Shown here: one piece after another, positions 1 to 64,000 of the stretch | How positions within the stretch are numbered: the stretch's first letter is position 1 | Layout of the letters: every line of letters begins with the position of its first letter | DNA from: a phage | Length of the DNA stretch: 64,000 nt | Sequence record: PZ452596.1 | Strand: one strand, 5' to 3' | Position numbers and translations under genes: made by a program | Notes under the pieces: generated by a model | Databases searched by the model: none | What the model was told of the DNA's origin: nothing | What the model saw: the letters and a program-made list of their open reading frames with translations, nothing else

Positions 1-605
1 CCTTTTGCCCAGAGCAGAAGTTTATAATTTCCTGGTTGCATTTTCATATTTGCCATATTGATAATGAAATTAAATGTATTTTCACCATCATAATCACCAA
101 GAGTCAAAGAATATTTAACACGGGTCAGAGCAGAATCTTCTACTTTATTAAAACCGTTAATTACGATTTTACCTTCTTTTACTGTGATAGCAATTGTATC
201 AATTTGCAGACCACGAGATACACGCAACAGTTGTTGAAGGTCTTCAGCTTTAATTTCAGTAACAACAGATGCTACCGGGAATGGAATTGGTTTATTAGGA
301 GCAACTACTGTACTCGGATCGGCTGCTGGCCAAAAAATTGTTGAACGAGCATCAGCAATTTTAATATTTCCATCTTCTGACTGGGAAATTTCTGCATCAT
401 CATTAACTAGAGACAGAATACCGAGAAAACCGTTCAAATCGTAAATTGCTACATCAAAATCAATAACGTCAGAAATATTTGCTTCCGCGTAAGTTGTACC
501 ATTAACTGCGCGAGTCATAATAAATTGACCGGATTTAAGCATAATGCCAGAGTTAATAGTAGCGAAATTTTTAAGCAGAGCAGTAGTATCTTTAGACAGT
601 TTCAT
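1..605 (-). CDS. 45: gp45 sliding clamp (partial; C-terminus runs off window start)
   Basis: Hand translation from ATG at 605: MKLSKDTTALLKNFATINSGIML..., matches T4 gp45 N-terminus from memory; no stop in window. Confidence 0.9.
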   Translation of the reverse strand, partial: MKLSKDTTALLKNFATINSGIMLKSGQFIMTRAVNGTTYAEANISDVIDFDVAIYDLNGFLGILSLVNDDAEISQSEDGNIKIADARSTIFWPAADPSTVVAPNKPIPFPVASVVTEIKAEDLQQLLRVSRGLQIDTIAITVKEGKIVINGFNKVEDSALTRVKYSLTLGDYDGENTFNFIINMANMKMQPGNYKLLLWAK

Positions 606-660
606 GTAATTTCCTTCAATTCAAATGAGATTTAATTTTATAACTAATTTAATAAAGCAA

Positions 661-1050
661 TTAACGATTAAAATCAGCCACAATTGTTTCCGCAACAATT
701 TGAGCAGCAACAATTAGACGTTCATCTGCATTACCACAATAATCATCTTCAAGACGTTCACCACATGAAGTCATAATAAATTTAGCACCGGCGTTTAGAG
801 ATTCTGTAGTATGTTTGCGCATTAGTTCAATCCATTTATTACTTACTTCACGATCGATAGCTTCATAATACGCATGACGAGCAGGTGCAGATTTAATTTT
901 GTTCTGAATAACTTCCATTGCGTTATCAGAAAGAGACAAAACCCATGCTCGACGAATTTTATTTTGGTTTTGTGGATTTGATTCAGAACGCACGTGTTTT
1001 GGCTGAATATCTTTTACATCAACAGTATAATTCACAGTAATTTTAGTCAT
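661..1050 (-). CDS. rpbA: RNA polymerase-binding protein RpbA
   Basis: 129-aa ORF between 45 and 46, size and position as in T4 rpbA. Confidence 0.75.
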
Positions 1051-1059
1051 AATACACCT

Positions 1060-1248
1060 TTAGTCATAATAATCAGTAACAGTCCAAGCTTCATTTCTAT
1101 TGGACATTATTTTTGTATATTCTGCTTTAAATGCATTCCTAAGCATAGATTCAGTAACTATATGCTCTTCATTAGAAAAATTATTTCTCAGAATATATCG
1201 TTTTATTTCAGGAATAGTTAATAGATGTTGTCCAGTTGAATATTCCAT
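1060..1248 (-). CDS. small hypothetical protein (45.2-like by position)
   Basis: 62-aa ORF in operon orientation between rpbA and 46. Confidence 0.5.
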   Translation of the reverse strand: MEYSTGQHLLTIPEIKRYILRNNFSNEEHIVTESMLRNAFKAEYTKIMSNRNEAWTVTDYYD

Positions 1249-1303
1249 GTTTTTCCTCCACAGAGATTATACTCTAATAAATTAAAGCATAATCTCTTAT
1301 AAA

Positions 1304-2986
1304 TTAAACCATTACAGTAAATCGACCAACTTTCTTCATTTGAAGATGCTGACCATATGCTTGCGGGTCATGGTCTCTATGTGAAATAACAAAAACATTA
1401 GTATTTTTTAAACTATCTAAAATAGTTGAAATAGCTTTTACACCTTCAACGTCGGTCGCTGAATCAAAAACTTCATCAAGAATTAGTGTGTTTATTTTAA
1501 CACCTGAAACTTTTTCAGCAATATCACGCCAAGTAAATAAAAGAGCAATATCAATTCGTGCTTTTTCACCTTGACTGAATGAAGCATAACTAAAATCTTC
1601 ACGACCACGGGATTTAATTGTCTCATTAAATTCTTCATCTAATGTAAACACATAATCCGCTTCCATTATTTTAAGATAATGGTTAATCTGCTTATTAAAT
1701 AATGGAATGTACTTTTTAATAATAGCACCTTTAATACCAGAATCTTTGAGCATATCAGTCAAAATTCCTCGGTGGTATTTTTCCATTACTAAATTAGTTT
1801 TTGTCTTAACAATTTTATCAAGTTCTTCTTGAAGCAATGCTATTTCATCAGCGTGGTCAATAAACTCAGAAGATGCTTTTTCTATAGCCGCTTTAACTTT
1901 TTTAGCTTTATCTACCGTCGTGATTAGAGATTGCTTTTTATTGCGAATATCATTTGCCAACGACTGTTGGGTTTTAATATTATCTCGGTATTCATCAACA
2001 AGAACTTTTAAATTATCACGATGCGTTGAAAGCTGTTCAAATGAATGTGTGCATTCAGAAACTTTATCTTTAATTTTAGAAACAACTTTATCACCGGAAC
2101 TTAATTGTGACAAACAGGTTGGGCATAATCCACCTTCGTGATACATATTAATGACTTTATTATACGAGTCAATTTTTGATTTAATTAAAACTGCTTCTTG
2201 ACCGATTTTATTAAATGCATCAGTCGGGTCTTCATCCAAAACAATATTAACTAATCTTTCATTAGCTTCTTCTATTTCCGATTTTAGCGTTCTAGCTTCT
2301 TTTGCCAAATCATCATACATATTTTGAAGACGTGTAAGGTTGTCACCCGTTAATTTTTTCTGGCGTTCAACGTTATCATTATATATTTTAATTTGTTGGA
2401 TAATACTATCTTTTTTAACATCAAGCACTTGGTTTTGTGAATTTAATTCACGTATTAGTGCTTTATTAAGCTTATCCATTTCAGCTAATGTTCCTACCTC
2501 GAGCAGGTCTTCCACAAGCTTTCTTCGCGCAGGGGTCGACAAACCCATGAAAGGGGTATACCCTGCTGTACCAAGGACAACAATCTGCTTGAAACTGGCA
2601 TATGACATTCCGATAAGCTGTTCAAATTCTGCTTGGAAATCTTTACTGCTGGCAGATTCATTAAGACGTGTACCGTTAACGGTGATTTCGAAAACGTTCG
2701 GTTTTTGTCCTCTTTTGATATAGTACTTTTTCTCATCATATTCCATCCACAGTTCAACTAAAAGTTCTTTCTTATTTGTGCTGTTTATTAATTGGCCTTT
2801 CTTTACGTCACGAAATGGTTTGCCAAAAAGCCCAAATGTGATGGCTTCTAACATAGTAGACTTACCACCGCCATTTCGGCCAGTAATAAGAGTTTTTTGA
2901 ACCTTATCTAATTGAATGTCAATAGGATTTCCACCTACTGACATTATATTTTGATACCTAACTCGGTTTAGTTTAAAATTCTTCAC
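1304..2986 (-). CDS. 46: gp46 recombination endonuclease subunit (Rad50/SbcC-like ATPase)
   Basis: 560 aa; Walker A GRNGGGKSTMLEAI; C-terminal LILDEVFDS signature/Walker B; long coiled-coil middle. Confidence 0.92.
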   Translation of the reverse strand: MKNFKLNRVRYQNIMSVGGNPIDIQLDKVQKTLITGRNGGGKSTMLEAITFGLFGKPFRDVKKGQLINSTNKKELLVELWMEYDEKKYYIKRGQKPNVFEITVNGTRLNESASSKDFQAEFEQLIGMSYASFKQIVVLGTAGYTPFMGLSTPARRKLVEDLLEVGTLAEMDKLNKALIRELNSQNQVLDVKKDSIIQQIKIYNDNVERQKKLTGDNLTRLQNMYDDLAKEARTLKSEIEEANERLVNIVLDEDPTDAFNKIGQEAVLIKSKIDSYNKVINMYHEGGLCPTCLSQLSSGDKVVSKIKDKVSECTHSFEQLSTHRDNLKVLVDEYRDNIKTQQSLANDIRNKKQSLITTVDKAKKVKAAIEKASSEFIDHADEIALLQEELDKIVKTKTNLVMEKYHRGILTDMLKDSGIKGAIIKKYIPLFNKQINHYLKIMEADYVFTLDEEFNETIKSRGREDFSYASFSQGEKARIDIALLFTWRDIAEKVSGVKINTLILDEVFDSATDVEGVKAISTILDSLKNTNVFVISHRDHDPQAYGQHLQMKKVGRFTVMV

Positions 2987-3195
2987 AAAAGATTCCTTTT
3001 AATGTATCTTTTAGACCATTCTATCATATCATCATAATCTAAAAAGTATTCATCAAATTCAGCCATGCAAACAACGCCTTGTGCTGTTTTTGATGTAATG
3101 TAAATTATTCCAACATATCTAGAATCTTCTTCGATATAATCAATATTTGCTATGAATTCATCATTAATGTCAAATGTCGAAAACTTCACAGTATG
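2983..3195 (-). CDS. hypothetical protein (46.1-like by position)
   Basis: ORF between 46 and 47; start moved to ATG 3195 behind AAGGA RBS (track ORF starts at an upstream alternative codon). Confidence 0.45.
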   Translation of the reverse strand, partial: HTVKFSTFDINDEFIANIDYIEEDSRYVGIIYITSKTAQGVVCMAEFDEYFLDYDDMIEWSKRYIKRNLL

Positions 3196-3433
3196 CATCC
3201 TTAATACAAGATACAGCCATATCTCGCAATGATTTAGGTGTGTCATTATCTAAAATGTTGAAGTTAAAAGATACAGCCCAGTCAGTGCAGACCGTAACCT
3301 TTTTAATACAATTATCTTCAACCTCTAACGGTTCAAACCAATATTCAATAATTTCTTTATGCCCAATATCATCCTTTACTTCGCATTCAAAATGCTGACT
3401 CATCATAACATTTTTAAATTCATCAAAAGTCAT
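3170..3433 (-). CDS. hypothetical protein (46.2-like by position)
   Basis: 87-aa ORF, overlapping stop/start with gene 47. Confidence 0.5.
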   Translation of the reverse strand: MTFDEFKNVMMSQHFECEVKDDIGHKEIIEYWFEPLEVEDNCIKKVTVCTDWAVSFNFNILDNDTPKSLRDMAVSCIKDAYCEVFDI

Positions 3434-4449
3434 TGTGTTGCCTCTACATATAGCTGATTTGCATATTGAATAAGTGCTTCACGATCAGAATCAGTGATGT
3501 CTGGAATTGCATTAATATACTCTTCCATTAATGTCTGAAGCGATTGAACTTCAACTTCTTCACTGTCATCTGACTCAACAGAGTTATCAATCTTTGACAC
3601 AACTCGTAATGAATGCACAACTTTTTCTAGTTCAGATTCGAACTTCGTCAGATTTTTGTCTACTTCAGTTACTATAACACGTACTGATAGATTTGTAAAA
3701 TCTTTATAGTCAATTTTTCCCTTAAATGGATAATGAATTCGACGATGCCAGGTAGTGTTGTTTGGAATAAATTCCATTCGTTCTGTTTCTGTATCAAACA
3801 TCCAGAACCCACGAGGGTCATTCTCGTCACCTGCAGTTAGTGTCCATGGTGTCCCAATATATCTGACGTTAGCAGCCTCAGAGATAGTATGGAAGTGACC
3901 AGACCACACCTCTTTATAAGTCTTAAGGAAATCAGGTTCAAGACCGTGAGATTTCATTCCTTTATAAAAATAAAATCCATTCAGTTCCCAATGACCAACA
4001 CAAAAAGAAGCAGATGAAGTTTTGATATGCTCAAGAATTTCACCAGTATTTTCTTCGCACATCCAAGGAATCAAATCAATCAAACACCCGTCAAAATCTA
4101 CTGTAGTAGGCTTATCATATACTTTAACATTAGGATATTTAGCCAAAAGCTCAGTAGAGGCATTTGGATGCATTACATTTTTATAGTGGAGATCGTGATT
4201 TCCTACAATAGTATGTAATGTAATTCCAGCATCATCAAGCGTTTGAACTATTTCACGGGCGAACTCCATAGTTTTGTGTGTGATTGCTTTTCGCACATCA
4301 AAAATATCACCGTATTGAATCCAGGTAGTAATTCCATTTTTCTTAGAATATTCTATTGCTTGTTTAATTCCATCAATTTGAATACCGCGAATCCACTCAT
4401 CATCAGCTTTAACGCCTAAATGCCAATCACCTAAATTTAAAATTTTCAT
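3430..4449 (-). CDS. 47: gp47 recombination exonuclease subunit (Mre11/SbcD-like phosphoesterase)
   Basis: 339 aa; metallophosphoesterase motifs (GDWHLG, GNHD, GHWE). Confidence 0.92.
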   Translation of the reverse strand: MKILNLGDWHLGVKADDEWIRGIQIDGIKQAIEYSKKNGITTWIQYGDIFDVRKAITHKTMEFAREIVQTLDDAGITLHTIVGNHDLHYKNVMHPNASTELLAKYPNVKVYDKPTTVDFDGCLIDLIPWMCEENTGEILEHIKTSSASFCVGHWELNGFYFYKGMKSHGLEPDFLKTYKEVWSGHFHTISEAANVRYIGTPWTLTAGDENDPRGFWMFDTETERMEFIPNNTTWHRRIHYPFKGKIDYKDFTNLSVRVIVTEVDKNLTKFESELEKVVHSLRVVSKIDNSVESDDSEEVEVQSLQTLMEEYINAIPDITDSDREALIQYANQLYVEATQ

Positions 4450-4586
4450 ATATCAAGAACCGTCATTGAAATGCAAAATAAAATTATTGAAATAAATCCA
4501 TCTGGAGTACTAAAGAACCCAATCCAACATGCTCTAGTGAATAGATAAAATGCAAGAAAAAGTATCACATATCCAAGAAATATCAT
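4446..4586 (-). CDS. small hydrophobic protein (47.1-like)
   Basis: 46-aa ORF MIFLGYVILFLAFYLF..., stop overlaps gene 47 ATG (ATGA); below ORF-track size cutoff. Confidence 0.4.
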   Translation of the reverse strand: MIFLGYVILFLAFYLFTRACWIGFFSTPDGFISIILFCISMTVLDI

Positions 4587-4612
4587 TATATCAAACTCCG
4601 TATAAAGCTAAA

Positions 4613-4624
4613 GGGCCGAAGCCC
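4613..4624 (-). terminator. GC-rich tetraloop hairpin GGGCCGAAGCCC directly after a-gt
   Basis: Perfect 4-bp GC stem with 4-nt loop then T-rich tract on minus strand. Confidence 0.4.
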
Positions 4625-4625
4625 T

Positions 4626-5828
4626 TTATTTTGTAATAATGTCAAACTGTTCTTTAAAACAGAAGCTTGAATCTTGATGCTGATACAAAAATTCATATGC
4701 TTTTTCTCGCTCACGGTCATAAAGAGCTCGGTCAGATGACAGTTCTTTAATACGCTCGAATGTTGATTCCATATCATTTTCATCAAACCAAACGATACCG
4801 CTATCATGCGAGGTCAAAGGAGTATTATCAACACGGAATTTTAAATTTTCGCCAGTAGATTTCCAAAATACCGGAATTGTTCCACATGCACCAAGCTCGA
4901 GATGAGTATATTCTAAAGAACGTTGTAGATATTTTTTATCCAACTTACTCAACTGATAACCAAATCCGGATTTACTCATACGTTCAAGCATTTCGCTATT
5001 TACATAACGGTCAAGAATTTGCGTTGGCAAATTAGGAGCAATTTTAATTTGGTCTACTTGATGAAGACGATAATACTCGTATGGAATTCCTTTTTCTTTA
5101 ATAGGAATGAACGCTGGAGAACGTTCCAGACCTTCCATAATAGTACTTAGTCCTGCAGGTTTAAGATGTTTTTCGTGAAAATCAAACATCTGATAAAAAC
5201 CTTTCCATGTAGTCGTACGACCAATCCAACGGTTGATATTCATGTTAATTTCAGAAACATCTTTCCAGTAGGTTGATCGAACCTTTGCAATATCCATCGG
5301 AGGCTGAAAGTTATATACGGTCGGTGCTTCTTCAATATCATCAAACAGAGAAACAGTTTCTGGATACCATTCTTTCATCAGAACTTTATTAAAATCACCA
5401 TTATCAGAATGGCTAAAAATAACATCAGCTCGACGAACAGTTTCTTCTAATCCCAAATTTCGGCGCAAAGAAAGAGAAGAATGGTCATGTTGATAAACTA
5501 CAACACGAACCGAAGGTTTAATGTTATCAATAATTTTTTTATAGTTATTAATAGTGTCTTCTTCAACTGAAGTAGCAGGAACTGAATTGATAATTAGAAT
5601 ATCACAATCATTTACCAGCTTAAGTGTTTTATCGTATTCTTTTGCCAATAAAACCGGAATTGAAAATGATTTATAATCATGCGCGCAATTACGAGTAAAT
5701 GATTTATCTTTAGCATAAACCAAAGTTACTTCATGACCATTTTTAATAAACCAATCACGTTGCTCAAGAGAAAATTTAGTTACACCGCAACCTTCAAGAC
5801 CTCGAGCCATAAAAATACATACTTTCAT
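4626..5828 (-). CDS. a-gt: DNA alpha-glucosyltransferase
   Basis: 400 aa; N-terminus M.VCIFMARGLEGCGVTKFSLEQRDWF matches T4 alpha-gt as recalled. Confidence 0.9.
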   Translation of the reverse strand: MKVCIFMARGLEGCGVTKFSLEQRDWFIKNGHEVTLVYAKDKSFTRNCAHDYKSFSIPVLLAKEYDKTLKLVNDCDILIINSVPATSVEEDTINNYKKIIDNIKPSVRVVVYQHDHSSLSLRRNLGLEETVRRADVIFSHSDNGDFNKVLMKEWYPETVSLFDDIEEAPTVYNFQPPMDIAKVRSTYWKDVSEINMNINRWIGRTTTWKGFYQMFDFHEKHLKPAGLSTIMEGLERSPAFIPIKEKGIPYEYYRLHQVDQIKIAPNLPTQILDRYVNSEMLERMSKSGFGYQLSKLDKKYLQRSLEYTHLELGACGTIPVFWKSTGENLKFRVDNTPLTSHDSGIVWFDENDMESTFERIKELSSDRALYDREREKAYEFLYQHQDSSFCFKEQFDIITK

Positions 5829-5881
5829 TTAATATCCTCTTTGTTTTGGTTTATTTTACCAAAAATTTATAAAGCAATATA

Positions 5882-5895
5882 GGAGCCGAAGCTCC
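5882..5895 (-). terminator. hairpin GGAGCCGAAGCTCC upstream of a-gt
   Basis: Perfect inverted repeat with GAAG-type loop. Confidence 0.35.
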
Positions 5896-6071
5896 TATCC
5901 GCATAATACGCCATACAGAGGCTCATTAGAGCTTCTAAATTTTATGCGCTTATATGTTATAGTTCCTTCTGCTTTAGCTTTATCATGAGACTCTTTAAAG
6001 CGTCTCATCATTTCCTCTTTAGAGGAACGAATTTTATTATAATCTATTTCAGAAGTCTGGGTGTTCATCTT

Positions 6072-6278
6072 TCATAACTGCCACCATTTTTTGACTTGAT
6101 AAGAATCAACCCACACTTTCATATTAGGGTCTGCTCTTACAATAGGAGGATTAACTTCTTTAATTGAACTATCATGGTATTCTTTTTCAGAAATTTTCAC
6201 ACAAAGATGACCATTCAAAGATTCAGTAAATCCTGCATTAATTTTAAGACGCTTGAATTTTACGTGTGTAAGCATCAA
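6072..6278 (-). CDS. hypothetical protein
   Basis: 68-aa ORF in operon orientation between a-gt and 55. Confidence 0.45.
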   Translation of the reverse strand: MMLTHVKFKRLKINAGFTESLNGHLCVKISEKEYHDSSIKEVNPPIVRADPNMKVWVDSYQVKKWWQL

Positions 6279-6561
6279 TCATATCCTCAATCTGCGATCT
6301 AGTAGTCTTCCAAAGAATACTGATGAGTTCATCGTTATATGGCTGTTTTAGAATATCCCGACTTTTCTTGATAGCATATTCGTATTGAGCAAAATTATTA
6401 TTTTCAGCTGCAATCTGAGCGTGCTTATAAAGACGATTCAGTTCACGTTTGTTTTTAGACAATAACTTATTTGCTTTTCTTTCTGCTTCAAGACGGTTCT
6501 TTTCTTCAATAGAAGAAATAAGCTTTTCCACTTCATCATTAATTTCGGGTTTATCAGTCAT
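6244..6561 (-). CDS. hypothetical protein
   Basis: 105-aa ORF, charged helical composition. Confidence 0.5.
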   Translation of the reverse strand: MTDKPEINDEVEKLISSIEEKNRLEAERKANKLLSKNKRELNRLYKHAQIAAENNNFAQYEYAIKKSRDILKQPYNDELISILWKTTRSQIEDMIDAYTRKIQAS

Positions 6562-6562
6562 A

Positions 6563-6781
6563 TTATTTCTCTAATATAAAATAAAAATCATCATCTGTTA
6601 AATGATACCGATAGTTTAATTCTACACCATTAGATTTAAAAGCGGTATCATACGGATTTTCTGGATCAATATCAATGTCAAGAGCTAAAACTTCCCTGAG
6701 ATACATTTTAAGTAAATAGGGAATAGCTTCAACTTCAGGTATTTCTTCCAAGAATCCGGAGAGGTTAATCGTTAGCCTCAT
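6563..6781 (-). CDS. hypothetical protein
   Basis: 72-aa ORF immediately downstream of 55. Confidence 0.5.
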
Positions 6782-7322
6782 ATAAAAAATCCAAACTAGG
6801 AGAATCGTCTACAACACTTTTCTTTTCAGCCCCCGGTGTTCTATAGGTTGATTCTTCGTAATGCGTCATTTTATCATAGATGTCTTGAATAAAAGTTTCA
6901 TCTACTAACGCAACCATATCGTCGTCACGACTGTCATAGACATTGTGAACGAAGTAACTATATTTCTTTGCAACTTCCTTACGTTCTTTTTTAATACGTT
7001 GGACAAATGCATTAAAACAAGCTTGAGTTATATACGCATGTGGGTTTTTATATTTCGTTTCATCAAAATTGTGAAGCCCCTTAATAGAAGCTTCTATACC
7101 ATCTGCAATCATTTCTTGTTTCCAAGACTGGGTGTATCCTGAAAAGTTGAAACGTTTAGATAAGCCTTCTGCAATAAGCATAATGGCTAATCCGATAGTA
7201 TCATTCTGACGAACTACTTTATTTGGGTCTTTATTATTTGCTAATTCTGTTTTCCAATCAATAATAGCTTGTAAAAGCTCTTTATTGTTTACGTAATTAT
7301 ATTTAGGCTTAGTTTCTGACAT
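6765..7322 (-). CDS. 55: gp55 late-transcription sigma factor
   Basis: [23 protein letters not shown]... from ATG 7322 with AGAGGTG RBS; track ORF begins at upstream GTG. Confidence 0.9.
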
Positions 7323-7351
7323 TTTCACCTCTTAGCTCAATTCATAGATCT

Positions 7352-7387
7352 ATTATATCATAATATTTGAAGATCTATCTTAAAGCA
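7352..7387 (-). promoter_or_regulatory. possible middle promoter for gene 55 (MotA-box-like TGCTTTA plus -10)
   Basis: Minus strand reads GTGCTTTAAGATAGATCTTCAAATATTATGATATAAT upstream of 55; spacing is not ideal. Confidence 0.25.
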
Positions 7388-7402
7388 CAGAGGATGAATC
7401 AG

Positions 7403-7672
7403 TTATCTAAGTAAACAGTATGCTTGGAACACTTTCTCCATCATCTTTTTAAATTCATGAATATCTATATAATGACTAGTTAAATCAGCATGATATAAAA
7501 AGTCTAAAAACTTTTCATGTGTGCTAACATATTCACTTTCATTTAATTCAGAAACATGACTTTCCCAATATCCAACACCAGTCTTATTTGGGAAAAATGA
7601 AATTTTCATGTATTGGTCAACATAGAAAATGCCATAATTTTCAATAGTAATAGAAATATTAATAAATTTCAT
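7403..7672 (-). CDS. hypothetical protein
   Basis: 89-aa ORF, operon orientation. Confidence 0.5.
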   Translation of the reverse strand: MKFINISITIENYGIFYVDQYMKISFFPNKTGVGYWESHVSELNESEYVSTHEKFLDFLYHADLTSHYIDIHEFKKMMEKVFQAYCLLR

Positions 7673-7884
7673 ACATTCATCAACTTAGCCGCTTCAAGAG
7701 CTGCATCTAGTGAATCAAATTGGTCAACATATTCAATCAATTCGCCATAATTGGCATATAACCACCATTGGCTAAATTCATACTCAAGGATGAATCCGTT
7801 TCCTTCAATTTGAGTTAAACCAATGCCATTTGTATTTACTTCATACCCAGCAAGACGTAAATCGTTAATAAGAGCTTCGTTCAT
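7669..7884 (-). CDS. hypothetical protein
   Basis: 71-aa ORF, overlapping stop/start with neighbour. Confidence 0.5.
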   Translation of the reverse strand: MNEALINDLRLAGYEVNTNGIGLTQIEGNGFILEYEFSQWWLYANYGELIEYVDQFDSLDAALEAAKLMNV

Positions 7885-7886
7885 AA

Positions 7887-8213
7887 TTATACCTTAGTAA
7901 TTTTCAGGTCTGCAAATTTTTTCTTGCGTTGATTTTTCATGCGACGAATAGTTTTATCGGAAATTTCATGCTTTTGATAAGCTTTAGATTCTACACCAAA
8001 AGCTTTAACATCAAATTCTGACAAGATATATTGAACTAACAATTCACGGATAGTATTACGTCCAATCTTCTGTTCATTCTGTTTCATCGTCTGATGAAGC
8101 TCTTTTTCCCATTTATCCAAAATTTGAGGAGTTACAATATCGCCTTTTTCTAGCAAAGAAACTACTTTATCATATGCGAAATTATTGATGGCGTTTTTAA
8201 TTTGAATAGTCAT
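7887..8213 (-). CDS. hypothetical protein
   Basis: 108-aa ORF with basic C-terminus. Confidence 0.5.
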   Translation of the reverse strand: MTIQIKNAINNFAYDKVVSLLEKGDIVTPQILDKWEKELHQTMKQNEQKIGRNTIRELLVQYILSEFDVKAFGVESKAYQKHEISDKTIRRMKNQRKKKFADLKITKV

Positions 8214-8254
8214 ACATTATCCTCAATTACGTTAAAATTTTATTATCCAAAAAA

Positions 8255-8266
8255 GGGCCGAAGCCC
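8255..8266 (-). terminator. hairpin GGGCCGAAGCCC
   Basis: Same tetraloop hairpin as at 4613; intergenic. Confidence 0.4.
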
Positions 8267-8467
8267 TTAGCTAAACTTTTTGGCACCCTTCCAGCCTTCA
8301 TACATCATTGCGACTGACAATGACAAAGCTCCTTCACATGCTGCATACTTATTATTCCAGAACCAATTTAGAAAAACTTCATCCTCAATACCATTGTGTT
8401 TCATGTTCTGGAAAAATTTGGCGCGTTCTTCACGAAGCTTTTGCGATAACATAGATTCAGGATTCAT
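8267..8467 (-). CDS. hypothetical protein
   Basis: 66-aa ORF; start abuts upstream stop (TAAATG). Confidence 0.5.
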   Translation of the reverse strand: MNPESMLSQKLREERAKFFQNMKHNGIEDEVFLNWFWNNKYAACEGALSLSVAMMYEGWKGAKKFS

Positions 8468-8599
8468 TTAAATTTTCCAATTACCGTTTTCATCAATGAA
8501 TTTAATCCAGTCATTTACTGACCACTTAGTTGTATCACCTTTTGGAGTAACATTTAAAGTGTATAGCCCTTGCTTAAAAAGCATTCGTTTGATATTCAT
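8468..8599 (-). CDS. small hypothetical protein
   Basis: ORF trimmed to internal ATG (MNIKRMLF...) to avoid overlap with upstream gene; uncertain. Confidence 0.3.
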   Translation of the reverse strand: MNIKRMLFKQGLYTLNVTPKGDTTKWSVNDWIKFIDENGNWKI

Positions 8600-8606
8600 A
8601 ATTTCC

Positions 8607-8900
8607 TCAGCTATAACGATAACACTCGTTTGATTTACGTTTAGCAACTCGTTGAGAAGTATTATAATCAAAATCATCGTCAATGTAAACTGATTTTTTC
8701 AACTTTCTTACTTCACCACGTAATTGGCGATTTAGCTCATCTTTAACTTCTGAATCAATACCTTTCATTCTACGCCATTTATCTGAGCGAAAAATGTTTT
8801 CAACCATATCTTTATGACTTACACCGTCTGGAGCTTTACGCTTTCCAAAATAGTCATAATCACGCACTTTTAAGTCTTTACGACGATACGTTTTACCCAT
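8607..8900 (-). CDS. basic (Arg/Lys-rich) hypothetical protein
   Basis: ORF trimmed to ATG 8900 (MGKTYRRKDLKVRDY...). Confidence 0.45.
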   Translation of the reverse strand: MGKTYRRKDLKVRDYDYFGKRKAPDGVSHKDMVENIFRSDKWRRMKGIDSEVKDELNRQLRGEVRKLKKSVYIDDDFDYNTSQRVAKRKSNECYRYS

Positions 8901-9069
8901 GGAGTTTAATTTCCTTAGCAACTGAACTAAATACAGCACGATCACAAATCATACGTTTGTTCCATTTAATCACAGTATAATGAACATCTAAATCATCGAC
9001 TGCTGTAACAATAACGATATGTCCGTTAACACGATAGTACTGGTCAATTTTAATCTCTTTATCAACCAT
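8893..9069 (-). CDS. small hypothetical protein
   Basis: 58-aa ORF MVDKEIKIDQYYRVNGH... with GAGGAA RBS, downstream of promoter 9100-9129; below track cutoff. Confidence 0.4.
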   Translation of the reverse strand: MVDKEIKIDQYYRVNGHIVIVTAVDDLDVHYTVIKWNKRMICDRAVFSSVAKEIKLHG

Positions 9070-9099
9070 ATCAATTCCTCAAAGGTAATTCATATGTTA

Positions 9100-9129
9100 A
9101 TAATACCACGGTTTGAACTTGTTGTAAAC
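9100..9129 (-). promoter_or_regulatory. early promoter (sigma70-type)
   Basis: Minus strand GTTTAC, 18-nt spacer, TATTAT preceded by TGG; upstream TTTTTCACAAAGTT. Confidence 0.55.
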
Positions 9130-9210
9130 AACTTTGTGAAAAATATTTTAGGGAATGACAAGAAGGGAACGATAGCTTAGAATGGTAATATACAGAATGC
9201 GAGAAAGAAA

Positions 9211-9224
9211 GGCCCAGAGGGCCC
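9211..9224 (-). terminator. hairpin GGCCCAGAGGGCCC after nrdH
   Basis: 5-bp GC stem and 4-nt loop directly 3' of nrdH stop, then T-rich run. Confidence 0.45.
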
Positions 9225-9227
9225 GTC

Positions 9228-9536
9228 TTAATCTTCTATGATATCTCTATCATATCCAAGTGAAATGAGAGTTTCTTTGAAGTGTTTAATGTTCTTTTGT
9301 CTAGAATCATTAATGAAAATGACTGGATAACGAATGTTAAGAGATGTGAATCCAGCGCGTTTAGCAAGAGATACAATCAGTGGACGATCATACTCAATCT
9401 TACCGTTATTTGTAAGAACTTTATAGAAAGTAAAAGGAGCATTGAGCTCCTTTAGAAGTTTTGTAACTGATTGACATCCAGGACAACGACCTACTTCATC
9501 TGGAATTCCATAGACTTCAATCTTATTTTGTTTCAC
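9228..9536 (-). CDS. nrdH: glutaredoxin-like protein NrdH
   Basis: 102 aa; CPGC redox motif; position beside nrdG/nrdD. Confidence 0.75.
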   Translation of the reverse strand: MKQNKIEVYGIPDEVGRCPGCQSVTKLLKELNAPFTFYKVLTNNGKIEYDRPLIVSLAKRAGFTSLNIRYPVIFINDSRQKNIKHFKETLISLGYDRDIIED

Positions 9537-9538
9537 AA

Positions 9539-9751
9539 CTATTCCTTACTAAGAGCAGCATTCAGCTTGTTAGTAATTTTATCCAGACGCTCATTAAACT
9601 CACTAGAAGATAAGCCCTTTTCTGGAGAAATTAAACTAATCACGAAAAATATAGCAATAAAAGGAATAAGGAAAATAGCTCCAACTGCCATAAACAGAAA
9701 GAATGTTACAGTTGTAAGAAAATCAGCTAAACCTTTACGAAATTTATACAT
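9539..9751 (-). CDS. small membrane protein
   Basis: 70 aa with one long hydrophobic segment. Confidence 0.5.
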   Translation of the reverse strand: MYKFRKGLADFLTTVTFFLFMAVGAIFLIPFIAIFFVISLISPEKGLSSSEFNERLDKITNKLNAALSKE

Positions 9752-9866
9752 ATTTTACCCTTAATTGATTAACCAAGCATTGATAAGCACTAAACTATAT
9801 TGGGAATAAAATTCTGGACCAAAATGAAAAATCATATCATTTATAGTATCCATAATATAATTCAAT

Positions 9867-10337
9867 TTAATCATGTTTCCACACCCCATCGGTATTTGAC
9901 CAAAGTCGCTGATTGTCTGATCCTCGCCACAGCTTTTTGGTCGGAAGATTTTTCTCATACTTCCCATCAATAATAACATCAACATATTTAAGCATTTCTA
10001 GTTGTTTAATATCTTCAAACTTATATCCTGTCCACAACCAAATGCTTTTATTGGGATAAAGATTTTTTACTGTTTGAACGATGCAATGAATAACATCTCG
10101 GTTATCAGGATAGAGAGGGTCACCTCCGGTTATAGTCAATCCTTCTATATAATCATTATTCAAACATTCAATTAATTGTTCTAGTGTCTCTCCAGTGAAT
10201 GGAACACCATTTCTAGCATTCCATGTTGATTTATTATAACACCCTTCGCATTTATGCAAACAACCTGTAACGAAAAGAACGACCCTGCAACCAGGGCCAT
10301 TAACAAAATCGCAAGGATAAAATCTATCATAATTCAT
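9867..10337 (-). CDS. nrdG: anaerobic ribonucleotide reductase activating protein (radical SAM)
   Basis: 156 aa; Cys cluster CRVVLFVTGCLHKCEGC near N-terminus. Confidence 0.9.
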   Translation of the reverse strand: MNYDRFYPCDFVNGPGCRVVLFVTGCLHKCEGCYNKSTWNARNGVPFTGETLEQLIECLNNDYIEGLTITGGDPLYPDNRDVIHCIVQTVKNLYPNKSIWLWTGYKFEDIKQLEMLKYVDVIIDGKYEKNLPTKKLWRGSDNQRLWSNTDGVWKHD

Positions 10338-12151
10338 TGGTGCTTAACCCTATGCATGATTTCTTTATTTTTACCGAGATTAAATCCGCGTTCGTTCGGA
10401 TTTCCCAAATAACCACATGTTCTTCTTATGGTATTCATCTTTTTAGGATCAGTTTCTCCACAAATAGAACAAACAAATCCGTTTTCAGTAGGAGTCATTT
10501 CATGGGTACTTCCGCATGTAAAACATTTATCTACCGGCATGTTAACACCAAAATAATCTAAATGTTGTGCAGCATAATCCCATACGGCCTCAAGGCCTTT
10601 CAAGTTATTTTTCATATCAGGAAGTTCAACATAAGAAATGTGACCACCTGTCGCAATGAAATGATATGGCGCTTCACGAGAAATCTTTTCAAACGGAGTA
10701 ATATTTTCTTCTACTGAAACATGGAAACTGTTAGTGTACCAGCCTTTATCGGTAACATCTTTTACGCTTCCATATTTTTCTGTATCGAGTTTACAGAAGC
10801 GATAACAAAGGTTTTCAGCAGGAGTCGAATATAAACTAAAAGCAAATCCAGTTCTTTCAGTCCACTGTTTAAGATGAGCATTCATTTTAGTTAAAATTTC
10901 TTGTCCAATATCACGACCGACAAGAATATTCAATTCGTGAATACCAATGTATCCCAAAGACACTGAACTTCTGCCGTTTTTAAATAACTCAATTATATCG
11001 TCATCAGGTTTAAGACGAACCCCAAATGCACCTTCTTGGTAAAGAATAGGAGCAACAGTAGCTTTAACTCCTTTTAAGGAACTAATTCTACACATCAAAG
11101 CTTCAAAACACAGATCCATTCGTTCATTGAATAATTCAACAAATTTCTGTTCATTGAACTGTGTTCCAATATAAGAATCTAACGCGATGCGAGGAAGATT
11201 CAGTGTTACAACACCAAGATTATTACGTCCATCAAGAATTTCATTACCAGTCGAATCTTTCCATACGCTCAAGAAACTACGGCATCCCATCGGAGAAACA
11301 GGAACAGATGAACCAGTGATAGCTTTATTGTTCTTAGCTGAAATAATATCAGGATACATCCTTTTGCTTGCACACTCTAGAGCAAGCTGCTTAATATCAT
11401 AGTTCGGATCGTCTTTGTAAAGATTAACGCCTTCTTCGACGAACATAACAAGCTTAGGAAAAATAGGAGTTATCCCATCACGACCAAGACCTTTAATACG
11501 ATTTTTCAGAATTGCTTTCTGAATCATTCGTTCAGTCCAGTCAGTTCCCGTACCAAATGTAATTGTTACAAAAGGTGTTTGTCCGTTTGAACTAAAGAGA
11601 GTATTTACTTCATATTCATAAGCTTGGAATGCATCGTATACGTCTTTTTCTGTTTTAGATTGAGCATAATTCAACGCATCAGCGATTTGCCATTTTTCTG
11701 CATCCTCAATATGTTTTGCATAGGTGCGTTTAACATAAGGAGAAAGTACTTTATCTACATTCGCAAAAGTCGTTCCGCCATATTGATGGGAAGCAACTTG
11801 CGCAGTAATTTGTGCCATAATTGCAGTAGCAACACCGATTGATTTAGGAGTTTCAATCTGCGCATTACCAAGCTTAAATCCGTTCTCAAGCATTCCTTTT
11901 AAATCTACTAAACAACAATTAGTAAATGGAAGAGCAGGGGAATAATCAATATCATGGAAATGAATAATTCCGCTTTCATGCGCTTTCATAATAAAAGACG
12001 GGACCATATTTTTGGCAATGTGTTTAGACACAATACCAGCCATAAGGTCCCGTTGAGTTGGAAAAACACGAGAATCTTTATTAGCATTCTCGTTTAAAAG
12101 GTCTTTATTAGTTTTATGAATCAATCCTTCAATTTCTTTTTCAATTGTCAT
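10334..12151 (-). CDS. nrdD: anaerobic ribonucleoside-triphosphate reductase, uninterrupted
   Basis: 605 aa in one ORF; C-terminal glycyl-radical motif RRTCGYLG; Cys-rich Zn site. Confidence 0.95.
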   Translation of the reverse strand: MTIEKEIEGLIHKTNKDLLNENANKDSRVFPTQRDLMAGIVSKHIAKNMVPSFIMKAHESGIIHFHDIDYSPALPFTNCCLVDLKGMLENGFKLGNAQIETPKSIGVATAIMAQITAQVASHQYGGTTFANVDKVLSPYVKRTYAKHIEDAEKWQIADALNYAQSKTEKDVYDAFQAYEYEVNTLFSSNGQTPFVTITFGTGTDWTERMIQKAILKNRIKGLGRDGITPIFPKLVMFVEEGVNLYKDDPNYDIKQLALECASKRMYPDIISAKNNKAITGSSVPVSPMGCRSFLSVWKDSTGNEILDGRNNLGVVTLNLPRIALDSYIGTQFNEQKFVELFNERMDLCFEALMCRISSLKGVKATVAPILYQEGAFGVRLKPDDDIIELFKNGRSSVSLGYIGIHELNILVGRDIGQEILTKMNAHLKQWTERTGFAFSLYSTPAENLCYRFCKLDTEKYGSVKDVTDKGWYTNSFHVSVEENITPFEKISREAPYHFIATGGHISYVELPDMKNNLKGLEAVWDYAAQHLDYFGVNMPVDKCFTCGSTHEMTPTENGFVCSICGETDPKKMNTIRRTCGYLGNPNERGFNLGKNKEIMHRVKHQ

Positions 12152-12621
12152 TTTAAACTCTTTCTAAGCTGCTTCTTAAATGAAGCTATTAACTGTGTTT
12201 TGGTGTCAGATTCATTATATTCAAATCCTCTTTGAAGCATCTCGGCCATCATTTCCTCTTTTCCTAAACGAGAAAATTCCTTTGATTTATCTCCAACAAA
12301 GTTAGGGTGAATATTATTTTGGGTGTAATCGGATTTTAAATAAGTAAGTAAATTTTCTAACCATTCAAGATAATCAACACCCTGTCCCTTTAAGCCAGAA
12401 CGATTAAATTTATGCTTCATTTGACCTTCTGCGGCATTGCAGAGATTACAAAGCAATCCACGTACCTTTCCTGCTTTTGGTCCATTTAATTCATGGTCAT
12501 GGTCGAGGTGATTAGCTTGAACATCAGGATTTAGTTCTCGTTGGCAAATTAAGCATTTACCGTTTTGTGCATTATAAAATTTTTGTTTTTCTTCTTTGTA
12601 TAATTTGCCAGTCAATAACAT
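12148..12621 (-). CDS. 49: endonuclease VII (Holliday junction resolvase)
   Basis: 157 aa, MLLTGKLYKEEKQKFY... essentially identical to T4 gp49 as recalled. Confidence 0.95.
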   Translation of the reverse strand: MLLTGKLYKEEKQKFYNAQNGKCLICQRELNPDVQANHLDHDHELNGPKAGKVRGLLCNLCNAAEGQMKHKFNRSGLKGQGVDYLEWLENLLTYLKSDYTQNNIHPNFVGDKSKEFSRLGKEEMMAEMLQRGFEYNESDTKTQLIASFKKQLRKSLK

Positions 12622-12627
12622 AATAAA

Positions 12628-12650
12628 CCCTTACCTTAAATAGATAAGGG
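12628..12650 (-). promoter_or_regulatory. hairpin in gene 49 leader overlapping its ribosome-binding site
   Basis: Inverted repeat CCCTTA...TAAGGG immediately 5' of the gene 49 ATG. Confidence 0.3.
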
Positions 12651-12662
12651 TATTTATTATTT

Positions 12663-13148
12663 TCAAGTATTGTAAAACATTTGATGCAATCGCTTATATT
12701 GCCGAATCTTTTGGTCAGAAAAAGAAATTTGAGTTTCAAGCCATTCAATGTACTCTGCGGCAGCTTGCATTAAATTTCCTTCATAGCCATCGTTATTTTC
12801 TTGTGCAGCTAATTTAGCTAATGCGTATGAAATACGTTCACCTTGAAAATCGGCTTTAGGCTTCTGAACAACTTGATTAGTTCGCTCTACAACTTCTTCA
12901 ATTTCGCCGTTTTCGACTGATTCAGTATTCCACAAACACCAATACGTAATTGGCTTATCGTAGATGTTAATAATCTTTCCGTCGGAAAGTTCAATTTCAA
13001 TAATTCCAGTATCAGGTTCTATATCATCTTCACATTCTTTTGCAAGTTCACGAACTTTAAAGACAGTACCTGCACTAAGTTCCGGCCAGTAATTACACAG
13101 CCCTGTATCAACACGATTAATTCTAAACCACTTATCTACTGTAATCAT
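12663..13148 (-). CDS. pin: Pin, protease inhibitor-like protein
   Basis: 161 aa from ATG 13148 behind GGAG RBS (track ORF starts at TTG); size and position match T4 pin. Confidence 0.7.
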   Translation of the reverse strand: MITVDKWFRINRVDTGLCNYWPELSAGTVFKVRELAKECEDDIEPDTGIIEIELSDGKIINIYDKPITYWCLWNTESVENGEIEEVVERTNQVVQKPKADFQGERISYALAKLAAQENNDGYEGNLMQAAAEYIEWLETQISFSDQKIRQYKRLHQMFYNT

Positions 13149-13189
13149 GTCCCATCTCCATATCAATTATGTCATTTATTGTAGGTTCA

Positions 13190-13219
13190 TTATATACTGT
13201 TTCTTCATCAGTGTAAACC
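13190..13219 (-). promoter_or_regulatory. early promoter
   Basis: Minus strand GTTTAC, 18 nt, TATAAT. Confidence 0.55.
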
Positions 13220-13271
13220 GGTTCTTCCGGCTCTGGCTCTACAGTTTCCCATCTAGCCGCCCACCAGGGTT

Positions 13272-13592
13272 TTATAGCGTAATCCATTCTCGTACTGTCT
13301 GAGTTACTACACGTTCTCGAGGTTCGACTAGTTCAACAGTCGGAACTGCATAATACCAGTCAGAATGATAAGAACCTGAACGGCATTCATTTACGGAAAC
13401 ATGTACATTATGTTTTGGACTAAAATAAACACACTGACGATATTGGCATTTACCGTCTTGCACCCAGTCTTCTATTTCGACAGGTTTAAGATAATCGGAA
13501 AAATCGAAATCATAGTTTTCTGAAAATGCATCATGGTCTTCAATGATTTCACTCAGAACTGCATCAACATCTAATTTATTTTCAATAGTCAT
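13272..13592 (-). CDS. hypothetical protein
   Basis: 106-aa ORF, acidic N-terminal half. Confidence 0.5.
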   Translation of the reverse strand: MTIENKLDVDAVLSEIIEDHDAFSENYDFDFSDYLKPVEIEDWVQDGKCQYRQCVYFSPKHNVHVSVNECRSGSYHSDWYYAVPTVELVEPRERVVTQTVREWITL

Positions 13593-13602
13593 TTTTCACC
13601 AA

Positions 13603-13773
13603 TTAATTTCGCAATTTATTAAGTTCTTCATCATCAATCCAGGATTCTAGTCCTGATGGCAGGTCACATTCAATTTCCCAAAGAAGTTCTTCAATTTTCT
13701 GAAGACGTTCTAGTTCTTCGGCTGGAATAGTAACCATTGACGGAGCTCGTGATACATTAATATCGTAAATCAT
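13603..13773 (-). CDS. small hypothetical protein
   Basis: 56-aa ORF MIYDINVSRAPSMVT...; below track cutoff. Confidence 0.35.
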   Translation of the reverse strand: MIYDINVSRAPSMVTIPAEELERLQKIEELLWEIECDLPSGLESWIDDEELNKLRN

Positions 13774-13775
13774 AT

Positions 13776-13991
13776 TTACCCCAATTTAACCATACAATCG
13801 CCGTATTTCCACTTAGAAATAGACTTTTCACCATTAGAATAATAAACTTCGAGTTTAGCACGATTATTTTTAATTTGAATAACCTTTGCTGTCATCAAAG
13901 TTCCATACCCATAATAAACTGCAACTTCATCACCTACATATACCGCGCTTCCGCGGTAATCGTGAATATAGTCAGTTCCTTCGAGCATCAT
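13776..13991 (-). CDS. hypothetical protein
   Basis: 71-aa ORF, overlaps nrdC stop by 4 nt. Confidence 0.45.
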   Translation of the reverse strand: MMLEGTDYIHDYRGSAVYVGDEVAVYYGYGTLMTAKVIQIKNNRAKLEVYYSNGEKSISKWKYGDCMVKLG

Positions 13992-14251
13992 TTAAAATAT
14001 TCTCGCAGTTGGTCAAATCCACCAATATGACTTCCATCAGGAGCAAATACCTGGGGCATTGTCAAGCCGATTTGAGTATCACGACCTAGTTTAGTCAGAA
14101 GCTCAGCGATTTTCTCATCATCAAAAACACCTTTTTCCGGCATAATGTTGATAAATTCAAACGGCTGTTTCTTCACGGTCAAAAGACGTTTTGCATTATC
14201 GCAATACACACATTTATGGATGTTGCTATCATAACCATATACTTTAAACAT
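13988..14251 (-). CDS. nrdC: thioredoxin/glutaredoxin NrdC
   Basis: 87 aa with CVYC active site; sequence matches T4 NrdC as recalled. Confidence 0.95.
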   Translation of the reverse strand: MFKVYGYDSNIHKCVYCDNAKRLLTVKKQPFEFINIMPEKGVFDDEKIAELLTKLGRDTQIGLTMPQVFAPDGSHIGGFDQLREYFK

Positions 14252-14252
14252 A

Positions 14253-14495
14253 TTATTCCTTAATTCCTAGTACTTGTTTAAAAGTCTCGTCGTAATCAAG
14301 ACTTTGGCCCGTTTGTTCTTTATGTTTGTATATAATATCACTTACTTCTGATAGCATATTTTTATATGAACGAGTTAAAGCTGATTTAAGCACGCTGTAT
14401 CTATCAGGAAATTTACCATGTTCATTATAATAAGCTATTGCTAATTCGCGGACTGCCTTTTCAGCAGTCTCCATATATTCTTTACGCTTTGTCAT
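14253..14495 (-). CDS. hypothetical protein
   Basis: ORF trimmed to ATG 14495 ([13 protein letters not shown]...); upstream part of track ORF overlaps neighbour. Confidence 0.45.
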
Positions 14496-14796
14496 TTTCT
14501 TCTTGGTCAAATCGGTGTTTACAATGGCGGCATTTATAACGAAGATTATTAGTCTGCCAATGGACCAATTGCACCTGTTCAGTTCCACATTCAGGGCAAT
14601 TAGGAACGTTTTTAGAAGCCCTTTCGCGACGTTCAACCATGACCATTACAGAATCCCAATTAATAGGGCTGCTATAATCATCACAACCGTGAATCTTTCC
14701 ACGCATTTCCAAATTGTCTTCTTCACCAGCCATAATAATTTTAATTAGACTAGAATTACTTGAAGCTGCAATGTCTTCTAATAGACGCTTTTTCAT
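14482..14796 (-). CDS. zinc-ribbon protein
   Basis: 104 aa; CPECG...CRHCKH four-Cys/His pattern. Confidence 0.5.
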
Positions 14797-15719
14797 TTCA
14801 ATACCTCAATAGCATTACGTAAACCATTTGCTTTTGCATTAAGAGCTTTTAACAATTTGGTGTGTTCTGCAATTTGGGCTTCAACTTCAATCAAACGAGC
14901 ATTGAGATATTCGCGTTCTTCTTTCATAGTATCATTCTCATGATTGGATTTTGGCGTAGGTTTAAATTCACTAGGGTCCTTTAATTTAATAACAAATTTA
15001 GTTTCAAACAGTGAAAGACCATAATTCGTATTATCATCAAAGGATTTGACTACATCCATATCAGATAATAACACGTGTAAATTATAAGCCAAAGAACTAA
15101 TAGTTTTATTGTGTTTATTAGCTTCGCGTGGTTTCATATACGGAAGATTTTTATATATCTCATGCGGAGCGCAAACGATAATTGACAATTCAAATTGTCC
15201 ATTCTGGGACGATGGAGTGAATTTAGCCGTAACCCAGTCTTTTACATTCACATTAATAGTACGGTTATCACCATGACAAAACAGTCTACGAGAATGCTTA
15301 AAAAGCATATTCACATTATTATTAAATTCGTGTGAAAACTCACTGGCAAATTTTTCTTTACTATTTTTAGAAAACCATTCTTCTAAATAAGTTCTTTTCA
15401 CGTCATTAATAATATTAAATGTAACAACACTAGCATTTGATACATTAGTCTCAATGTAGCTTGGATACATAAATTTTTTAACATTATTAACAGCTATCAC
15501 AGAAGATAGTAATCGGGAACGTTTGAACCACTCGAGCAAAGAACCAAGAGAATGTGAATACGCATTTTGTGTATCTTTACAAATATGGTTTTCCCATCCA
15601 ATATAGTCTAAAAAATCACGAAGAATATTATTGATTACTGCTCTGTGTCCTATCTGATAATTACGATATTTAGTAATAAGACTGTCAAAATAATCAATAT
15701 AATGTTTACGAGTTTTCAT
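14793..15719 (-). CDS. hypothetical protein, member 1 of 4-gene tandem paralog family (C-terminal coiled coil)
   Basis: 308 aa; FKRSRLLSSV motif shared with 15772 ORF; heptad-rich last ~50 aa. Confidence 0.6.
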   Translation of the reverse strand: MKTRKHYIDYFDSLITKYRNYQIGHRAVINNILRDFLDYIGWENHICKDTQNAYSHSLGSLLEWFKRSRLLSSVIAVNNVKKFMYPSYIETNVSNASVVTFNIINDVKRTYLEEWFSKNSKEKFASEFSHEFNNNVNMLFKHSRRLFCHGDNRTINVNVKDWVTAKFTPSSQNGQFELSIIVCAPHEIYKNLPYMKPREANKHNKTISSLAYNLHVLLSDMDVVKSFDDNTNYGLSLFETKFVIKLKDPSEFKPTPKSNHENDTMKEEREYLNARLIEVEAQIAEHTKLLKALNAKANGLRNAIEVLK

Positions 15720-15771
15720 GTTCTTCTCACTTGGTTAATGATTTATACTCCGAGCCATCCTTGGCTTTAAA

Positions 15772-16773
15772 TTACTTAATTAACTGTAAAGCTTGTTCCA
15801 GACGATCAAGACGATTAACAGATTCTTCCCAAATCTTTTTAGCCTGCTCATATTCTTTCTGCGCTTTATTAGAAATTTCTAGAACTTCTTTATAAGCTTT
15901 TTCTAGTGCAATAACTTCTGGACGAATTTCTATCGGTTCAGGTGAATCGTCAAGACATTCCATTAGTTCCTCAAGGGTAGTTTCTTCTTTAGGAGTATTC
16001 ACAATTTCATCACATTTTTGTTGATAAATTTCTTTATCAGTAGGTGAGTACGCGCACTTTACTTCACGAAGACTAATTACAATTTTATATCCTTCCCAGC
16101 CGCATATATTCTTAAAAGGATATGTATGAATATTTTCTACTGTTTCCATACAAAGTAATGCGGTCTCTAATTGACGAGTTATAGTGCTAGCAATTGAGAA
16201 AAATTTATTAATGTTCTTTTGGTTAGTTTCTGGTGTAAAAAATCCATAATTCACAAAAATAGCTGCTTTATTTTTATCAAGTTCATATTCTTTTATGATA
16301 ATCATATCAGAAGCCCAAGGATGAATTTGACGATAATCGCCATAGCATAATTTAGAAGCTGATTTTAAAATTTGCTTTTTGAAAAGTCTGAAATTACTGA
16401 TCCAACGACGAGTAAAAATATTCTCAGGGTCTTCTTTATTATTAAGATGATAAGAATTAACATCACCGAACCAATTATATCCTACTACATCTTTAGTTCG
16501 TTTAATTTCTTTCCCAAAATTACCAAGAATATCCCGATTAACCAAATATGAAAGAAGACGAGACTCTTTAAAGGTTTTCTTGATAACATCTTTATCTACA
16601 CGGCTAGAAATTTTATGAATTTCATGAATAAATTTAGTAGAAGAAACAATACTTGCATCAACACTATTGAGCCATTGATTGATAATAGAAAGAACGACAT
16701 TTTGACCAAACATCGGTATAGCTTTATCATCAATAACGCTATTGAATGATTTGATATATTCGTTACGAGTCAT
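15772..16773 (-). CDS. hypothetical protein, paralog family member 2
   Basis: Start at ATG 16773 behind GAGGAG RBS; NIFTRRWISNFRLFKKQILKSASKL aligns with member 3. Confidence 0.6.
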   Translation of the reverse strand: MTRNEYIKSFNSVIDDKAIPMFGQNVVLSIINQWLNSVDASIVSSTKFIHEIHKISSRVDKDVIKKTFKESRLLSYLVNRDILGNFGKEIKRTKDVVGYNWFGDVNSYHLNNKEDPENIFTRRWISNFRLFKKQILKSASKLCYGDYRQIHPWASDMIIIKEYELDKNKAAIFVNYGFFTPETNQKNINKFFSIASTITRQLETALLCMETVENIHTYPFKNICGWEGYKIVISLREVKCAYSPTDKEIYQQKCDEIVNTPKEETTLEELMECLDDSPEPIEIRPEVIALEKAYKEVLEISNKAQKEYEQAKKIWEESVNRLDRLEQALQLIK

Positions 16774-16801
16774 ATTAATCTCCTCAGTAGAAAGTAAGAA
16801 C

Positions 16802-16831
16802 ATTATACCACATCCTTGTGGCAAAGTAAAC
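16802..16831 (-). promoter_or_regulatory. early promoter
   Basis: Minus strand GTTTAC, 18 nt, TGGTATAAT. Confidence 0.55.
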
Positions 16832-17850
16832 TAGTTCAGTGCATTTAGTGCATTGTTCAGTTTAGAACGTTGCTTTGTCAGATTTTGAACCCTTGACTGA
16901 GCTTGTTCTAACGCCTTTTCAGCTTCTAGCACTTCATTGGTCGCTTTAATGAGTTCATCATCTACTGCCTTAAGAGACTTCTCAATCGCGTCAGCGTGCC
17001 ATTTTTCTACAGGTTTAAAATTTGAATTTTCAGTAGGAAGAAAACTCACTTTATTAAGTTTACATGCATCTATATTGCTTGAGCTATACATCCAAAATTT
17101 AGGATCGTTTGATAAGTAATTGGATAAATTTAAGTTATCTTGCACTTCCTGCTTTTTCTCTTGCGGGACTTCGTCCTTTCTCAAAAAATCGTATTTAAAT
17201 GAAACGATCATATCAAGTTCATATGATGTTGTATCTAACTTAAATCGTTCAAAACGAGGTAAAATCTTAGATTGAACAGCAGCAACAACATCCATATACT
17301 TAAATGCTTCTGTCAACTGTGATTTAAGGCATTCACAAATTGAAAGAGAATTTTTTGTATTAGGTTTAAAGCTAATTCGTGCAGTTCTATTATTTTCTTT
17401 TAATGGTCTTACTTCCATTTGAAGAGTATAACAATCAAATTTCAGATTCTTTAAGTTAATATCAGAACCTTTTAATCGACTAGCCGTCGACAAAATTTGC
17501 TTCAATTGTTTACGGAATAGAGCAATAAATCTCCATTCAATACGATAATGATTTGGATTAAAAAATCCAGATGATAAATCGACCTTACTCTGACCAACGC
17601 CTTGAACAAATAGAGGATTTTTATAATCAATAGTTTTACAGAAATCGGTGAGCTGCTCACGAGCAGTCATTTGTGTAATATACCCCGCTTTACTAAAATG
17701 ACGTAACAATTCACTGCTATTTAGATATTTAAAGTGAATAGCACGATTAACTTTATCAGGGTCTAAATTATTTTCACACAAAAATGTCATAACATTACGA
17801 GTATCGCTGGCAGTACGAACCATATCTTCAATTTGAGAACGAGTTTTCAT
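16831..17850 (-). CDS. hypothetical protein, paralog family member 3
   Basis: 339 aa; NHYRIEWRFIALFRKQLKQILSTASRL; C-terminal coiled coil. Confidence 0.6.
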   Translation of the reverse strand: MKTRSQIEDMVRTASDTRNVMTFLCENNLDPDKVNRAIHFKYLNSSELLRHFSKAGYITQMTAREQLTDFCKTIDYKNPLFVQGVGQSKVDLSSGFFNPNHYRIEWRFIALFRKQLKQILSTASRLKGSDINLKNLKFDCYTLQMEVRPLKENNRTARISFKPNTKNSLSICECLKSQLTEAFKYMDVVAAVQSKILPRFERFKLDTTSYELDMIVSFKYDFLRKDEVPQEKKQEVQDNLNLSNYLSNDPKFWMYSSSNIDACKLNKVSFLPTENSNFKPVEKWHADAIEKSLKAVDDELIKATNEVLEAEKALEQAQSRVQNLTKQRSKLNNALNALN

Positions 17851-17858
17851 GGTGTTCC

Positions 17859-18761
17859 TTAAGATTTAAGTAAATCAACAATTTTAATTAACTTTTCACG
17901 CTCAGATTTAGCTTTACTACTCAATCCGGATAGTCTAAAGATTTCATCGTCATATTGTTGAATAGAAATATTCAGCTCTTCAATTTGCTTATTAAAATAA
18001 TCAATTTGCTCAGAATGTTTTTCGTTACTACGAACTGGTACAGGTTTTGTAGGCAATTTAGTTGAACTGGATTCATTCGGGCGATAAATTAAAATGCAAT
18101 TTGAACCAATCGGGCATTTAGCACCAGATGAATATTCTAATGTTCCGGCTTCTTTTAAAACTTCAAAAGCTAAACAGAGATGATACCCCATATTAACATA
18201 ATCTGTAGAGTGAGCTCTGATATAATAATCATCGCCGCGAATACTAAATTTAAAGCATTTAAGGTCTTCTGTATTATTGGTCTTAAAAATCATTTGTTTA
18301 TCTAGACCTTTAGCTAATCGAGCGCCTAATGCTAATAATCGTCGTTGATTTTCCCACAAATCCGCAATCATTTGGTCAAATGATAATTTTGGCATTAGTC
18401 GACCATAAAGGTCATATCCTTTATTATAATTACGAAGGATTTCACTCGCATTAATACGAGACAACGCTCCAATTTTATTAAGGGCTTTCATGATGCGATT
18501 AGATAAACCCATTCCAGACCCGTTTGTTCGTTGTAAATGTTTATCTAATCCAAACCCAATATCAACTTTAAATTTATCTAAAATTTCAGCATGAACATCT
18601 CTGTCAATAACATTCAAATCCAAAGTTGGGTTAAATCTATGAAAAAATTTATCTGGCTCTCCACGACGAAGTACAGTCCATTCATTCAATTTTTTATTAA
18701 CTAAAGATTTAATTACTGCATTGACATTATTAATTACTACTGACATATTTTTCTCACTCAA
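17859..18761 (-). CDS. hypothetical protein, paralog family member 4
   Basis: 300 aa; same architecture with C-terminal coiled coil; weaker similarity. Confidence 0.55.
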   Translation of the reverse strand: MSEKNMSVVINNVNAVIKSLVNKKLNEWTVLRRGEPDKFFHRFNPTLDLNVIDRDVHAEILDKFKVDIGFGLDKHLQRTNGSGMGLSNRIMKALNKIGALSRINASEILRNYNKGYDLYGRLMPKLSFDQMIADLWENQRRLLALGARLAKGLDKQMIFKTNNTEDLKCFKFSIRGDDYYIRAHSTDYVNMGYHLCLAFEVLKEAGTLEYSSGAKCPIGSNCILIYRPNESSSTKLPTKPVPVRSNEKHSEQIDYFNKQIEELNISIQQYDDEIFRLSGLSSKAKSEREKLIKIVDLLKS

Positions 18762-18872
18762 TTTTCAATTTTACTAAATACACAGAATATGATTGAAAAG
18801 ACTATATAAGCACCGCACACAGATTGAACTAATACCATTCCAAAGAACCAAATAATATTATCAAACAGTGTC

Positions 18873-18898
18873 TGTTTTACGTCGAAAGGACGTAAACT
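18873..18898 (-). terminator. hairpin GTTTTACGTC-GAAAG-GACGTAAAC
   Basis: 9-bp inverted repeat just downstream of 18922 ORF. Confidence 0.3.
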
Positions 18899-18921
18899 TA
18901 CAGTAATATTATCACCTTTTT

Positions 18922-19164
18922 CTATTGAAGAATACATCTCTGGTGAAATATATTCACTAAATCTATAACCGTCTTTGAGTTCATATACAGAGCAATAAAC
19001 GATAAACTAGACCCCTTTCCTTGAGTTCCTGTAAGGGTATTAACTACAGTAACATCATAATCTTTATAATGCATATAATCATTAATTGCGTAATAACCAT
19101 ATGCAACTACTACACATAAACAACATATCAATAAATTCAATCTTTTAATTATCAACTGTTTCAT
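18922..19164 (-). CDS. small secreted or membrane protein
   Basis: 80 aa with hydrophobic N-terminus (LLICCLCVVVAYGYYAI). Confidence 0.45.
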   Translation of the reverse strand: MKQLIIKRLNLLICCLCVVVAYGYYAINDYMHYKDYDVTVVNTLTGTQGKGSSLSFIALYMNSKTVIDLVNIFHQRCILQ

Positions 19165-19219
19165 AATAATCTCAATTAAAAGGGCTTAGAACCATTATAC
19201 CATCCTTGGTATAAAGCGG

Positions 19220-19747
19220 TTATGCGAGTACCGTCTTTAACCGTTCTTCAAACTTCCGAAGAGTATTCTGGCGTTCAGCTCTTTGCTTTTTGTAAGTTTC
19301 AATACGCTCTGAAATGAGAGTGTATCGTTCATTTACTGATTCTTTCATAAAATCAGGAATTTCACGAGAAGCTTTAATCTCGTCAAATTTATCAATAACA
19401 GCTTGCTCTTCAGCAATTAAATTATCATACATCAAAATATCTTTCTTGATGAACTCAATATCTTCTTGAGTTACACGAGATAATTTAGATGCTTTATCCT
19501 TTTTGTACTGTTCGTTAGTATCACGAGACCAGTGTAATGTACGATTTTTATTCGTATTCTTATAAATTTCTACAATACCGATCTCGTCAATAATAACGAT
19601 CCAATTCCAACAGGATTTGTAAATTTGTCCTCCATCAACTGTGATTTCACCACCAATTGAGACATCATTAAAGAACTTGCTTTGAGCTTCAGATTTAAAT
19701 TTACCATCGTTATAATTTACCAGGTTGAAAATATCTTTAGCGTTCAT
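19220..19747 (-). CDS. hypothetical protein
   Basis: 175 aa; helical charged C-terminal half; downstream of promoter 19775-19804. Confidence 0.55.
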   Translation of the reverse strand: MNAKDIFNLVNYNDGKFKSEAQSKFFNDVSIGGEITVDGGQIYKSCWNWIVIIDEIGIVEIYKNTNKNRTLHWSRDTNEQYKKDKASKLSRVTQEDIEFIKKDILMYDNLIAEEQAVIDKFDEIKASREIPDFMKESVNERYTLISERIETYKKQRAERQNTLRKFEERLKTVLA

Positions 19748-19774
19748 TTTTGTTCCTCCGCAGTTGATAGTTGT

Positions 19775-19804
19775 ATAGTACCACAGAGGAACGGTCTTGT
19801 AAAC
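19775..19804 (-). promoter_or_regulatory. early promoter
   Basis: Minus strand GTTTAC, 18 nt, TGGTACTAT, then CAACTATCAACT box. Confidence 0.55.
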
Positions 19805-19806
19805 AA

Positions 19807-20121
19807 CTAAAAGAAACTTCTTTCACAATTTTTTCCACTGAACCAAGCGCTCACTGCTTTCTTAGTCTCAGGAGCAGTGTTATCCATAAACCATTCAAAG
19901 GCAGCCTTTTTATGATTCTGGAGGGCTTCTCGGGCTTTAATCTGCTCACGGTCTATTAACACTAACATATGAGCCTTTCTTGTCACCAAGGGCTTCTTAT
20001 GATTTTTTGAATACTCCCAGTCATTTGTCCAACGCATTGTCGTTGCGAACTGATGAACCGCGTCTTTAATTTTAGTTTCATAAATTTCACGAGCCTTTGA
20101 GTATAACATCATTACCTCCAT
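19807..20121 (-). CDS. hypothetical protein
   Basis: 104-aa ORF. Confidence 0.5.
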   Translation of the reverse strand: MEVMMLYSKAREIYETKIKDAVHQFATTMRWTNDWEYSKNHKKPLVTRKAHMLVLIDREQIKAREALQNHKKAAFEWFMDNTAPETKKAVSAWFSGKNCERSFF

Positions 20122-20210
20122 CTACCAGTTTAATTCTAGTCATCTTTTTGATGGCAGTCCATATAATCTATTTCTGAACTGCCTTTTTATCTTAGAAGGC
20201 CTCTTATGAA

Positions 20211-21179
20211 TTATTTCAGAAGAGTAACCTCAGCGATTTCTTCCCAACCGTTTTTGTCGGTCATAATAAAGTCAGCAAGATAAAGAGCAGTACGCAGTGA
20301 AACATTGCGTAAACGATTAACATTGACTTTCATCCATGATAATGCTTTATAAGTTTCTTCATCAGAAAGACCGCGCTTTTGCATCATGTCAGTTGAAAGA
20401 ATAACATCTTCAACCCTGACCATAATTTCTTCATTAGTGTGAACACCCAAATCCAAATAAACCGAGCGGGACACTAATGCTTGTAAATGTGGAGCAAGTT
20501 TAGTACCACGGTCTAATTCGCGGTCAATGTCAACGTTTGTGATAAAAACAATCGTTCCTTTAAATTCAAACTCACGCTCAATGCCTTTTTCTTCTAAGTA
20601 AGAAGATGCAGTGCTCCAGCAGACTTTACGGGTCTCTCCAGTGTCCAGAGCAGCTTTCAGAAGATTAAGAATGTCCATATCAGAGAAAACATCCACATCG
20701 TCAATCAAAAGGACAGAATTCTCTTCACGATTATTCCAAAGCTGCTCATAAAGACCAATACCAGAGATTTTACCATTAATACTTTTATATTCAATGTATC
20801 CAACATCATTTGCTTTATTTAAAGCTTTATCTAAAGAATATGTTTTACCTATACCTGCCGCACCAGAGATAATTAATGAACGAATGTTTCCGTTAATAAT
20901 ACCATTCGTCATCATTCCCATAACATTAAATCTTTTATTAATGCGGGTTTTCATATCTTCATATGATTCTTTAACTTCTTCAACTTTTACACCATCATAT
21001 GAAATGTCTGATTTGTAAACCCAAACACCGCGACGTTTACCGTCAATTTCAACAAAAACTTTACCATCTCCTTGTGCATCTACCGGAGCATTATCCGGGA
21101 ACCATTCGCCTAAGAGCTCAAAAGTTCCAGAGATTTCTTTACCGAAGTAGATACCCTTATTGATAGTTACAGTTTTCAT
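20211..21179 (-). CDS. P-loop NTPase (AAA+-like ATPase)
   Basis: Start at ATG 21179 behind GGAG RBS; Walker A GAAGIGKT and Walker B VLLIDDVD. Confidence 0.65.
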   Translation of the reverse strand: MKTVTINKGIYFGKEISGTFELLGEWFPDNAPVDAQGDGKVFVEIDGKRRGVWVYKSDISYDGVKVEEVKESYEDMKTRINKRFNVMGMMTNGIINGNIRSLIISGAAGIGKTYSLDKALNKANDVGYIEYKSINGKISGIGLYEQLWNNREENSVLLIDDVDVFSDMDILNLLKAALDTGETRKVCWSTASSYLEEKGIEREFEFKGTIVFITNVDIDRELDRGTKLAPHLQALVSRSVYLDLGVHTNEEIMVRVEDVILSTDMMQKRGLSDEETYKALSWMKVNVNRLRNVSLRTALYLADFIMTDKNGWEEIAEVTLLK

Positions 21180-21216
21180 TTTATTCTCCAAATCTGTATC
21201 AGTAGTTGATAGTTGT

Positions 21217-21246
21217 ATAGTACCATAAAGCTTTATGCTTGTAAAC
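21217..21246 (-). promoter_or_regulatory. early promoter
   Basis: Minus strand TTTTTCACAAAGTT-GTTTAC, 18 nt, TGGTACTAT. Confidence 0.55.
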
Positions 21247-21276
21247 AACTTTGTGAAAAATTTTTGAAATAAAAAA

Positions 21277-21294
21277 GGGAGCCCGAAGGCTCCC
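21277..21294 (-). terminator. hairpin GGGAGCCCGAAGGCTCCC
   Basis: 7-bp GC-rich stem with 4-nt loop, 3' of the 21297 gene. Confidence 0.45.
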
Positions 21295-21296
21295 TA

Positions 21297-22310
21297 TCAT
21301 TTATAATAACTTCGATGGTTTTCAAGATAGACCTTCTCAAGGAAGTCATCCCAGAAACTCATGTCTACTTTTTGCTGCATACCGTTCTTAGAAGCTTCAG
21401 TAGATGCTGCTTCTACTTGATCGACCACATCTTCCAAAAACTCTTGAACTGTTTTAAATGGATGCTTACCCAACTTCACGTCGAGAATAAATGGAGCGTC
21501 TTGAAGTGGATAAACCAAGTCGCCAGTTTTGTAAATTTCCAATAGTTGAAGTCCACCACGACAGGCATGGCTCAGAGCTTTCCAGTCAATGCCTTCGTTG
21601 GCTTCGGCCTTACGAGCGCGTTCACCATATTCAGCATCTAATTTGTTCAGTGACTGCTTAAGCTCAATAAGAGAAAGAGTTGTCTGATATTTACGACCCA
21701 ACACAGTGTAGAACGTTTGTGGGCCTGTTTTCTCATGATTATGGAACACCCATTCACAGAATTCGTTTTCTGGAAGACGATGCTTAATATCTTCAACTTT
21801 AGTGCGACGCTGCTTAATAGAACCATCTTCTTGGTAATCAACCCATTGCTCAGGGATTTGATTAACTACTTTCAATACATCGCGTAATGCAGCCAAACGA
21901 GAACCCTTGACACCGTATTTAGAAGCTTGCTTGCGAACATATCCTAAATAGGATTTCATGTTAGTCGTATAAAAACGAGAACGGTTGTCTTGAATAAACT
22001 TCCACACATCAGGCAAATCAGATTTAACCACTAGTTCAGGTGGAGTGTGAAGCATATCCAATGCTACAGTTTCACCATCTGCTGCTAATTTAAAGAAATA
22101 TTTAAGACTGTATAGTTCATGGTCAATATCATCTTTAGTGTTTTTAGATGATGTGTTGTTAGTGTTTTTACTCATATGCTCTTTAACATTTCCGATAAGA
22201 ATATCGCGAGCAGGAGGAACAAAAATTTCTTTAAAATCTACATCAGATTCTGGGGTAGAAGTTCCATAAAGATGACTACCAAAATAGCTTTTCATTACTG
22301 TTTTCATCAT
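21297..22310 (-). CDS. predicted nucleotidyltransferase (Pol-beta-like fold)
   Basis: 337 aa; N-terminal FGSHLYGTSTPESDVDF fits the GS...[DE]h[DE]h NTase signature; ATGA overlap with upstream gene. Confidence 0.55.
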   Translation of the reverse strand: MMKTVMKSYFGSHLYGTSTPESDVDFKEIFVPPARDILIGNVKEHMSKNTNNTSSKNTKDDIDHELYSLKYFFKLAADGETVALDMLHTPPELVVKSDLPDVWKFIQDNRSRFYTTNMKSYLGYVRKQASKYGVKGSRLAALRDVLKVVNQIPEQWVDYQEDGSIKQRRTKVEDIKHRLPENEFCEWVFHNHEKTGPQTFYTVLGRKYQTTLSLIELKQSLNKLDAEYGERARKAEANEGIDWKALSHACRGGLQLLEIYKTGDLVYPLQDAPFILDVKLGKHPFKTVQEFLEDVVDQVEAASTEASKNGMQQKVDMSFWDDFLEKVYLENHRSYYK

Positions 22311-22768
22311 TCAGCCTTATATTCAATAACAGGACACACTTTAGCTTTACGAGCCTTTAAAAATTCAACGATAATCGATTTCTTGGGTTGAATAGGAGGT
22401 AAACCTTTATACGCTCTATCAATATTTTCTACGTGTAAAGCATAATCCTTTTTCCATTTATAATCTTTATATTTTTCACGCAAATGTGCAGGAATAACAA
22501 ATGAACCGATAATAAGTAAAACAACCAAAAGCGCAAGTATAAATGCCGATGGAAGAAGAGTCCATAAACTACCGAAAATAAGCCAACGTTGTAGGCTTTC
22601 TGCACAAATAATTGTTAGCCCTACGAGTATAGTACATCCAAAAATAGAAACGAAAAATGTAGGAATGGCAATAGACCAAAAATATGCGCATAGTGTCTTA
22701 GGTCGTTGCCATTCATCGTTAAACAATTTGAATAATTTATAATGCCAAGAGTTTTCATTAATAATCAT
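22307..22768 (-). CDS. integral membrane protein
   Basis: 153 aa with two or more hydrophobic helices. Confidence 0.55.
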   Translation of the reverse strand: MIINENSWHYKLFKLFNDEWQRPKTLCAYFWSIAIPTFFVSIFGCTILVGLTIICAESLQRWLIFGSLWTLLPSAFILALLVVLLIIGSFVIPAHLREKYKDYKWKKDYALHVENIDRAYKGLPPIQPKKSIIVEFLKARKAKVCPVIEYKAE

Positions 22769-22770
22769 AA

Positions 22771-23292
22771 TTATCCTTTCATTGAAGGCGTAACAGTTGT
22801 TAAATACTTAATCATAGCTTCAGCTTCTGATTTTGATAATGAAATTTCTCCATTGTTTTGACGAATAGAAATAAAATCCGGATGACGGTCACCACCAGCT
22901 TTTAAAACACACATATAAGTATCAACTTCGCCTTCAATATTTGAAATGATTGAAGCAGTTCCACATGAATGTGGTTTTTGATAAATCAATACAGCTTTTC
23001 TTCCGCCATTTGACTGCTCATAGGCTTTTAATACATCAAGCAAATCAGTTCTTTTATCAATAGCTAAAATGTTATTTTCATCTTCAATGTTAAATCCTTC
23101 GGATACTTCATAAAGTGTCACCCATAAATCGCCAATATCAATAACAGCATTTACGTTTCCACGGCTTTCAAGAGCATGACAAATTTTCTTGATTTCGTCA
23201 TAACTCATTTTAATAATATCATCTCCTTGAATAAGAAAGATGTCATTTTTAAATTCAACACGAATTAAACCACTTCCACTTGAAATAAACAT
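22771..23292 (-). CDS. hypothetical protein (paralog of 23299 ORF)
   Basis: 173 aa; C-terminal EAEAMIKYLTTVTPSM resembles neighbour. Confidence 0.55.
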   Translation of the reverse strand: MFISSGSGLIRVEFKNDIFLIQGDDIIKMSYDEIKKICHALESRGNVNAVIDIGDLWVTLYEVSEGFNIEDENNILAIDKRTDLLDVLKAYEQSNGGRKAVLIYQKPHSCGTASIISNIEGEVDTYMCVLKAGGDRHPDFISIRQNNGEISLSKSEAEAMIKYLTTVTPSMKG

Positions 23293-23298
23293 ATTTCC

Positions 23299-23841
23299 TC
23301 ACTTTGAAATCATAGTTGGAATGACAGAATCAAGATAAGTCTTTAGCGCAATAGCTTCGTCTTTGGTAAATGTGACAATATGCGCTCGAGAATCATCAAT
23401 TTGGCGAACAAGTACGACATCGCCATCTTCATAAGAAGTCTTGACATCCAAAGTCGTAGTATAATTTGCAGCTACTGGATTAATAATGTTAGCGCCGCGG
23501 TCTTTAGCCCATTGAAGTTTAGCCTTTTCGGATGTTTCGACTGTTTCAGATTCCAAGAATTCTTTCACCTTGACAACGAATGTTGCCCAATTGTTGATAG
23601 AAAGACACATAAATTCAGTTTCAATATTACCGCCGTAAAGGCCACGATAAAAACGAACTTGGAGGTCGTCTGTAATATTAGTTACACCGGTAACTCCTGA
23701 GGGAGCATAAGATAAAATCGCAGCCAGTTCCATAGGAAGAATAGTAATACTATCGTCTTCCTGCGTCAGAACGTATACATTACCACGTTTTTCGATAACC
23801 AGGTCACCGAACAAATCAGTTGTTTCAATTACAGCTTTCAT
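23299..23841 (-). CDS. hypothetical protein (paralog of 22771 ORF)
   Basis: Start at ATG 23841 (MKAVIETT...; track starts at TTG); C-terminal KDEAIALKTYLDSVIPTM. Confidence 0.55.
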   Translation of the reverse strand: MKAVIETTDLFGDLVIEKRGNVYVLTQEDDSITILPMELAAILSYAPSGVTGVTNITDDLQVRFYRGLYGGNIETEFMCLSINNWATFVVKVKEFLESETVETSEKAKLQWAKDRGANIINPVAANYTTTLDVKTSYEDGDVVLVRQIDDSRAHIVTFTKDEAIALKTYLDSVIPTMISK

Positions 23842-23842
23842 A

Positions 23843-24028
23843 TTATTTACCAATTAAAGTTTCAATATAAGAATCAAGATTTACTTTAGCTTCTTCCATA
23901 AGAGTTTTGTATTTAATCTTGTTAGCATGTCCGGAGAAAGCTGATTCATCAATAACTGTTGCTGTATGAACAGCTTTGCTATATGTTTCAATTAATTCTC
24001 TTAATTTAAAAGCCTGCTCACTTGTCAT
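23843..24028 (-). CDS. small helical protein, family member
   Basis: About 61 aa from ATG (MTSEQAFKLRELIETY...); N-terminal EQ..K(L/I) pattern shared by about 6 small ORFs. Confidence 0.5.
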   Translation of the reverse strand: MTSEQAFKLRELIETYSKAVHTATVIDESAFSGHANKIKYKTLMEEAKVNLDSYIETLIGK

Positions 24029-24160
24029 CACATACTCCTCTGAATCATATCAATAATGTTGTTCACCAGATTATAAGTAAACATTGGGTAATTATATTGA
24101 ATCATCACATACACAACAAACAAAACTTTCATTCTCTTCTCCTTGGCAGCTGACAAGATT

Positions 24161-24190
24161 ACTATACCATAACCTTGCCAACTTGTAAAC
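24161..24190 (-). promoter_or_regulatory. early promoter
   Basis: Minus strand GTTTAC, 18 nt, TGGTATAGT. Confidence 0.5.
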
Positions 24191-24192
24191 CA

Positions 24193-24366
24193 TTAAATGA
24201 TGTTTTCAATAAAATTCTGAAGCTTTGTGTGAGCATCAACCATGATTTTCAATTCTTCTTTAGCGAAAGCTGTACCTCTTTCCCGAGAAGAACACTCATA
24301 GTCAGAAACTGCATTAGCATATTCTTCAATTAGTTTCATTAAAAACATCTGCTTTTCAGTTTTCAT
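24193..24366 (-). CDS. small helical protein, family member
   Basis: 57-aa ORF MKTEKQMFLMKLIEEYANAV... behind AGGTGG RBS; below track cutoff. Confidence 0.4.
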   Translation of the reverse strand: MKTEKQMFLMKLIEEYANAVSDYECSSRERGTAFAKEELKIMVDAHTKLQNFIENII

Positions 24367-24550
24367 TATTCCACCTAATCATTTCAAGATATTGAACTAA
24401 CTTAGCTTTAGATTTATCCAAATCCTTTTTAGCTGCTTCTATACCGTCGTATGAATATCCTTCACAATGCTCAACTGCTAATTGATATGAATCTATTTCA
24501 ACATCACGTGCTAATTTAATGATTTTTTCAAACTGTTCACATGTTAGCAT
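24356..24550 (-). CDS. small helical protein, family member
   Basis: 64 aa MLTCEQFEKIIKLARDVE... Confidence 0.5.
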   Translation of the reverse strand: MLTCEQFEKIIKLARDVEIDSYQLAVEHCEGYSYDGIEAAKKDLDKSKAKLVQYLEMIRWNNEN

Positions 24551-24552
24551 AC

Positions 24553-24756
24553 TTAAACTCTCGTATTATGATCGATAATTTCATCAAGAAACATATCTAA
24601 CGCTTCTATAGCATTATCAACTTTAGCTTCAAGTTCATCAATACCTTTATTTGCAATGCCTGACGAAAACCAAGCAAAGTCACTAAGTTCCTCGTCTGCT
24701 TTACGAATTAAAGCTACTAATTCCTTAATTTTATCCGCTTGTTCGATACTAATCAT
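24553..24756 (-). CDS. small helical protein, family member
   Basis: Start at ATG 24756 ([16 protein letters not shown]...) behind GGTGG RBS. Confidence 0.5.
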   Translation of the reverse strand: MISIEQADKIKELVALIRKADEELSDFAWFSSGIANKGIDELEAKVDNAIEALDMFLDEIIDHNTRV

Positions 24757-24944
24757 TATTCCACCACATATGAAAGAGAGAATATTGCACACGCCATGTG
24801 AGTTGCAACTTCATCACACATATTATAACGTTTCTTAAGAAGTTCTACAAGTTCTTCACTAGTAACTTCATCCATGTCGACGAAAAAATCACCATTAATG
24901 ATGACGTAAATATTTCCTTCTTGATTGAGTGCTTCAATTTTCAT
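24756..24944 (-). CDS. small acidic hypothetical protein
   Basis: Start at ATG 24944 behind GAGGAG RBS, downstream of promoter 24973-25002. Confidence 0.45.
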
Positions 24945-24972
24945 GATGTTCTCCTCTTTATCCGATAGTTGT

Positions 24973-25002
24973 ATAGTATCACAGCTCAAACGGAAAGTAA
25001 AC
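24973..25002 (-). promoter_or_regulatory. early promoter
   Basis: Minus strand GTTTAC, 18 nt, TGTGATACTAT. Confidence 0.55.
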
Positions 25003-25018
25003 CGGTAAAATGAAAAAA

Positions 25019-25034
25019 GTCTCCCGAAGGAGAC
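25019..25034 (-). terminator. hairpin GTCTCCCGAAGGAGAC
   Basis: 6-bp stem with CGAA loop, 3' of the 25040 gene. Confidence 0.4.
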
Positions 25035-25039
25035 TAATG

Positions 25040-25426
25040 TTATTCGAGGGAAAGAAGATACTTACTCTGGTAAAACATCCCAGTAATATCATCTATCGTG
25101 CTTTGAATGGCTGGAGGCATTTCTTTATAAATGCTGTTAGATTGGTCTAGTATGCGATCAATCATTTTAATTGTGTCGGTAGGAAGTTTACTGGCATCTG
25201 GAATTGAAGGTGTGTATTTTCTACCAGAATACCCCAAATATTGCTCACCAAATTTATCAATCAAATCTGGTAACTCGGAGAAAATAAAATCGTATGCTTT
25301 GTGTCTAGCATAACTTTTAGTTTCAAAATGTGCAGAATGAAAATAAGCTTGTGCAGCCATTAATAAACCTAAGTATTCATCTGCCTTTGAAGGTTTTCCA
25401 CTTTGTGAAAAGTCGCTGAATTTCAT
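25040..25426 (-). CDS. hypothetical protein downstream of rI (rI.1-like by position)
   Basis: 128-aa ORF, stop/start overlap with rI. Confidence 0.6.
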
Positions 25427-25716
25427 TCAGTCTCCAATTTAATGTTCATAATTCTAGCGTATGATTGTGCCATCTCCGCGCCTCGTTCTATACATTCAAA
25501 ATCAGAAGAGCACGGGTCATTTTTATAGGTCGTTCTCATAAAACTATAGAATTGTTCAGACGATTCTACGCTTTTATTTTCAAAAAGCATATAAACGTGC
25601 CTAATACCAGATTCCATAAATTTATCAAAATGAGGATCGACATTCGCTTCAATTGGTGGAGATAAAGCAAATGACAATCCTAGCATGGCAAATAGTGCCG
25701 TTGCTTTTAAGGCCAT
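25423..25716 (-). CDS. rI: RI lysis-inhibition regulator (antiholin)
   Basis: 97 aa, MALKATALFAMLGLSF...NVDPHFDKFMESGIRHVYMLFENKS matches T4 RI as recalled. Confidence 0.92.
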   Translation of the reverse strand: MALKATALFAMLGLSFALSPPIEANVDPHFDKFMESGIRHVYMLFENKSVESSEQFYSFMRTTYKNDPCSSDFECIERGAEMAQSYARIMNIKLETE

Positions 25717-25728
25717 AAAGGCCTCCTA

Positions 25729-25941
25729 TCATTTTTGTCCTGTATTTACTTTATGCCGATGCACGGCCTTAACTTTATCAAGGTATTTTTCAAAATTTCG
25801 CAATCTAGTATAGTCTGCCGGAGATTGGTTGAGTGATACTTCTCGACGCAAAGCTGAAATGATATTTCCAACTTCCCTACGAATTTCATCTAATTGAAGA
25901 ACAGTAAGATTGCGAAGTTGCTTTTCAGTTAATTGTAGCAT
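25729..25941 (-). CDS. hypothetical protein upstream of rI (rI.-1-like by position)
   Basis: 70-aa ORF. Confidence 0.55.
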
Positions 25942-25966
25942 ATATACCCCTTTAGTTAGATAAACC

Positions 25967-25974
25967 TATTTATA
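25967..25974 (-). promoter_or_regulatory. late promoter TATAAATA
   Basis: Exact TATAAATA on minus strand about 26 nt upstream of the 25941 start. Confidence 0.45.
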
Positions 25975-25983
25975 ACTTTTGCA

Positions 25984-26565
25984 CTAACCGAGCTTTTTAG
26001 TTAATTCATTCCAATGTTTTCTACACAAAGAAACATAAATTTCATCGCCAATACAGATTTGATTACCCTCTTTAACTGGTGTTCCATCTTCCATTAATCG
26101 AGCTGTCATAATCGCTTTTTTACCACAGTGACAAACTGCTTTTAGTTCAATAAGTTTATCTGCAATCGCCAAAAGTTCTTTAGAACCTTCAAATAATTTT
26201 CCAGCGAAATCAGTCCTTAATCCATAAGCCATAACAGGAACATTATATGTATCAACAATTCGGCTCAATTGATGCACTTGTTCAGTTTTTAAAAACTGAG
26301 CTTCATCTACAAATACACAATGAATATCTTTTTGTGCTTCAGCCCATTTATAGAACTCGAAAATATCCATATCATCTGTAATAATATTCGCTTCCTGCTT
26401 AATTCCAATGCGAGAAACGACTTCACAGACAGAATCGCGAGTATCAATAGCAGGCTTAAGAACTAATACGCTCATTCCACGTTCTTTATAATTATGTGCA
26501 GCAGTCAAAAGAGAAGCAGATTTTCCAGCATTCATTGCTGCATAAGTAAAAATTAAACTCGCCAT
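25984..26565 (-). CDS. tk: thymidine kinase
   Basis: 193 aa; P-loop AAMNAGKSASLL; C-terminal Zn-ribbon cysteines typical of TK. Confidence 0.92.
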   Translation of the reverse strand: MASLIFTYAAMNAGKSASLLTAAHNYKERGMSVLVLKPAIDTRDSVCEVVSRIGIKQEANIITDDMDIFEFYKWAEAQKDIHCVFVDEAQFLKTEQVHQLSRIVDTYNVPVMAYGLRTDFAGKLFEGSKELLAIADKLIELKAVCHCGKKAIMTARLMEDGTPVKEGNQICIGDEIYVSLCRKHWNELTKKLG

Positions 26566-26566
26566 C

Positions 26567-26755
26567 TTAGTCCTTAGTTAAATTTTCTAAATATGTTTCT
26601 AAATCATTTTCAGCTTTATCGATAGATTTTACTAATTCGTAATATGTTTCGGCATCTCCATAATCAGAAGATAATTCAAAAGACAAATCCTTTTCTAAAC
26701 TAATAATTTCACCAACTAAAAATAATATTTCGTTCTTTTGTTCGCGAGTAATCAT
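26567..26755 (-). CDS. small helical protein, family member
   Basis: 62 aa MITREQKNEILFLVGEI... Confidence 0.5.
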   Translation of the reverse strand: MITREQKNEILFLVGEIISLEKDLSFELSSDYGDAETYYELVKSIDKAENDLETYLENLTKD

Positions 26756-26937
26756 AAGGAATTTATATAATTAATAAGTTCTTGTTCTTTATTATCGAAT
26801 TCTTTAGAAAGTTCTTCGTACTCGTTTGCATTAAAAGGACCGCATTCATCACAAACTTTTTCCAATTCACTGTTTTTATCCATAACTTCGTGGATAAGAG
26901 AAAAGAGTTTGTCTTTTTGTTCTTTGCTTAGGCTCAT
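26752..26937 (-). CDS. small helical protein, family member
   Basis: 61 aa MSLSKEQKDKLFSLIHEV... Confidence 0.5.
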   Translation of the reverse strand: MSLSKEQKDKLFSLIHEVMDKNSELEKVCDECGPFNANEYEELSKEFDNKEQELINYINSL

Positions 26938-27107
26938 ATATTAATTTCCAGAAGTTTTAAAATAATTCGCTTTTGCTTAAATATTTCAATAGTTAAATGA
27001 TCAGTATCTTTTTGACCAATTCCAATGGCAAAACCTTTATTAGCAGCGAGTTCAATTAAATTATCAAGTTCACGTAACACTTCGTACTGTAACTCATAAC
27101 TATTCAT
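26934..27107 (-). CDS. small hypothetical protein
   Basis: 57-aa ORF MNSYELQYEVLREL..., ATGA overlaps on both sides; below track cutoff. Confidence 0.4.
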   Translation of the reverse strand: MNSYELQYEVLRELDNLIELAANKGFAIGIGQKDTDHLTIEIFKQKRIILKLLEINI

Positions 27108-27310
27108 TTCGGTTTACCTTCTTTAACGAAATCTGGATAAGGATAAAATCCCGAATAAAATCCTTCACCTTTATGATTGATGCATCCTTTATTAGAACAA
27201 TAGCACCAATAATCGAAATCACAAGCCATTTCATCGTTGCATAAAGCAAAAACAACCGGCCACTTACACTTTTCGCAGTGGGCATTTTTAAGAATACTAG
27301 TTTGGCTCAT
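27104..27310 (-). CDS. small Cys-rich protein (possible zinc-binding)
   Basis: Start taken at the ATG overlapping upstream stop (ATGA); sequence has CEKC...C...C..C..C. Confidence 0.45.
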   Translation of the reverse strand: MSQTSILKNAHCEKCKWPVVFALCNDEMACDFDYWCYCSNKGCINHKGEGFYSGFYPYPDFVKEGKPK

Positions 27311-27519
27311 AACCATGTAACCTTTAAGCAATATTCTTCTACATGTTGTTTACGACCTTTCTTATCAATAAAGGTATATTCAACGAATGTTCCAATGTAG
27401 TCTTTATCTACATCATGTGGACTATTAATTGGACATTTAGTACGGCAAATGCGTTCCCATTGACGAATAATTACTGCCTTATTCTTTGGGTCATACGGAT
27501 GTGGATAATGTATATTCAT
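27307..27519 (-). CDS. small hypothetical protein
   Basis: Start at ATG 27519 overlapping upstream stop (ATGA): MNIHYPHPYD... Confidence 0.45.
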   Translation of the reverse strand: MNIHYPHPYDPKNKAVIIRQWERICRTKCPINSPHDVDKDYIGTFVEYTFIDKKGRKQHVEEYCLKVTWL

Positions 27520-27983
27520 AATAACGGTTCCCAATCAACAATCACAATTTCTAATTTAGAAGAATATGTATCTAAAATCCCCTCAATAATATCCCAGTTC
27601 CCTTTACCTATGCCTGCACCAATCCTAGGCATATAGATTGTGGGTTTAATCAGTTTATTTTCACCAAACTCATTTAATTCTAACATACAATTCATTAAAG
27701 CGGAATACTCAAAATTTGGCCCTGGTTGAAATTGAGTATAAAGGTTGAAGCAATACGCTTTATGAGTCCTAAAGTATTTTTCATAGACTGAGTAAGAACC
27801 GAGTTTAGTTACATCACCCCATTCAGTCTGTAATTTATCAGCTTCCAAAATTTTAGGGAAAGCTTTGGTTAATTGACCCGCTACGCCTGAACCCATAGTA
27901 TGAAAACAATTGCATCCATGCGCAATATTTTTACCTTCAGCGAAAAGGGCGACAATATCGCCCTTGATATATTTTACAATCAT
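27516..27983 (-). CDS. macro-domain-like protein (putative ADP-ribose binding/processing)
   Basis: 155 aa; GDIVAL...IAHGCNCFHTMGSGVAG and PRIGAGIGKG parallel the macro-domain motifs (VNAAN...GGGV; ISTG.YG). Confidence 0.5.
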   Translation of the reverse strand: MIVKYIKGDIVALFAEGKNIAHGCNCFHTMGSGVAGQLTKAFPKILEADKLQTEWGDVTKLGSYSVYEKYFRTHKAYCFNLYTQFQPGPNFEYSALMNCMLELNEFGENKLIKPTIYMPRIGAGIGKGNWDIIEGILDTYSSKLEIVIVDWEPLL

Positions 27984-28327
27984 CTAGTACTCAATCCTCG
28001 ATTATAAGAATCTACCAAACGGTCAACCATTGAATGACAAGCGGCTTTATCTTTCTCCTCCGCAACTGAGCATTCTAAGGTATTCCACTTTTTAGCATAT
28101 CGTTTTAATAATGTATCGTTTTTGTATCTGCTTGATTTATCTCTTTCTCCGTCTTTATATGCATATATTAATTTCTGTGCAAATTCAGCTTGGCATGCTT
28201 TATTTTTCCCACAATAATCTGCCGCAGTGCGGTTTACATATTCTCTAATTTCAGTATATGATGTATCTGCTGATGCAGAAGCAGAAAATGAAATTAATCC
28301 TATACATAAAACCAAAATTTTAGTCAT
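27980..28327 (-). CDS. vs: Vs-like secreted protein (valyl-tRNA synthetase modifier homolog by position and size)
   Basis: 115 aa with signal peptide; position between tk block and regB as in T4. Confidence 0.55.
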   Translation of the reverse strand: MTKILVLCIGLISFSASASADTSYTEIREYVNRTAADYCGKNKACQAEFAQKLIYAYKDGERDKSSRYKNDTLLKRYAKKWNTLECSVAEEKDKAACHSMVDRLVDSYNRGLSTR

Positions 28328-28865
28328 TTACTATTTCCAAAAGTTTATTATTTTTAAGGTAATTAGCCTTTTCTAGGACTTCAGAAGCATATTTAGAACC
28401 TGCTTTAACATTCCATCCCGAATTATAAGAGGATATTGCTTTTCTTATATCGCCCTTATGTATATTTAACCAATAAGAAAGTTCAATGTACGCCCAGGAA
28501 GCTGAATTGGATCGTTTATTCAACATTCTTTTTATTTCAGCATCAGTCATATTATAACCAAGTTCCTTAACTCTCGCTCGCATAGTAGGCAAATAATTTT
28601 GGAACATTCCATAAGCGTGATGCTTTGGTTTAGATTTTAAATTAACTCCGCCAGAGCTTTCTTGCCATAAAATGGCTGCCATTATATGACCTAATCCGCT
28701 CTTGTGGATATTTTTATGTGTTTTATATTTTCCATCCTTAGAAAATTGTTCCCCGAATTGATACGCGTAACGCATGTTATCGAGTTGGACATTACTGAAA
28801 GTATGCTCGGAGCTATGTGCCATCATTGAAATGGCCAATAGACCAGCGAGTAGTGCTTTTCTCAT
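28320..28865 (-). CDS. periplasmic lytic transglycosylase-like protein (vs.1-like)
   Basis: 181 aa; signal peptide; SLT-type motifs WQESSGG and AYGMFQ. Confidence 0.6.
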   Translation of the reverse strand: MRKALLAGLLAISMMAHSSEHTFSNVQLDNMRYAYQFGEQFSKDGKYKTHKNIHKSGLGHIMAAILWQESSGGVNLKSKPKHHAYGMFQNYLPTMRARVKELGYNMTDAEIKRMLNKRSNSASWAYIELSYWLNIHKGDIRKAISSYNSGWNVKAGSKYASEVLEKANYLKNNKLLEIVND

Positions 28866-28872
28866 GCTTACC

Positions 28873-29334
28873 TCATTGAGTTTTAATTACTGCTTTAGAA
28901 GCCTTTCCTGGTAAACGACGACTGTTAATAATTGCCATCCTACATTGAAGTGACGGGTCTTTGAACTTCTCGTTAGGTTTACAAACTGTAAATCCAAGCC
29001 AAAGATTTCCATCTGTGATTTCTAAACGTCCAGGACGATATTCAACCCCATCAATAAAATCCTCGTCAATGTCAGGACGCGGAGGCATACTCAGGAATTC
29101 ATTAACTTCTAAAACATGGTCTTTTATTTTATGGAATAATTCAAAAACGTATGTCTCATCAATCTCCCGTTGAATTGCGCGATCAAGAAGATGTTGAGAA
29201 TATTTTAGATGAAACGATGAGACCCCTGCTGCTTTTGATGCCTCACGAATCTCATTGTTAATTTGACGAAACTCCGACTCAAAGTGACGACGGAGCTTAT
29301 TTCGACGGATAAAAACTTCTGTGTTGATAGTCAT
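28873..29334 (-). CDS. regB: RegB site-specific endoribonuclease
   Basis: 153 aa, MTINTEVFIRRNKLRRHFESEFRQINNEIRE... matches T4 RegB as recalled. Confidence 0.92.
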   Translation of the reverse strand: MTINTEVFIRRNKLRRHFESEFRQINNEIREASKAAGVSSFHLKYSQHLLDRAIQREIDETYVFELFHKIKDHVLEVNEFLSMPPRPDIDEDFIDGVEYRPGRLEITDGNLWLGFTVCKPNEKFKDPSLQCRMAIINSRRLPGKASKAVIKTQ

Positions 29335-29361
29335 GTTATTCTCCTCTTAACTGATAGAAAA

Positions 29362-29391
29362 ATTATACCACAGTCAAGAGGAAAAGTAAAC
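29362..29391 (-). promoter_or_regulatory. early promoter upstream of regB
   Basis: Minus strand GTTTAC, 18 nt, TGGTATAAT, then GAGGAG RBS and regB ATG. Confidence 0.6.
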
Positions 29392-29393
29392 AG

Positions 29394-29672
29394 TTATTCT
29401 TTAAATCTGATCAATTTATTCATAGACTTTGAAACTTCTGCACGAACCTCATGTAGATTTTTGAGCTGTTCAAGACGCTGCGTATAGTAAGCAATTTCAT
29501 CTTCTTCGAGACAGTCCTGCGAATCTTCTTTAAGATAACGTGCATAGTCCTGAAAAGCGTTACGGATTACTTCCTGGAAGTCATCAAGACTTTGAATTTT
29601 CTTAGGAGCAGCAGATACACGACGAGGGGCAGTATAATACTCATAACCAAACCCTGCGCTTAATTGAGCCAT
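29394..29672 (-). CDS. hypothetical protein
   Basis: Start at ATG 29672 ([13 protein letters not shown]...), TAATG overlap with upstream gene. Confidence 0.45.
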
Positions 29673-29938
29673 TAGTATTTTTCCTCTGGTTGGAACACTG
29701 CACGACAAGCCCACATACTGGCTTCTTTGAGTTTCGTTTTAGCAATAGTTAACTGATCGAGGCTTTCGGAGTAATTCTTCGCGAGTTCATCATCTTCACA
29801 GCTATCAAATGCTTCCCAAAATTCATCGTATAAAGCATCAAAGATAAGTCCTAAACGAACTTCAGCGTCTTTAATAGCATTTACTTTACCGATTTTTTCG
29901 TCGGTATGTGGCTTATAACCTTTAATATCTTCAATCAT
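29672..29938 (-). CDS. small hypothetical protein in the vs.4 map position (possible Acb2-type sponge; positional guess only)
   Basis: 88 aa from ATG 29938 behind GAGGAAG RBS; no motif-level support. Confidence 0.35.
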
Positions 29939-30152
29939 ATTTGACTTCCTCACCAGTACATAAATCGTATTCAACTAAACGAATAGGTTCATGAATGCCA
30001 TATCCCTGAACAGAAATTTCTGTCGTAGGATAAATTCCACTAATATCACCCATGTTCCACGCTTCATTAAATTGCTGTTCGCCTGAATTACTAAACCATT
30101 CTGCGAAAGCATTTAGCACATCTTTAGAACCTTCAATAATTATCTTTGCCAT
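29931..30152 (-). CDS. hypothetical protein
   Basis: 73-aa ORF. Confidence 0.45.
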   Translation of the reverse strand: MAKIIIEGSKDVLNAFAEWFSNSGEQQFNEAWNMGDISGIYPTTEISVQGYGIHEPIRLVEYDLCTGEEVKYD

Positions 30153-30514
30153 TACAGACTCTCAGTAAAGGTACGAGCGATAACGTCGCGCTGCTGTTCC
30201 GGAGTCAGAGAGTTAAAGCGAACTGCATAACCGGATACACGGATGGTCAGCTGCGGATATTTTTCCGGATGCTTAACTGCATCTTCCAGAGTTTCACGAC
30301 GCAGAACGTTAACGTTCAGATGTTGACCACCTTCAATTTTAACTGTAGGCTGTGGCTCAATTTCAATTTCACGGGCATGCAAACCGTAGAAAATTTCTGG
30401 GTCTACAAAAGAGTCCTCTTTAAAGGTTTTAGAGACAATAATTCGTGCTTGAATACCATCTTCAAAATAAATAGTGCCTTTGTGTGTGCCTTCAAGAATT
30501 TGATATGCTTTCAT
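30152..30514 (-). CDS. autonomous glycyl radical cofactor (GrcA/YfiD-like)
   Basis: 120 aa; C-terminal about 70 aa [41 protein letters not shown]... matches E. coli GrcA with glycyl-radical RVSGYAV; 3' half GC-rich. Confidence 0.85.
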
Positions 30515-30521
30515 ATAAACC

Positions 30522-30851
30522 TCAATTAGAAAATAAATTTATCCAAGATTGTTCTTTAATTAAAAATGGCTCAGAATCATATGCCATTAAACTTTGCGTA
30601 ATTAATCCTTTAAAAGGTCCATCAATAAATTCCATGGTAAAATATGGAATTTTATTCATTAGCCGTGCATTAGGAGCAGTACACAAAACTCTGCATCCTT
30701 TGAATACGCCTTTTTGTAATTTGTATTGCTTAGGATAAAATTCGCTCAAGACGTTGTTATTTGCCAAAATTTCAAAATGATTCACCAATTTATTTTTAAT
30801 AGTTTTTGGCGAAAAATAAAGATATTCGAAAAGCTGAGTGTCTGTCATCAT
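30522..30851 (-). CDS. hypothetical protein
   Basis: Start at ATGATG 30851 overlapping upstream stop. Confidence 0.45.
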
Positions 30852-31387
30852 TGCATTCCGATTACGAAAAACTGTGGACGAGTAATACCACCAATACAAC
30901 ATTTAATATTACAGCAGCAGTGTACAGTGTCAATATGGACACTATAAATCTTATCCATATCAGGAGATTTGACAGGCTCATCAATTATATACAAAATTCG
31001 CGAAAGCGATAAACCTCTGAACTTGCTTCCTTTATTACCAATAAAACTGCGCACAGAATCAGTAAATAAACGAAAACGTATATCATCATTAGAATAACGC
31101 GAAAATTCCTTTTTAATGTTATTTGCAGAAATTTTAGCGTAAGCTGAAGTATTAGAAAGAACAATAACTGTTCCGCCATCATACAACCAATTAGCAGCAA
31201 AATTAGTTACTGCAGTTGATTTACCGGATTGACGTCCACCATCTAGTCGAAGTGTGCAGTACTGTTTAAGTAATTCTTCAAATGGCGGGATATATTCGTT
31301 TTTACAAATTTCTTCTACTCTAGCATCAGAATGGTGTGTAAAAGCATTCATCAGGGATAGATAAGGACCAGTTAAAAATGTTCTCAT
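30848..31387 (-). CDS. stand-alone P-loop ATPase with terminase-like Walker motifs
   Basis: 179 aa from ATG 31387 behind GAGAGAATAAA; Walker A LDGGRQSGKST and Walker B ILYIIDEP resemble gp17 LSRQLGKTT / MIYIDEC in this window. Confidence 0.5.
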   Translation of the reverse strand: MRTFLTGPYLSLMNAFTHHSDARVEEICKNEYIPPFEELLKQYCTLRLDGGRQSGKSTAVTNFAANWLYDGGTVIVLSNTSAYAKISANNIKKEFSRYSNDDIRFRLFTDSVRSFIGNKGSKFRGLSLSRILYIIDEPVKSPDMDKIYSVHIDTVHCCCNIKCCIGGITRPQFFVIGMQ

Positions 31388-31527
31388 TTTATTCTCTCTA
31401 AATTTGGGCCATTCCATGGCGCATGAATTGTCCATTTCTGTATTTATCCATTACCGCACTCAGGCTCGACCTTATTACAGGTTGGCGGAATCCCTCATAG
31501 AATCATGAGGTCCAGGTTGTTCCCATA

Positions 31528-32001
31528 TTATTTGAACGATTTAACGTACTGAATAGAACCTTTACTATTCACAAAGGCAATTTTACCATTTTTGTTATAC
31601 ATGGTAGCAGTACGTTGATAGCCATAAGTTTGTTTACCAGATTGATAACCAACTAATGCAAAATTATCTTCACCCATTTTATTCTGTTTAGCGCGAATAC
31701 GTTCATGACCATGTGCCATAAGAACCTTAGCATCACCAGTTGCAATGGATCGACGAGTTTTTTCATCTTCAACTGTATTAACAAAGTCGTCAAATGAATC
31801 AAATTTAGCATGAGATTTATTATATAGTTTTCCATCTACTGCATAATTATATCCTTGTACATCCATCTCAACTTCTGTACCATCATCCAGTACAGCAGTG
31901 ATTTTCTGTCCTTTTTTAAATTTCAAAAGATCAGTAAAAGATTCAGCAATAATTTGAGAACTAATAGCTGCTTCAGTAATAAATTCTTGATATGTTTTCA
32001 T
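31528..32001 (-). CDS. internal protein (IPIII/IPII-like) with capsid targeting sequence
   Basis: 157 aa; N-terminus MKTYQEFITEA is the T4 internal-protein CTS with a gp21-type LxE cleavage context. Confidence 0.65.
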   Translation of the reverse strand: MKTYQEFITEAAISSQIIAESFTDLLKFKKGQKITAVLDDGTEVEMDVQGYNYAVDGKLYNKSHAKFDSFDDFVNTVEDEKTRRSIATGDAKVLMAHGHERIRAKQNKMGEDNFALVGYQSGKQTYGYQRTATMYNKNGKIAFVNSKGSIQYVKSFK

Positions 32002-32061
32002 GTGTATCCTTTAAATGTAAATATTTTAATTAATAATTTATCTCTTCAAGTAACTGTGAAT

Positions 32062-32091
32062 ATACTATCACAATTCTAGGAGAAAGTAAAT
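32062..32091 (-). promoter_or_regulatory. early promoter upstream of internal protein gene
   Basis: Minus strand ATTTAC, 18 nt, TGATAGTAT. Confidence 0.45.
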
Positions 32092-32095
32092 AACT

Positions 32096-33064
<969 letters not shown>

Positions 33065-33083
<19 letters not shown>

Positions 33084-33553
33084 TCAGTGATAAAGTTATT
33101 TAAATTTTGAGTATATTTCTTTTCATCAAAAATCTTTTGCTGTCTGCGTAACCGCCATGGCATTTCAATGAACGCGCACCATATCCCAGATAATATTGCT
33201 GCTGTCAAAATATTAACAAGCATAATTAAAAGAATCCAATCTCCTATTCTGTCTATTGGATTTTTTATAAAAAAGTAAAATACGAATGATGTCACAGGAA
33301 GACTAATAATATACCACAGAATCATAATTTTATCTGTGAACCAATCAGCGTTCGTTAACTTAGCGCGACCATTATGAATACACACGAATTTATCATCTGT
33401 TATAATAGATGGCTTAGCTGCTTGATATCCCATTCTAAACTCCCTAATCAACAAATTTTTCATATCTTCGGAACAACCATTCCAGTCAACTCTATCAACT
33501 GAAATGCCATCATCCCCATCATCTAAATCATACCAGCGAGTTTTTAAAATCAT
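33065..33553 (-). CDS. membrane protein, family with conserved C-terminal motif
   Basis: 162 aa; two hydrophobic helices; ends NNFITECRKLK. Confidence 0.5.
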
Positions 33554-33912
33554 TTAATTTTCCTACAATCACTCACAAACTCTTCCATTGATTCTTTTTC
33601 AATATAAGACATGTAGCTATTATATTCTTTTAATTGTATTTTGTAATCTTTTTTTCTTTGCCAATTTATTTTAAAATTATCATAATGAAAATATAACATG
33701 GTACCAAAGAATGAAAATAATGAAATAATTTTAGTATAGTGAAGTTCACTCCAAACTTCTATTATATTTACTGTGCCGTCAATGTTTAAAATAAGACAGT
33801 CAATTAACAATCCAAAAAGACTACCCGCAAGAGCTGCAGCCAACGCCACAGCAAAAATTAAAAATGACTCAGGAAGCGAATATTTGACTTTATTTAGTTT
33901 TGGCTTTTGCAT
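33550..33912 (-). CDS. membrane protein, family with conserved C-terminal motif
   Basis: 120 aa; hydrophobic helices; ends EEFVSDCRKIK. Confidence 0.5.
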   Translation of the reverse strand: MQKPKLNKVKYSLPESFLIFAVALAAALAGSLFGLLIDCLILNIDGTVNIIEVWSELHYTKIISLFSFFGTMLYFHYDNFKINWQRKKDYKIQLKEYNSYMSYIEKESMEEFVSDCRKIK

Positions 33913-34286
33913 CGTGATTCCTTAACAAATTTCATAATTTCATCAAATTCATACGCAGCAAGTTTAAGCTGATGTTCCTTTTTAATCTTTTTACACTGTG
34001 CTTTCCAATCACGTACGCGTTTACGATAATGCCTTCCTTGATACCAGTATCCTACCCAATTTACAGGTACTAATAAAAATGGAACTATCATTGGAAGAAT
34101 TAGTGTTGACGCAAATATTATATTAGATTCAATATTAGTCATAACATCTATAACTATTCCAACCCCCAGTAGAATTACAAATGATACAGCTATTACAGGA
34201 CCTATTAATACATCAGTAGAAATTATCTGACGCTTTAATTCATACTTTAAGGGTTTACTTGGAAGATACATTGATGGCTTTGACAT
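33894..34286 (-). CDS. membrane protein, family with conserved C-terminal motif
   Basis: 130 aa; hydrophobic helices; ends MKFVKESRCKSQN. Confidence 0.5.
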   Translation of the reverse strand: MSKPSMYLPSKPLKYELKRQIISTDVLIGPVIAVSFVILLGVGIVIDVMTNIESNIIFASTLILPMIVPFLLVPVNWVGYWYQGRHYRKRVRDWKAQCKKIKKEHQLKLAAYEFDEIMKFVKESRCKSQN

Positions 34287-34863
34287 ATTCTCTGCATTCC
34301 TTCACAAATTTTTCTAGTAATAAATCGCTTTCAAAATTGGGATTTTCTACGAATTTATCAAAAAGATCATCAACAATAGTTAAGATATTCTTTTTACTAA
34401 GAATACGTTTATTTTCATGCTTCGTTTCAGAATCAACTATAAGAGTAAAGAAATATTTCTTTCCCTGAAATTTTACCGTAGTATCAATATAGAATAAATT
34501 TGACTTTTGTAAGTTACGTTTAAACCATGCGTCACTTAAACTATAAACGCCAAGATAATCATAATCGTCGTTTAAATAACAAACTGTCCATTCAGGAGAA
34601 ATGAAATCAGTAAATTCAACATCAAAATCACATGTTAATAAATGAATTGATTCAATACTGTTAATAAGTATTCCAGGACGTATTAAAGACTTTTTACCTC
34701 TAGAAAATCTTCCAGAAAGACTTTCATCAGTTTCATATGAAGAACCCCAATAATAATTACGCCCTTCTGCCATACGTTTAAGAGCATTTAATAATTGGTC
34801 TGGAACATCAACCTGTCTTTGGAACTCTTCAAACATTGAATTGAAATCACTTTGCATTTTCAT
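34255..34863 (-). CDS. hypothetical soluble protein with the same C-terminal motif
   Basis: 202 aa; C-terminus EKFVKECREYVKAIN. Confidence 0.5.
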   Translation of the reverse strand: MKMQSDFNSMFEEFQRQVDVPDQLLNALKRMAEGRNYYWGSSYETDESLSGRFSRGKKSLIRPGILINSIESIHLLTCDFDVEFTDFISPEWTVCYLNDDYDYLGVYSLSDAWFKRNLQKSNLFYIDTTVKFQGKKYFFTLIVDSETKHENKRILSKKNILTIVDDLFDKFVENPNFESDLLLEKFVKECREYVKAINVSSK

Positions 34864-34884
34864 TCCTACTTACTCCAAGTAATA

Positions 34885-34898
34885 GGGGCCGAAGCCCC
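34885..34898 (-). terminator. hairpin GGGGCCGAAGCCCC
   Basis: 5-bp GC stem with 4-nt loop then T-rich tract, 3' of the 34905 gene. Confidence 0.45.
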
Positions 34899-34904
34899 TT
34901 ATCA

Positions 34905-35498
34905 TTATTTCAGAGAATTAATATATTCCTGAACATCGGCAGAGGTAGTTTCAACCCCAGAAATATTACCATTAAAGGTTTCAACTCGAGCAAGAGTATC
35001 TTCAATATCAACCTTAGTCAGTGCTGCAATTTCAACTACATCATCAGCAGTACTAATTCCGAGAGCATTTGCTGCGCGAGTTTCACGGATATATTCCAAT
35101 TTAACTGCAAGTTCTTGACGAGCATCATCTAACTCAACTACTTTCTTGGCGATTTCAATTCGCATTTCAGCATACCCATCAGCTTTAGTAGTCAACTGCT
35201 CAGCTGTTCGACGATATAGCAAACCGAGCTTAGCGTGCATTGTTACATCTTGACCTTCAGAAAGGAGCTTGCGAATTTCGCGCTCTTTTGATTCGGCTTG
35301 TCGATTCTTTTCAATAACAAGTTCACGAATACGTTTTTCTTCATTAATAGATTTAACAGAAGCAGTTTTTAGGTCTTTAATTTTATCAAGTAATTTTGCT
35401 GCTGCAGCAGTGTACTGTTCTTCAACAGATAGATTTTTAGCCATAGCAGAACCAAGTTTAGTGCGAATAAACTCAACAATTTTCTTCAGCATGTTCAT
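34905..35498 (-). CDS. coiled-coil protein, PspA/IM30-like (tentative)
   Basis: 197 aa; heptad-rich helical sequence with DTLAR segment; resemblance to PspA family is by eye only. Confidence 0.4.
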
Positions 35499-35542
35499 AG
35501 CATTTCCTTTAGTTAATTAAGGGTTTTATAATCCGTGGGAGT

Positions 35543-35572
35543 ATTATACTCTACTCCCAAGAGTTTGTAAAC
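35543..35572 (-). promoter_or_regulatory. early promoter
   Basis: Minus strand GTTTAC, 18 nt, GAGTATAAT; -10 lies within palindrome GGGAGTA...TACTCCC. Confidence 0.55.
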
Positions 35573-35905
35573 TTATTCTTCGTCCAATTCATCAATAAAT
35601 TTATCGATACTACTAATAATAGACTCATCGATAATTAACAAAGCATCATCATCCATAATATTAATATTTTCTAAAGCATCAATATAAGCTTGATTGACTA
35701 TAGACCATGCCCTTTGAAAATATGGGGCTTCATCATCAGGACAAATATCCCGCACGCCTTCAAAGATACGTTTGGCATAATCTAACACCCATTGTACAGG
35801 CATGTTTTGAGAACGTTCGTTAAACTCTTTAAAGTCCTTAGATTCAAAAAGCTCTTCAGGATAATAATTTCTATTACAAAAAGCTTTACTAAAGTTACGT
35901 TTCAT
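35573..35905 (-). CDS. acidic hypothetical protein
   Basis: 110 aa with acidic C-terminal tail. Confidence 0.5.
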   Translation of the reverse strand: MKRNFSKAFCNRNYYPEELFESKDFKEFNERSQNMPVQWVLDYAKRIFEGVRDICPDDEAPYFQRAWSIVNQAYIDALENINIMDDDALLIIDESIISSIDKFIDELDEE

Positions 35906-35930
35906 AATGTTCTCCTCAAAGTTATAGGCT

Positions 35931-35961
35931 CATAATATCTCAATCATGAGCCTGTGTAAAC
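35931..35961 (-). promoter_or_regulatory. early promoter
   Basis: Minus strand GTTTAC, 19 nt, TATTAT inside palindrome GGCTCATGA...TATGAGCC. Confidence 0.5.
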
Positions 35962-36225
35962 TTATTTCATATTATTGAAATATTCTTCAGCAATTTCATC
36001 ATTATCATGATAAACTTTAGAAGACAGTTTAACATAACCTTCTGCTGCGAACATGTTAATCACAACCTTTACAGTATACCACTGACCGTCTTCATTACCC
36101 ATTACTGCATAGGTTTCAAACATCGGATGATCAGGACCGATAACTTTAATATCATTCACTGTACGACCAAAATCTTCTGAAACACATTTCATAAAGAAGT
36201 TGAACAGTTCGCCGTAATTATCCAT
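35962..36225 (-). CDS. hypothetical protein
   Basis: Start at ATG 36225 behind GGAG RBS (MDNYGELFNFFMK...); track ORF start lies inside the promoter. Confidence 0.45.
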   Translation of the reverse strand: MDNYGELFNFFMKCVSEDFGRTVNDIKVIGPDHPMFETYAVMGNEDGQWYTVKVVINMFAAEGYVKLSSKVYHDNDEIAEEYFNNMK

Positions 36226-36268
36226 TTCATTCTCCAAGTTGTTTTCTATATCAGTAGTTGATATTGAT

Positions 36269-36298
36269 ATAGTACCATGGAAGGACAAGGATGTAAAC
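36269..36298 (-). promoter_or_regulatory. early promoter
   Basis: Minus strand TTTTCACAAAACG-GTTTAC, 18 nt, TGGTACTAT. Confidence 0.55.
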
Positions 36299-36427
36299 CG
36301 TTTTGTGAAAAAATTTTTAAAAAGTTTTGGGGAATTCTAGGGCAGGGAGAGGAAATTAAAAGGTAGGATAATATATTATAAAGGGTATAAACTAAATGAT
36401 GCCTAGAGAGGCCCGGAAAGGCCTAGA

Positions 36428-36462
36428 TACCAAAAAGCCCCAACCTTTCGGCTAGGGCTAAG
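36428..36462 (-). repeat. 35-bp direct repeat copy A containing terminator hairpin
   Basis: TACCAAAAAGCCCCAACCTTTCGGCTAGGGCTAAG; differs from copy B at one stem position. Confidence 0.7.
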
Positions 36463-36466
36463 AATG

Positions 36467-36928
36467 TTATTTGATTTGTTTAGCAGACCAAATGCGGTCT
36501 TTGATGATTTTTTGGAGGTCTTCAACATACTCTAGGTCATGAGCATGTGGATTATCTTTGAAACTATGAGCTCGCGCAAGTTTCTGGCCTTCGGTCTTAA
36601 TTATCAAAAGTTCTTTAAGAATTGCTTCATACCTAGAGATAATTCCTTTAGCAATATTTTTTTCTTGTGCTGCTTTAGGGTCAGCCTTAGGAGCAGGTTT
36701 ACCAGAAGGTTTTTCGAAAGCCGCGCCAGTAGCAACCAGGCTTTTCCAGGCGGTGGTAACATAGTTACCCACAAAGCCTTCAGCTCTCATATCGTCGTAG
36801 AACTTGTACCGAGATTCGTCAGAAGCATCTTTATAAGAATATTTACCAGCTTTAATAGCAGCAGTTGCTACAGCGCGAACATCTGAAGCGGATGCTTCGG
36901 TCATTAAAAATTGAGCATAAGTTTTCAT
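36467..36928 (-). CDS. internal-protein-like gene with capsid targeting sequence, flanked by direct repeats
   Basis: 153 aa; N-terminus MKTYAQFLMTEA fits the internal-protein CTS; Ala/Lys/Pro-rich middle; sits between repeats A and B. Confidence 0.55.
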   Translation of the reverse strand: MKTYAQFLMTEASASDVRAVATAAIKAGKYSYKDASDESRYKFYDDMRAEGFVGNYVTTAWKSLVATGAAFEKPSGKPAPKADPKAAQEKNIAKGIISRYEAILKELLIIKTEGQKLARAHSFKDNPHAHDLEYVEDLQKIIKDRIWSAKQIK

Positions 36929-36962
36929 TGTTATTTCCTGTGTTAATTAACTCATCTATTTA

Positions 36963-36997
36963 TACCAAAAAGCCCCAACCTTTCGGCTGGGGCTAAG
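36963..36997 (-). repeat. 35-bp direct repeat copy B; rho-independent terminator of the tRNA/small-RNA transcript
   Basis: Minus strand AGCCCCAGCC-GAAA-GGTTGGGGCT followed by TTTTT. Confidence 0.7.
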
Positions 36998-37021
36998 CCT
37001 TGCGGCAACCTTGTCGGGGTT

Positions 37022-37310
37022 CCACCTGCTAAGGCAAGTGTTTGTACGAAACGCCGGGATTCGAACCCGGTTATTAAGCAGTTGACGCTACTCAATATTT
37101 TTAAAAGGCCATATCTCGACCATATCCGAACGTTCCGTCAAAAACGCTACTCGGCTTACGGCAAAGATATTTCCTCGAATCGATAATTCGGTGCGCCGTT
37201 TCTGCTGTGATATAAGAGGACATTAACAAAACATAAAGATTTATTAATGCCAGTCCTTAAACAGGGAACATCAGTCCGACGACTTGCCGGTAGCGACCCG
37301 GCTTCTTGTC
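37022..37310 (-). ncRNA. small stable RNA region (T4 species 1/2-like, tentative)
   Basis: About 290 nt with no ORF between tRNA-Arg and the terminator; has a tRNA-like T-arm (CCGGGTTCGAATCCCGG) and repeated GAGTAGCGT boxes; boundaries not resolved. Confidence 0.35.
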
Positions 37311-37386
37311 TGGTCGAGGCAGTAGGGATCGAACCTACGACCCAGGACTTAGAAGGTCCTTGCTCTTCCTTCTGAGCTATGCCTCG
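37311..37386 (-). tRNA. tRNA-Arg (anticodon UCU)
   Basis: Hand fold: acceptor CGAGGCA/TGCCTCG, anticodon loop CTTCTAA, T-arm GTAGGTTCGATCCCTAC, encoded CCA. Confidence 0.85.
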
Positions 37387-37390
37387 GATT

Positions 37391-37465
37391 TGGCGGACGT
37401 GATAGGATTCGAACCTATAACCAATCGCTTAACAGGCGATCGCTCTGCCATTGAGCTACACATCC
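37391..37465 (-). tRNA. tRNA-Asn (anticodon GUU)
   Basis: Hand fold: acceptor GGATGTG/CACGTCC, anticodon stem ATCGC/GCGAT with loop CTGTTAA, T-arm ATAGGTTCGAATCCTAT, CCA. Confidence 0.8.
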
Positions 37466-37469
37466 AAAT

Positions 37470-37556
37470 TGGTGGGGAGTGATGGAGTCGAACCACCCGA
37501 GTCGCAATGACAATGGATTTACAGTCCACACCGCTACCTCTACGGGATAACTCCCC
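37470..37556 (-). tRNA. tRNA-Tyr (anticodon GUA), long variable arm
   Basis: Hand fold: acceptor GGGGAGT/ACTCCCC, anticodon loop CTGTAAA, variable arm GTCATTGCGACTCG, T-arm GGTGGTTCGACTCCATC, CCA. Confidence 0.8.
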
Positions 37557-37565
37557 TAATTAATT

Positions 37566-37640
37566 TGGTGGCCCTGGGTGGAATTGAACCACCATCTGGC
37601 GATTATGAGTCGCTTGCTTGAACCTTCCAGCTACAGGGCC
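37566..37640 (-). tRNA. tRNA-Ile (anticodon CAU, lysidine-type reading AUA)
   Basis: Acceptor GGCCCTG/CAGGGCC; anticodon stem-loop GCGACTCATAATCGC as in E. coli tRNA-Ile2; T-arm GGTGGTTCAATTCCACC; CCA. Confidence 0.8.
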
Positions 37641-37641
37641 T

Positions 37642-37717
37642 TGGTGCTGATTGACGGAATCGAACCGCCGACCTTCTCATTACAAGTGAGTTGCTCTACC
37701 TACTGAGCTAAATCAGC
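37642..37717 (-). tRNA. tRNA-Thr (anticodon UGU)
   Basis: Acceptor GCTGATT/AATCAGC; anticodon loop CTTGTAA; T-arm GGCGGTTCGATTCCGTC; CCA. Confidence 0.85.
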
Positions 37718-37722
37718 AAAAC

Positions 37723-37812
37723 TGGCGGAGGCGATAGGATTTGAACCTATGAGTCGCCGGAGCGACTGCCGGTTTTCAAGACCGGTGCATTAAACCACTC
37801 TGCCACGCCTCC
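37723..37812 (-). tRNA. tRNA-Ser (anticodon UGA), long variable arm
   Basis: Acceptor GGAGGCG/CGCCTCC; anticodon stem CCGGT/ACCGG with loop CTTGAAA; T-arm ATAGGTTCAAATCCTAT; CCA. Confidence 0.85.
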
Positions 37813-37814
37813 AG

Positions 37815-37888
37815 TCTCCATACAAGGATTTGAACCTTGGACCTCCTGATCCCAAATCAGGCGCTCTACCAAACTGAGCTACACGGAG
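37815..37888 (-). tRNA. tRNA-Pro (anticodon UGG), no encoded CCA
   Basis: Acceptor CTCCGTG/TATGGAG (two G-U pairs); anticodon stem CCTGA/TCAGG with loop TTTGGGA; T-arm CAAGGTTCAAATCCTTG. Confidence 0.8.
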
Positions 37889-37898
37889 TAAATTAAAT

Positions 37899-37972
<74 letters not shown>

Positions 37973-37977
37973 AAATT

Positions 37978-38064
37978 TGGTGCGAGAAGTGGGACTCGAA
38001 CCCACAAGGAAATCATTCCGCAGCATTTTAAGTGCTGTGCCTTTACCAATTTGACCATTCTCGC
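37978..38064 (-). tRNA. tRNA-Leu (anticodon UAA), long variable arm
   Basis: Acceptor GCGAGAA/TTCTCGC; anticodon stem CAGCA/TGCTG with loop CTTAAAA; T-arm GGGTTCGAGTCCC; CCA. Confidence 0.85.
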
Positions 38065-38065
38065 G

Positions 38066-38138
38066 CTGGGAATAAAGGACTCGAACCTTTGCATCTAGCA
38101 GTCAAAGTGCTATGCCTTACCAACTTGGCTAATTCCCA
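38066..38138 (-). tRNA. tRNA-Gln (anticodon UUG), no encoded CCA
   Basis: Acceptor TGGGAAT/ATTCCCA; anticodon stem TAGCA/TGCTA with loop CTTTGAC; T-arm AAAGGTTCGAGTCCTTT; 1 nt from tRNA-Leu. Confidence 0.85.
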
Positions 38139-38224
38139 ATTATTAACAAAGGCTCTCTAACAAGAACCCTTGATGATAGAGGGTATTAATCAGTGCGGTA
38201 TGAGTTAATAATAACAAATATTTC

Positions 38225-38740
38225 TTAAAGCAAATCAACCATTTTAACAGTCGGCAAAACAATTTCTTCTTCGATATAAGCAAATTCTACATGTTCAACT
38301 ACACGCAAGAAATCATATTCATAGTATTCAGAAGCATGACCAAGAATATCAATGAGGCCTTCAGATATCTTATTACCATTCACAAAGAATAAATCAAATA
38401 CACGTTCTTCATCTTCTTCGGATTTATTACCAAGGTCAACTTCTATATCAAAGACCTTTTTAATGAATTCTGGATAAAGTTGGTCTGAGAACAGTCCTTC
38501 AACCAAATATTCATATATAAAAAGCTCTTGCTCGCTGAACAACCCATTACCACAATAACGGTCAGCTTTAGTACTAGAATGACGACTCTTAAACTTCTTC
38601 AAAAGATATTTAAATTGTTGGAGCTCATGCTCTTCTACGCCAAACAGTGTTTTGGTTTTATAGTTATCACCATCATTTTCCCAGGTAGTGACATCAATTA
38701 CGTAACCCTTAGGAATTGTGCTGCCTAAACGAATATACAT
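38225..38740 (-). CDS. hypothetical protein
   Basis: 171-aa acidic ORF upstream of tRNA cluster. Confidence 0.5.
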   Translation of the reverse strand: MYIRLGSTIPKGYVIDVTTWENDGDNYKTKTLFGVEEHELQQFKYLLKKFKSRHSSTKADRYCGNGLFSEQELFIYEYLVEGLFSDQLYPEFIKKVFDIEVDLGNKSEEDEERVFDLFFVNGNKISEGLIDILGHASEYYEYDFLRVVEHVEFAYIEEEIVLPTVKMVDLL

Positions 38741-39030
38741 TTGTTCACCATATTAATGTAAGTATATTTAATACATTCAAGACCCAAAGGATTCTTGAAA
38801 ATATCATATTCAAGAGGACCTTTTTCTGTTTCAATAAAGAAATCAAAATTTACTGTATTAAATTTACGGTCTTCCTTCACTAATTTAACTTGAGAAGATG
38901 AACGGTCAATGTAAACCTTTTCAACTTCAAAACATGTTAAAATGCCATAATCATCAATCAAGGCTTTAGCCGCATCTTGATCATATTTATATCCATTTTC
39001 AACGGACGATACTTTCGCATAAAGAATCAT
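38725..39030 (-). CDS. hypothetical protein
   Basis: 101-aa ORF. Confidence 0.5.
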   Translation of the reverse strand: MILYAKVSSVENGYKYDQDAAKALIDDYGILTCFEVEKVYIDRSSSQVKLVKEDRKFNTVNFDFFIETEKGPLEYDIFKNPLGLECIKYTYINMVNKCIFV

Positions 39031-39032
39031 TA

Positions 39033-39422
39033 TTAGCCTTCATCAACAATAGTATGAGTATGGGCATTTACAATTTGCCACCAATCAAAGCGATTGGAAC
39101 CATACATTGGTTTGTTTTCATTTTCTTTGATAATATCACGAAGTTCATCTTCGGTAGCGGCTTTCGCGATTAAATCAGCATATCCACCACGAGGATAATA
39201 ATTATCACCTGCAAAAAGTAAAAAATTTGGTTTAATATTATTAAACTCTTCAAGAGTAATAACTGTTCCACCAGGTTGAACAATATCTACATAACTATAT
39301 CCTAATTTTTGAGCAGCATCTACTGCTTCAAGCAGGGTATCATGAGCCCATCCAATTTGGCAATCTGGCTTTTCAGATGGATTAGCTTGATAATCTGCAT
39401 ACACTTTATACATTCTATTCAC
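39033..39422 (-). CDS. hypothetical protein
   Basis: 129-aa ORF. Confidence 0.5.
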   Translation of the reverse strand: MNRMYKVYADYQANPSEKPDCQIGWAHDTLLEAVDAAQKLGYSYVDIVQPGGTVITLEEFNNIKPNFLLFAGDNYYPRGGYADLIAKAATEDELRDIIKENENKPMYGSNRFDWWQIVNAHTHTIVDEG

Positions 39423-39600
39423 CTTTAGAAATTTTATCCATAACGATAGCGATTAAACCAATTAAAAATGCTACTACAAGTGAAAAAACATTTTCTGCTG
39501 TAGTCAATAATCCGCATATAAATCCAACAAACATTGAAAAACTAAAAGCAGAAGCAGAAATTGCAATAGCAACATTTCGAATTAATTCACAACGTTTCAT
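39415..39600 (-). CDS. small membrane protein
   Basis: 61 aa, two hydrophobic segments; directly downstream of promoter 39629-39658. Confidence 0.45.
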   Translation of the reverse strand: MKRCELIRNVAIAISASAFSFSMFVGFICGLLTTAENVFSLVVAFLIGLIAIVMDKISKGE

Positions 39601-39628
39601 TTTATTCTCCTCAGTAGTTGATAGGGTA

Positions 39629-39658
39629 ATAGTATCACTACTAAAACCCTATGTAAAC
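39629..39658 (-). promoter_or_regulatory. early promoter
   Basis: Minus strand TTTCACAAAGTT-GTTTAC, 18 nt, TGATACTAT within palindrome TAGGGT...ACCCTA. Confidence 0.55.
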
Positions 39659-39677
39659 AACTTTGTGAAATTGTTTA

Positions 39678-39968
39678 TTACAAAAGATTTTTAGCAATAA
39701 TCTTGAGATGTGCTGCAGAAATGTGTTTAGCTTTAAACAACGCAGTTTCTTCAGCAGGAGAGATAACGATTGTAGCACCATCCTTTTTAGCAGACCACCC
39801 ATCACCTAAGTAAACAGTACCTTTGATTTCTTCGCCATCAACCAGACTAATCATTGGTTTACCTTCTCGTCCTTTATTTGCTTTAATAACTTCAGAAGTA
39901 AGAGTAGCTTCGGTAATGGTAGAAACCGGGGTAGTTGTAGTAGAAGTAAATTCTTTAAATGTTTTCAT
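39678..39968 (-). CDS. internal protein I-like (CTS-bearing, injected protein)
   Basis: 96 aa; N-terminus MKTFKEFTS... with ITE-A cleavage context; position upstream of 57B as for T4 ipI. Confidence 0.6.
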   Translation of the reverse strand: MKTFKEFTSTTTTPVSTITEATLTSEVIKANKGREGKPMISLVDGEEIKGTVYLGDGWSAKKDGATIVISPAEETALFKAKHISAAHLKIIAKNLL

Positions 39969-39998
39969 TTTATTTTCCTAATTAATTTTGATGAGGTA

Positions 39999-40028
39999 AT
40001 AGTATCACTACCTCATCAACGTGTAAAC
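39999..40028 (-). promoter_or_regulatory. early promoter upstream of IPI-like gene
   Basis: Minus strand GTTTAC, 18 nt, TGATACTAT inside palindrome GATGAGGTA...TACCTCATC. Confidence 0.55.
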
Positions 40029-40040
40029 AACTTTGTGAAA

Positions 40041-40737
<697 letters not shown>

Positions 40738-40738
<1 letters not shown>

Positions 40739-41463
40739 TATAGTACCTTTAGTGTATTTTTAATTTTAGAAAAAAGTTCTTCAAGAGAACCATCGTTTGT
40801 AATTACTAAATCGCCATCACGAATTGGCAATCCAGCTTCTGTAATATGTGTATCATTGGATTTTTGACCAGGACGAACTACATGAATTACTGTAGCACCC
40901 ATCGCCCTAGCCGCATCCATTTCATGATCTTGACGGGTATCAGGAACGATATAATAATCATAACCTGAGTTAAATTTATCAAGATAATCTAAAGCAAATA
41001 ATTTTACCCAGTACATGCGGTCGAAGTTATTAACAATCAAATCCGTACCTAGGGCTTGCATCAGACGACGGACTGACCATTGATCTTCAATATTATTTAT
41101 AACGTCAATAATCTTGTTAAATGCTACGGAATTAACTGATTCTTGTCCTTCGTCATCAAAAACAAACACACCCTTAATTGGGCTTTTACCGTTAAGATAG
41201 CAAAATGCTTGTTCCATAATCGTGATTACTTCTGATTTAGTCAGATTTAAATTAGTCTCACGATCATAGTCAATTCCTTCAAACTCTTTACGAGTTAAGC
41301 AAGGATAGTCAGTGTTTGCTGCAAATACTCCCCATGCATAAGCCAATGCATCCTTAATAGGACCAGCAAGTTGATATTTAACTGCAGAATAATTATTCAT
41401 GATAAAATCTGCAGTAGTATCTTTTCCACTACGCTTTACACCACTTAAAAAGATTAGTTTCAT
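40738..41463 (-). CDS. 1: deoxynucleoside monophosphate kinase
   Basis: 241 aa; P-loop LSGVKRSGKDT. Confidence 0.92.
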
Positions 41464-41512
41464 ATGTTTCTCCTCAAATTTAGTTAAGATTATAACACAT
41501 GAAACTGAAGCA

Positions 41513-42043
41513 TTAAACTTCTGCTATAATTTTTCCATCTTTTTCTACTTGAAAATAGGTGTAAGGAATCGTTGCAGTACATACTAAAGCCGGGTCTGAA
41601 TCTTCTGTGTAGCTAAATTCTACTTCAGATAGGTCAGAAACCCAAGGCTTATAAAAATTTATTGACATCACGATTTCAGTTTTACTATTATCTAAAATGT
41701 AAAGCGTAATGTATTCAGGGCCTGTTTTTTGGGCAGTATTTTCACCTGTAAGATAGTTACTAGTTCCTAACATCCATTCATACATTCCTATCCACGACTT
41801 AAGTTCTTCATCAACTATAAATCTCACAATGAGTGGATCATACTCAAATGTAACACCTGGACGTTGTGCTCGACCCAGGCCAAATGGCCCAGTCACGGTA
41901 TCAGTAACAGGTATTCTAATTCCTGGAATAGGAACTGACTGAGCATTTAAAGTAAAAGCAGATGTAGTATTACTATGTGGTATTGATACTACAAAGTTAG
42001 TTGTATTTGCTTGGTTAAAAATTTGTTGCAGAGCTTGCGACAT
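41513..42043 (-). CDS. 3: gp3 tail completion / sheath stabiliser
   Basis: 176 aa from ATG 42043 behind GAGGAA RBS; position between 1 and 2. Confidence 0.75.
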   Translation of the reverse strand: MSQALQQIFNQANTTNFVVSIPHSNTTSAFTLNAQSVPIPGIRIPVTDTVTGPFGLGRAQRPGVTFEYDPLIVRFIVDEELKSWIGMYEWMLGTSNYLTGENTAQKTGPEYITLYILDNSKTEIVMSINFYKPWVSDLSEVEFSYTEDSDPALVCTATIPYTYFQVEKDGKIIAEV

Positions 42044-42149
42044 ATATTCCTCATAATGCTTTATAACTGTTGGTGGTATAATGGGTCTAAGTCCCTTCCA
42101 TTCAATTCCATTTAGAACAAACAACAGAAAAGAATGGAAGATAATAGAA

Positions 42150-42974
42150 TTAGATATTTGACCAGACTTTGTTTGCAGAGAAACGTTTTCCTTTTGAAAC
42201 GAACTGCTGAAGTGGCATCAACACAACGTTCGCCCAGTCTTTCGGGGCGATTTCAACAAGGCTACCCATAATATTACCAGGTATATATGCCTTAATCATT
42301 TGGTCTGCACCCCTAAATCCTTTCACTTGACTCCAATCAATTTTTAATTTCGTTTTATTAGTAATAGTAGGTGTATTTGCATATTGCTTTAAAAGCTCTT
42401 CTAGGAATTGCTGACGAGCTTTAGGTGGAATATAGTGCAAGTTTAATCCGTACATTAAATTATGCTTACCTAAACCAAGGTAAATTATCAAAGGAAATTT
42501 ATCCCAGTAAGGAAGAGTTTCCTTGTGTTTAGCATCATAAGCAAAAGCATATATTCGTCCCGGCTGCGGGCGAACAACTTTATGTCCTTTTACTTGCTTA
42601 ATAGTTTCAGCAAACCACTTTCTGGTTTTATTATTAATTGCTGCGCCTTCATTACGAATTTTATCACGCAATGTTTGTCTGAATGAATTTATCATAAGCA
42701 GTTGTCTTTCTTGCTTATTGAGTTTATTCATTGGTTTTGATTCAAGTTTTTGAATCTTTTCAGCCGTTTTAATTCCTGAAGCATATTTTGACATTGCTGA
42801 AGTAAACGTAGAGTATTTGATTCCTCTTTCTTCGGCAAATTGCTTTCCTGTCATTCCTTTTGCTTTGGCCTTTTTATACTCAAGACCTATCTGAATCCAT
42901 TTCTTTTCGTTTAATGATTGCTTAACCTTTGGAACTTGGGGAGTGCTTTCATTAATTATTTGAAAAATAGCCAT
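42150..42974 (-). CDS. 2: gp2 DNA end-protector protein
   Basis: 274 aa; size and position as T4 gp2. Confidence 0.85.
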
Positions 42975-43426
42975 TATGCCCCCTTAAAGCCAAGAGCTCG
43001 TAATCCATCTTCTGTTAGAATTCTAAATTTTATTCCACGCTTTTCAGCTAAAGATTGTGCTGCTTTCCATTTGTCAGTATTAACAGAATATGTATAAATT
43101 TCATTCATAAATCTTTTCTTCGCTGCGGTTGTTAGATGCGCCGGTTTAACTGGTGGTTGTGTTTCTTTTTTAGGTTTTATTTCAATAAAAAATTCTTGTC
43201 CAGAAGAATCTTTCATCCAAATATCCATGAAGTATCTACGTTTTTTCCCTTCTGCATTACAAAAATAAGGAATTACTGCTGTTTCACTACCCCATGCAAT
43301 AATTTCTGGATTTTTATCTAACCATTCAAAAAAGAATTTTTCCCAATTTGATCTATACGTAATTTTTTTAGGGTCACCTCTATACTTTGATATATTTTTA
43401 GGAACCCATTTTCCAGAATATGCCAT
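42974..43426 (-). CDS. 4: gp4 head completion protein
   Basis: 150 aa; size and position as T4 gp4. Confidence 0.85.
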
Positions 43427-43438
43427 TGGATTCTCCTT

Positions 43439-43464
43439 ATAAATAGATAATATATTTATAAACA
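43439..43464. promoter_or_regulatory. divergent late promoters (TATAAATA on both strands)
   Basis: TATAAATA at 43439-43446 on plus (gene 53) and at 43457-43464 on minus (gene 4). Confidence 0.5.
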
Positions 43465-43473
43465 GGAGGGCCC

Positions 43474-44064
43474 ATGCTCTTTACATTTTTTGATCCGATT
43501 GAATATGCGGCCAAAACGGTGAATAAAAACGCGCCGACTATTCCTATGACAGATATTTTTAGAAACTATAAAGACTATTTTAAACGCGCTCTTGCGGGAT
43601 ACCGCTTACGTACTTATTATATCAAAGGTTCACCACGCCCGGAAGAATTAGCAAATACTATATATGGAAATCCACAGTTGTATTGGGTTTTATTGATGTG
43701 TAATGATAATTATGACCCGTATTATGGATGGATTACTTCGCAAGAAGCTGCTTATCAAGCATCTATACAAAAATATAAAAACGTAGGTGGAGACCAAATA
43801 GTATATCATGTGAATGAGAACGGTGAAAAATTTTATAATTTAATATCATACGATGATAATCCATATGTTTGGTATGATAAAGGCGATAAAGCTAGAAAAT
43901 ATCCTCAATATGAAGGAGCACTTGCTGCGGTCGATACGTATGAAGCGGCTGTTCTTGAAAATGAAAAACTTCGTCAAATAAAAATAATAGCAAAATCCGA
44001 CATTAATTCATTTATGAACGACCTTATACGTATAATGGAGAAATCTTATGGAAATGATAAGTAA
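43474..44064 (+). CDS. 53: gp53 baseplate wedge protein
   Basis: 196 aa; first plus-strand late gene, precedes gene 5. Confidence 0.9.
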   Translation: MLFTFFDPIEYAAKTVNKNAPTIPMTDIFRNYKDYFKRALAGYRLRTYYIKGSPRPEELANTIYGNPQLYWVLLMCNDNYDPYYGWITSQEAAYQASIQKYKNVGGDQIVYHVNENGEKFYNLISYDDNPYVWYDKGDKARKYPQYEGALAAVDTYEAAVLENEKLRQIKIIAKSDINSFMNDLIRIMEKSYGNDK

Positions 44065-45775
44065 TAACCTTAATTGGTTTGTTGGTGTTGTTGAAGATAG
44101 AATGGACCCATTAAAATTAGGTCGTGTTCGTGTTCGTGTGGTTGGTCTGCATCCACCACAAAGAGCACAAGGTGATGTAATGGGTATTCCAACTGAAAAA
44201 TTACCATGGATGTCAGTTATTCAACCTATAACTTCTGCAGCAATGTCAGGAATTGGAGGTTCTGTTACAGGGCCAGTAGAAGGAACTAGAGTTTATGGTC
44301 ATTTTTTAGACAAATGGAAAACTAACGGAATTGTCCTTGGCACGTATGGTGGAATAGTTCGCGAAAAACCGAATAGACTTGAAGGATTTTCTGACCCAAC
44401 TGGGCAATATCCTAGACGTTTAGGAAATGATACTAACGTACTAAACCAAGGCGGAGAAGTAGGATATGATTCCTCTTCTAACATTATTCAAGATAGTAAC
44501 TTAGACACTGCAATAAATCCCGATGATAGACCACTATCAGAGATTCCAACCGATGATAATCCAAATATGTCAATGGCTGAAATGCTTCGCCGTGATGAAG
44601 GATTAAGATTAAAAGTTTATTGGGATACCGAAGGATATCCGACAATTGGTATTGGTCATCTTATCATGAAGCAGCCAGTTCGTGATATGGCTCAAATTAA
44701 TAAAGTTTTATCAAAACAAGTTGGTCGTGAAATTACAGGAAATCCAGGTTCTATTACAATGGAAGAGGCGACGACTTTATTTGAGCGTGATTTGGCTGAT
44801 ATGCAACGTGACATTAAATCGCATTCTAAAGTAGGACCAGTCTGGCAAGCTGTCAACCGTTCTCGTCAAATGGCATTAGAAAATATGGCATTTCAGATGG
44901 GTGTTGGTGGTGTAGCTAAATTTAACACAATGTTAACTGCTATGTTAGCAGGAGATTGGGAAAAAGCGTATAAAGCCGGTCGTGATTCATTATGGTATCA
45001 ACAAACAAAAGGCCGTGCATCCCGTGTTACCATGATTATTCTTACGGGAAATTTAGAATCATATGGCGTTGAAGTGAAAACCCCAGCTAGGTCTCTATCA
45101 GCAATGGCTGCTACTGTAGCTAAATCTTCTGACCCTGCTGACCCTCCTATTCCAAATGACTCGAGAATTTTATTCAAAGAACCAGTTTCTTCATATAAAG
45201 GTGAATATCCTTATGTGCATACAATGGAAACTGAAAGTGGACATATTCAGGAATTTGATGATACCCCTGGGCAAGAACGATACAGATTAGTTCATCCAAC
45301 TGGAACTTATGAAGAAGTATCACCGTCAGGAAGAAGAACAAGAAAAACTGTTGATAATTTGTATGATATAACCAACGCTGATGGTAATTTTTTGGTAGCC
45401 GGTGATAAAAAGACTAACGTCGGTGGATCAGAAATTTATTACAACATGGATAATCGTCTTCACCAGATAGATGGAAGCAATACAATATTTGTACGTGGCG
45501 ACGAAACGAAAACTGTTGAAGGTAATGGAACTATCCTAGTTAAAGGTAATGTTACTATTGTAGTTGAAGGCAATGCTGACATTACAGTTAAAGGAGATGC
45601 TACCACTTTAGTTGAAGGAAATCAAACTAATACAGTAAATGGAAATCTTTCTTGGAAAGTTGCTGGGACAGTTGATTGGGACGTTGGTGGTGATTGGACA
45701 GAAAAAATGGCATCTATGAGTTCTATTTCATCTGGTCAATACACAATTGATGGATCGAGGATTGACATTGGCTAA
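44048..45775 (+). CDS. 5: gp5 baseplate hub / tail lysozyme
   Basis: 575 aa; MEMISNNLNWFVGVVEDRMDPLKLGRVRVRV; internal lysozyme domain; C-terminal beta-helix repeats. Confidence 0.95.
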   Translation: MEMISNNLNWFVGVVEDRMDPLKLGRVRVRVVGLHPPQRAQGDVMGIPTEKLPWMSVIQPITSAAMSGIGGSVTGPVEGTRVYGHFLDKWKTNGIVLGTYGGIVREKPNRLEGFSDPTGQYPRRLGNDTNVLNQGGEVGYDSSSNIIQDSNLDTAINPDDRPLSEIPTDDNPNMSMAEMLRRDEGLRLKVYWDTEGYPTIGIGHLIMKQPVRDMAQINKVLSKQVGREITGNPGSITMEEATTLFERDLADMQRDIKSHSKVGPVWQAVNRSRQMALENMAFQMGVGGVAKFNTMLTAMLAGDWEKAYKAGRDSLWYQQTKGRASRVTMIILTGNLESYGVEVKTPARSLSAMAATVAKSSDPADPPIPNDSRILFKEPVSSYKGEYPYVHTMETESGHIQEFDDTPGQERYRLVHPTGTYEEVSPSGRRTRKTVDNLYDITNADGNFLVAGDKKTNVGGSEIYYNMDNRLHQIDGSNTIFVRGDETKTVEGNGTILVKGNVTIVVEGNADITVKGDATTLVEGNQTNTVNGNLSWKVAGTVDWDVGGDWTEKMASMSSISSGQYTIDGSRIDIG

Positions 45776-45809
45776 TATACTTCCAATGAGCGCTGATTTA
45801 GGAGAATCC

Positions 45810-46304
45810 ATGGAAGGTTCTTCTATCGACGTCACCTTTACCGCTCAATTAGAAACGGGTGAAACGTTAGTATCTATAAATATAACTAGTTACGAAGAAA
45901 CTCCTGGGGTTTTAGTAGAAGAAAATCGCTTATATGGAACATATGAATCTGTATTTGGTTTCGGAAATGACGCGTTGAAATATCGTTTAGGCGATGAATT
46001 TAAAACTGCTGCTTCATGGGAAGAACTTCCTACTGATTCTGATACTCAGTTGTATTTGTGGAAAGCTCCTCAAAATCTCCAGAAGACATTCACTTACGAA
46101 GTAACATTAATATATGACTACCAAGAACAAAGTGAATCTGGGGGTTCTGGCAGTAATTCTAGGTCATCTTCTGATACTACTGAACCGACGGATCCTCCTG
46201 CTCCAGTAAGAAAAACTCTCGTTAAAAATTATACTAAAACTATAGTTGGAAATTGGAGTCGTTGGGCTAATAAATTGAGAAGCTATGTGTATGAGAGGCC
46301 ATAA
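45810..46304 (+). CDS. gp5.1-like hypothetical protein
   Basis: Start placed at ATG 45810 behind AGGAGAA RBS; track ORF begins at upstream TTG. Confidence 0.5.
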
Positions 46305-46598
46305 ATGTCAGGATTAAGTTATGATAAGTGTGTTACTGCTGGCCATGAAGCGTGGCCTCCAACAGTTGTGAATGCTACACAAAGTAAAGTATTCACTGGA
46401 GGAATTGCTGTTCTAGTAGCAGGCGATCCAATTACAGAACATACAGAAATTAAAAAGCCATATGAAACACATGGCGGAGTGACACAACCCAGAACTTCTA
46501 AGGTATATGTCACTGGAAAGAAAGCTGTTCAAATGGCTGATCCAATATCATGCGGTGATACTGTGGCTCAGGCATCATCTAAAGTATTCATTAAATAG
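46305..46598 (+). CDS. 5.4: gp5.4 PAAR-repeat spike tip protein
   Basis: 97 aa, Gly/Thr-rich with paired Cys/His; size and position as T4 gp5.4. Confidence 0.8.
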
Positions 46599-46606
46599 GA
46601 TTTAAA

Positions 46607-48589
46607 ATGGCAAATACCCCTGTAAATTATCAATTAACAAGAACAGCAAATGCTATTCCCGAGATATTCGTCGGGGGTACATTTGCTGAAATAAAACAAA
46701 ACCTCATTGAATGGCTTAATGGCCAAAATGAATTTTTGGATTATGATTTTGAAGGCTCAAGATTAAACGTTCTGTGTGACCTTTTGGCTTATAATACGCT
46801 GTACATTCAACAGTTTGGTAATGCTGCTGTGTATGAAAGCTTTATGCGTACTGCTAACTTACGAAGTTCAGTTGTTCAAGCTGCACAAGATAACGGATAT
46901 TTACCTACTTCAAAATCCGCTGCACAGACCGAAATTATGTTAACGTGTACAGACGCATTGAATAGAAATTACATTACTATTCCTCGTGGTACTCGCTTTT
47001 TAGCATATGCAAAAGATACTTCTGTTAATCCATATAACTTCGTTTCTACCGAAGACGTTATTGCTATTCGTGATAAAAATAACCAATATTTTCCACGTTT
47101 AAAACTTGCTCAAGGACGTATCGTAAGAACTGAAATCATTTATGATAAATTGACACCTATTATCATTTATGATAAAAATATTGATAGAAACCAGGTTAAA
47201 TTATACGTTGATGGAGCGGAATGGATTAACTGGACAAGAAAGTCAATGGTTCATGCTGGTTCTACATCAACAATTTACTACATGCGTGAAACTATTGATG
47301 GAAACACTGAATTCTATTTTGGCGAAGGTGAAATTTCTGTTAATGCGGCAGAAGGAGCTCTAACTGCTAACTATATTGGAGGTCTTAAACCTACCCAGAA
47401 CTCTACTATTGTTATTGAGTACATCAGTACTAACGGCGCAGATGCGAACGGCGCAGTCGGATTTTCATATGCAGATACATTGACAAATATAACTGTCATC
47501 AATATTAATGAAAATCCAAACGATGACCCAGATTTTGTTGGTGCTGATGGTGGTGGTGATCCAGAAGATATTGAACGTATTCGTGAATTGGGTACTATTA
47601 AGCGTGAAACTCAGCAGCGATGTGTAACTGCGACAGATTATGATACATTTGTCTCAGAAAGATTTGGTTCTATTATTCAAGCCGTTCAGACTTTCACTGA
47701 TTCTACTAAACCTGGTTATGCATTTATTGCTGCTAAACCTAAATCAGGATTGTATTTAACTACTGTGCAGCGTGAAGATATTAAAAATTATCTCAAAGAT
47801 TATAATTTAGCACCTATTACACCATCAATTATTTCTCCTAATTATCTTTTCATTAAGACTAATTTAAAAGTCACATATGCTTTAAATAAACTGCAAGAAT
47901 CCGAGCAGTGGCTTGAAGGTCAAATAATTGATAAAATTGACCGCTATTATACCGAAGATGTAGAAATTTTTAACTCATCTTTCGCTAAGTCTAAGATGTT
48001 AACTTATGTAGATGATGCAGATCATTCTATCATTGGTTCATCAGCGACTATTCAAATGGTTCGTGAAGTACAAAACTTCTATAAAACTCCTGAAGCTGGT
48101 ATTAAATACAATAATCAAATAAAAGACCGTTCTATGGAATCTAATACGTTTTCATTTAATTCTGGACGAAAGGTTGTAAATCCTGATACTGGTTTAGAAG
48201 AAGATGTATTATATGACGTTCGTATAGTATCAACAGACCGAGATTCTAAAGGAATTGGCAAAGTTATTATTGGTCCATTTGCTTCTGGCGATGTTACAGA
48301 AAATGAAAACATTCAACCATATACAGGCAATGATTTTAATAAATTGGCAAGTTCCGATGGACGTGACAAATACTATGTTATCGGTGAAATAAATTATCCA
48401 GCTGACATGATTTATTGGAATATCGCTAAAATTAATTTAACATCCGATAAATTTGAGGTTCAGACTATTGAGTTATATTCTGATCCAATAGACGATGTTA
48501 TTTTCACACGCGATGGTTCACTGATTGTATTTGAAAATGATTTACGTCCACAATACTTAACTATCGATTTGGAGCCTATATCACAATGA
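46607..48589 (+). CDS. 6: gp6 baseplate wedge protein
   Basis: 660 aa; size and order. Confidence 0.9.
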   Translation: MANTPVNYQLTRTANAIPEIFVGGTFAEIKQNLIEWLNGQNEFLDYDFEGSRLNVLCDLLAYNTLYIQQFGNAAVYESFMRTANLRSSVVQAAQDNGYLPTSKSAAQTEIMLTCTDALNRNYITIPRGTRFLAYAKDTSVNPYNFVSTEDVIAIRDKNNQYFPRLKLAQGRIVRTEIIYDKLTPIIIYDKNIDRNQVKLYVDGAEWINWTRKSMVHAGSTSTIYYMRETIDGNTEFYFGEGEISVNAAEGALTANYIGGLKPTQNSTIVIEYISTNGADANGAVGFSYADTLTNITVININENPNDDPDFVGADGGGDPEDIERIRELGTIKRETQQRCVTATDYDTFVSERFGSIIQAVQTFTDSTKPGYAFIAAKPKSGLYLTTVQREDIKNYLKDYNLAPITPSIISPNYLFIKTNLKVTYALNKLQESEQWLEGQIIDKIDRYYTEDVEIFNSSFAKSKMLTYVDDADHSIIGSSATIQMVREVQNFYKTPEAGIKYNNQIKDRSMESNTFSFNSGRKVVNPDTGLEEDVLYDVRIVSTDRDSKGIGKVIIGPFASGDVTENENIQPYTGNDFNKLASSDGRDKYYVIGEINYPADMIYWNIAKINLTSDKFEVQTIELYSDPIDDVIFTRDGSLIVFENDLRPQYLTIDLEPISQ

Positions 48590-51500
48590 CAGTAAAAGCA
48601 CCTTCAGTCACTAGTCTCAGAATTTCCAAGTTATCCGCAAATCAGGTGCAAGTACGCTGGGATGACGTTGGTGCTAATTTCTACTATTTTGTAGAAATCG
48701 CTGAGACAAAAACAAACTCGGGAGAAAATCTCCCGAGCAATCAATACAGATGGATTAACTTAGGATATACTGCAAATAACAGCTTCTTTTTTGATAATGC
48801 TAATCCATTAACATCGTACATTATTAGAGTAGCTACAGCTGCGCAGGATTTTGAGCAGTCTGATTGGATTTATACTGAAGAGTTTGAAACTTTTGCTACA
48901 AACGCTTATACATTTCAAAACATGATTGAAATGCAATTAGCTAATAAATTCATTCAGGAAAAATTTACTCTTAATAATTCTGACTATGTCAATTTTAACA
49001 ATGACACTATAATGGCTGCATTGATGAATGAATCGTTTCAATTCAGCCCATCATATGTTGATGTTTCATCAATAAGTAATTTTATTATTGGTGAAAATGA
49101 GTATCATGAAATACAAGGTTCTATTCAGCAAGTATGTAAGGATATTAACCGCGTTTATTTGATGGAATCAGAAGGGATTCTATATCTTTTTGAGCGCTAT
49201 CAACCCGTAGTTAAAGTATCTAATGATAAAGGACAAACCTGGAAAGCTGTAAAGCTCTTCAATGACCGCGTAGGATATCCTTTATCTAAGACTGTATATT
49301 ACCAATCTGCAAACACAACATACGTTCTAGGATACGACAAGATTTTCTATGGCCGCAAATCTACTGATGTTAGATGGTCAGCTGATGATGTCAGATTTAG
49401 TTCGCAGGATATAACATTTGCTAAACTTGGCGACCAATTACATCTAGGATTTGATGTAGAAATTTTTGCCACTTACGCGACTTTGCCAGCTAATGTATAC
49501 CGCATTGCAGAAGCTATTACTTGCACCGATGATTACATTTACGTTGTCGCCAGAGACAAAGTTAGATACATAAAAACGAGTAATGCACCTATAGATTCTG
49601 ATCCATTATCTCCAACATATTCGGAAAGACTTTTTGAACCTGATACAATGACTATAACTGGAAATCCTAAAGCAGTATGCTATAAAATGGATTCTATCGG
49701 TGATAAAGTTTTTGCTCTTATTATTGGTGAAGTTGAAACATTAAATGCCAATCCGAGAACTTCAAAAATAATTGATTCTGCCGATAAAGGAATATATGTT
49801 TTAAATCATGCCACGAAAACATGGAAAAGAGTTTTTGGCAACACTGAAGAAGAAAGAAGACGTATTCAACCTGGATATGCAAATATGTCAACTGACGGTA
49901 AATTAGTTTCTCTATCTTCGAGTAATTTTAAATTTTTAAGTGATAACATTGTTAATGACCCTGAAACTGCAGCGAAATATCAGTTAATTGGTGCTGTTAA
50001 ATATGAATTTCCTCGTGAATGGCTAGCTGATAAGCATTATCATATGATGGCATTTATAGCAGATGAAAAATCTGATTGGGAAACTTTTACGCCTCAGCCG
50101 ATGAAATACTATGCAGAACCATTCTTTAACTGGTCTAAAAAATCTAACACACGCTGTTGGATAAACAACTCTGACAGAGCTGTAGTAGTTTATGCTGATT
50201 TAAAATACACCAAAGTTATAGAAAATATTCCGGAAACATCACCAGATAGATTAGTTCATGAATACTGGGATGATGGTGATTGTACGATAGTAATGCCAAA
50301 TGTTAAATTCACGGGATTTAAAAAATACGCGTCTGGGATGCTTTTTTATAAGTCTTCTGGTGAAATAATTTCTTACTATGATTTTAACTATCGAGTGAGA
50401 GACACAGTTGAAATAATTTGGAAGCCAACTGGAATATTTTTAAAAGCATTTTTACAAAACCAAGAGCGTGAAACTCCTTGGTCCCCGGAAGAAGAGCATG
50501 GATTAGCTGATCCTGATTTAAGACCATTGATTGGCACAATGATGCCTGATTCTTATTTGCTACAGGATTCTAATTTTGAGGCATTCTGCGAAGCATATAT
50601 TCAGTATCTTTCCGATGGATATGGAACTCAGTATAATAATTTACGAAATTTAATTCGTAATCAATATCCGCGAGAAGAGCACGCGTGGGAATATTTGTGG
50701 TCAGAGATATATAAAAGAAACATTTATTTAAATGCTGATAAACGTGATGCTGTTGCAAGATTTTTTGAATCACGTAGCTATGATTTTTATTCTACTAAAG
50801 GAATTGAAGCATCATACAAATTTCTTTTTAAAGTTCTTTATAATGAAGAAGTTGAAATTGAAATTGAATCTGGGGCTGGTACTGAATATGATATAATCGT
50901 TCAATCTGATTCTTTGACCGAAGACTTAGTAGGACAAACGATTTATACAGCTACAGGAAGATGTAATGTTACTTATATAGAAAGAAGCTATTCTAATGGT
51001 AAATTGCAATGGACCGTAACTATTCATAATCTTTTGGGAAGATTAATTGCCGGTCAAGAAGTTAAAGCAGAAAGACTCCCTAGTTTCGAAGGCGAAATTA
51101 TTCGCGGGGTTAAAGGAAAGGATTTGCTTCAAAATAATATAGACTATATTAATAGAAGTAGATCATATTATGTAATGAAAATTAAATCCAATTTACCTTC
51201 TTCCCGCTGGAAATCTGACGTTATTCGTTTTGTTCATCCAGTAGGATTTGGATTTATAGCAATTACCCTTTTAACAATGTTTATTAATGTTGGTTTAACT
51301 CTTAAACATACAGAGACTATAATTAATAAATACAAAAACTATAAATGGGATTCTGGATTGCCTACTGAATATGCTGATAGAGTAGCCAAATTGACTCCAA
51401 CCGGTGAAATTGAGCATGATTCAGTAACAGGCGAAGCAATTTATGAACCTGGCCCAATGGCTGGTGTAGAATATCCTCTTCCTGATGACTATAATGCTGA

Positions 51501-51684
51501 AAATAATAATTCAATATTTCAAGGTCAATTGCCATCTGAACGACGTAAATTAATGAGTCCTCTATTTGATGCATCTGGAACAACATTTGCACAATTTAGG
51601 GATTTAGTTAATAAACGTCTAAAAGATAATATAGGAAATCCAAGAGACCCTGAAAATCCAACACAGGTTAAAATAGATGAATGA
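48586..51684 (+). CDS. 7: gp7 baseplate wedge protein
   Basis: 1032 aa; size and order. Confidence 0.9.
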   Translation: MTVKAPSVTSLRISKLSANQVQVRWDDVGANFYYFVEIAETKTNSGENLPSNQYRWINLGYTANNSFFFDNANPLTSYIIRVATAAQDFEQSDWIYTEEFETFATNAYTFQNMIEMQLANKFIQEKFTLNNSDYVNFNNDTIMAALMNESFQFSPSYVDVSSISNFIIGENEYHEIQGSIQQVCKDINRVYLMESEGILYLFERYQPVVKVSNDKGQTWKAVKLFNDRVGYPLSKTVYYQSANTTYVLGYDKIFYGRKSTDVRWSADDVRFSSQDITFAKLGDQLHLGFDVEIFATYATLPANVYRIAEAITCTDDYIYVVARDKVRYIKTSNAPIDSDPLSPTYSERLFEPDTMTITGNPKAVCYKMDSIGDKVFALIIGEVETLNANPRTSKIIDSADKGIYVLNHATKTWKRVFGNTEEERRRIQPGYANMSTDGKLVSLSSSNFKFLSDNIVNDPETAAKYQLIGAVKYEFPREWLADKHYHMMAFIADEKSDWETFTPQPMKYYAEPFFNWSKKSNTRCWINNSDRAVVVYADLKYTKVIENIPETSPDRLVHEYWDDGDCTIVMPNVKFTGFKKYASGMLFYKSSGEIISYYDFNYRVRDTVEIIWKPTGIFLKAFLQNQERETPWSPEEEHGLADPDLRPLIGTMMPDSYLLQDSNFEAFCEAYIQYLSDGYGTQYNNLRNLIRNQYPREEHAWEYLWSEIYKRNIYLNADKRDAVARFFESRSYDFYSTKGIEASYKFLFKVLYNEEVEIEIESGAGTEYDIIVQSDSLTEDLVGQTIYTATGRCNVTYIERSYSNGKLQWTVTIHNLLGRLIAGQEVKAERLPSFEGEIIRGVKGKDLLQNNIDYINRSRSYYVMKIKSNLPSSRWKSDVIRFVHPVGFGFIAITLLTMFINVGLTLKHTETIINKYKNYKWDSGLPTEYADRVAKLTPTGEIEHDSVTGEAIYEPGPMAGVEYPLPDDYNAENNNSIFQGQLPSERRKLMSPLFDASGTTFAQFRDLVNKRLKDNIGNPRDPENPTQVKIDE

Positions 51685-52681
51685 TTCAAGTGTTATCTAT
51701 CGTGCGATAGTTACTTCAAAATTTAGAACAGAAAAAATGTTGAATTTTTATAATTCAATTGGAAGTGGTCCGGATAAAAACACTATCTTTATTACATTTG
51801 GAAGATCAGAACCGTGGTCATCAAACGAAAATGAGGTGGGATTTGCCCCACCTTATCCCACCGATTCTGTGTTAGGTGTAACTGACATGTGGACTCATAT
51901 GATGGGAACAGTGAAGGTTCTTCCATCTATGCTTGATGCAGTTATTCCTCGTCGAGATTGGGGAGATACTAGATATCCGGATCCATACACATTTAGAATT
52001 AACGATATTGTAGTGTGTAACTCAGCTCCTTACAACGCTACCGAATCAGGCGCAGGCTGGTTAGTATATCGTTGTTTAGATGTTCCTGATACTGGAATGT
52101 GCTCAATTGAGTCTTTAACTAATAAGGATGAATGCCTTAAGCTAGGTGGAAAATGGACTCCTTCTGTTAGGTCAATGACTCCTCCTGAAGGTCGAGGAGA
52201 CGCGGAAGGAACAATCGAATCTGGAGACGGGTATGTATGGGAATATCTATTTGAGATTCCGCCTGATGTATCTATAAATAGATGTACGAATGAATATATC
52301 GTAGTTCCTTGGCCTGAGGAATTAAAAGAAGACCCGACTAGATGGGGGTATGAAGATAATCTCACTTGGCAGCAAGATGATTTTGGATTAATTTACCGGG
52401 TTAAGGCAAATACTATTCGTTTTAAAGCATACTTAGATTCAGTTTATTTTCCTGAAGCTGCATTGCCAGGAAATAAAGGATTTAGACAAATATCGATAAT
52501 CACGAATCCTCTTGAAGCTAAAGTTCATCCAAATGACCCAAACGTTAAAGCTGAAAAGGATTACTATGATCCGGAAGATTTAATGAGGCATTCGGGCGAA
52601 ATGATTTATATGGAAAATAGGCCACCTATTATTATGGCAATGGATCAAACAGAAGAAATCAATATTCTGTTTACATTTTAA
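51677..52681 (+). CDS. 8: gp8 baseplate wedge protein
   Basis: 334 aa; size and order. Confidence 0.9.
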   Translation: MNDSSVIYRAIVTSKFRTEKMLNFYNSIGSGPDKNTIFITFGRSEPWSSNENEVGFAPPYPTDSVLGVTDMWTHMMGTVKVLPSMLDAVIPRRDWGDTRYPDPYTFRINDIVVCNSAPYNATESGAGWLVYRCLDVPDTGMCSIESLTNKDECLKLGGKWTPSVRSMTPPEGRGDAEGTIESGDGYVWEYLFEIPPDVSINRCTNEYIVVPWPEELKEDPTRWGYEDNLTWQQDDFGLIYRVKANTIRFKAYLDSVYFPEAALPGNKGFRQISIITNPLEAKVHPNDPNVKAEKDYYDPEDLMRHSGEMIYMENRPPIIMAMDQTEEINILFTF

Positions 52682-52686
52682 ATTAA

Positions 52687-52704
52687 GGGAGCCCATGGGC
52701 TCCC
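52687..52704 (+). terminator. hairpin GGGAGCCCATGGGCTCCC followed by T5
   Basis: 7-bp perfect stem plus TTTTT directly after the gene 8 stop. Confidence 0.55.
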
Positions 52705-52712
52705 TTTTTCTT

Positions 52713-52720
52713 TATAAATA
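52713..52720 (+). promoter_or_regulatory. late promoter TATAAATA upstream of gene 9
   Basis: Exact TATAAATA 25 nt upstream of the gene 9 ATG. Confidence 0.55.
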
Positions 52721-52744
52721 CTATAAACTCATAAGGAAACCGCT

Positions 52745-53611
52745 ATGTTCATTCAAGAACCAAAGAAATTGATTGATACCGGCGAAATTGGTAACGCTTC
52801 TACTGGTGATATCTTATTCGACGGTGGTAATAAAATTAATAGTGATTTTAACGCAATTTATAATGCGTTTGGCGATCAGCGTAAAATGGCAGTAGCAAAT
52901 GGTACTGGTGCTGACGGCCAAATTATCCATGCTACTGGATATTATCAAAAGCATTCTATCACAGAGTACGCAACTCCGGTGAAAGTTGGTACTAGGCATG
53001 ATATTGATACCTCTACTGTTGGTGTTAAAGTTATCATTGAAAGAGGAGAACTCGGTGACTGTGTTGAATTCATTAATTCTAATGGATCGATATCAGTTAC
53101 TAATCCTTTAACAATTCAAGCTATTGATTCAATTAAAGGTGTTTCGGGTAATTTGGTAGTAACTAGCCCATATAGTAAAGTAACTTTGCGCTGTATTTCA
53201 TCTGATAATTCTACGTCAGTTTGGAATTATTCTATTGAAAGTATGTTTGGCCAAAAGGAATCACCGGCCGAAGGTACATGGAATATTTCTACATCTGGAT
53301 CAGTTGACATTCCATTATTTCATCGTACTGAATACAATATGGCTAAATTGCTAGTTACTTGTCAATCGGTAGATGGAAGAAAAATTAAAACGGCAGAAAT
53401 AAATATTCTTGTAGATACTGTTAATTCAACGGTCATTTCTTCTGAATATGCTGTCATGCGGGTTGGGAATGAAACTGAAGAAGACGAAATCGCTAATATT
53501 GCATTTAGTATTAAAGAAAATTATGTAACGGCGACTATAAGTTCTTCAACTGTCGGTATGAGAGCAGCAGTTAAAGTTATCGCTACGCAGAAAATCGGGG
53601 TGGCTCAATAA
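52745..53611 (+). CDS. 9: gp9 baseplate protein (long tail fibre socket)
   Basis: 288 aa; MFIQEPKKLIDTGEIGNASTGDILFDGGNKINSDFNAIY matches T4 gp9 as recalled. Confidence 0.95.
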   Translation: MFIQEPKKLIDTGEIGNASTGDILFDGGNKINSDFNAIYNAFGDQRKMAVANGTGADGQIIHATGYYQKHSITEYATPVKVGTRHDIDTSTVGVKVIIERGELGDCVEFINSNGSISVTNPLTIQAIDSIKGVSGNLVVTSPYSKVTLRCISSDNSTSVWNYSIESMFGQKESPAEGTWNISTSGSVDIPLFHRTEYNMAKLLVTCQSVDGRKIKTAEINILVDTVNSTVISSEYAVMRVGNETEEDEIANIAFSIKENYVTATISSSTVGMRAAVKVIATQKIGVAQ

Positions 53612-55416
53612 TGAAACAAAATATTAATATCGGTAATGTTGTTGATGATGGTACCGGTGACTACCTGCGTAAAGGTGGTATAAAAATAAATGAAAACTTT
53701 GATGAACTTTATTATGAACTTGGTGATGGAGATGTTCCATATTCAGCCGGTGCCTGGAAAACTTATAATGCTTCATCTGGACAAACACTAACGGCAGAAT
53801 GGGGAAAATCATATGCCATTAATACTTCGTCTGGAAGAGTAACTCTACAACTTCCTAAAGGAACTGTTAATGATTACAACAAGGTAATTAGAGCTAGAGA
53901 CGTATTCGCTACATGGAACATCAATCCAGTTACTTTAGTAGCTGCTTCTGGAGATACAATTAAAGGGTCGTCATCGTCAGTTGAAATTAATATTCAATTT
54001 AGTGATTTAGAACTCGTTTATTGCGCTCCAGGACGCTGGGAGTATGTCAAAAATAAGCAAATTGATAAAATTATCAGTTCAGACATTAGTAATGTAGCTC
54101 GTAAAGAATTTTTAGTCGAAGTTCAAGGGCAAACAGACTTTTTAGATGTTTTTAATGGAACTAGTTATAATGTCAATAACATCAGAGTAAAACATCGTGG
54201 TAACGAATTGTATTACGGCGATGTATTTAGCGAAAACAGTGACTTTGGCTCTCCTGGAGAAAATGAAGGCGAATTAGTTCCTCTTGATGGATTTAACATT
54301 CGATTAAGACAGCCTTGTAATATTGGTGACACTGTTCAAATTGAAACATTTATGGATGGTGTATCACAATGGAGAAGTTCATATACAAGACGCCAAATAA
54401 AAGTACTGGATTCAAAACTAACATCAAAGACTTCTTTAGAAGGAAGCATTTATGTTACTGATTTATCAGCGATGAAATCAATTCCATTTTCTGCATTTGG
54501 ATTAATTCCTGGTGAACCCATTAATCCTAACTCTCTTGAGGTTCGTTTTAATGGAATTTTACAGCAGCAGGCTGGAACAGCTGGATATCCTCTGTTTTTG
54601 TGTGAAGGCGCTAATTCAGATACGCAAGAAGGATGTATATCTCTTGGTGGCGAATGGAAAGAATCAAACACCGATTATTCTATAGAATATGAAGACGGAA
54701 AACCTATCAGTCTTTTATTTGATAGAAAATTTGAATCCGGTGACATTATCGTTATAACATGGTTCAATAATGATTTAGGAACTCTTTTAGAAAAAGATGA
54801 CATCATTGAATTGACTGATGACCGTTATGTTAGTAAAGGATCATCTACTGAAGTTACTGGTGATGTGGCCTTAACAGATTTTGATAAAATCGGTTGGCCA
54901 AATGTTGAAAAAGTTGATTCTTATACTAGAACGTATAATTCAATATCATCTATTTTCGACAGCATTTATCCTGTTGGTTCAATTTATGAAAATGCTATAA
55001 ACCCAAATAATCCGGTGACTTATATGGGATTTGGTTCATGGAAATTATTTGGTAAAGGGCAGGTTTTAGTAGGATGGAATGATGATGTTACAGATCCAAA
55101 CTTTGCATTAAACAATAATGATTTAGATTCTAGCGGAAATCCTTCACATACCGCCGGTGGAACAGTTGGTACAACATCAGTAACGCTTGAAAACGCAAAT
55201 CTTCCTGCGACTAAAACTGATGAAAGAGTTTTAATTGAAGACGAAAATGGATCAGTTATTATTGGAGGATGTCAATATGACCCAGACGAAACTGGTCCTA
55301 TATATACAAAATATCGTGAAGACTACGCAACAACAAACTCTTCACATACTCCTCCTACTAATATTAGTAATATTCAACCGTCTATTACTGTATACCGTTG
55401 GATAAGGATTGCATAA
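53611..55416 (+). CDS. 10: gp10 baseplate wedge protein
   Basis: 601 aa; size and order. Confidence 0.9.
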
Positions 55417-56075
55417 TGAGTTTACTTAATAATAAAGCGGGAGTTATTTCCCGCTTAGCAGATTTTCTTGGTTTTAGAACTAAGAAAAATGATATTTCGG
55501 TTATGAATAATCAGCCGGTAGGCGCTGTAACAATTTCACAAATAGCAAAAGGTTTTTATGACCCAAATGTAGAATCTGCTATCAATGATGTTAGAAATAT
55601 GGCAGAGCAACAGGTTGGAGCTGTATTAATTAATATAAGTGGCGTATCTCCTACCGGAGTGCAACAAACAGACTATTGGTCATTTGAAGGAACTGTTACT
55701 GATACTTCAGCCAAACCAGGTGACCCAGTTATTGTTAACATGTTTGGTATTCCGGTTAAAGCTACTAACGGAATGACTTCAATTGAATTTACCAGTGCCG
55801 TTAGAATAGCTCTACAGGAAATGGTTGCAAAATTTATTGCAATTGATTCATTTGAAGACCATCCTACCATAGGAAATAAAATACAAGTTAAGTATTTAGA
55901 TAACCAAGAACATATCTTAGAGCAATACTCTGATAAAGGAATTACTTTCAAACAAGAAATAATTTCTCCTTCTAAACCCGGATACGGAACTTGGCAATTA
56001 TTAGGTGCGCAAACTGTTACGCTAGATAGTCACACACAACCTACGGTATTTTATTATTTTGAGAGAATAGCATGA
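55416..56075 (+). CDS. 11: gp11 baseplate wedge / short tail fibre attachment
   Basis: 219 aa from ATG 55416 ([20 protein letters not shown]...), TAATG overlap with gene 10; track ORF starts at upstream TTG. Confidence 0.95.
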
Positions 56076-57622
56076 GTAACAATACATATCAGCACGTATC
56101 AAATGAATCAAAATATGTTAAATTCGATCCTACTGGATCGAATTTTCCTGACACTGTCACGACAGTGCAGTCTGCATTATCAAAAATAAGTAATATCGGC
56201 GTAAATGGTATTCCTGATGCAACTATGGAAGTTAAAGGAATAGCAATGATTGCGTCAGAGCAAGAGGTTTTAGATGGAACTAATAATTCTAAAATCGTTA
56301 CACCAGCTACATTAGCAACAAGATTATTGTATCCAAATGCTACTGAAACTAAGTATGGTTTAACGCGCTATTCAACAAATGAAGAAACATTAGAAGGCTC
56401 AGATAATAATTCATCAATAACGCCGCAAAAACTGAAATACCATACTGACGATGTGTTCCAAAATAGATATTCGTCTGAGTCATCAAACGGGGTTATTAAA
56501 ATATCATCTACACCTGCAGCTTTAGCTGGAGTTGATGATACTACGGCAATGACTCCACTGAAAACACAAAAACTTGCAATAAAATTAATTTCACAAATAG
56601 CTCCTTCCGAAGATACTGCATCAGAATCTGTGAGAGGTGTAGTTCAATTATCTACTGTTGCGCAAACACGTCAAGGAACTCTCCGCGAAGGATATGCAAT
56701 TTCTCCGTATACATTTATGAATTCTGTTGCAACACAAGAATATAAGGGCGTTATACGTTTAGGAACACAATCGGAAATTAACAGTAATTTAGGAGATGTT
56801 GCAGTAACAGGTGAAACACTAAATGGTCGAGGAGCTACCGGTTCTATGCGTGGGGTAGTAAAATTAACGACGCAAGCCGGTATTGCCCCTGAAGGTGATA
56901 GCTCTGGAGCATTAGCATGGAACGCAGATGTAATTAATACTCGTGGTGGACAAACTATTAATGGTTCTTTAAATTTAGACCATCTTACAGCAAACGGAAT
57001 TTGGTCGCGCGGCGGAATGTGGAAAAATGGCGATCAACCTGTTGCCACTGAAAGATATGCGTCCGAAAGAGTTCCAGTTGGAACTATTATGATGTTTGCG
57101 GGTGATTCAGCACCTCCGGGTTGGATTATGTGCCACGGTGGAACAGTGTCAGGAGATCAATATCCTGATTATAGAAACACAGTTGGAACAAGATTTGGTG
57201 GTGATTGGAATAACCCTGGCATTCCTGATATGAGAGGTCTTTTTGTTAGAGGAGCTGGCACGGGCGGTCATATTTTAAATCAACGTGGACAAGATGGTTA
57301 TGGGAAGGATAGACTTGGTGTAGGATGTGACGGAATGCATGTTGGTGGCGTTCAAGCACAACAAATGTCATACCATAAACACGCTGGTGGTTGGGGGGAA
57401 TATAACAGAAGTGAAGGTCCATTTGGCGCGTCCGTTTATCAAGGATATCTTGGAACTAGAAAATATTCCGACTGGGATAATGCTTCATACTTCACTAATG
57501 ATGGATTTGAATTGGGTGGACCGAGAGATGCCCTTGGTACACTTAATCGTGAAGGATTAATTGGTTATGAAACTAGACCATGGAATATATCATTAAACTA
57601 TATTATTAAAATTCATTACTAA
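56072..57622 (+). CDS. 12: gp12 short tail fibre
   Basis: 516 aa; ATGA overlap with gene 11; position and composition. Confidence 0.9.
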
Positions 57623-57631
57623 GGATTACAA

Positions 57632-59089
57632 ATGATTGAATTAAAAGAGTTACCTTTTGTTGATAGCGTTCCTGGCGAAGGTCAGGAGCGTATTTCATGG
57701 ATTAAAAATGGTGAAGAAATATTAGGAGCTAGTACTAAGTATGGAAACGATGGATCAATGAATAGACCAACTGTTTCCGTGTTTAAAAATGTTGAGGTTC
57801 TTGACGAAAATATAGGAATTCTTAAAACAGCATTAGAAACATCCCAGGAAGATATTAAAACCATTCAGGGTATCTTAGATGTATCTGGTGATATAGAAGC
57901 TTTATCGCAAATAAGTATCAATAAAAAGGATATCACTGATCTTAAAACGCTTACGAGTGAACATACCGAAATATTAAATGGAACTAATAATACTGTCGAT
58001 AGCATTCTTGCTGACATTGGTCCATTTAATTCGCAAGCAAATTCAGTTTATAGAACGATTAGAAATGATTTGTTATGGATTAAAAGGGAATTAGGACAAT
58101 ATGCTGGGCAAGACATTAACGGTCTTCCTGTTGTAGGAAATAGCAGCACGGGTATGAAGCACCGTATCATTAATAATACAGATGCTATAACTTCCCAAGG
58201 AATACGTCTAAGTGATTTGGAAGAAAAATTTATTGAATCTGATGTAGGTTCACTGACAATTGAAGTCGGAAATCTTAGACAAGAACTTGGACAAAGACCA
58301 TCTTCATTTAGTGAAAGCATATATTCACGTGTGCATAATTTAGATCAATCACAGATTAATCTTAGTTCCGAAATTAAATCTATCAAAACTTCTATTGGAT
58401 ATCCAGGAAATACTTCAATAATCACAGATGTTAACACTAATACACGAGAAATTTCAGCTTTAAATGATGAACTAAATAAAAGCGGAGGTATTAAACAACG
58501 ATTGACTGTCATTGAAACATCAATTGGCTCAGATGATATTCCTTCTAGTATTAAAGGTCAAATTAAAGATAATACCACATCAATTGAGTTTTTAAATGGA
58601 ATTGTTGGTGAAAACACTTCATCTGGACTACGAGCAAATGTTTCATGGCTAAACCAAATCGTTGGAACTGATTCTAGTGGAGGTCAGCCTTCTCCTCCTG
58701 GGTCTCTTTTAAATAGGGTTTCAACTATTGAAACTTCCGTTAATAGATTGAACAATGATGTTCAAAACTTACAAGTTGAAATTGGTAATAACAATTCCGG
58801 AATTAAAGGACAAGTTGTAGCATTAAATAAATTAGTAAATGGAACAAATCCAAATGGTTCAACTGTCGAAGAACACGGATTGACTAATTCAATAAAAGCT
58901 AATGAGACTAACATTGCTTCAATTAATCAAGAAATGCGTAGTATTAAAAGTAATGTATCTTCATTACAGGGGGATGTTCAGACTTTGCAGGAAGCAGGTT
59001 ATATTCCTGAAGCTCCAAAAGATGGTCAAGCTTACGTTCGTAAAGACGGCGAATGGGTATTACTTTCTACCTTTTTATCACCAGCATAA
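57632..59089 (+). CDS. wac: fibritin (whisker antigen control)
   Basis: 485 aa with long coiled-coil heptad segments; C-terminus [27 protein letters not shown] is the foldon. Confidence 0.92.
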
Positions 59090-59092
59090 CAT

Positions 59093-59108
59093 GGGGCCGC
59101 AAGGCCCC
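59093..59108 (+). terminator. hairpin GGGGCCGCAAGGCCCC after wac
   Basis: 6-bp GC stem with 4-nt loop directly after the wac stop. Confidence 0.5.
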
Positions 59109-59120
59109 AAAGGATTTTAA

Positions 59121-60822
<1,702 letters not shown>

Positions 60823-60863
60823 TAAATATTATAAACTAATTAAAGCCCAGATTAGGAGAAATC

Positions 60864-64000
<3,137 letters not shown>

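What the first reader, a model, noticed from the sequence alone, without database searches (positions are those of the whole stretch)
23843..27107. Family of at least six small helical proteins in two clusters flanking rI-tk
ORFs 23843-24028, 24193-24366, 24356-24550, 24553-24756, 26567-26755 and 26752-26937 are each about 57-67 aa and start with a similar M-x-(S/T)-x-EQ-x-x-K-(L/I) pattern followed by a helical acidic body. Several are translationally coupled and use the same AGGTGGAATA-type RBS. Such small paralog arrays are typical of host-takeover or anti-defence inhibitors.
Basis: seen in the sequence. Interest (0 to 1): 0.45.

Follow-up and report, generated by a model that had tools for sequence, protein, structure and literature searches.

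The report
Six small helical-hairpin paralogs (DUF7438)

Summary
The window is phage RB27, a T4 relative (100% identity). The six minus-strand ORFs are RB27_102, mobD.2a, mobD.3, mobD.4, tk.1 and tk.2. All six match Pfam DUF7438 (PF24219) end to end at 56-69 bits, against a cut-off of 25. A leave-one-out HMM ranks each omitted member first among about 700 other window ORFs (E 4e-8 to 5e-3).

AlphaFold gives a confident two-helix antiparallel hairpin (pLDDT 90). The fold is generic, so it says nothing about function.

The family is small: 49 clusters among 1.84 billion representatives. It is confined to phages of enterobacteria. Copy number is 1 to 6 per phage and dN/dS is 0.1-0.4.

The T4 orthologues have early RNA and detectable protein. 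They are non-essential. They were not reported as hits in screens against five defence systems.

Only two of the six share the GGTGGAATAATG ribosome-binding site. Tight gene spacing is general in this region.

The anti-defence or host-takeover reading is plausible but untested. Verdict: a real family, already catalogued, function unknown.

The parts
23843..24028 (-). RB27_102, 61 aa, DUF7438 member. RefSeq labels it 'helicase loader', which the evidence does not support.
   Evidence: Pfam PF24219 at 58.2 bits. Matches phrog_4859, with a cross-hit to phrog_653. Leave-one-out E 2.1e-5. A similar copy occurs in Mosigvirus WFbE185, and the gene is absent from T4 and T2.
24193..24366 (-). mobD.2a, 57 aa, DUF7438 member
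   Evidence: PF24219 at 56.1 bits. Matches phrog_2758. Leave-one-out E 1.5e-4. Preceded by an exact GGTGGAATAATG. Overlaps the end of mobD.3 by 11 nt. Split by a frameshift in the T4 reference sequence.
24356..24550 (-). mobD.3, 64 aa, DUF7438 member
   Evidence: PF24219 at 61 bits. Matches phrog_653. Leave-one-out E 5.1e-3. The T4 orthologue has early RNA and early protein and is non-essential.
24553..24756 (-). mobD.4, 67 aa, DUF7438 member. Not annotated in RB27 RefSeq.
   Evidence: PF24219 at 57.5 bits. Matches phrog_653. Leave-one-out E 1.2e-5. The annotation gap is visible. Preceded by an exact GGTGGAATAATG. dN/dS against orthologues is 0.12-0.44. The loop differs in length from T4 and T2, which have 60 aa.
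26567..26755 (-). tk.1, 62 aa, DUF7438 member, immediately upstream of tk
   Evidence: PF24219 at 56.2 bits. Matches phrog_653. Leave-one-out E 7.3e-7. ATGA overlap with tk.2 and a 1-nt gap to tk. The T4 orthologue has early RNA and middle protein.
26752..26937 (-). tk.2, 61 aa, DUF7438 member. RefSeq annotates only a 43-aa internal start.
   Evidence: PF24219 at 69.4 bits, with the match starting at residue 3. Leave-one-out E 3.8e-8. AlphaFold2 gives a hairpin with pLDDT 90. Present in all seven Tevenvirinae loci compared.
24974..25002 (-). Probable early promoter of the mobD.5-mobD.4-mobD.3-mobD.2a transcription unit (GTTTAC, 17 nt, GATACT)
   Evidence: Read directly from the sequence. A mobD.5 promoter is reported for T4 (PMC1702504). 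The consensus scan did not list it, so this is an inference.
25018..25035 (-). Terminator-like hairpin between rI.-1 and the mobD.5 unit
   Evidence: Seven-pair stem followed by a T run on the minus strand.
24161..24189 (-). Promoter-like site (TTTACA, 17 nt, TATAGT, with TG) upstream of mobD.2 and RB27_102
   Evidence: Best-scoring sigma-70-like site in the region, 10 of 12 matches. A consensus match only.

Best explanation
Shown: the six ORFs are diverged paralogs of one small phage protein family, Pfam DUF7438 (which unites PHROGs 653, 2758 and 4859). In T4 nomenclature they are RB27_102, mobD.2a, mobD.3, mobD.4, tk.1 and tk.2. Each is a single-domain protein of 57-67 aa, mostly acidic. The tk.2 model folds as one antiparallel two-helix hairpin. 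In T4 the orthologues are transcribed early, and four are detected as proteins. They are individually dispensable on laboratory E. coli.

Inferred: the conserved positions are almost all core hydrophobics in an a/d/e heptad pattern, together with an N-terminal T-x-E-Q helix cap and a loop glycine. The surface and the loop are free to vary. From this, the proteins most likely pair into four-helix bundles, as homodimers or as heterodimers of neighbouring paralogs. They would then act stoichiometrically as protein binders on host factors, or possibly phage factors, early in infection. The paralogs would differ in target through their divergent surfaces. Whether the targets are defence proteins or housekeeping machinery is not resolved.
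For: Family membership: Pfam scores of 56-69 bits against a cut-off of 25, leave-one-out HMM, PHROG cross-hits.

Fold: AlphaFold2 mean pLDDT 90, helices 5-30 and 37-60.

Conservation pattern:
- Hydrophobic columns at tk.2 positions 3, 11, 14, 15, 18, 25, 47, 54, 57, 58 and 61.
- Ala-rich columns at 21 and 50.
- High entropy of about 3 bits at surface positions.
- The lowest-entropy columns lie at the end of the hairpin that carries both termini.

Charge: median pI of 41 family members is 4.5.

Real coding genes under purifying selection: dN/dS 0.07-0.44.

Expression in T4: mobD.3 and mobD.4 have early RNA and early protein; tk.1 and tk.2 have early RNA and middle protein (PMC9697503 supplement).

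Dispensability in T4:
- HIDEN-SEQ classes all five orthologues as 'Non-essential'.
- CRISPRi-ART classes them as 'Not Fit'.
- The nrdC.11-mobD.3 block can be deleted.

Accessory behaviour:
- Two to six copies per phage in the tk/rI region of the seven Tevenvirinae compared.
- Single copies in a Kagunavirus and a Kuravirus.
- Only 49 clusters among 1.84 billion representatives.

A natural 119-aa protein with two tandem DUF7438 domains (P0142) fits a dimer as the working unit.
Against: There is no direct evidence of oligomerisation or of any binding partner. The single-sequence model of the tandem protein was low confidence (pLDDT 69).

No phenotype is known. The T4 orthologues show no fitness effect singly. 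They were not reported as hits against RexAB, RnlAB, CBASS, DarTG1, DarTG2 or in minimal medium.

Purifying selection without an obvious arms-race signature is also compatible with a housekeeping accessory role.
Confidence: 0.45

Rival explanations
1. Dedicated anti-defence inhibitors. Each paralog would neutralise a different host immune protein by direct binding, in the manner of small acidic anti-CRISPR or anti-restriction proteins.
For: Small and mostly acidic. Early expression. Non-essential on a laboratory host. Variable copy number, and two divergent tk.2 alleles exchanged between genera. The neighbourhood holds proven or reported counter-defence genes: tk.4 = AdfM, anti-DarTG2, and vs.4 = Acb2-type cyclic-nucleotide sponge (my own knowledge, not tested here).
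Against: In the T4 transposon screens only the known or expected single genes were reported as hits for RexAB, RnlAB, CBASS, DarTG1 and DarTG2. None was a family member. dN/dS of 0.1-0.4 gives no sign of diversifying selection at gene level. No searchable paper links the family, its Pfam accession, its PHROGs or its gene names to a defence system.
Confidence: 0.2
2. Accessory partners of phage enzymes rather than host binders. Examples would be small subunits or assembly factors for P-loop kinases or for the nucleotide-metabolism and replication complexes.
For: tk.2 sits directly upstream of tk or tk.1 in all seven Tevenvirinae loci compared. tk.1 and tk are 1 nt apart. The weak relative pseT.1 lies just upstream of polynucleotide kinase pseT. 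A metagenomic member abuts an AAA_33 kinase gene. Single copies in other phages lie in replication and nucleotide-metabolism modules: beside a primase/helicase, near a dNMP kinase and an exonuclease, and between a PolA fragment and an SNF2 helicase.
Against: The four mobD-cluster members are not next to any enzyme gene. Small early ORFs of any kind accumulate in these modules, so adjacency is weak evidence. There are only three kinase adjacencies and no statistics. tk itself is non-essential.
Confidence: 0.12
3. Rop-like nucleic-acid-binding four-helix bundles that regulate RNA-RNA or RNA-protein interactions of early transcripts.
Confidence: 0.04
4. The similarity is chance or low-complexity helical bias, and some of the ORFs are not genes.
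For: Pairwise E-values among most pairs are not significant. RefSeq omits mobD.4 and shortens tk.2.
Against: Pfam scores are more than twice the cut-off for all six. Leave-one-out ranks are always first among non-training ORFs. dN/dS is 0.07-0.44. Four T4 orthologues are detected as proteins.
Confidence: 0.01

Closest known systems
Pfam DUF7438 (PF24219), also PHROG 653, 2758 and 4859; T4 genes tk.1, tk.2, mobD.3, mobD.4 and mobD.2a
   Same: These are the same proteins. The six RB27 ORFs are members or orthologues: 56-69 bits on the Pfam model, and 93-100% identical to the T4 and T2 proteins where orthologues exist. The CRISPRi-ART supplement already files T4 tk.1, tk.2, mobD.3 and mobD.4 under phrog_653.
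   Different: RB27 has a sixth copy, RB27_102, that T4 and T2 lack. Its mobD.2a is intact and its mobD.4 has a longer loop. The family has no assigned function.
Rop (ColE1 repressor of primer), a 63-aa helical hairpin that dimerises into a four-helix bundle
   Different: No sequence relationship (no Pfam hit, 12-14% identity). The family is acidic rather than RNA-binding in character. The dimer state was not tested. The family is phage-borne and multi-copy.
Small early phage inhibitors of host proteins, such as T4 AsiA, T4 Arn, T7 Ocr and anti-CRISPR proteins (from established knowledge)
   Same: Small, often acidic, early-expressed and dispensable on laboratory hosts. They act by stoichiometric binding.
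   Different: No sequence or specific fold similarity was found. No target is known. T4 orthologues were not reported as hits in five defence-system screens.
T4 RIII (82-aa cytoplasmic antiholin cofactor) and rI.1, which are neighbouring small helical lysis-inhibition proteins
   Same: Small helical T4-type proteins. The clusters flank rI.
   Different: hhalign probabilities against the family profile are 0.1% for RIII and 0.6% for rI.1. They are unrelated.

Membership tests
Pfam DUF7438 (PF24219) | Whole-protein HMM score at or above the curated gathering cut-off of 25 bits | tested here: met
   The scores are 58.2, 56.1, 61.0, 57.5, 56.2 and 69.4 bits. Each match covers model positions 1-57 of 57.
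Pfam DUF7438 (PF24219) | Relatedness that does not depend on a model possibly trained on these sequences | tested here: met
   In leave-one-out HMMs the omitted member always ranks 6th of 703 ORFs, directly behind the five training members. E-values run from 3.8e-8 to 5.1e-3, and the best non-member scores E >= 0.015.
Pfam DUF7438 (PF24219) | Single-domain protein of about 55-70 aa with the motif M-(I/L)-T-x-E-Q ... G ... L-x-x-(Y/F)-(I/L)-x-x-(L/I) | tested here: met
   The lengths are 57-67 aa. Column conservation across 41 members is shown.
Pfam DUF7438 (PF24219) | Predicted two-helix antiparallel hairpin | tested here: met
   The AlphaFold2 model of tk.2 built on a 17-sequence alignment has pLDDT 90.1 and helices 5-30 and 37-60. 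Only tk.2 was modelled.
PHROG 653 | Best PHROG hit is phrog_653 | tested here: inconclusive
   Met for mobD.3, mobD.4, tk.1 and tk.2 (E 1e-22 to 1e-24). RB27_102 hits phrog_4859 best, and mobD.2a hits phrog_2758 best. Both have weaker cross-hits to phrog_653, at 3.7e-6 and 4.3e-3.
Helicase loader (T4 gp59 type), the RefSeq and PHROG label of RB27_102 | Homology to a helicase-loading protein | tested here: not met
   The only significant Pfam hit is DUF7438, and there is no NCBIfam hit. The genuine gp59 gene is RB27_237, with a 654-nt coding sequence.
Molybdopterin-guanine dinucleotide biosynthesis protein MobD, the NCBI label of mobD.4 orthologues | Homology to a molybdenum-cofactor biosynthesis protein | tested here: not met
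   No such hit in Pfam or NCBIfam. The name appears to come from the T4 gene symbol mobD.4, where 'mob' refers to a mobile endonuclease.
Rop family | Sequence match to the Rop profile | tested here: not met
   No Rop hit at E <= 1 in Pfam. No PDB sequence hit. Only a generic fold resemblance.
Rop family | Homodimeric four-helix bundle | not testable with these tools
   No multimer prediction was available. The natural tandem protein P0142 modelled poorly (pLDDT 69).
Phage anti-defence proteins (a functional class) | Loss of the gene sensitises the phage to a defined defence system, or the protein binds or inactivates a defence component | not testable with these tools
   Literature only. T4 orthologues were not among the reported hits for RexAB, RnlAB, CBASS, DarTG1 or DarTG2. 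Redundancy among paralogs and other defence systems remain untested.

The most novel reading that the evidence does not exclude
The DUF7438 hairpins would be a modular, diversifying set of decoy or inhibitor proteins. A conserved end carrying both termini mediates pairing, possibly between products of adjacent, translationally coupled paralogs. The variable loop-proximal half recognises different host immune or stress proteins. Redundancy or combinatorial pairing would then explain why no single-gene phenotype has appeared in genome-wide T4 screens.
Probability: 0.15. Interest if true: 0.6.

Novelty: already known. Interest (0 to 1): 0.25.

Why it matters
T4-type phages are the best-studied large lytic phages, yet roughly half of their genes have no known function. 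A family present in up to six copies per genome, expressed early and conserved under purifying selection, is a reasonable candidate for the unexplained part of host takeover or counter-defence.

Knowing that the six genes are one family matters for experimental design. Single knock-outs may be uninformative if the copies are redundant or work in pairs.

The check also corrects database errors:
- mobD.4 is missing from the RB27 RefSeq annotation.
- tk.2 is annotated in a truncated form.
- Two product names, 'helicase loader' and 'molybdopterin-guanine dinucleotide biosynthesis protein MobD', are misleading.

As a discovery it is modest, because the family is already in Pfam and PHROGs.

Tried and rejected
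- **PDB sequence search** with the family profile: nothing below E 0.04, and the hits were coiled-coil noise.
- **Modelling the natural tandem protein P0142** to test for a four-helix bundle: low confidence (pLDDT 69), so it was not used.
- **tk.2/tk.1 chimeras** (P0034, P0090) looked like recombination between paralogs. The current UFV-AREG1 record carries two separate genes and no phage record carries the chimera, so this is probably an old assembly artefact.
- **The search for related loci** with the broad alignment failed because no stretch was conserved enough.
- **tblastn** of two distant members found nothing in annotated phages.
- **Other small neighbours as hidden members:** 26934-27107, rI.1, mobD.5 and RIII are not related.
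- **NCBIfam:** no family.
- **Literature searches** for DUF7438, PF24219, the PHROG numbers and the gene names found no functional study. One general search on T4 early toxic genes gave nothing relevant.
- **Shared RBS as a family hallmark:** rejected, because only two of the six have it.
Full report
**Identity of the window.** The stretch 23600-27300 is 100% identical to Enterobacteria phage RB27 (Tequatrovirus), record coordinates 53922-57622. In T4 nomenclature the region reads on the minus strand as follows:
- regB, vs.1, vs, tk.4, tk.3, and two RB27-specific ORFs
- tk.2, tk.1, tk, rI.1, rI, rI.-1
- a terminator
- mobD.5, mobD.4, mobD.3, mobD.2a, mobD.2, RB27_102, mobD.1 ... nrdC.11

The six ORFs of the finding are therefore:

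| Window coordinates | Gene |
|---|---|
| 23843-24028 | RB27_102 |
| 24193-24366 | mobD.2a |
| 24356-24550 | mobD.3 |
| 24553-24756 | mobD.4 |
| 26567-26755 | tk.1 |
| 26752-26937 | tk.2 |

- All six match one Pfam model, DUF7438 (PF24219), over its full 57 positions at 56-69 bits. The curated cut-off is 25.
- That model may have been trained on T4-type sequences, so I ran a leave-one-out test. An HMM of five members always ranked the omitted sixth directly behind its training set among 703 stop-to-stop ORFs of the window. E-values ran from 3.8e-8 to 5.1e-3, and the best unrelated ORF scored E >= 0.015.
- Pairwise similarity is low, at 18-32% identity. Only tk.1/tk.2 is individually significant. 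These are old paralogs.
- PHROGs splits them into three groups (653, 2758, 4859) with mutual cross-hits. Pfam unites them.
- The ORF at 26934-27107, inside the finding's range, is unrelated. So are rI.1, mobD.5 and RIII.
- A scan of the whole RB27 genome with a 41-sequence profile found no further clear member.
- pseT.1, outside the window, is a weak candidate: E 7e-5, hhalign probability 72%, no Pfam hit.

**Sub-claims of the finding.**
- 'Helical' is confirmed. The AlphaFold2 model of tk.2 has pLDDT 90.1 and helices 5-30 and 37-60.
- 'Acidic' holds for four members (pI 4.15-4.84). RB27_102 (6.06) and mobD.2a (5.27) are only mildly acidic. The family median is 4.5.
- The 'AGGTGGAATA-type RBS' occurs exactly twice, as GGTGGAATAATG, before mobD.2a and mobD.4. 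The other four have different or weak Shine-Dalgarno sequences.
- All six start within -11 to +2 nt of the preceding stop, but so do most genes in this block. The coupling is a property of the region.

**Are they real genes?**
- Pairwise dN/dS among orthologues in RB27, T4, T2, ECML-134, VR7, SP18 and WFbE185 is 0.07-0.44 wherever dS can be measured.
- In T4, mobD.3 and mobD.4 are classed as early RNA and early protein. tk.1 and tk.2 are classed as early RNA and middle protein. mobD.2a has early RNA but no protein class (PMC9697503 supplement).
- RefSeq for RB27 leaves mobD.4 unannotated and starts tk.2 at an internal methionine, giving 43 aa. The Pfam match from residue 3 of the long form and the T4 and T2 annotations show the 61-aa form is right.

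**Anatomy of the family (41 sequences).**
- The low-entropy columns are the N-terminal M-(I/L)-T-x-E-Q, a loop glycine, and hydrophobic positions 11, 14, 15, 18, 25, 47, 54, 57, 58 and 61 in tk.2 numbering. Columns 21 and 50 are Ala-rich.
- These positions are in register across the antiparallel hairpin and follow an a/d/e heptad pattern.
- The best-conserved columns cluster at the end of the hairpin that carries both termini. The loop-proximal half is variable and carries indels. For example, mobD.4 is 67 aa in RB27 and 60 aa in T4 and T2.
- Surface positions have about 3 bits of entropy.
The wider-than-needed hydrophobic stripe points to pairing into a four-helix bundle.
- A natural 119-aa protein with two tandem DUF7438 domains exists (P0142). 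Its single-sequence model was too poor to use.

**Distribution.**
- The word-indexed search returned 116 clusters. All named hits come from T4-like phages or from 'bacterial' records of phage size.
- The exhaustive profile search of 1.84 billion representatives found only 49 proteins at E <= 0.001. Nearly all are about 60 aa.
- tblastn with tk.2 hits 749 phage records, mostly from phages of Escherichia, Shigella, Yersinia, Salmonella and Citrobacter.
- Single copies, confirmed by Pfam, occur in Salmonella Kagunavirus St162 next to the primase/helicase gene. Another occurs in Escherichia Kuravirus SU10, in a block with dNMP kinase, exonuclease and HNH genes.
- Metagenomic members sit in arrays of small co-directional ORFs next to a PolA fragment, an SNF2 helicase and an AAA_33 kinase.
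- Copy number in the tk/rI region:

| Phage | DUF7438 copies |
|---|---|
| RB27 | 6 |
| T2 | 5 |
| T4 | 4, plus a frameshifted mobD.2a |
| ECML-134 | 4 |
| VR7 | 3 |
| WFbE185 | 3 |
| SP18 | 2 |

- tk.2 is the one member present in all seven Tevenvirinae loci, always just upstream of tk or tk.1.
- tk.2 is dimorphic. 169 records carry an allele at least 80% identical to the RB27 copy, and 580 carry one below 60%.
- The ECML-134 allele is closer to Gaprivervirus (dN 0.13) than to RB27 or T4 (dN 0.34). It comes without tk.1.

**Function: what is known.**
- No paper in the searchable library mentions DUF7438, PF24219, the PHROG numbers or a function for these genes.
- Genome-wide T4 data are uniformly negative for single genes. 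All five orthologues are 'Non-essential' in HIDEN-SEQ and 'Not Fit' in CRISPRi-ART. The block nrdC.11-mobD.3 is deletable.
- In HIDEN-SEQ challenges with RexAB, RnlAB, CBASS, DarTG1, DarTG2 and minimal medium, the reported hits were rIIA/B, dmd, acb1, adfN, tk.4 and vs. None is a family member.
- The neighbour tk.4 (window 27516-27983) is AdfM, an anti-DarTG2 macrodomain. From my own knowledge, vs.4 is an Acb2-type sponge. The neighbourhood therefore does contain counter-defence genes.

**Structure comparison.**
- Foldseek against the PDB gave no hit at E <= 0.001. The top hits were FrmR/CsoR, Rop and designed bundles.
- The viral library returned only uncharacterised phage proteins, the top ones probably family members.
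- The PDB sequence profile search found nothing.
- The fold carries no functional information beyond 'helical hairpin, likely to oligomerise'.

**Best explanation and rivals.**
- Settled, at about 0.97: six diverged paralogs of a catalogued family of early, dispensable, helical-hairpin proteins.
- Mechanism, inferred, at about 0.45: they pair into four-helix bundles and act as stoichiometric binders of host (or possibly phage) proteins, with specificity set by the variable surfaces.
- Nested within this, a dedicated anti-defence role has about 0.2. The context supports it, but five negative screens and the lack of diversifying selection count against it.
- A role as partners of phage enzymes has about 0.12. 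It rests on three adjacencies to P-loop kinases (tk, pseT and a metagenomic AAA_33 gene) and on placement in replication modules.
- Rop-like RNA binding has about 0.04, because the acidity argues against it.
- Chance similarity is refuted.

**Novelty.** The family is in Pfam and PHROGs. The T4 genes have been annotated since the original tk-region sequence (record X04567, seen). A published supplement already lists four of them under one PHROG. The finding is correct but already known, and what remains open is the function.

Noticed in passing
window 24553-24756 (-) and 26752-26937 (-): RB27 RefSeq (NC_025448) does not annotate mobD.4 at all. It starts tk.2 at an internal Met, giving 43 aa (26752-26883). 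The full-length ORFs match DUF7438 end to end and agree with the T4 and T2 annotations.
   Followed up: yes
window 23843-24028 (-); mobD.4 orthologues: Two product names are misleading. 'Helicase loader' for RB27_102 and phrog_4859 has no support, and the true gp59 is RB27_237. 'Molybdopterin-guanine dinucleotide biosynthesis protein MobD' for mobD.4 orthologues seems to derive from the gene symbol. Neither has Pfam or NCBIfam support.
   Followed up: yes
window 27516-27983 (-): tk.4 is a macro-domain protein. A 2025 preprint shows the T4 orthologue (AdfM) is required against the DarTG2 defence system, so a proven counter-defence gene lies 0.6 kb from tk.2.
   Followed up: partly
L007 2282-2512 (-), which is RB27 132081-132311; outside the window: pseT.1 (76 aa) begins M-I-S-W-H-Q-F-E-H-L-K-E-L-I and ends L-H-D-Y-I-Q-S-L. 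It scores E 7e-5 against the family HMM and hhalign probability 72%, but has no Pfam hit. It may be a seventh, long-looped relative.
   Followed up: partly
window 25984-26937; L007 1081-2512; L016 2277-3622: DUF7438-type genes lie directly upstream of P-loop kinase genes three times: tk.2/tk.1 before tk, pseT.1 before pseT, and a metagenomic member before an AAA_33 kinase. This may be coincidence.
   Followed up: partly
window 26752-26937; L009 5998-6183: tk.2 exists as two deeply divergent alleles within Tequatrovirus. 169 records are at least 80% identical to the RB27 copy and 580 are below 60%. The second allele is closer to Gaprivervirus copies and, in ECML-134, comes without tk.1. This indicates exchange between genera.
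   Followed up: partly
L002 4997-5178 (T4 reference): mobD.2a is split by a frameshift in the T4 reference genome, into a 38-aa N-terminal ORF and a C-terminal fragment in another frame. It is a full 174-nt gene in the T4 stock annotated in the HIDEN-SEQ preprint, and also in RB27, T2 and ECML-134.
   Followed up: partly
proteins P0034 and P0090: tk.2/tk.1 chimeric proteins are in the protein database. One is attributed to phage UFV-AREG1, but the current version of that record has two separate genes. The chimera is likely an assembly collapse between paralogs.
   Followed up: yes
proteins P0094 and P0110: These are fusions of the mobD.3 N-terminus with the nrdC.11 C-terminus. One is labelled as a T4 strain. 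They match the spontaneous nrdC.11-mobD.3 deletion reported for genome-reduced T4.
   Followed up: no
window 25018-25035: A perfect 7-bp GC-rich hairpin (AGTCTCC TTCG GGAGACT) is flagged as terminator-like on both strands. On the minus strand it is followed by a T run, so it could terminate the rI operon. It is followed by a T4-early-type promoter-like sequence (GTTTAC, 17 nt, GATACT) at 25002-24974.
   Followed up: partly
window 24028-24132 (-): mobD.2 encodes a 34-aa, very hydrophobic peptide (MKVLFVVYVMIQYNYPMF...) wedged between two family members. It is possibly a small membrane peptide.
   Followed up: no

Follow-up and report, generated by a model that had tools for sequence, protein, structure and literature searches.

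The small gene analysed here belongs to the T4-like phage RB27 and is known as tk.4 or, since a recent renaming, adfM. Its product, a macrodomain, is probably an orphan antitoxin that counters the bacterial DarTG2 system, likely by removing thymidine-linked ADP-ribose in the manner of the Streptomyces coelicolor enzyme SCO6735; it is this enzymatic step that we infer. Both the macro domain and the role against DarTG2 are already on record (T4 RefSeq annotation; preprint of November 2025), and tk.4 therefore opens no new question. Its residual value lies in the active site predicted for the T4-type protein, which would be of a lysine-less, glutamine-based type and which is the new detail of the present analysis, and in the extension of the name AdfM over two distant subfamilies.

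The window, i.e. the whole 64,000-nucleotide stretch of phage DNA that was analysed (sequence record PZ452596.1), carries tk.4 within a tight array of co-directional genes (Table 1). A segment of 1201 bp around the gene is 100% identical to Enterobacteria phage RB27 (Tequatrovirus), for which RefSeq lists RB27_116, located between vs and tk.3, with the note 'tk.4' and the product 'phosphatase'. The 155-aa open reading frame (ORF) reported in the first-pass annotation runs from ATG to stop, and its translation contains the motifs quoted there, GDIVAL at residues 8-13, IAHGCNCFHTMGSGVAG at residues 20-36 and PRIGAGIGKG at residues 119-128. The same annotation had been unsure whether T4 has an equivalent. 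It does: T4 Tk.4 is identical over 155/155 aa, occupies the same position with vs and tk.3 on its flanks, and is annotated in RefSeq as 'phosphatase; Tk.4; contains A1pp phosphatase motif'. The two genes differ by 8 nucleotides, every one at a third codon position and synonymous; with twelve invariant residues among its homologues and its presence in thousands of phage records (see below), tk.4 is a real gene. Its GC content is 35.3%, vs 35.1% for the window.

The neighbouring genes are vs, encoding the valyl-tRNA synthetase modifier (RefSeq RB27), vs.1 (SLT), regB, tk.3 (DUF7202), a zinc-binding ORF, tk.2 and tk.1 (both DUF7438) and tk. No ADP-ribosyltransferase gene, including darT, was seen near tk.4 in the annotation or in the Pfam matches of these neighbours. 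Between positions 25800 and 31500, the numbers of promoter-like sites (22, vs 23 expected from shuffles) and of terminator-like sites (3, vs 2.9 expected) gave no usable signal.

Homologues of Tk.4 were found by tblastn in 2751 of 50,697 phage records, i.e. in about 5% of sequenced phages. In T4-like phages they usually adjoin vs, and they occur in other contexts in rV5-like and Felix O1-like phages, in Pakpunavirus, and in Vibrio and other phages. Two homologues, P0072 and P0118, are deposited as bacterial MAG proteins (Bacilli, Culicoidibacterales). Both are encoded on contigs of T4-like phages, whose other genes include Rnl1, PNKP, a Dda-like helicase and dCMP deaminase. On one of these contigs (L002), RNA ligase 1 and a DUF4326 gene are found two genes upstream of the macro gene, and the Dda-like helicase immediately downstream of it. 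The bacterial taxonomic labels of the two proteins are probably binning artefacts. Considered as pointers to a bacterial origin or to a toxin partner, they were set aside, since phage contigs are uninformative on a bacterial toxin-antitoxin context.

Table 1. Coordinates of tk.4, of its predicted functional elements and of other features mentioned in the text (positions in the window unless another record is named)
Feature	Position	Strand	Basis or remark
tk.4 / adfM CDS (RB27_116)	27516..27983	minus	ATG-to-stop ORF, 155 aa, single macrodomain
ATGA overlap, tk.4 start / stop of upstream vs	27980..27983	minus	ORF coordinates and sequence …CTAGATGATTG…
ATGA overlap, tk.4 stop / start of downstream tk.3 (27307..27519)	27516..27519	minus	sequence …TTATTATGAATATAC…
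tk.4 codons 22-36 (HGCNCFHTMGSGVAG), predicted first ADP-ribose/phosphate-binding loop	27876..27920	minus	conservation, alignment
tk.4 Asn25 codon	27909..27911	minus	
tk.4 Asp49 codon	27837..27839		
tk.4 codons 80-84 (NLYTQ), strand with invariant Gln84 (27732..27734)	27732..27746	minus	conservation, alignment
tk.4 codons 119-130 (PRIGAGIGKGNW), predicted second phosphate-binding loop	27594..27629	minus	aligned with TARG1 PRIGCGLDRLQW
tk.1 / tk.2, tandem paralogues	26567..26937	minus	both DUF7438
tk.2 as called in RefSeq RB27	26752..26883		43 aa
Region between tk.2 and tk.3 with two small ORFs	26934..27316	minus	
Small ORF, 57 aa	26934..27107	minus	no Pfam match
Small cysteine-rich ORF, 70 aa	27104..27316	minus	PF23895 'Phage zinc binding domain', E 2.6e-29
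vs.6	30152..30514	minus	annotated as GrcA-like
tRNA genes (10)	37311..38138	minus	
Contig regions with Tk.4 homologues	L002 41..3739; L003 5001..5480		T4-like gene content
T4 tk.3	NC_000866 60713..60925 (L004 3714..3926)		product label in the text

Family models, comparison of the sequence with solved structures and structure prediction agree that Tk.4 is a genuine macrodomain. The Pfam model Macro (PF01661) matches residues 22-132 with 27.7 bits, above its gathering cut-off of 22, and the match covers profile positions 2-113 of 118; PHROG 335 ('phosphatase') is matched with an E value of 1.3e-65. When the single sequence was compared with solved structures, BT1257 was found with an E value of 1.3e-9, together with Poa1p, SCO6735, DarG and TARG1, the match to Mycobacterium tuberculosis DarG being weak (E 5.7e-3). 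With a profile built from 62 Tk.4 homologues, down to 35% identity, the matches to these five proteins rose to E values of 6e-17 through 3e-11. The same alignment was the input for an AlphaFold2 model with a mean pLDDT of 93.4 and a pTM of 0.89. The predicted structure has the mixed alpha/beta macro fold, the protein ending at residue 155, just past it, and the top Foldseek matches of the model are TARG1, Poa1p, DarG, BT1257 and SCO6735, so that the macrodomain proposed from the letters alone is borne out by sequence comparison and by the predicted structure.

In the structural comparison of the model, the highest value was obtained for BT1257 (18.4), followed by Poa1p (17.5), M. tuberculosis DarG (17.4), T. 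africanus DarG (16.7) and TARG1 (16.5), while coronavirus, PARP and MacroD-type macrodomains gave 13.5 or less. By these values the modelled protein is a free-standing 17.5-kDa macrodomain of the ALC1-like class (TARG1/DarG/SCO6735/Poa1p/BT1257), and not of the MacroD, viral or PARG type.

Twelve residues, G23, N25, G33, A35, D49, Y82, T83, Q84, P119, I121, G122 and G124, are invariant in 62/62 homologues. They include most of two glycine-rich patterns, N25-x5-G-S-G33-V and P119-x-I121-G122-x-G124, which correspond to the pair of phosphate-binding loops in macrodomains; the parallel to macro-domain motifs drawn in the first-pass annotation thus holds. In the first loop H22 (58/62 homologues), C24, C26 and M30 are nearly invariant, as are G128 and W130 in the second. 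Residue equivalences with known enzymes were taken from a MAFFT alignment of family members with six reference sequences (including BT1257, TARG1, two DarG macrodomains and PhiKZ gp104) and from an HMM alignment to TARG1. N25 aligns with N23 of PhiKZ gp104, with the DarG asparagine and with the TARG1 serine that is equated to Asn27 of SCO6735. The Q84 column holds K84 in TARG1, K80 in DarG, the lysine of the FPTK motif in PhiKZ gp104 and, likewise, a glutamine in BT1257. Gly126 stands in the column of TARG1 Asp125. An alternative register, given by hhalign for the family profile against PhiKZ gp104 and placing the NLYTQ strand two residues off FPTK, was rejected, its columns being of very low confidence.

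Neither the Lys84/Asp125 dyad of TARG1, replaced by Gln84/Gly126, nor the DarG FPTK lysine is thus found in Tk.4. Because Gln84 holds the lysine column and Gly126 that of TARG1 Asp125, Tk.4, as read from the alignment, cannot use the lysine-based chemistry of DarG and TARG1. A separate observation concerns Asp49, which lies in the helix formed by residues 44-52 and has no counterpart residue in the alignment with TARG1, DarG and PhiKZ gp104; within this family it may serve in catalysis, in contact with DNA or in structure.

By indirect alignment, the N25/Q84 pair, invariant in the Tk.4 family, fits the Asn27/Gln85 arrangement of SCO6735. The equivalence of Q84 and Q85 is transitive: Tk.4 was aligned to TARG1, DarG and BT1257, and these are structurally aligned with SCO6735 in the published study (PMC9411070). 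According to that study, the catalytic Lys and Asp are missing from SCO6735, and the place of the lysine is taken by Gln85, which Asn27 holds in position. The substitutions Q85A, Q85E and N27S abolish, or nearly so, the hydrolysis of DarT-made thymidine-ADP-ribose, and the authors suggest that the reaction is mediated by water, with the glutamine positioning the distal ribose; a catalytic Val25 and a long basic mobile loop are further features of the enzyme (PMC9411070). Like Tk.4, SCO6735 (5E3B) is free-standing, belongs to the ALC1-like class and has neither Lys nor Asp, with Gln and its supporting Asn essential in SCO6735 and only indirectly equated to those of Tk.4. It was matched by the model with a Foldseek E value of 1.4e-6 and by the profile with an E value of 4.8e-13, its structure ranking tenth in the PDB sequence comparison. 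It rescues cells from DarT. It differs from Tk.4 in being a bacterial chromosomal enzyme, and the two proteins are about 20% identical; Tk.4 has Gly23 two residues before N25, whereas SCO6735 has Val25 before Asn27.

The solved folds nearest to Tk.4 are those of human TARG1/OARD1, yeast Poa1p and Bacteroides BT1257. Besides its Gln84/Gly126 in place of the Lys84/Asp125 of TARG1, Tk.4 shares an Asn...Gln pair with BT1257 and an H-x-C-N-C motif with Poa1p, IAHGCNC of Tk.4 being aligned with LIHSCNC. Poa1p, a small-molecule phosphatase, has a serine at the position of Gln84.

Tk.4 would work like a DarG macrodomain, yet it is not a DarG. The NCBIfam DarG equivalog NF048014 gives it 30.3 bits against a cut-off of 250, and in DarG models of 329 and 338 positions it matches positions 2-146 only, which in NF048014 (338 positions) is the macrodomain half. 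The PADLOC DarG model gives 36 bits for Tk.4 and 133 bits for PhiKZ gp104. The DarG macrodomains of M. tuberculosis (5M3I), T. aquaticus (5M31/5M3E; catalytic Lys80) and T. africanus (7OMU) have the FPTK lysine where Tk.4 has Gln84, and DarG has a C-terminal DarT-binding domain, whereas Tk.4 has neither such a domain nor an adjacent darT. Its assignment as a DarG was therefore rejected on the equivalog cut-off, the catalytic lysine, and the C-terminal domain with its adjacent darT.

A protein also called AdfM, gp104 of phage PhiKZ, removes DarT2-made ADP-ribose from a DNA oligonucleotide in vitro, and its N23A substitution weakens the activity (Cell Rep 2026, PMC13309987). Like Tk.4, gp104 stands alone as a macrodomain, is encoded by a phage and counters DarTG2, but it is a true DarG-type domain with the FPTK lysine (E 9e-25 to M. 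tuberculosis DarG) and belongs to another subfamily than Tk.4. The two sequences are barely alignable (BLASTP E 0.005 over 23 aa; hhalign probability 96.6%). T4 is not mentioned in the gp104 paper (PMC13309987), and AdfM is a name given independently to members of two remotely related subfamilies of one fold class. The T4 protein is of the Gln type and is supported by genetics, whereas PhiKZ gp104 is of the DarG type with the catalytic Lys and is supported by biochemistry.

The genetics come from a preprint that is not peer reviewed, 'Systematic mapping of bacteriophage gene essentiality with HIDEN-SEQ' (bioRxiv 10.1101/2025.11.20.689424, November 2025). In a transposon screen on a DarTG2 host, tk.4 was the single significant T4 hit; a clean tk.4 knockout rendered T4 sensitive to DarTG2, and the gene was dispensable to T4 on plain K-12. 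The authors noted the structural similarity of Tk.4 to the M. tuberculosis DarG macrodomain, named the gene adfM, for anti-DarT factor Macrodomain, and considered that removal of ADP-ribose from DNA by its product 'seems likely', which is their inference (bioRxiv 10.1101/2025.11.20.689424). Earlier, and independently, T4 without adfA and adfN had been found to be still resistant to DarTG2, and another factor was therefore predicted (PMC11825919). Since RB27 Tk.4 is identical to T4 Tk.4 and lies at the same position, the same function is expected, i.e. it should be required on DarTG2 hosts. These data support the suggestion of the first-pass annotation that the protein reverses ADP-ribosylation imposed by a defence system, for which DarTG had been named as a test.

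After infection, the host toxin DarT2 puts ADP-ribose on thymidines of single-stranded phage DNA and blocks its replication. In the mechanism that we propose, Tk.4 would most likely bind the ADP-ribose via its two glycine-rich loops and hydrolyse the thymine-ribose bond, yielding free ADP-ribose and restored DNA. By SCO6735-type chemistry, Gln84, held by Asn25, would position the distal ribose, and water would be the reactant. All characterised relatives in the structural class of Tk.4, namely DarG, TARG1 and SCO6735 (PMC9411070) and, in vitro, PhiKZ AdfM (PMC13309987), remove thymidine-ADP-ribose made by DarT.

Other explanations of the same data were considered. Tk.4 might protect without catalysis, by binding and inhibiting DarT2 directly or by capping ADP-ribosylated sites, its macrodomain being then a binding module. 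Inactive SCO6735 Q85A, DarG K80A and TARG1 K84A do inhibit DarT in vitro by interaction, SCO6735 being the strongest (PMC9411070), and the lack of a catalytic lysine in Tk.4 would fit such a role. We nevertheless consider it unlikely: Tk.4 has no counterpart of the C-terminal DarT-binding domain of DarG, Asn25, Gln84 and both phosphate loops are strictly conserved in the 62 homologues, as fits an active site, and one would expect an inhibitor that acts stoichiometrically to vary along with the diverse DarT2 toxins and not to retain a fixed pocket. The label 'phosphatase', carried by both the RefSeq entries, with the A1pp motif in T4, and PHROG 335, raises another reading, in which Tk.4 is primarily an ADP-ribose-1''-phosphate phosphatase like Poa1p that clears the by-product of NAD-dependent RNA 2'-phosphate removal, its DarTG2 phenotype being secondary. 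The H-x-C-N-C motif common to Poa1p and Tk.4, including the His mutated in 6LFS, and the one T4-like contig with a homologue two genes from RNA ligase 1 would agree with it. The label was, however, transferred to Tk.4 by homology, the invariant Gln84 is replaced by Ser in Poa1p, and sensitivity to DarTG2 is the only known phenotype of tk.4, a gene that is dispensable on plain K-12, all of which makes a primary phosphatase role very unlikely. Weak A1pp phosphatase activity in vitro is generic to many macrodomains.

It is highly improbable that the protein acts on other ADP-ribose conjugates, with DarTG2 products as one target among protein marks left by Alt, ModA and ModB or by host toxins, RNA-linked ADP-ribose and Thoeris-type signals. 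Arginine is the residue modified by Alt, ModA and ModB of T4, and macrodomains are not known to remove arginine-linked ADP-ribose, which argues against the marks of these enzymes as substrates; moreover, no ADP-ribosyltransferase genes were found near tk.4. TARG1 and SCO6735 do remove protein-linked ADP-ribose as well (PMC9411070), and the occurrence of the family in about 2750 phage records, across many hosts, might point to a use beyond a single defence system. On the other hand, T-even phages are reported to be still sensitive to the mRNA ADP-ribosyltransferase system CmdTAC (PMC11618068), and Tk.4 therefore does not neutralise the CmdTAC RNA mark. The ideas, put forward at first, that the protein erases marks of the phage's own ADP-ribosyltransferases or degrades Thoeris signals found no support.

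A wider reading, which we regard as doubtful, is that the Tk.4 family arose by independent recruitment of a lysine-less macrodomain like those of BT1257, Poa1p and SCO6735, and is not a captured DarG; its chemistry would be water-mediated, with Gln and Asn as the positioning residues, and its substrates, as with SCO6735 or TARG1, would extend further, to protein- or RNA-linked ADP-ribose or to ADP-ribose-1''-phosphate. If this were true, one small gene, present in about 5% of sequenced phages, would blunt several NAD/ADP-ribose-based defences, DarTG2 being just one of them. As an antitoxin against DarTG2, Tk.4/AdfM adds to a stack of counter-measures to DNA ADP-ribosylation in T-even phages, in which AdfA and AdfN are directed against DarTG1 and Tk.4/AdfM against DarTG2. 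This bears on the host range of phages and on their therapeutic use against strains that carry DarTG.

Several further observations were made on the genes of the region. In T4, tk.2 and tk.3 abut, and RB27 has between them two small ORFs that are absent from T4 at this place. RefSeq labels the T4 product of tk.3 'Tk.2 conserved hypothetical protein', a minor annotation slip. RefSeq gives RB27 tk.2 only 43 aa; its start codon looks mis-called, because the ORF, which has 61 aa like its T4 counterpart, extends to position 26937, and the DUF7438 Pfam match covers residues 3-61. The gene vs.6, annotated as a GrcA-like autonomous glycyl-radical cofactor, has the glycyl-radical motif RVSGYAV near the C-terminus of its product and is probably a spare part for the anaerobic ribonucleotide reductase of the phage or for the host pyruvate formate-lyase. 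Further along, the window carries 10 tRNA genes (Arg, Asn, Tyr, Met(CAT), Thr, Ser, Pro, Gly, Leu and Gln). The corresponding region of T4 has 8 tRNAs and two small stable RNAs, so that RB27 appears to have extra Asn and Tyr tRNAs relative to T4.

Follow-up and report, generated by a model that had tools for sequence, protein, structure and literature searches.

A predicted stand-alone paralog of the gp17 ATPase subdomain, encoded by vs.8 beside a denV-less interval of phage RB27

Results

The vs.8 locus of RB27

The DNA analysed here is a stretch of 64,000 nucleotides (sequence record PZ452596.1), referred to as the window. The window is from Enterobacteria phage RB27: megablast gave 100% identity over the 2.6 kb around the open reading frame (ORF) described below, and identity to RB27 was 100% across positions 27100–35700. 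The whole window matches the RB27 RefSeq sequence except for two substitutions, two bases that differ at an ambiguous N of gene 49 and a single copy of a 47-nt repeat. The features considered in this study are listed in Table 1.

Table 1. Positions in the window of vs.8, its motifs, the surrounding genes and gene 17
Feature	Coordinates	Strand	Evidence and remarks
vs.6, GrcA-like glycyl-radical protein	30152..30514	-	Pfam Gly_radical, E 2.8e-18; 99% identical to T4 vs.6
vs.7, 108 aa	30522..30848	-	ATGA overlap of its start codon with the stop codon of vs.8; 98% identical to T4 vs.7
vs.8 coding sequence, 179-aa core	30848..31387	-	ORF list; 97.2% identical to T4 vs.8; PHROG 1488; RB27_125; hhalign against gp17
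Walker B ILYIIDEP, residues 131–138, Glu137 directly after Asp	30974..30997	-	Aligns to gp17 MIYIDE, residues 251–256
Walker A (P-loop) LDGGRQSGKST, residues 48–58	31214..31246	-	Read from the sequence; aligns to gp17 SRQLGKTT, residues 161–168
N-terminal extension of the RefSeq 195-aa version, probably untranslated leader	31388..31435	-	Different frames in T4 and RB27; indels; starts of homologs
Ip4, internal virion protein	31528..32001	-	PHROG 3155, E 1.4e-101; Pfam DUF7412; RB27_126
denV deletion scar	32011..32047	-	Alignment with ECO4 and T2
e, T4-type lysozyme, upstream boundary of the variable interval	32096..32590	-	96% identical to T4 e
Gene 17, terminase large subunit, 610 codons	62169..63998	+	ATPase region, residues 144–260, matches the vs.8 family profile

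The 179-aa ORF that a preliminary description of this DNA had listed was present on the minus strand. It was already annotated in RB27, where RefSeq lists it under RB27_125 as hypothetical and adds the note 'vs.8'. The stop codon lies at 30848–30850, and in-frame ATG codons at 31387 and 31435 would give products of 179 and 195 aa, respectively. The 179-aa product reads MRTFLTGPYLSLMNAF...LDGGRQSGKST...ILYIIDEP...FFVIGMQ, i.e. its N-terminus is MRTFLTGPYL and its last residues are GMQ.

Sequence comparisons indicate that vs.8 is a real gene. Vs.8 matched PHROG 1488 over its full length (E 1.3e-79, profile positions 2–177 of 177), homologs were found in ∼1010 phage records, and there was an excess of synonymous changes relative to T4. 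The T4 protein (NP_049732; 'ORF 64.0', 25.0 kDa, from the denV–regB interval) has a core that is 97% identical to the RB27 copy (97.2% across the 179 aa), the codon differences being 10 synonymous and 5 non-synonymous. PHROG 1488 represents the Vs.8 family, whose function is given as unknown in PHROG.

The annotated start of vs.8 varies, giving 219 aa in T4 and 195 aa in the RefSeq entry for RB27 around a conserved core of 179 aa; the original T4 entry (X04567) offered alternative ORFs of 219, 203, 190 and 179 aa. Upstream of MRTFL the T4 and RB27 DNAs are ∼95% identical, indels are present and the annotated extensions are in different frames, reading ...QFMCHGMAQTYRAYREE-MRTFL in T4 and MDNSCAMEWPKFRENK-MRTFL in RB27. 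The MRTFL/MKTFL methionine is the starting point of the distant homologs and of the PHROG profile. Because the T4 and RB27 frames differ upstream of MRTFL and the homologs and the profile begin there, the start at 31387 is better supported than the RefSeq start at 31435, making 30848–31387 the best-supported coding sequence. The region between the two start codons is probably an untranslated leader.

Scanning positions 30400–32200 for promoters and terminators gave no more promoter-like sites than were seen in shuffled sequences, and none in the vs.8 leader; no sigma-70-like promoter was found in the 140 nt of this leader that are conserved. When the conserved leader was folded as RNA, a z-score of −0.17 was obtained with a 7-bp hairpin only. 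An Rfam search of positions 30000–33000 produced no match.

vs.8 as the constant flank of a variable interval

The gene order in T4 is nudE–e–ipIII–ipII–denV–vs.8–vs.7–vs.6. In RB27, RB14 and T2, it is nudE–e–Ip4–vs.8–vs.7–vs.6. Tequatrovirus ECO4, a close relative, has the order e–denV–Ip4–vs.8, and in a Mosigvirus vs.8 is preceded by denV together with two small ORFs. The RB27 gene is thus in the orthologous position to that of T4, directly upstream of vs.7 and vs.6, and in both phages it is preceded by a conserved leader that extends to the preceding stop codon. It is the upstream neighbour that differs, being denV in T4 and Ip4 in RB27. The preliminary description had placed the ORF where T4 carries denV. 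The synteny comparison with T4, T2 and the RB phages contradicts this: T4 has vs.8 at the same place, beside denV. The position and the gene are therefore those already present in T4, where vs.8 is an occupant with no characterised function.

Between T4 and the window, nucleotide homology continues without a break from vs.8 as far as the stop codon of the gene preceding it (denV in T4, Ip4 in RB27). It begins again at the 5′ terminus of the internal-protein gene adjoining e; the blastn breakpoints were at 31528 and 31970. Relative to T4, the body of ipIII together with ipII and denV (∼1.44 kb) has been exchanged for the body of Ip4 (0.44 kb), so that Ip4 fills the slot of ipIII–ipII–denV. By these alignments, vs.8 is outside the exchanged segment and forms the constant border of the e-to-vs.8 interval, which is highly variable.

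The Ip4|vs.8 junction of the RB27 type was found in 311 phage records and the denV|vs.8 junction of the T4 type in 20. The e–Ip4–vs.8 arrangement of T2, which is also that of RB14, RB51, AR1 and ∼300 other records, has the same order and the same denV-less junction as RB27. T2 differs from RB27 in that its vs.8 is frameshifted. Two frameshifts are present in the T2 record, so vs.8 is apparently dispensable in this phage, unless the frameshifts are sequencing errors, which they could be.

In the leftward direction, vs.8 belongs to the non-essential block vs.8–vs.7–vs.6–vs.5–vs.4–vs.3, of which the RB27 vs.7, vs.6, vs.4 and vs.3 genes are 93–99% identical to their T4 counterparts. The vs.4 gene of the window is an Acb2 homolog (Pfam Acb2_Tad1_hairpin, E 1.5e-19). 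The vs.3 product shares 98% identity with TadIV-1 of T4, which acts as a sponge against type IV Thoeris (Nat Commun 2026, PMC13243611). The block thus contains two genes for proven anti-defence sponges, vs.4 (Acb2) and vs.3 (TadIV-1). When Vs.3 to Vs.8 were each expressed singly, type IV Thoeris was inhibited by Vs.3 only (PMC13243611). The contexts of two distant vs.8 homologs contained no vs.7 homolog, and a nearby glycyl-radical gene was seen in only one of them.

Loss of denV between e and Ip4

A tblastn search with T4 DenV gave no credible DenV-like sequence in the window, in agreement with the preliminary description, which had seen no such ORF there. Neither was denV found elsewhere in the complete RB27 genome (reassembled, 165,179 bp), where the best match with default settings had an E of 4.6; the same query found T4's own denV at E 3e-93. 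DenV homologs are present in 1119 records.

Reducing the tblastn word size to 2 produced one 49-residue match to DenV in RB27, with 41% identity and an E of 0.003, a score that was reached by none of 200 shuffled DenV sequences. We rejected this match as a relocated denV, as it covers DenV residues 56–101 only, without the catalytic N-terminus, and lies within the intact 157-aa product of gene 49, endonuclease VII, a gene that is also present in T4. Vs.8 itself had no likeness to DenV, including its catalytic N-terminus (Thr2 and Glu23), by tblastn or Pfam.

Alignment of the window with ECO4 and T2 identified a scar between e and Ip4. It consists of a degenerate denV ribosome-binding region, GAAGAGATAAA (compared to GGAGGGATAAAATG in ECO4), and, after it, the final 17 nt of a denV ORF with its stop codon, AAAATATTTACATTTAA. 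Both flanks match ECO4, and ∼9 nt in the window are aligned with the ∼400 nt of the denV ORF in ECO4. T2 has the same scar, shorter by a few bases. The alignments thus indicate that RB27, like T2, lost denV via a ∼400-bp deletion between e and Ip4, which places the empty site of the RB27/T2 lineage ∼620 bp from the vs.8 start.

The preliminary description had proposed that a small ATPase replaced the DNA repair gene. This did not happen, because vs.8 adjoins denV in T4; ECO4 and the Mosigvirus likewise carry both genes.

No DenV was found by tblastn in the whole T2 genome (MH751506). This is in line with the classical finding that T2 has a naturally higher UV sensitivity than T4 because it lacks the v-gene function. 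Given the established function of DenV, the UV sensitivity of RB27 should be about equal to that of T2.

Motifs and distribution of the Vs.8 family

The two nucleotide-binding motifs noted previously, LDGGRQSGKST and ILYIIDEP, were confirmed, and both proved to be invariant or nearly so in an alignment of 19 homologs. In the Walker A motif, GK[ST] is preceded by the Arg-Gln that is typical of terminases. The positions that are invariant among these homologs, which are from T4-like phages, are D49-G-G-R-Q-S-G-K56, R113, R124-G125, I134-I135, E137-P138 and a C-terminal F-x-x-G-x-Q; within Walker B, L132 is also invariant. In a widened alignment with 46 members, T45, R52, G55 and A59 were at least 90% conserved.

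An exhaustive profile search of 1.84 billion protein representatives found 50 relatives of Vs.8, all of them short (∼140–185 aa at full length) and all confined to Tevenvirinae-like phages. Because every relative is short, the Vs.8 proteins are an autonomous small family rather than fragments of a larger protein. NCBIfam gave no match to Vs.8, and the PADLOC models gave only generic P-loop noise (E > 0.005). Searching the PDB sequences with either the single Vs.8 sequence or the 19-member profile gave nothing below an E of 0.06.

Relationship of Vs.8 to the terminase gp17

The motifs of Vs.8 had been likened to LSRQLGKTT and MIYIDEC of the terminase large subunit. The gp17 of the window carries both, and they are collinear with those of Vs.8 in a profile alignment. 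When the 46-member vs.8 profile was compared to the window gp17 using hhalign, a match to gp17 residues 144–260 was obtained (Prob 92.8%, E 3.9e-7), with Walker A (SRQLGKT), the RG motif and Walker B (MIYIDE) in the same order over 105 columns. A convincing match was given by the 46-member profile only, the 19-member profile producing a probability of 11.5%; pairwise BLASTP between Vs.8 and gp17 was not significant.

Among secondary matches, the terminase large subunit family phrog_2 matched Vs.8 with an E of 3.2e-6, and the Pfam families AAA_14 (E 0.004), AAA_30 and Terminase_6N gave sub-threshold matches. Terminase_6N was matched weakly by 18 of the 46 family members, and Vs.8 itself scored 14.1–14.3 bits, below the 22-bit Pfam gathering cut-off. 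Profile searching therefore bore out the suggested homology to a terminase ATPase (hhalign, 92.8%) while the score below the Pfam cut-off argues against membership of the terminases.

The homology with gp17 covers the ATPase core, including a Walker A with the P-loop arginine and a Walker B with DE, and corresponds to gp17 subdomain I (Terminase_6N; PDB 2o0h); the two proteins are ∼17–21% identical. The differences are substantial: gp17 has 610 aa compared to the 179 aa of Vs.8, which lacks the TTT motif, subdomain II, the nuclease domain and the N-terminal 140 residues. There is no Thr/Ser-rich coupling (C) motif in Vs.8, which ends ...FFVIGMQ, the final position being G-[M/T/V/I/C]-Q across the family. 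From the topology of the predicted structure (see below), we infer that this G-M-Q position would be the equivalent of the gp17 TTT coupling motif. An RNase-H-like nuclease domain was likewise not found in the 179 aa, so that 'terminase-like' without a nuclease domain, the wording of the preliminary description, holds at the level of homology. Vs.8 is not a terminase, falling below the Terminase_6N threshold and lacking both the coupling motif and the nuclease domain. It is best described, from the profile alignment, as a predicted stand-alone paralog of the first ATPase subdomain of gp17.

Predicted structure of Vs.8

The AlphaFold2 model of Vs.8 (mean pLDDT 81.7, pTM 0.83) is a five-stranded alpha/beta domain with a long conserved helix N-terminal to it. 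The chain ends right after the strand that topologically matches the TTT-bearing strand of gp17. With a RecA-like alpha/beta core, a Walker A motif and a Walker B motif followed by Glu, the model has the features of an ASCE-class P-loop NTPase.

Foldseek searches of the PDB gave weak generic P-loop matches (TM ∼0.45), and searches of viral models gave many similar uncharacterised proteins of 140–180 aa that are encoded by jumbo phages and large myoviruses. Structurally, SF2 helicase domains matched Vs.8 as well as terminases did. The likeness to the RecA1 domain of SF2 helicases (Mfd, DEAD-box) is at the fold level only, with 7–16% identity, and Vs.8 differs from these proteins in lacking a second RecA-like domain and any helicase motif other than Walker A and Walker B.

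Discussion

We consider it highly probable that the ORF is the RB27 ortholog of vs.8, that it encodes a paralog of the gp17 ATPase subdomain likely to act as an accessory in phage–host conflict, and that the loss of denV is a separate matter. On the last point, vs.8 is unrelated to the denV loss. The homology to the terminase ATPase and the recognition by EcAvs2 are not new, having been published in 2026. [quoted passage not shown] The toxicity was observed with the T4 protein, to which the RB27 protein is 97% identical.

The preprint grouped vs.8 with Ksap1 and Ksap2 as possible non-terminase activators, an anti-defence role being one possibility (10.64898/2026.04.30.721860). Ksap1 and Ksap2 are similar to Vs.8 in being small and lineage-restricted, in having a terminase-ATPase-like core of sheet and helices and in triggering an Avs2 homolog on co-expression. 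They differ in coming from Dhillonvirus and Stephanstirmvirinae, and terminase sequence homology and Walker motifs were reported for vs.8 only (10.64898/2026.04.30.721860).

The retained motifs suggest how Vs.8 might work. The protein has kept the nucleotide-binding and catalytic elements, i.e. the P-loop RQxGK[S/T], the RG motif and the Walker B hhIIDE, and by its topology it would end right after the strand where gp17 has TTT. The N-terminal region of gp17, its second ATPase subdomain and its nuclease domain have no counterpart in Vs.8. Judged by its sequence, Vs.8 would bind and perhaps hydrolyse ATP and would be incapable of packaging DNA. Its most likely role, by analogy with the neighbouring genes, may be that of an accessory ATP-binding protein in phage–host conflict, and terminase-sensing immunity would recognise it owing to its terminase-ATPase likeness or ancestry. 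An anti-defence function is suggested by the gene neighbourhood. Against such a function, the published data have Vs.8 activating rather than inhibiting EcAvs2 and, when expressed alone, not inhibiting type IV Thoeris.

A more specific proposal is that Vs.8 is a retained mimic of the ATPase domain directed against terminase-sensing immunity (Avs1–3, Upx or other sensors), for instance an ATP-loaded decoy, made before gp17, that occupies, titrates, desensitises or mis-times Avs- or Upx-type sensors; the activation of EcAvs2 would then be a host counter-adaptation. The sequence homology and structural likeness to the gp17 ATPase are consistent with this, as are the predicted fit in the terminase pocket of EcAvs2, the toxicity on co-expression and the two proven sponges in the same block, and an anti-defence role is among the possibilities raised in the preprint (10.64898/2026.04.30.721860). 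We nevertheless regard the decoy as unlikely, since the sole datum is one of activation and not inhibition, and T2 apparently tolerates a broken vs.8. We know of no sensor that is blocked by Vs.8. If the proposal were true, Vs.8 would represent a new class of anti-defence proteins, one that arose by duplication of part of the packaging motor.

It is distinctly improbable that Vs.8 assists the packaging motor, e.g. by joining or regulating gp17 rings or the gp16–gp17 interaction. Paralogy to the gp17 ATPase subdomain, with Walker A, Walker B and the RG motif, would be expected of such an auxiliary, but the gene has non-essential accessory genes as neighbours and is distant from genes 16 and 17, and the protein lacks the coupling motif, subdomain II and the regions that bind the portal and gp16. 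Its break in T2 and its confinement to Tevenvirinae-like phages (50 representatives among the 1.84 billion proteins) also argue against a part in packaging, as does the fact that gp17 by itself sufficed to reconstitute T4 packaging in vitro.

Still less probable is that Vs.8 is a small nucleotide or polynucleotide kinase unrelated to terminases, its motifs being alike only in a generic way. A kinase would fit the size and the single-domain architecture, the weak generic AAA/P-loop matches in Pfam (such as AAA_14) and the weak matches of one family member to TK and of another to CobU. However, the top structural matches are to ASCE-type helicase and terminase domains rather than to folds of the kinase-GTPase class, Walker B has the Asp-Glu (DE) pair of ASCE ATPases, and the match of the family profile to gp17 spans 105 collinear columns. 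Finally, a functional or positional substitution of denV by the small ATPase, for which the missing denV in the window and genome and the location between the GrcA-like and internal-protein genes might speak, is scarcely credible given that the T4 gene order already refutes it, T4, ECO4 and the Mosigvirus having denV and vs.8 together, that T4/RB27 homology runs through vs.8 to the upstream stop codon, that denV has left its scar between e and Ip4, and that Vs.8 is unlike DenV.

What T4-like phages gain from a truncated version of the packaging ATPase is a real question, and one that others have raised already. The arrangement without denV is not peculiar to RB27, being common to T2 and about 300 other sequenced phages. 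The value of the present analysis is that the loss of denV in the T2/RB27 lineage is pinned to a defined scar between e and Ip4, and that vs.8 is shown, by comparison of the genomes, to stay fixed at the edge of a cassette region that is highly variable.

The denV scar between e and Ip4

The interval between the lysozyme gene e and the internal-protein gene Ip4 contains a short segment that is the remnant of a deleted denV (endonuclease V) gene. On the minus strand it reads as a degenerate denV ribosome-binding region followed by the final 17 nt of the denV ORF, including the stop codon. In ECO4, a Tequatrovirus with the gene order e-denV-Ip4-vs.8, an intact denV occupies the exact site of the scar. 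T2 carries the same scar as the window, shorter by a few bases.

In T4, both ipII and ipIII are preceded by a copy of the 5′ cassette of the internal-protein genes, which comprises the upstream region and the MKTYQEF... targeting peptide. This cassette matches the 5′ end of Ip4 in the window and falls at one breakpoint of the cassette exchange, a coincidence that makes it a plausible recombination substrate.

We also noted that residues 56–101 of T4 DenV locally resemble the C-terminal region of endonuclease VII, the gene 49 product (window 12163–12309, minus strand), in a 49-aa alignment that is 41% identical (E 0.003). None of 200 shuffled DenV controls reached the score of this match. The catalytic residues of DenV lie outside it, and the similarity is probably a chance match.

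Coordinates of the features in the window and, where given, in T4 (local positions in sequence L002)
Feature	Window	Strand	T4	Remarks
Gene 49, endonuclease VII	12148–12621			intact, 157 aa
vs.3	29394–29672	minus		92 aa; 98% identical to T4 TadIV-1
vs.4, Acb2 homolog	29672–29938	minus		Pfam Acb2_Tad1_hairpin, E 1.5e-19
vs.8 leader	31388–31527	minus		non-coding, 140 nt; Ip4-vs.8 gap
Internal-protein 5′ cassette	31970–32082		5688–5824; 6385–6530	
denV deletion scar	32011–32047	minus		between e and Ip4
Gene 16, small terminase ORF	61691–62185			intact, 164 aa

The leader and the neighbours of vs.8

The leader upstream of vs.8, which encodes a terminase-like ATPase, is ∼95% conserved among T4, RB14 and RB27 and begins directly past the stop codon of the upstream gene, whichever gene that is. 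A 7-bp hairpin (CCUCAUG...CAUGAGG) lies within it. Searches of the leader turned up neither a promoter nor an Rfam family, and its fold was not significant.

vs.8 shares its gene block with two anti-defence genes a short way downstream, vs.4 and vs.3 (window 29394–29938, minus strand). The vs.3 product is nearly identical to T4 TadIV-1, a type IV Thoeris sponge, and its length matches the functional ‘long’ form of that protein (about 90 aa).

Phage PP397179.1 (L013, local positions 2840–4516) has a distant vs.8 homolog (29% identity) and, two genes upstream, a 217-aa glycyl-radical protein that is 63% identical to vs.6 across the vs.6 length. The proximity of the glycyl-radical gene to the vs.8 homolog indicates that the linkage of vs.8 and vs.6 is kept, although the two genes stand in the opposite order and there is no vs.7.

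Differences in reading frames between records

The RefSeq RB27 record differs from the window in gene 49 and in gene 16. At window 12458–12459, in gene 49, it has one N and one base missing, and the gene is annotated there as two ORFs, 49 and 49′, rather than the single intact ORF of the window. At the start of gene 16 it carries a 47-nt tandem duplication (record 92015–92109) where the window has one copy (61691–61740); the annotated product is 140 aa, as against 164 aa in the window.

In T2, vs.8 (L008 4761–5296; MH751506.1 61760–62295) is split by two frameshifts into three reading frames, the pieces being annotated in the record as vs.8-A and vs.8-B. Each piece is 96–100% identical to the window protein. 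The split reflects either a real pseudogene or a sequencing error; if the pseudogene is real, vs.8 would be dispensable.

Follow-up and report, generated by a model that had tools for sequence, protein, structure and literature searches.

The capsid targeting sequence (CTS) is a short tag that directs proteins into the phage head, from which they are injected, and the internal proteins (IPs) injected in this way act ahead of any phage gene expression. T4 IPI/IPI* is known to inhibit GmrSD, a type IV restriction enzyme, of E. coli CT596, and T4 IPII and IPIII, which are injected too, inhibit the GmrSD enzymes of ECOR21 and ECOR17, respectively. The GmrSD type IV restriction enzyme that is blocked differs between Ip1, Ip2 and Ip3 of T4, and the study that reports this, in which ip1–10 were tested, places "at least 10" IPs in "two distinct loci" (PMC12373910). 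The IP loci are described as hyperplastic by Repoila et al. 1994, as that work is summarised in PMC9026906, PMC4122927 and PMC12373910. Mutagenesis of the T4 IPIII leader assigned CTS residues 4 and 7 to targeting and residues 8 and 10 to processing (PMC9026906), and gp21 cleaves after Glu at ITE and LTE motifs (PMC5694885).

The window analysed here, a 64-kb stretch of phage DNA, is 100% identical over positions 30000–41500 to Tequatrovirus RB27 (KM607000 / NC_025448), whose record coordinates convert to window coordinates by subtraction of 30322. From vs.3 to gene 3 the window is collinear with T4, and every gene of the region lies on the minus strand. An earlier note had picked out three genes with a CTS start, and all three exist as described (Table 1), with N-termini MKTYQEFITEA... 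for ip4, MKTYAQFLMTEA... for RB27_136 and MKTFKEFTSTTTTPVSTITEA... for ipI. In a scan of all ATG-, GTG- or TTG-initiated ORFs of at least 40 aa in the six frames of the window (n = 1147), these three were the only ones to begin with MKT[YF]..F, and the looser pattern M[KR].[YF]..F added two unrelated ORFs. A four-position match in 3 of 1147 ORFs is not expected by chance, so the leader is real and specific. The CTS targeting residues are present in each product, with Tyr or Phe at position 4 and Phe at position 7, and the leaders end at ITE10 in Ip4, MTE11 in RB27_136 and ITE20 in IPI. The idea that unrelated ORFs share these N-termini by coincidence can draw on the shortness of the motif and on nothing else; set against it are the rarity of the match, the fact that all three genes lie in known variable regions, the independent identification of two of them as IP families and the conservation of the leader inside each family. 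We regard coincidence as vanishingly improbable and effectively refuted. The mature proteins are all basic (pI 9.0–9.4), and the three products have only the N-terminal CTS in common. The prohead core and protease genes 67, 68, 21, 22, 23 and 24 are annotated in the RB27 record at positions outside the window. Of these genes, ipI and ip4 were known and annotated before, and RB27_136 is the one new item. Our preferred reading is that all three CTS proteins enter the prohead, undergo trimming by gp21 and are then injected, and that RB27_136 is a previously unrecognised IP encoded at a third locus; we consider this likely.

Table 1. Coordinates of the three CTS genes and their associated elements in the 64-kb window.
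Feature	Position	Strand	Description
ip4 (RB27_126)	31528..32001	-	157-aa internal protein Ip4; leader MKTYQEFITE, then A
ip4 CTS	31972..32001	-	codons 1-10; gp21-type site I-T-E at end
Early-promoter-like element	32062..32090	-	TTTACT-N17-TAGTAT between e and ip4
Late-promoter motifs (two, tandem)	32604..32624	-	TATAAATA, exact, 13 bp apart, immediately upstream of lysozyme gene e
rnaC intrinsic terminator, downstream copy	36427..36462	-	direct-repeat copy 2, right cassette boundary
RB27_136	36467..36928	-	153-aa "hypothetical protein", no note in RB27 record
Late promoter	36957..36964	-	TATAAATA, exact T4 late consensus, 28 nt upstream of RB27_136 ATG
rnaC intrinsic terminator, upstream copy	36962..36997	-	direct-repeat copy 1, left cassette boundary
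Second early promoter	39629..39658	-	directly downstream of ipI, upstream of tRNA.4
ipI	39678..39968	-	96-aa internal protein I; annotated ipI in RB27 record
Perfect 11-nt inverted repeat	39988-39998 / 40009-40019		overlaps ipI early promoter
ipI early promoter	39999..40028	-	exact GTTTAC-N17-TACTAT, upstream of ipI

Alignment to T4 IPI, IPII and IPIII divides the three genes: the third is T4 ipI in its usual place, and the products of the other two are dissimilar from the T4 proteins beyond the leader. The proposal that the cargo set differs from that of T4 holds for those two, with ip4 replacing denV-ipII-ipIII and RB27_136 missing from T4. The third gene is thus, as judged by alignment, a plain and already known T4 ipI orthologue. 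IPI and its T4 counterpart are 99% identical and are set apart only by an additional Thr in the RB27 leader, which spans 20 residues (MKTFKEFTSTTTTPVSTITE, then A). The mature part, 76 residues that are the same as in T4 IPI*, matches the full 76-position profile of Pfam IPI_T4 (PF11634; 7.5e-54, IPI residues 21–96). As in T4, the gene adjoins 57B and lies transcriptionally downstream of it. Early promoters stand directly upstream and downstream of ipI, so that the gene is promoter-flanked on both sides. Matches to GTTTAC-N16-18-TANNAT number 13 in the window against 0.81 expected, which marks a genuine promoter class, and 13 of 13 are on the minus strand. A copy of TATAAATA inside gene 1 (41094–41101) lies upstream of 57A-57B-ipI, as a motif match alone. 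Packaging of IPI, its trimming by gp21 and its injection are established knowledge.

The first gene had been put forward as new cargo, and this claim must be dropped: by its family matches, ip4 belongs to an already known, named and widespread IP family. The RB27 record labels it "Ip4 / internal virion protein", and the product matches Pfam DUF7412 (PF24183; 9.7e-96) over its full length, residues 1–157 on profile positions 1–158, as well as phrog_3155 "internal virion protein" (1.4e-101). Ip4 is present in 471 phage records, at ≥95% identity in most of them, and goes by the alias ipIV in Yersinia phage PST. The status of Ip4 as an internal protein is accepted annotation, and we infer its packaging, cleavage and injection in RB27. 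In a comparison with T4 IPI, IPII and IPIII, similarity was found nowhere outside the CTS, and sequence and fold searches with the Ip4 cargo gave no informative relatives. When Ip4 was tried against 15 GmrSD groups, no reproducible target was found (PMC12373910). In the family alignment (A6), M1, K2, F7, E10 and E20 are invariant. A second [I/M/L]-x-E site at residues 18–20 (31942–31950), which ends at the invariant Glu20, is kept family-wide; Ip4 may undergo two processing cuts or carry an IPI-like leader of 20 residues.

The e-ip4 segment of RB27 is a classical hyperplastic IP locus in which Ip4 replaces the T4 denV-ipII-ipIII block. The gene adjoins e and is transcriptionally downstream of it; its placement before e in the earlier note is true in plus-strand coordinates only, and the remainder of that description, with one IP gene adjoining e and one beside the tRNA cluster and rnaC, stands. 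The e-proximal gene content is ipIII-ipII-denV in T4, denV-ip4 in phiD1 and ip4 alone in RB27 and T2, and searches of the whole 64 kb gave no match to denV, ipII or ipIII. The exchanged segment has sharp ends that fall at the same breakpoints, with shared sequence running into vs.8 right after the stop codon of ip4 (RB27, phiD1) or of denV (T4). By alignment, the region upstream of ip4 is homologous to the T4 e-ipIII intergenic region, promoter included. The promoter -35 reads ATTTAC in RB27 versus GTTTAC in T4, so that the GTTTAC promoter ascribed to both the first and the third gene is exact for ipI and altered for ip4. In a generic sigma-70 scan the element scored under threshold, and the inverted repeat upstream of ip4 is a weak AT-rich palindrome only. 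A terminator scan of the minus strand found no terminator-like site in the e-ip4 interval, and late read-through into ip4 from the tandem TATAAATA motifs of e is possible.

Several further features of this neighbourhood were recorded. The UV repair gene denV (endonuclease V) lies between e and ip4 in phiD1 and between vs.8 and ipII in T4. RB27 vs.8 carries a 1-nt deletion in codon 5 (31436–31500, minus strand), GGGATT-CCGCC versus GGGATTCCCGCC in T4 and phiD1, by which the ancestral start meets a stop, so that the 195-aa ORF of the annotation begins again further downstream; residues 5–35 of T4 vs.8 align to RB27 vs.8 in another frame. In the T2 record (AP018813, 4430–4903), an Ip4 gene whose product is 99% identical to RB27 Ip4 is mis-annotated "valyl tRNA synthetase modifier", and many product names of its neighbours in that record are clearly misassigned too.

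The middle gene, RB27_136, is organised differently. It lies outside both classical IP loci, between e.8 and the rnaC gene that closes the tRNA cluster. A copy of the rnaC intrinsic terminator stands on either side of it, and the two copies form a direct repeat of 36 nt, 97% identical, at a distance of 535 bp. At this site T4 has one terminator copy and no gene between, with flanks identical to those of RB27. Within the cassette, the first terminator is followed directly by TATAAATA, then by AGGAAA and the ATG of RB27_136. The window scan found no GTTTAC early promoter in the cassette, the next one (36269–36298) serving e.8, and the early-promoter and inverted-repeat flanks of classical IP genes are absent at RB27_136. 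By its motifs, the gene would thus be a self-contained, insulated unit driven by a late promoter. The hyperplastic IP-locus behaviour proposed for all three genes consequently describes the e-proximal segment well and does not extend to RB27_136, with its position outside the loci, its late-promoter cassette and its terminator bounds.

The late promoter of the middle gene was overlooked in the earlier note. The adjacent tRNA cluster of RB27 (37314–38138, minus strand) holds 10 tRNAs by Rfam, listed in the RB27 record as Arg, Asn, Tyr, Met, Thr, Ser, Pro, Gly, Leu and Gln, versus 8 tRNAs plus segB in T4; the segB homing endonuclease gene and tRNA-Ile are absent from the RB27 cluster. RB27_137 (38225–38740, minus strand), a 171-aa acidic ORF, lies between tRNA.2 and tRNA-Gln, a slot in which no T4 gene is annotated, and the counterpart slot of T2 holds an ORF of the same length that is noted as similar to the RB27 protein.

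The RB27_136 product begins with a CTS-like leader, MKTYAQFLMTE followed by A. The RB27 allele is a variant shorter by four residues, its presumed gp21 site lies at MTE11, with Met rather than Leu or Ile at P3, and the mature protein is predicted to be about 15.7 kDa with a pI of 9.4. Among protein families it matches phrog_2280, "unknown function", alone; searches of Pfam and NCBIfam gave no match. No relative outside the family was found in 5.8 billion clustered proteins, 1.84 billion representatives and the PDB sequences, no fold relative outside the family in the BFVD and PDB structures, and no sequence similarity between its mature part and those of T4 IPII and IPIII. In an AF2 model (pLDDT 77), a three-helix N-domain is joined by a Lys/Pro/Ala linker to a C-terminal helical hairpin. 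The N-domain (residues 14–67) is the most conserved part of the protein, and the linker between the two helical domains, KPSGKPAPKADPKAAQEK, is basic and Lys-rich.

The search for homologues of RB27_136 gave 512 phage records, and the family is present in about 40% of those T4-like records that match this region, therapeutic and biocontrol candidates included. In the 40 records sampled and in some 35 named cluster members, every homologue is named hypothetical or left unannotated. The gene is absent from T4, T2 and T6. Its slot after the tRNA/rnaC terminator is kept in Tequatrovirus, Mosigvirus, Jiaodavirus, Marfavirus and an unclassified Straboviridae phage. The succession of tRNA-cluster terminator, TATAAATA and CTS-ORF recurs in PP01 and phiD1 (Tequatrovirus), Mineola (Jiaodavirus) and AM_K6 (unclassified Straboviridae), and APCEc01 (Mosigvirus) and P545 (Marfavirus) have the same arrangement with a one-mismatch late promoter. 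Among six genomes, TATAAATA is exact after the terminator in four (RB27, PP01, Mineola and AM_K6) and has one mismatch in two. A further family member is found in fHe-Yen9-01 (Tegunavirus). CTS-like leaders are kept across the family while the mature parts drop to 37–47% identity: MKTYAQFLMTEA, MKSYTQFLNEAVLNEA, MKSYAEFLTEQ, MKFKEFLAEA, MLKFNEFLAEG, MLEYSEFLKELFCEA and MITFNDILAEG have in common an aromatic residue at position 4, Phe or Ile at 7 and Leu at 8, followed by x-Glu, and the presumed cleavage site of most relatives reads LNE, LTE or LAE. Each leader thus closes with a hydrophobic-x-Glu motif that resembles the ITE and LTE sites cut by gp21. In Klebsiella and Yersinia phages the C-terminal hairpin is swapped for an unrelated helical domain.

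Three predicted proteins from metagenomes and assemblies (P0009, P0010 and P0015) have the N-domain or C-terminus of the RB27_136 family fused to pieces of neighbouring genes, namely NudE-like, tRNA.3-like and e.8-like pieces. These chimeras may be natural e.1–e.8 deletion recombinants or assembly artefacts.

Virion proteomics of Yersinia phage fD1 (= phiD1, HE956711) bears on all three genes. Its homologues are g129 for Ip4, g140 for RB27_136 (79% identical) and g146 for IPI. When purified fD1 virions were analysed by LC-MS/MS, all three passed the strict threshold for virion association, and g140 is marked as lacking a T4 counterpart (PMC8309999 Table S3). In the same data set 113 of 277 gene products were called virion-associated, including denV, lysozyme e and NudE (PMC8309999), and because of this low specificity the detection of g140 is weak evidence. 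It leaves room for an account in which RB27_136 is a late cytoplasmic protein that stays unpackaged, its CTS resemblance being a relic of descent from, or recombination with, an IP gene, so that only ipI and ip4 are real IPs. Such an account would fit the lone proteomic detection, the position outside the two classical IP loci with neither early-promoter nor inverted-repeat flanks, the non-canonical MTE site of the RB27 allele and the fact that the RB27 annotators labelled Ip4 and IpI yet missed RB27_136. However, a relic should decay, and the mapped leader positions are conserved despite mature identities of 37–47%. The dedicated late promoter also suits the timing of prohead assembly, and the mature protein is basic, as IPs are. 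We therefore consider a relic unlikely. That RB27_136 is recruited, trimmed, retained and injected, as its leader, late promoter, basic pI and weak proteomic match suggest, seems reasonably probable.

These observations can be placed in a model for the three proteins. Late in infection, the leader of each would bind the gp22/gp67/gp68 scaffolding core of the prohead, and gp21 would cut after Glu, at ITE10 in Ip4 (possibly at E20 too), MTE11 in RB27_136 and ITE20 in IPI. Once trimmed, these basic proteins would be kept in the head with the DNA, would enter the host with it and would act ahead of phage gene expression. RB27_136 would be supplied from its own late promoter in the terminator-bounded 535-bp cassette at the third locus, as a protein whose conserved N-domain of three helices is joined through a Lys/Pro/Ala linker to a helical C-terminal domain that can be exchanged.

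What RB27_136 might do once packaged is a separate question. One answer is that it enters the head through its CTS and serves the virion itself, its Lys/Pro/Ala linker neutralising or organising DNA, or the protein helping ejection, with no part in anti-defence. Over five genera the gene holds one fixed position, and its conservation exceeds that of the fast-exchanged classical IPs; the basic linker between two helical domains recalls the IP lysines that contact DNA phosphates in T4 heads (PMC3012670). Yet the gene is dispensable, since T4, T2 and T6 are without it and T4 has a clean deletion between the terminator repeats, and a C-terminal domain that is swapped between lineages is more typical of host-interaction than of structural proteins. 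A virion-internal or DNA-associated role is a serious alternative, to which we assign a low probability. By analogy with Ip1–3, the cargos of Ip4 and RB27_136 probably have an anti-restriction or anti-defence role. A fuller proposal, in which the RB27_136 family (phrog_2280) constitutes a third T-even-like IP locus, an autonomous cassette whose product is injected and disarms first-line host defence, is tentative, and we hold it with less than even confidence.

If RB27_136 is packaged, its late-promoter cassette would show that CTS cargo can be recruited outside the classical IP loci, and the protein becomes a candidate new anti-defence effector and host-range determinant. The Ip1–10 catalogue appears to be without this tRNA-adjacent family, which we infer from its locus and its uniformly "hypothetical" annotation; if the proposal is true, the set tied to GmrSD inhibition would gain the RB27_136 family.

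Among known systems, the closest match is that of ipI to T4 IPI/IPI*, with the same mature 76 residues; its place after 57B and its early promoter, overlapped by an inverted repeat, are shared as well, and the T4 leader differs in lacking the extra Thr of the 20-residue RB27 leader. Modular shuffling in T4-like genomes has reportedly been attributed, by Arbiol in 2010 and Comeau in 2014, to promoter-early stem-loop (PeSL) cassettes. Like RB27_136, a PeSL cassette is a single ORF between repeated stem-loop/promoter elements that is present or absent in otherwise collinear genomes. A PeSL cassette has a sigma-70-like early promoter and stem-loop on both sides of the ORF, whereas RB27_136 has a late TATAAATA, upstream only, and its repeat element, unlike that of PeSLs, is the rnaC intrinsic terminator; we therefore do not class it as a PeSL. 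The ip4 gene is a 99%-identical member of the Ip4/IpIV family (DUF7412, phrog_3155) in the classical e-proximal locus, with a T4 ipIII-type upstream region, and in RB27 ip4 stands alone in the locus, with denV, ipII and ipIII absent, and has ATTTAC as its -35. Ip4/IpIV is one of the ~10 internal proteins of T-even phages according to Repoila et al. 1994, as cited in PMC12373910. To the classical e-proximal and 57B-proximal loci, as far as the summaries of Repoila 1994 describe them, ipI fits, ip4 largely fits and RB27_136 does not. T4 IPII and IPIII have mature parts dissimilar to that of RB27_136, which lies instead between e.8 and rnaC, and they are served by an early promoter with inverted repeat, whereas RB27_136 has a late promoter only, with terminator direct repeats. 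With their MKTYQEFIAEA type of leader and their packaged, processed and basic products, T4 IPII and IPIII are nonetheless our working model for the RB27_136 family.

Follow-up and report, generated by a model that had tools for sequence, protein, structure and literature searches.

The e.6 gene of phage RB27 encodes a compact, highly divergent PspA/IM30-like protein

PspA takes its name from its induction by phage. Together with IM30/Vipp1, its counterpart in cyanobacteria and chloroplasts, it forms the PspA/IM30/Vipp1 family, which makes up the bacterial part of the ESCRT-III superfamily. In E. coli PspA, the part that contacts PspF consists of helix alpha0 and helices alpha1–alpha3, and this part was crystallised as PspA 1–144 (4WHE). 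Alpha0 is the membrane anchor of both PspA and Vipp1, and it senses anionic lipids (PMC12358876). The binding of PspA alpha0 to membranes, and the protection that PspA gives to membranes, are established knowledge (PMC12358876; PMC8281802). Among phages, the ‘Jug’ jumbo phages of the gut likewise carry a pspA-like gene that is transcribed (PMC12880540). The setting differs, however: the ‘Jug’ gene is part of a terD stress-gene operon, and its carriers are Bacteroides phages of 360–402 kb. When we looked for canonical PspA in phage genomes by tblastn, only two unannotated metagenomic contigs were found; phage records are thus all but devoid of canonical PspA.

T4 is the reference lytic phage, and about half of its genes are without an assigned function. 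The kinship of one of these, e.6, with PspA is already known, from one sentence and two GenBank product names. The sentence occurs in a 2021 genome announcement, in which HHpred aligned gp163 of Metamorpho, a ‘homolog of T4 protein e.6’, at 99.9% with E. coli PspA (4WHE_A) (PMC7862958). The product names are ‘shock protein A’, for the orthologue in MN106245 (Klebsiella phage EI), and ‘shock protein A transcrption regulator’, for that in MZ571829 (vB_KpnM-VAC36). Metamorpho gp163 is 75.6% identical to a member of the e.6 family (P0017) and belongs to the same family (PHROG 1203), and none of these three proteins differs in substance from e.6 of RB27. The PspA label has not been propagated: T4 RefSeq, RB27, PHROGs and Pfam list the e.6 family as unknown. 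We found no functional study of e.6 in the literature, and no mention of phage-encoded homologues in the PSP/ESCRT-III overview literature that we searched.

The gene lies on the minus strand of the window, by which we mean the whole 64,000-nucleotide stretch of phage DNA that was analysed (Table 1). Record KM607000.1 (phage RB27) matches the window at 100% identity over 2.4 kb, and annotates the open reading frame as RB27_133, ‘hypothetical protein’, with the note ‘e.6’. The T4 protein (NP_049742; UniProt P39224) is 98% identical to it. The family to which RB27 e.6 belongs is PHROG 1203 (‘unknown function’; E 1e-87), and tblastn finds members in 1,107 of 50,697 phage records, the hosts of which include Escherichia, Klebsiella, Shigella, Aeromonas, Enterobacter, Yersinia, Citrobacter, Salmonella and Serratia. 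Because of the PHROG match, the 1,107 records and the detection of the protein in T4 (see below), we consider e.6 to be a real, conserved gene; the open reading frame exists as the initial annotation described it.

Table 1. Position of e.6, of its expression signals and of the predicted parts of its product within the window
Feature	Position	Strand	Remarks
e.6 orthologue CDS (RB27_133)	34905..35498	minus	ATG start, 197 aa; PspA/IM30-like protein
Shine-Dalgarno AAGGA	35505..35509	minus	6 nt before e.6 ATG; read from sequence
Promoter, sigma-70/T4-early type, GTTTACA-17-TATAAT	35543..35571	minus	Directly upstream of e.6; 11/12 matches
Stem GGGAGUA/UACUCCC, promoter -10 box in loop	35520-35575	minus	-14.1 kcal/mol, z -2.84
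GC-rich UUCG-tetraloop hairpin AGGGGCUUCGGCCCCU	34884..34899	minus	5 nt after e.6 stop; -15 kcal/mol, z -2.5
Alpha0 equivalent, residues 2-22	35433..35495	minus	AlphaFold helix; aligned residue for residue with PspA 1-22
First hairpin arm (alpha1 equivalent), residues 25-80	35259..35426	minus	Block pLDDT about 79-98, N-terminal end lowest
Hairpin tip loop EGQDV, residues 81-85	35244..35258	minus	Length variation (indels) in the family falls here
Second hairpin arm (alpha2+3 equivalent), residues 86-145	35064..35243	minus	Contains the most conserved block
Two short helices (alpha4 equivalent), residues 151-174	34977..35048	minus	Helices 151-160/162 and 166-172/174; pLDDT 49-66
C-terminal helix, residues 186-196	34911..34943	minus	Global hhalign: opposite the alpha5 end of PspA/Vipp1, ‘ISEQLAQLK’/‘VEDELAALK’

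Several records of the family call for comment. Many orthologues carry the label ‘host specificity protein’ and one the label ‘recombination endonuclease subunit D12’; judging by our searches, which support neither, these are propagated annotation errors. In RB43 (NC_007023.1, ~2851–3447) the homologue is annotated at only 97 aa. The frame upstream of it keeps homology (tblastn, query 52–197) and is broken by stop codons; the interruption is either a pseudogene or an error of sequencing or annotation in the reference. One distant member, P0083, about 19–23% identical to RB27 e.6, comes from a 50.5-kb contig in a Proteus mirabilis deposit, the sole source that we encountered without a phage label. 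The contig may derive from a prophage, or from phage DNA that contaminated a bacterial assembly.

The link to PspA is remote, since the RB27 sequence alone matches no PspA model: PF04012 is absent from its hmmscan results against Pfam even at E<=10, NCBIfam gives nothing relevant, and phmmer against the PDB gives no PspA match. A profile of 31 close relatives (A1) went little further. Its matches to Vipp1 in the PDB are collinear but non-significant (E 1.9–4.7; query 4–143 with chain 4–145), and its hhalign probability is 10%. In a search of 1.84 billion cluster representatives it matched 45 proteins (the full-length ones ~195–209 aa, the others shorter fragments), with no canonical PspA among them. 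This close-relative profile is too weak, and the distant members of the family, which the same search recovered down to 18–25% identity to RB27 e.6, were needed for the PspA signal. They are included in a 39-member alignment (A2). The A2 profile, searched against the large protein library, returned no intermediates and no matches annotated as PF04012.

With matches this distant, the explanation to be weighed is that e.6 is a generic coiled coil, and that its resemblance to PspA and Vipp1 is an artefact of composition. The results at the level of the family argue otherwise. Scanned singly against Pfam, five of the 39 members match PspA_IM30 (PF04012; gathering threshold 33.9 bits). P0066 (39.0 bits, E 8.9e-10) and P0065 (35.1 bits, E 1.4e-8) lie above the threshold, and P0067 and P0068 reach 22 bits (E 1e-4); all four match the e.6 profile at full length, with E-values of 1e-20 to 1e-21 in the library of 1.84 billion proteins. 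For P0065 and P0066, PspA_IM30 is the sole Pfam family above its curated threshold, every other match having an E-value of 0.03 or worse, at least six orders of magnitude weaker. The PF04012 matches are all in register, with protein residues ~2–7 to 140–154 on profile positions 2–3 to 142–151 of 220 (6–146 on 2–143 for P0065 and P0066).

The same ranking is seen in the PDB. Searched against 177,635 distinct PDB sequences, the A2 HMM has Vipp1/PspA-family chains in eight of the nine top places, Vipp1 first (E 9.2e-5 to 2.2e-3; residues 1–146 with 1–147). Coiled coils abound in the PDB, and the ranking therefore doubles as a natural specificity control. For profile–profile comparison, we used a template of PspA and Vipp1 (A3) made of four Enterobacterales PspAs and Synechocystis Vipp1 from PDB alignments. 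The template is shallow, because searches of proteins and genome contigs gave only Enterobacterales PspAs of 78–100% identity. Between A2 and A3, hhalign gives a probability of 92.5% (E 4.8e-7, score 48.5, 171 columns), and in global mode it aligns e.6 1–197 with 1–214 at 93.1% (E 4.6e-8). Reversing the template or the query, or shuffling the columns (30 times) or the heptad blocks (30 times), brings the score down to 19.5 or less and the probability to 1.5% or less. Shuffles that preserve the heptads, in other words, do not preserve the match.

Predicted structure agrees with the profiles. Secondary structure was assigned by DSSP on two AlphaFold2 models, one built with A1 (mean pLDDT 74.9) and one with A2 (mean pLDDT 82.4; hairpin >90). 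Both contain the helices listed in Table 1, and ~85% of residues are helical. The description of the protein as almost entirely helix in the initial annotation is therefore borne out. The models show the helices folded into a hairpin, not a single uninterrupted coiled coil. The modelled topology is the alpha0/alpha1/alpha2+3/alpha4/alpha5 plan of PspA and Vipp1, with alpha4 and alpha5 shortened and predicted at low confidence. Conserved residues occur toward the end of the chain: T174 and F175 are invariant in close relatives, and Y192, S195, L196 and K197 are conserved at the C-terminus. When the models were compared by Foldseek with 350,542 PDB chains, Vipp1 filled the top 10 places for the first model and the top 11 for the second (best match: E 2.3e-4, probability 1.00). 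Next came the archaeal ESCRT-III protein CdvB2; the ESCRT-III scores are indistinguishable from those of generic hairpins.

Vipp1 ranks above all other PDB coiled coils both by HMM and by Foldseek; the alignments keep register from the first residue onward, and the helix break, the hairpin tip and the C-terminal tail all coincide; and an HHpred search made independently of ours points to PspA as well (PMC7862958). Taken with the reversed and shuffled controls, these observations make the generic coiled coil very improbable. We are highly confident that e.6 is genuinely homologous to PspA/IM30, though very far diverged. The PspA/IM30-like call had been made by eye, with profile searches and structure prediction proposed as its test. 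It fails for the single RB27 sequence and succeeds for family members and for profile–profile comparison: P0065 and P0066 pass the PF04012 threshold, the A2 HMM ranks Vipp1 first, hhalign probabilities are 92–93% with clean controls, and Vipp1 is at the top in Foldseek. Within PspA/IM30/Vipp1, the e.6 proteins make up a highly divergent clade that is confined to phages and compact in size (~200 aa).

One cue for the original call did not survive. This was the segment DTLAR, which occupies residues 167–171 of e.6. In most members of the e.6 family the same position reads DTLMR, DTLMK or TIISR. E. coli PspA also contains DTLAR, at 112–116 (DDTLAR, 111–116), and there it is part of helix alpha3. 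Pairwise BLAST and hhalign place ‘...DTLARVETF’ of e.6 on ‘LDEAMARFESF’ (159–169) in alpha4 of PspA, such that DTLAR itself is opposite ‘DEAMAR’ (160–165). Being unconserved in the family, and aligned to a different helix of PspA, DTLAR is rejected as a homologous motif; the resemblance is a coincidence. The positions that e.6 and PspA do have in common are the amphipathic alpha0, the break between helices at 22–25 (‘KAEDP’ in PspA, ‘KNxSxE’ in e.6), the tip of the hairpin at ~81–85, a ‘..R/K-V/F-E/D-T/S-F’ motif, and the C-terminal tail (‘ADVxEYLxSLK’ in e.6, ‘ISEQLAQLK’ or ‘VEDELAALK’ in the others).

How, then, does e.6 compare with its described relatives? It resembles E. coli PspA (4WHE; PF04012) in being collinear with it over the whole length, PspA 1–214, and in its architecture: an amphipathic alpha0 and a break, a hairpin of two helices of ~55–60 residues each, an alpha4 motif of the ‘A-R-x-E-x-F’ type, and a tail ending in ‘...L-x-x-L-K’. 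It differs in sequence, with an identity of about 13–24%; in size, being 25 residues shorter, with ~21 of these missing in alpha4–alpha5; and in the net charge of alpha0, which is 0 in PspA and +4 in e.6. It differs also in context, since e.6 occurs in a lytic phage without pspF, B, C, D or E as neighbours, and in control, since the pspA promoter depends on sigma-54 and PspF and the e.6 promoter is of the early sigma-70 type. Vipp1/IM30 (Synechocystis sll0617; 7O3W, 6ZVR, 8QFV) is the best PDB profile match and the top Foldseek match of e.6, shares the alpha0-to-alpha5 plan, and also has a positively charged alpha0 (+2). In contrast to Vipp1, e.6 has much shorter alpha4 and alpha5 and lacks the C-terminal alpha6 extension specific to Vipp1; the comparison is one of sequence and monomer models, and does not imply rings or rods. 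From ESCRT-III proper (CdvB/CdvB2, Snf7/CHMP), e.6 differs in showing neither a sequence-level signal to these proteins nor the Vps4/MIM-type partner logic.

Alpha0 deserves particular attention. Its hydrophobic moment in e.6 is 0.46, compared with 0.42–0.49 in PspA and 0.57–0.61 in Vipp1, and the net charge of residues 1–22 is positive, +1 to +5, in all 39 members of the family. To judge from its sequence, the more cationic alpha0 of e.6 would favour direct binding to an inner membrane rich in PG and cardiolipin, without partners. This bears on a further possibility, that e.6 has kept the PspA fold and put it to a non-membrane use, serving perhaps some early phage process as a scaffold or coiled-coil adaptor. 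Against it stand the cationic amphipathic N-terminal helix, which is retained across the family, and the full collinearity from alpha0 to alpha5, which is retained too and is what a membrane-binding polymer requires. We regard this re-purposing as unlikely.

e.6 belongs to a minus-strand block that comprises lysozyme e, nudE/e.1, e.2–e.8, one extra ORF, rnaC/rnaD and the tRNA cluster. Transmembrane segments are predicted in e.2 (two), e.3 (one) and e.4 (two), at 33065–34286, whereas e.5 to e.8 are soluble. The membrane-protein cluster that the initial annotation placed next to e.6 therefore exists, as e.2–e.4, but it is not directly adjacent, since the soluble e.5 lies between. These three small predicted inner-membrane proteins, of which e.4 has a net charge of +10, are encoded with overlapping start and stop codons, an arrangement that suggests translational coupling. 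Elsewhere in the block, two copies of a 36-nt terminator-like hairpin (36427–36462 and 36962–36997; 97% identical; AGCCCCAGCCGAAAGGTTGGGGCT plus a T-run, minus strand) flank the extra ORF, RB27_136 (36467–36928), to which no feature annotated in T4 from e.8 to rnaC corresponds. RB27_136 looks like a cassette that was inserted or exchanged between repeated regulatory stem-loops. Mobile promoter/stem-loop cassettes have been described for T4-type phages, and the arrangement is reminiscent of these.

The neighbours of e.6 are not constant. In RB43, nrdD and nrdG flank the homologue; in phage CC2 of Aeromonas, it has unrelated hypothetical genes around it; and in a 160-kb contig (L084), it stands between a PHROG-5022 gene and a membrane protein with one transmembrane segment, with ligase, helicase and UvsX nearby. 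Homologues of e.5 or e.7 are not adjacent to e.6 in any of the three. A conserved module of a PspA with membrane partners was considered, and rejected because neither e.5 and e.7 nor the transmembrane neighbours are kept in RB43, CC2 and L084. Nor do the transmembrane neighbours e.2–e.4 carry any Psp family assignment, and nothing resembling PspB, PspC or PspF was seen in the e.6 neighbourhoods. Since such partners are absent, e.6 probably acts alone or with host components. The locus is set apart from a Psp system of the PspF-ABCDE type by this absence of partner genes, and by an early-type, constitutive promoter.

That promoter is the best promoter-like match in the 5.2 kb that we scanned, and both of its hexamers, -35 and -10, are kept in T4 and AR1. 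The GTTTACA form is a signature of T4 early promoters. The stem that holds the -10 box in its loop is missing from the T4 version, which is 12 nt shorter here. Similar early-type sites occur on the same strand directly upstream of e.7 and e.8, at 35932–35960 (TTTACA-17-TATTAT) and 36269–36297 (TTTACA-17-TACTAT), and each small gene of the block seems to have an early promoter of its own. Downstream, no U-tract follows the UUCG hairpin on the minus strand; this hairpin, between e.6 and e.5, is probably a 3'-stabiliser of the mRNA or a weak terminator. In T4, time-resolved omics classes e.6 as an early RNA and a middle protein (PMC9697503 supplement), from which it follows that the e.6 protein is made. 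Of the two functions that the initial annotation had suggested, envelope stress and lysis timing, the latter is the weaker, because e.6 has its own early promoter and its adjacency to membrane proteins or to lysozyme e is not shared by distant relatives. Lysis timing by virtue of proximity to lysozyme e is unlikely, given the early promoter, the early RNA and a neighbourhood that is not conserved; only in the T4 lineage does e.6 lie near lysozyme e.

Early expression also fits a different kind of protein, one directed at the host rather than at the membrane. e.6 might be a mimic or decoy of PspA that binds host PspF, PspB/C or PspA itself (by co-polymerising or capping), and that silences or hijacks the phage-shock response. 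Its best-conserved similarity is in alpha0 and the alpha1–alpha3 hairpin, the C-terminal region for polymer contacts is shortened, and early synthesis comes when host responses would be pre-empted. T4, however, shuts off host transcription globally and fast, which seems to leave little need for a repressor devoted to the psp operon. An identity of ~13–24% to E. coli PspA does not suggest that the gene was captured from the host recently, and the family spans phages of Aeromonas, Klebsiella, Serratia, Yersinia and others, whose Psp systems differ. Because T4 halts host transcription in any case, and because the Psp systems of the hosts are not alike, we think a decoy quite improbable.

Our own inclination, and it is a slight one, is to see e.6 as a PspA homologue that protects the membrane. 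It is transcribed in the opening minutes of infection, from an early promoter of its own, and the protein accumulates by mid-infection. The cationic, amphipathic alpha0 would bind to the anionic inner membrane, and the alpha1/alpha2–3 hairpin, with the retained C-terminal helix, would make the protein polymerise with itself into an assembly that coats the membrane, as PspA and Vipp1 do. This assembly would seal or stabilise the inner membrane, and so preserve the proton-motive force during infection. The stresses that it might counter are penetration by the tail tube, superinfection and mass insertion of phage membrane proteins, and also the long lysis-inhibited state and host defences that depolarise the membrane. 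In doing so e.6 appears to act alone, without partners of the PspB/C/F type. The identity of the gene, its conservation, its homology and the predicted architecture of its product come from the present analysis, and early transcription and detection of the protein come from the work of others on T4; membrane binding, polymerisation and the protective role are what we infer from these. Confidence was assigned to each explanation independently; the explanations overlap, so the values do not sum to unity, and that for membrane protection includes the homology itself.

A more ambitious version of membrane protection is also conceivable. It portrays e.6 as an autonomous, partner-less viral machine of the ESCRT-III superfamily that reseals or armours the inner membrane within minutes of infection, and that does so at the site of DNA injection, during superinfection and lysis inhibition, or against abortive-infection effectors that depolarise the membrane. 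We put this forward tentatively, as something possible and still rather doubtful. If true, e.6 would be a phage counter-measure that works through membrane repair, and no virus-encoded protein of the PspA/ESCRT-III superfamily would have had its function defined before it.

What emerges is an early-expressed gene, related to PspA and Vipp1, that is conserved across over 1,000 of the sequenced Straboviridae genomes. That a phage has its own minimal, partner-free PspA suggests that the virus actively manages the integrity of the inner membrane. e.6 is a concrete candidate for explaining three old observations: the speed with which the membrane reseals after injection by T4, the tolerance of superinfection, and the upkeep of the proton-motive force up to programmed lysis. 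It points, too, to a possible way of evading defence systems that target membranes. And for the ESCRT-III field, a natural minimal variant of 197 aa could help to define which elements are sufficient for membrane binding and polymerisation.
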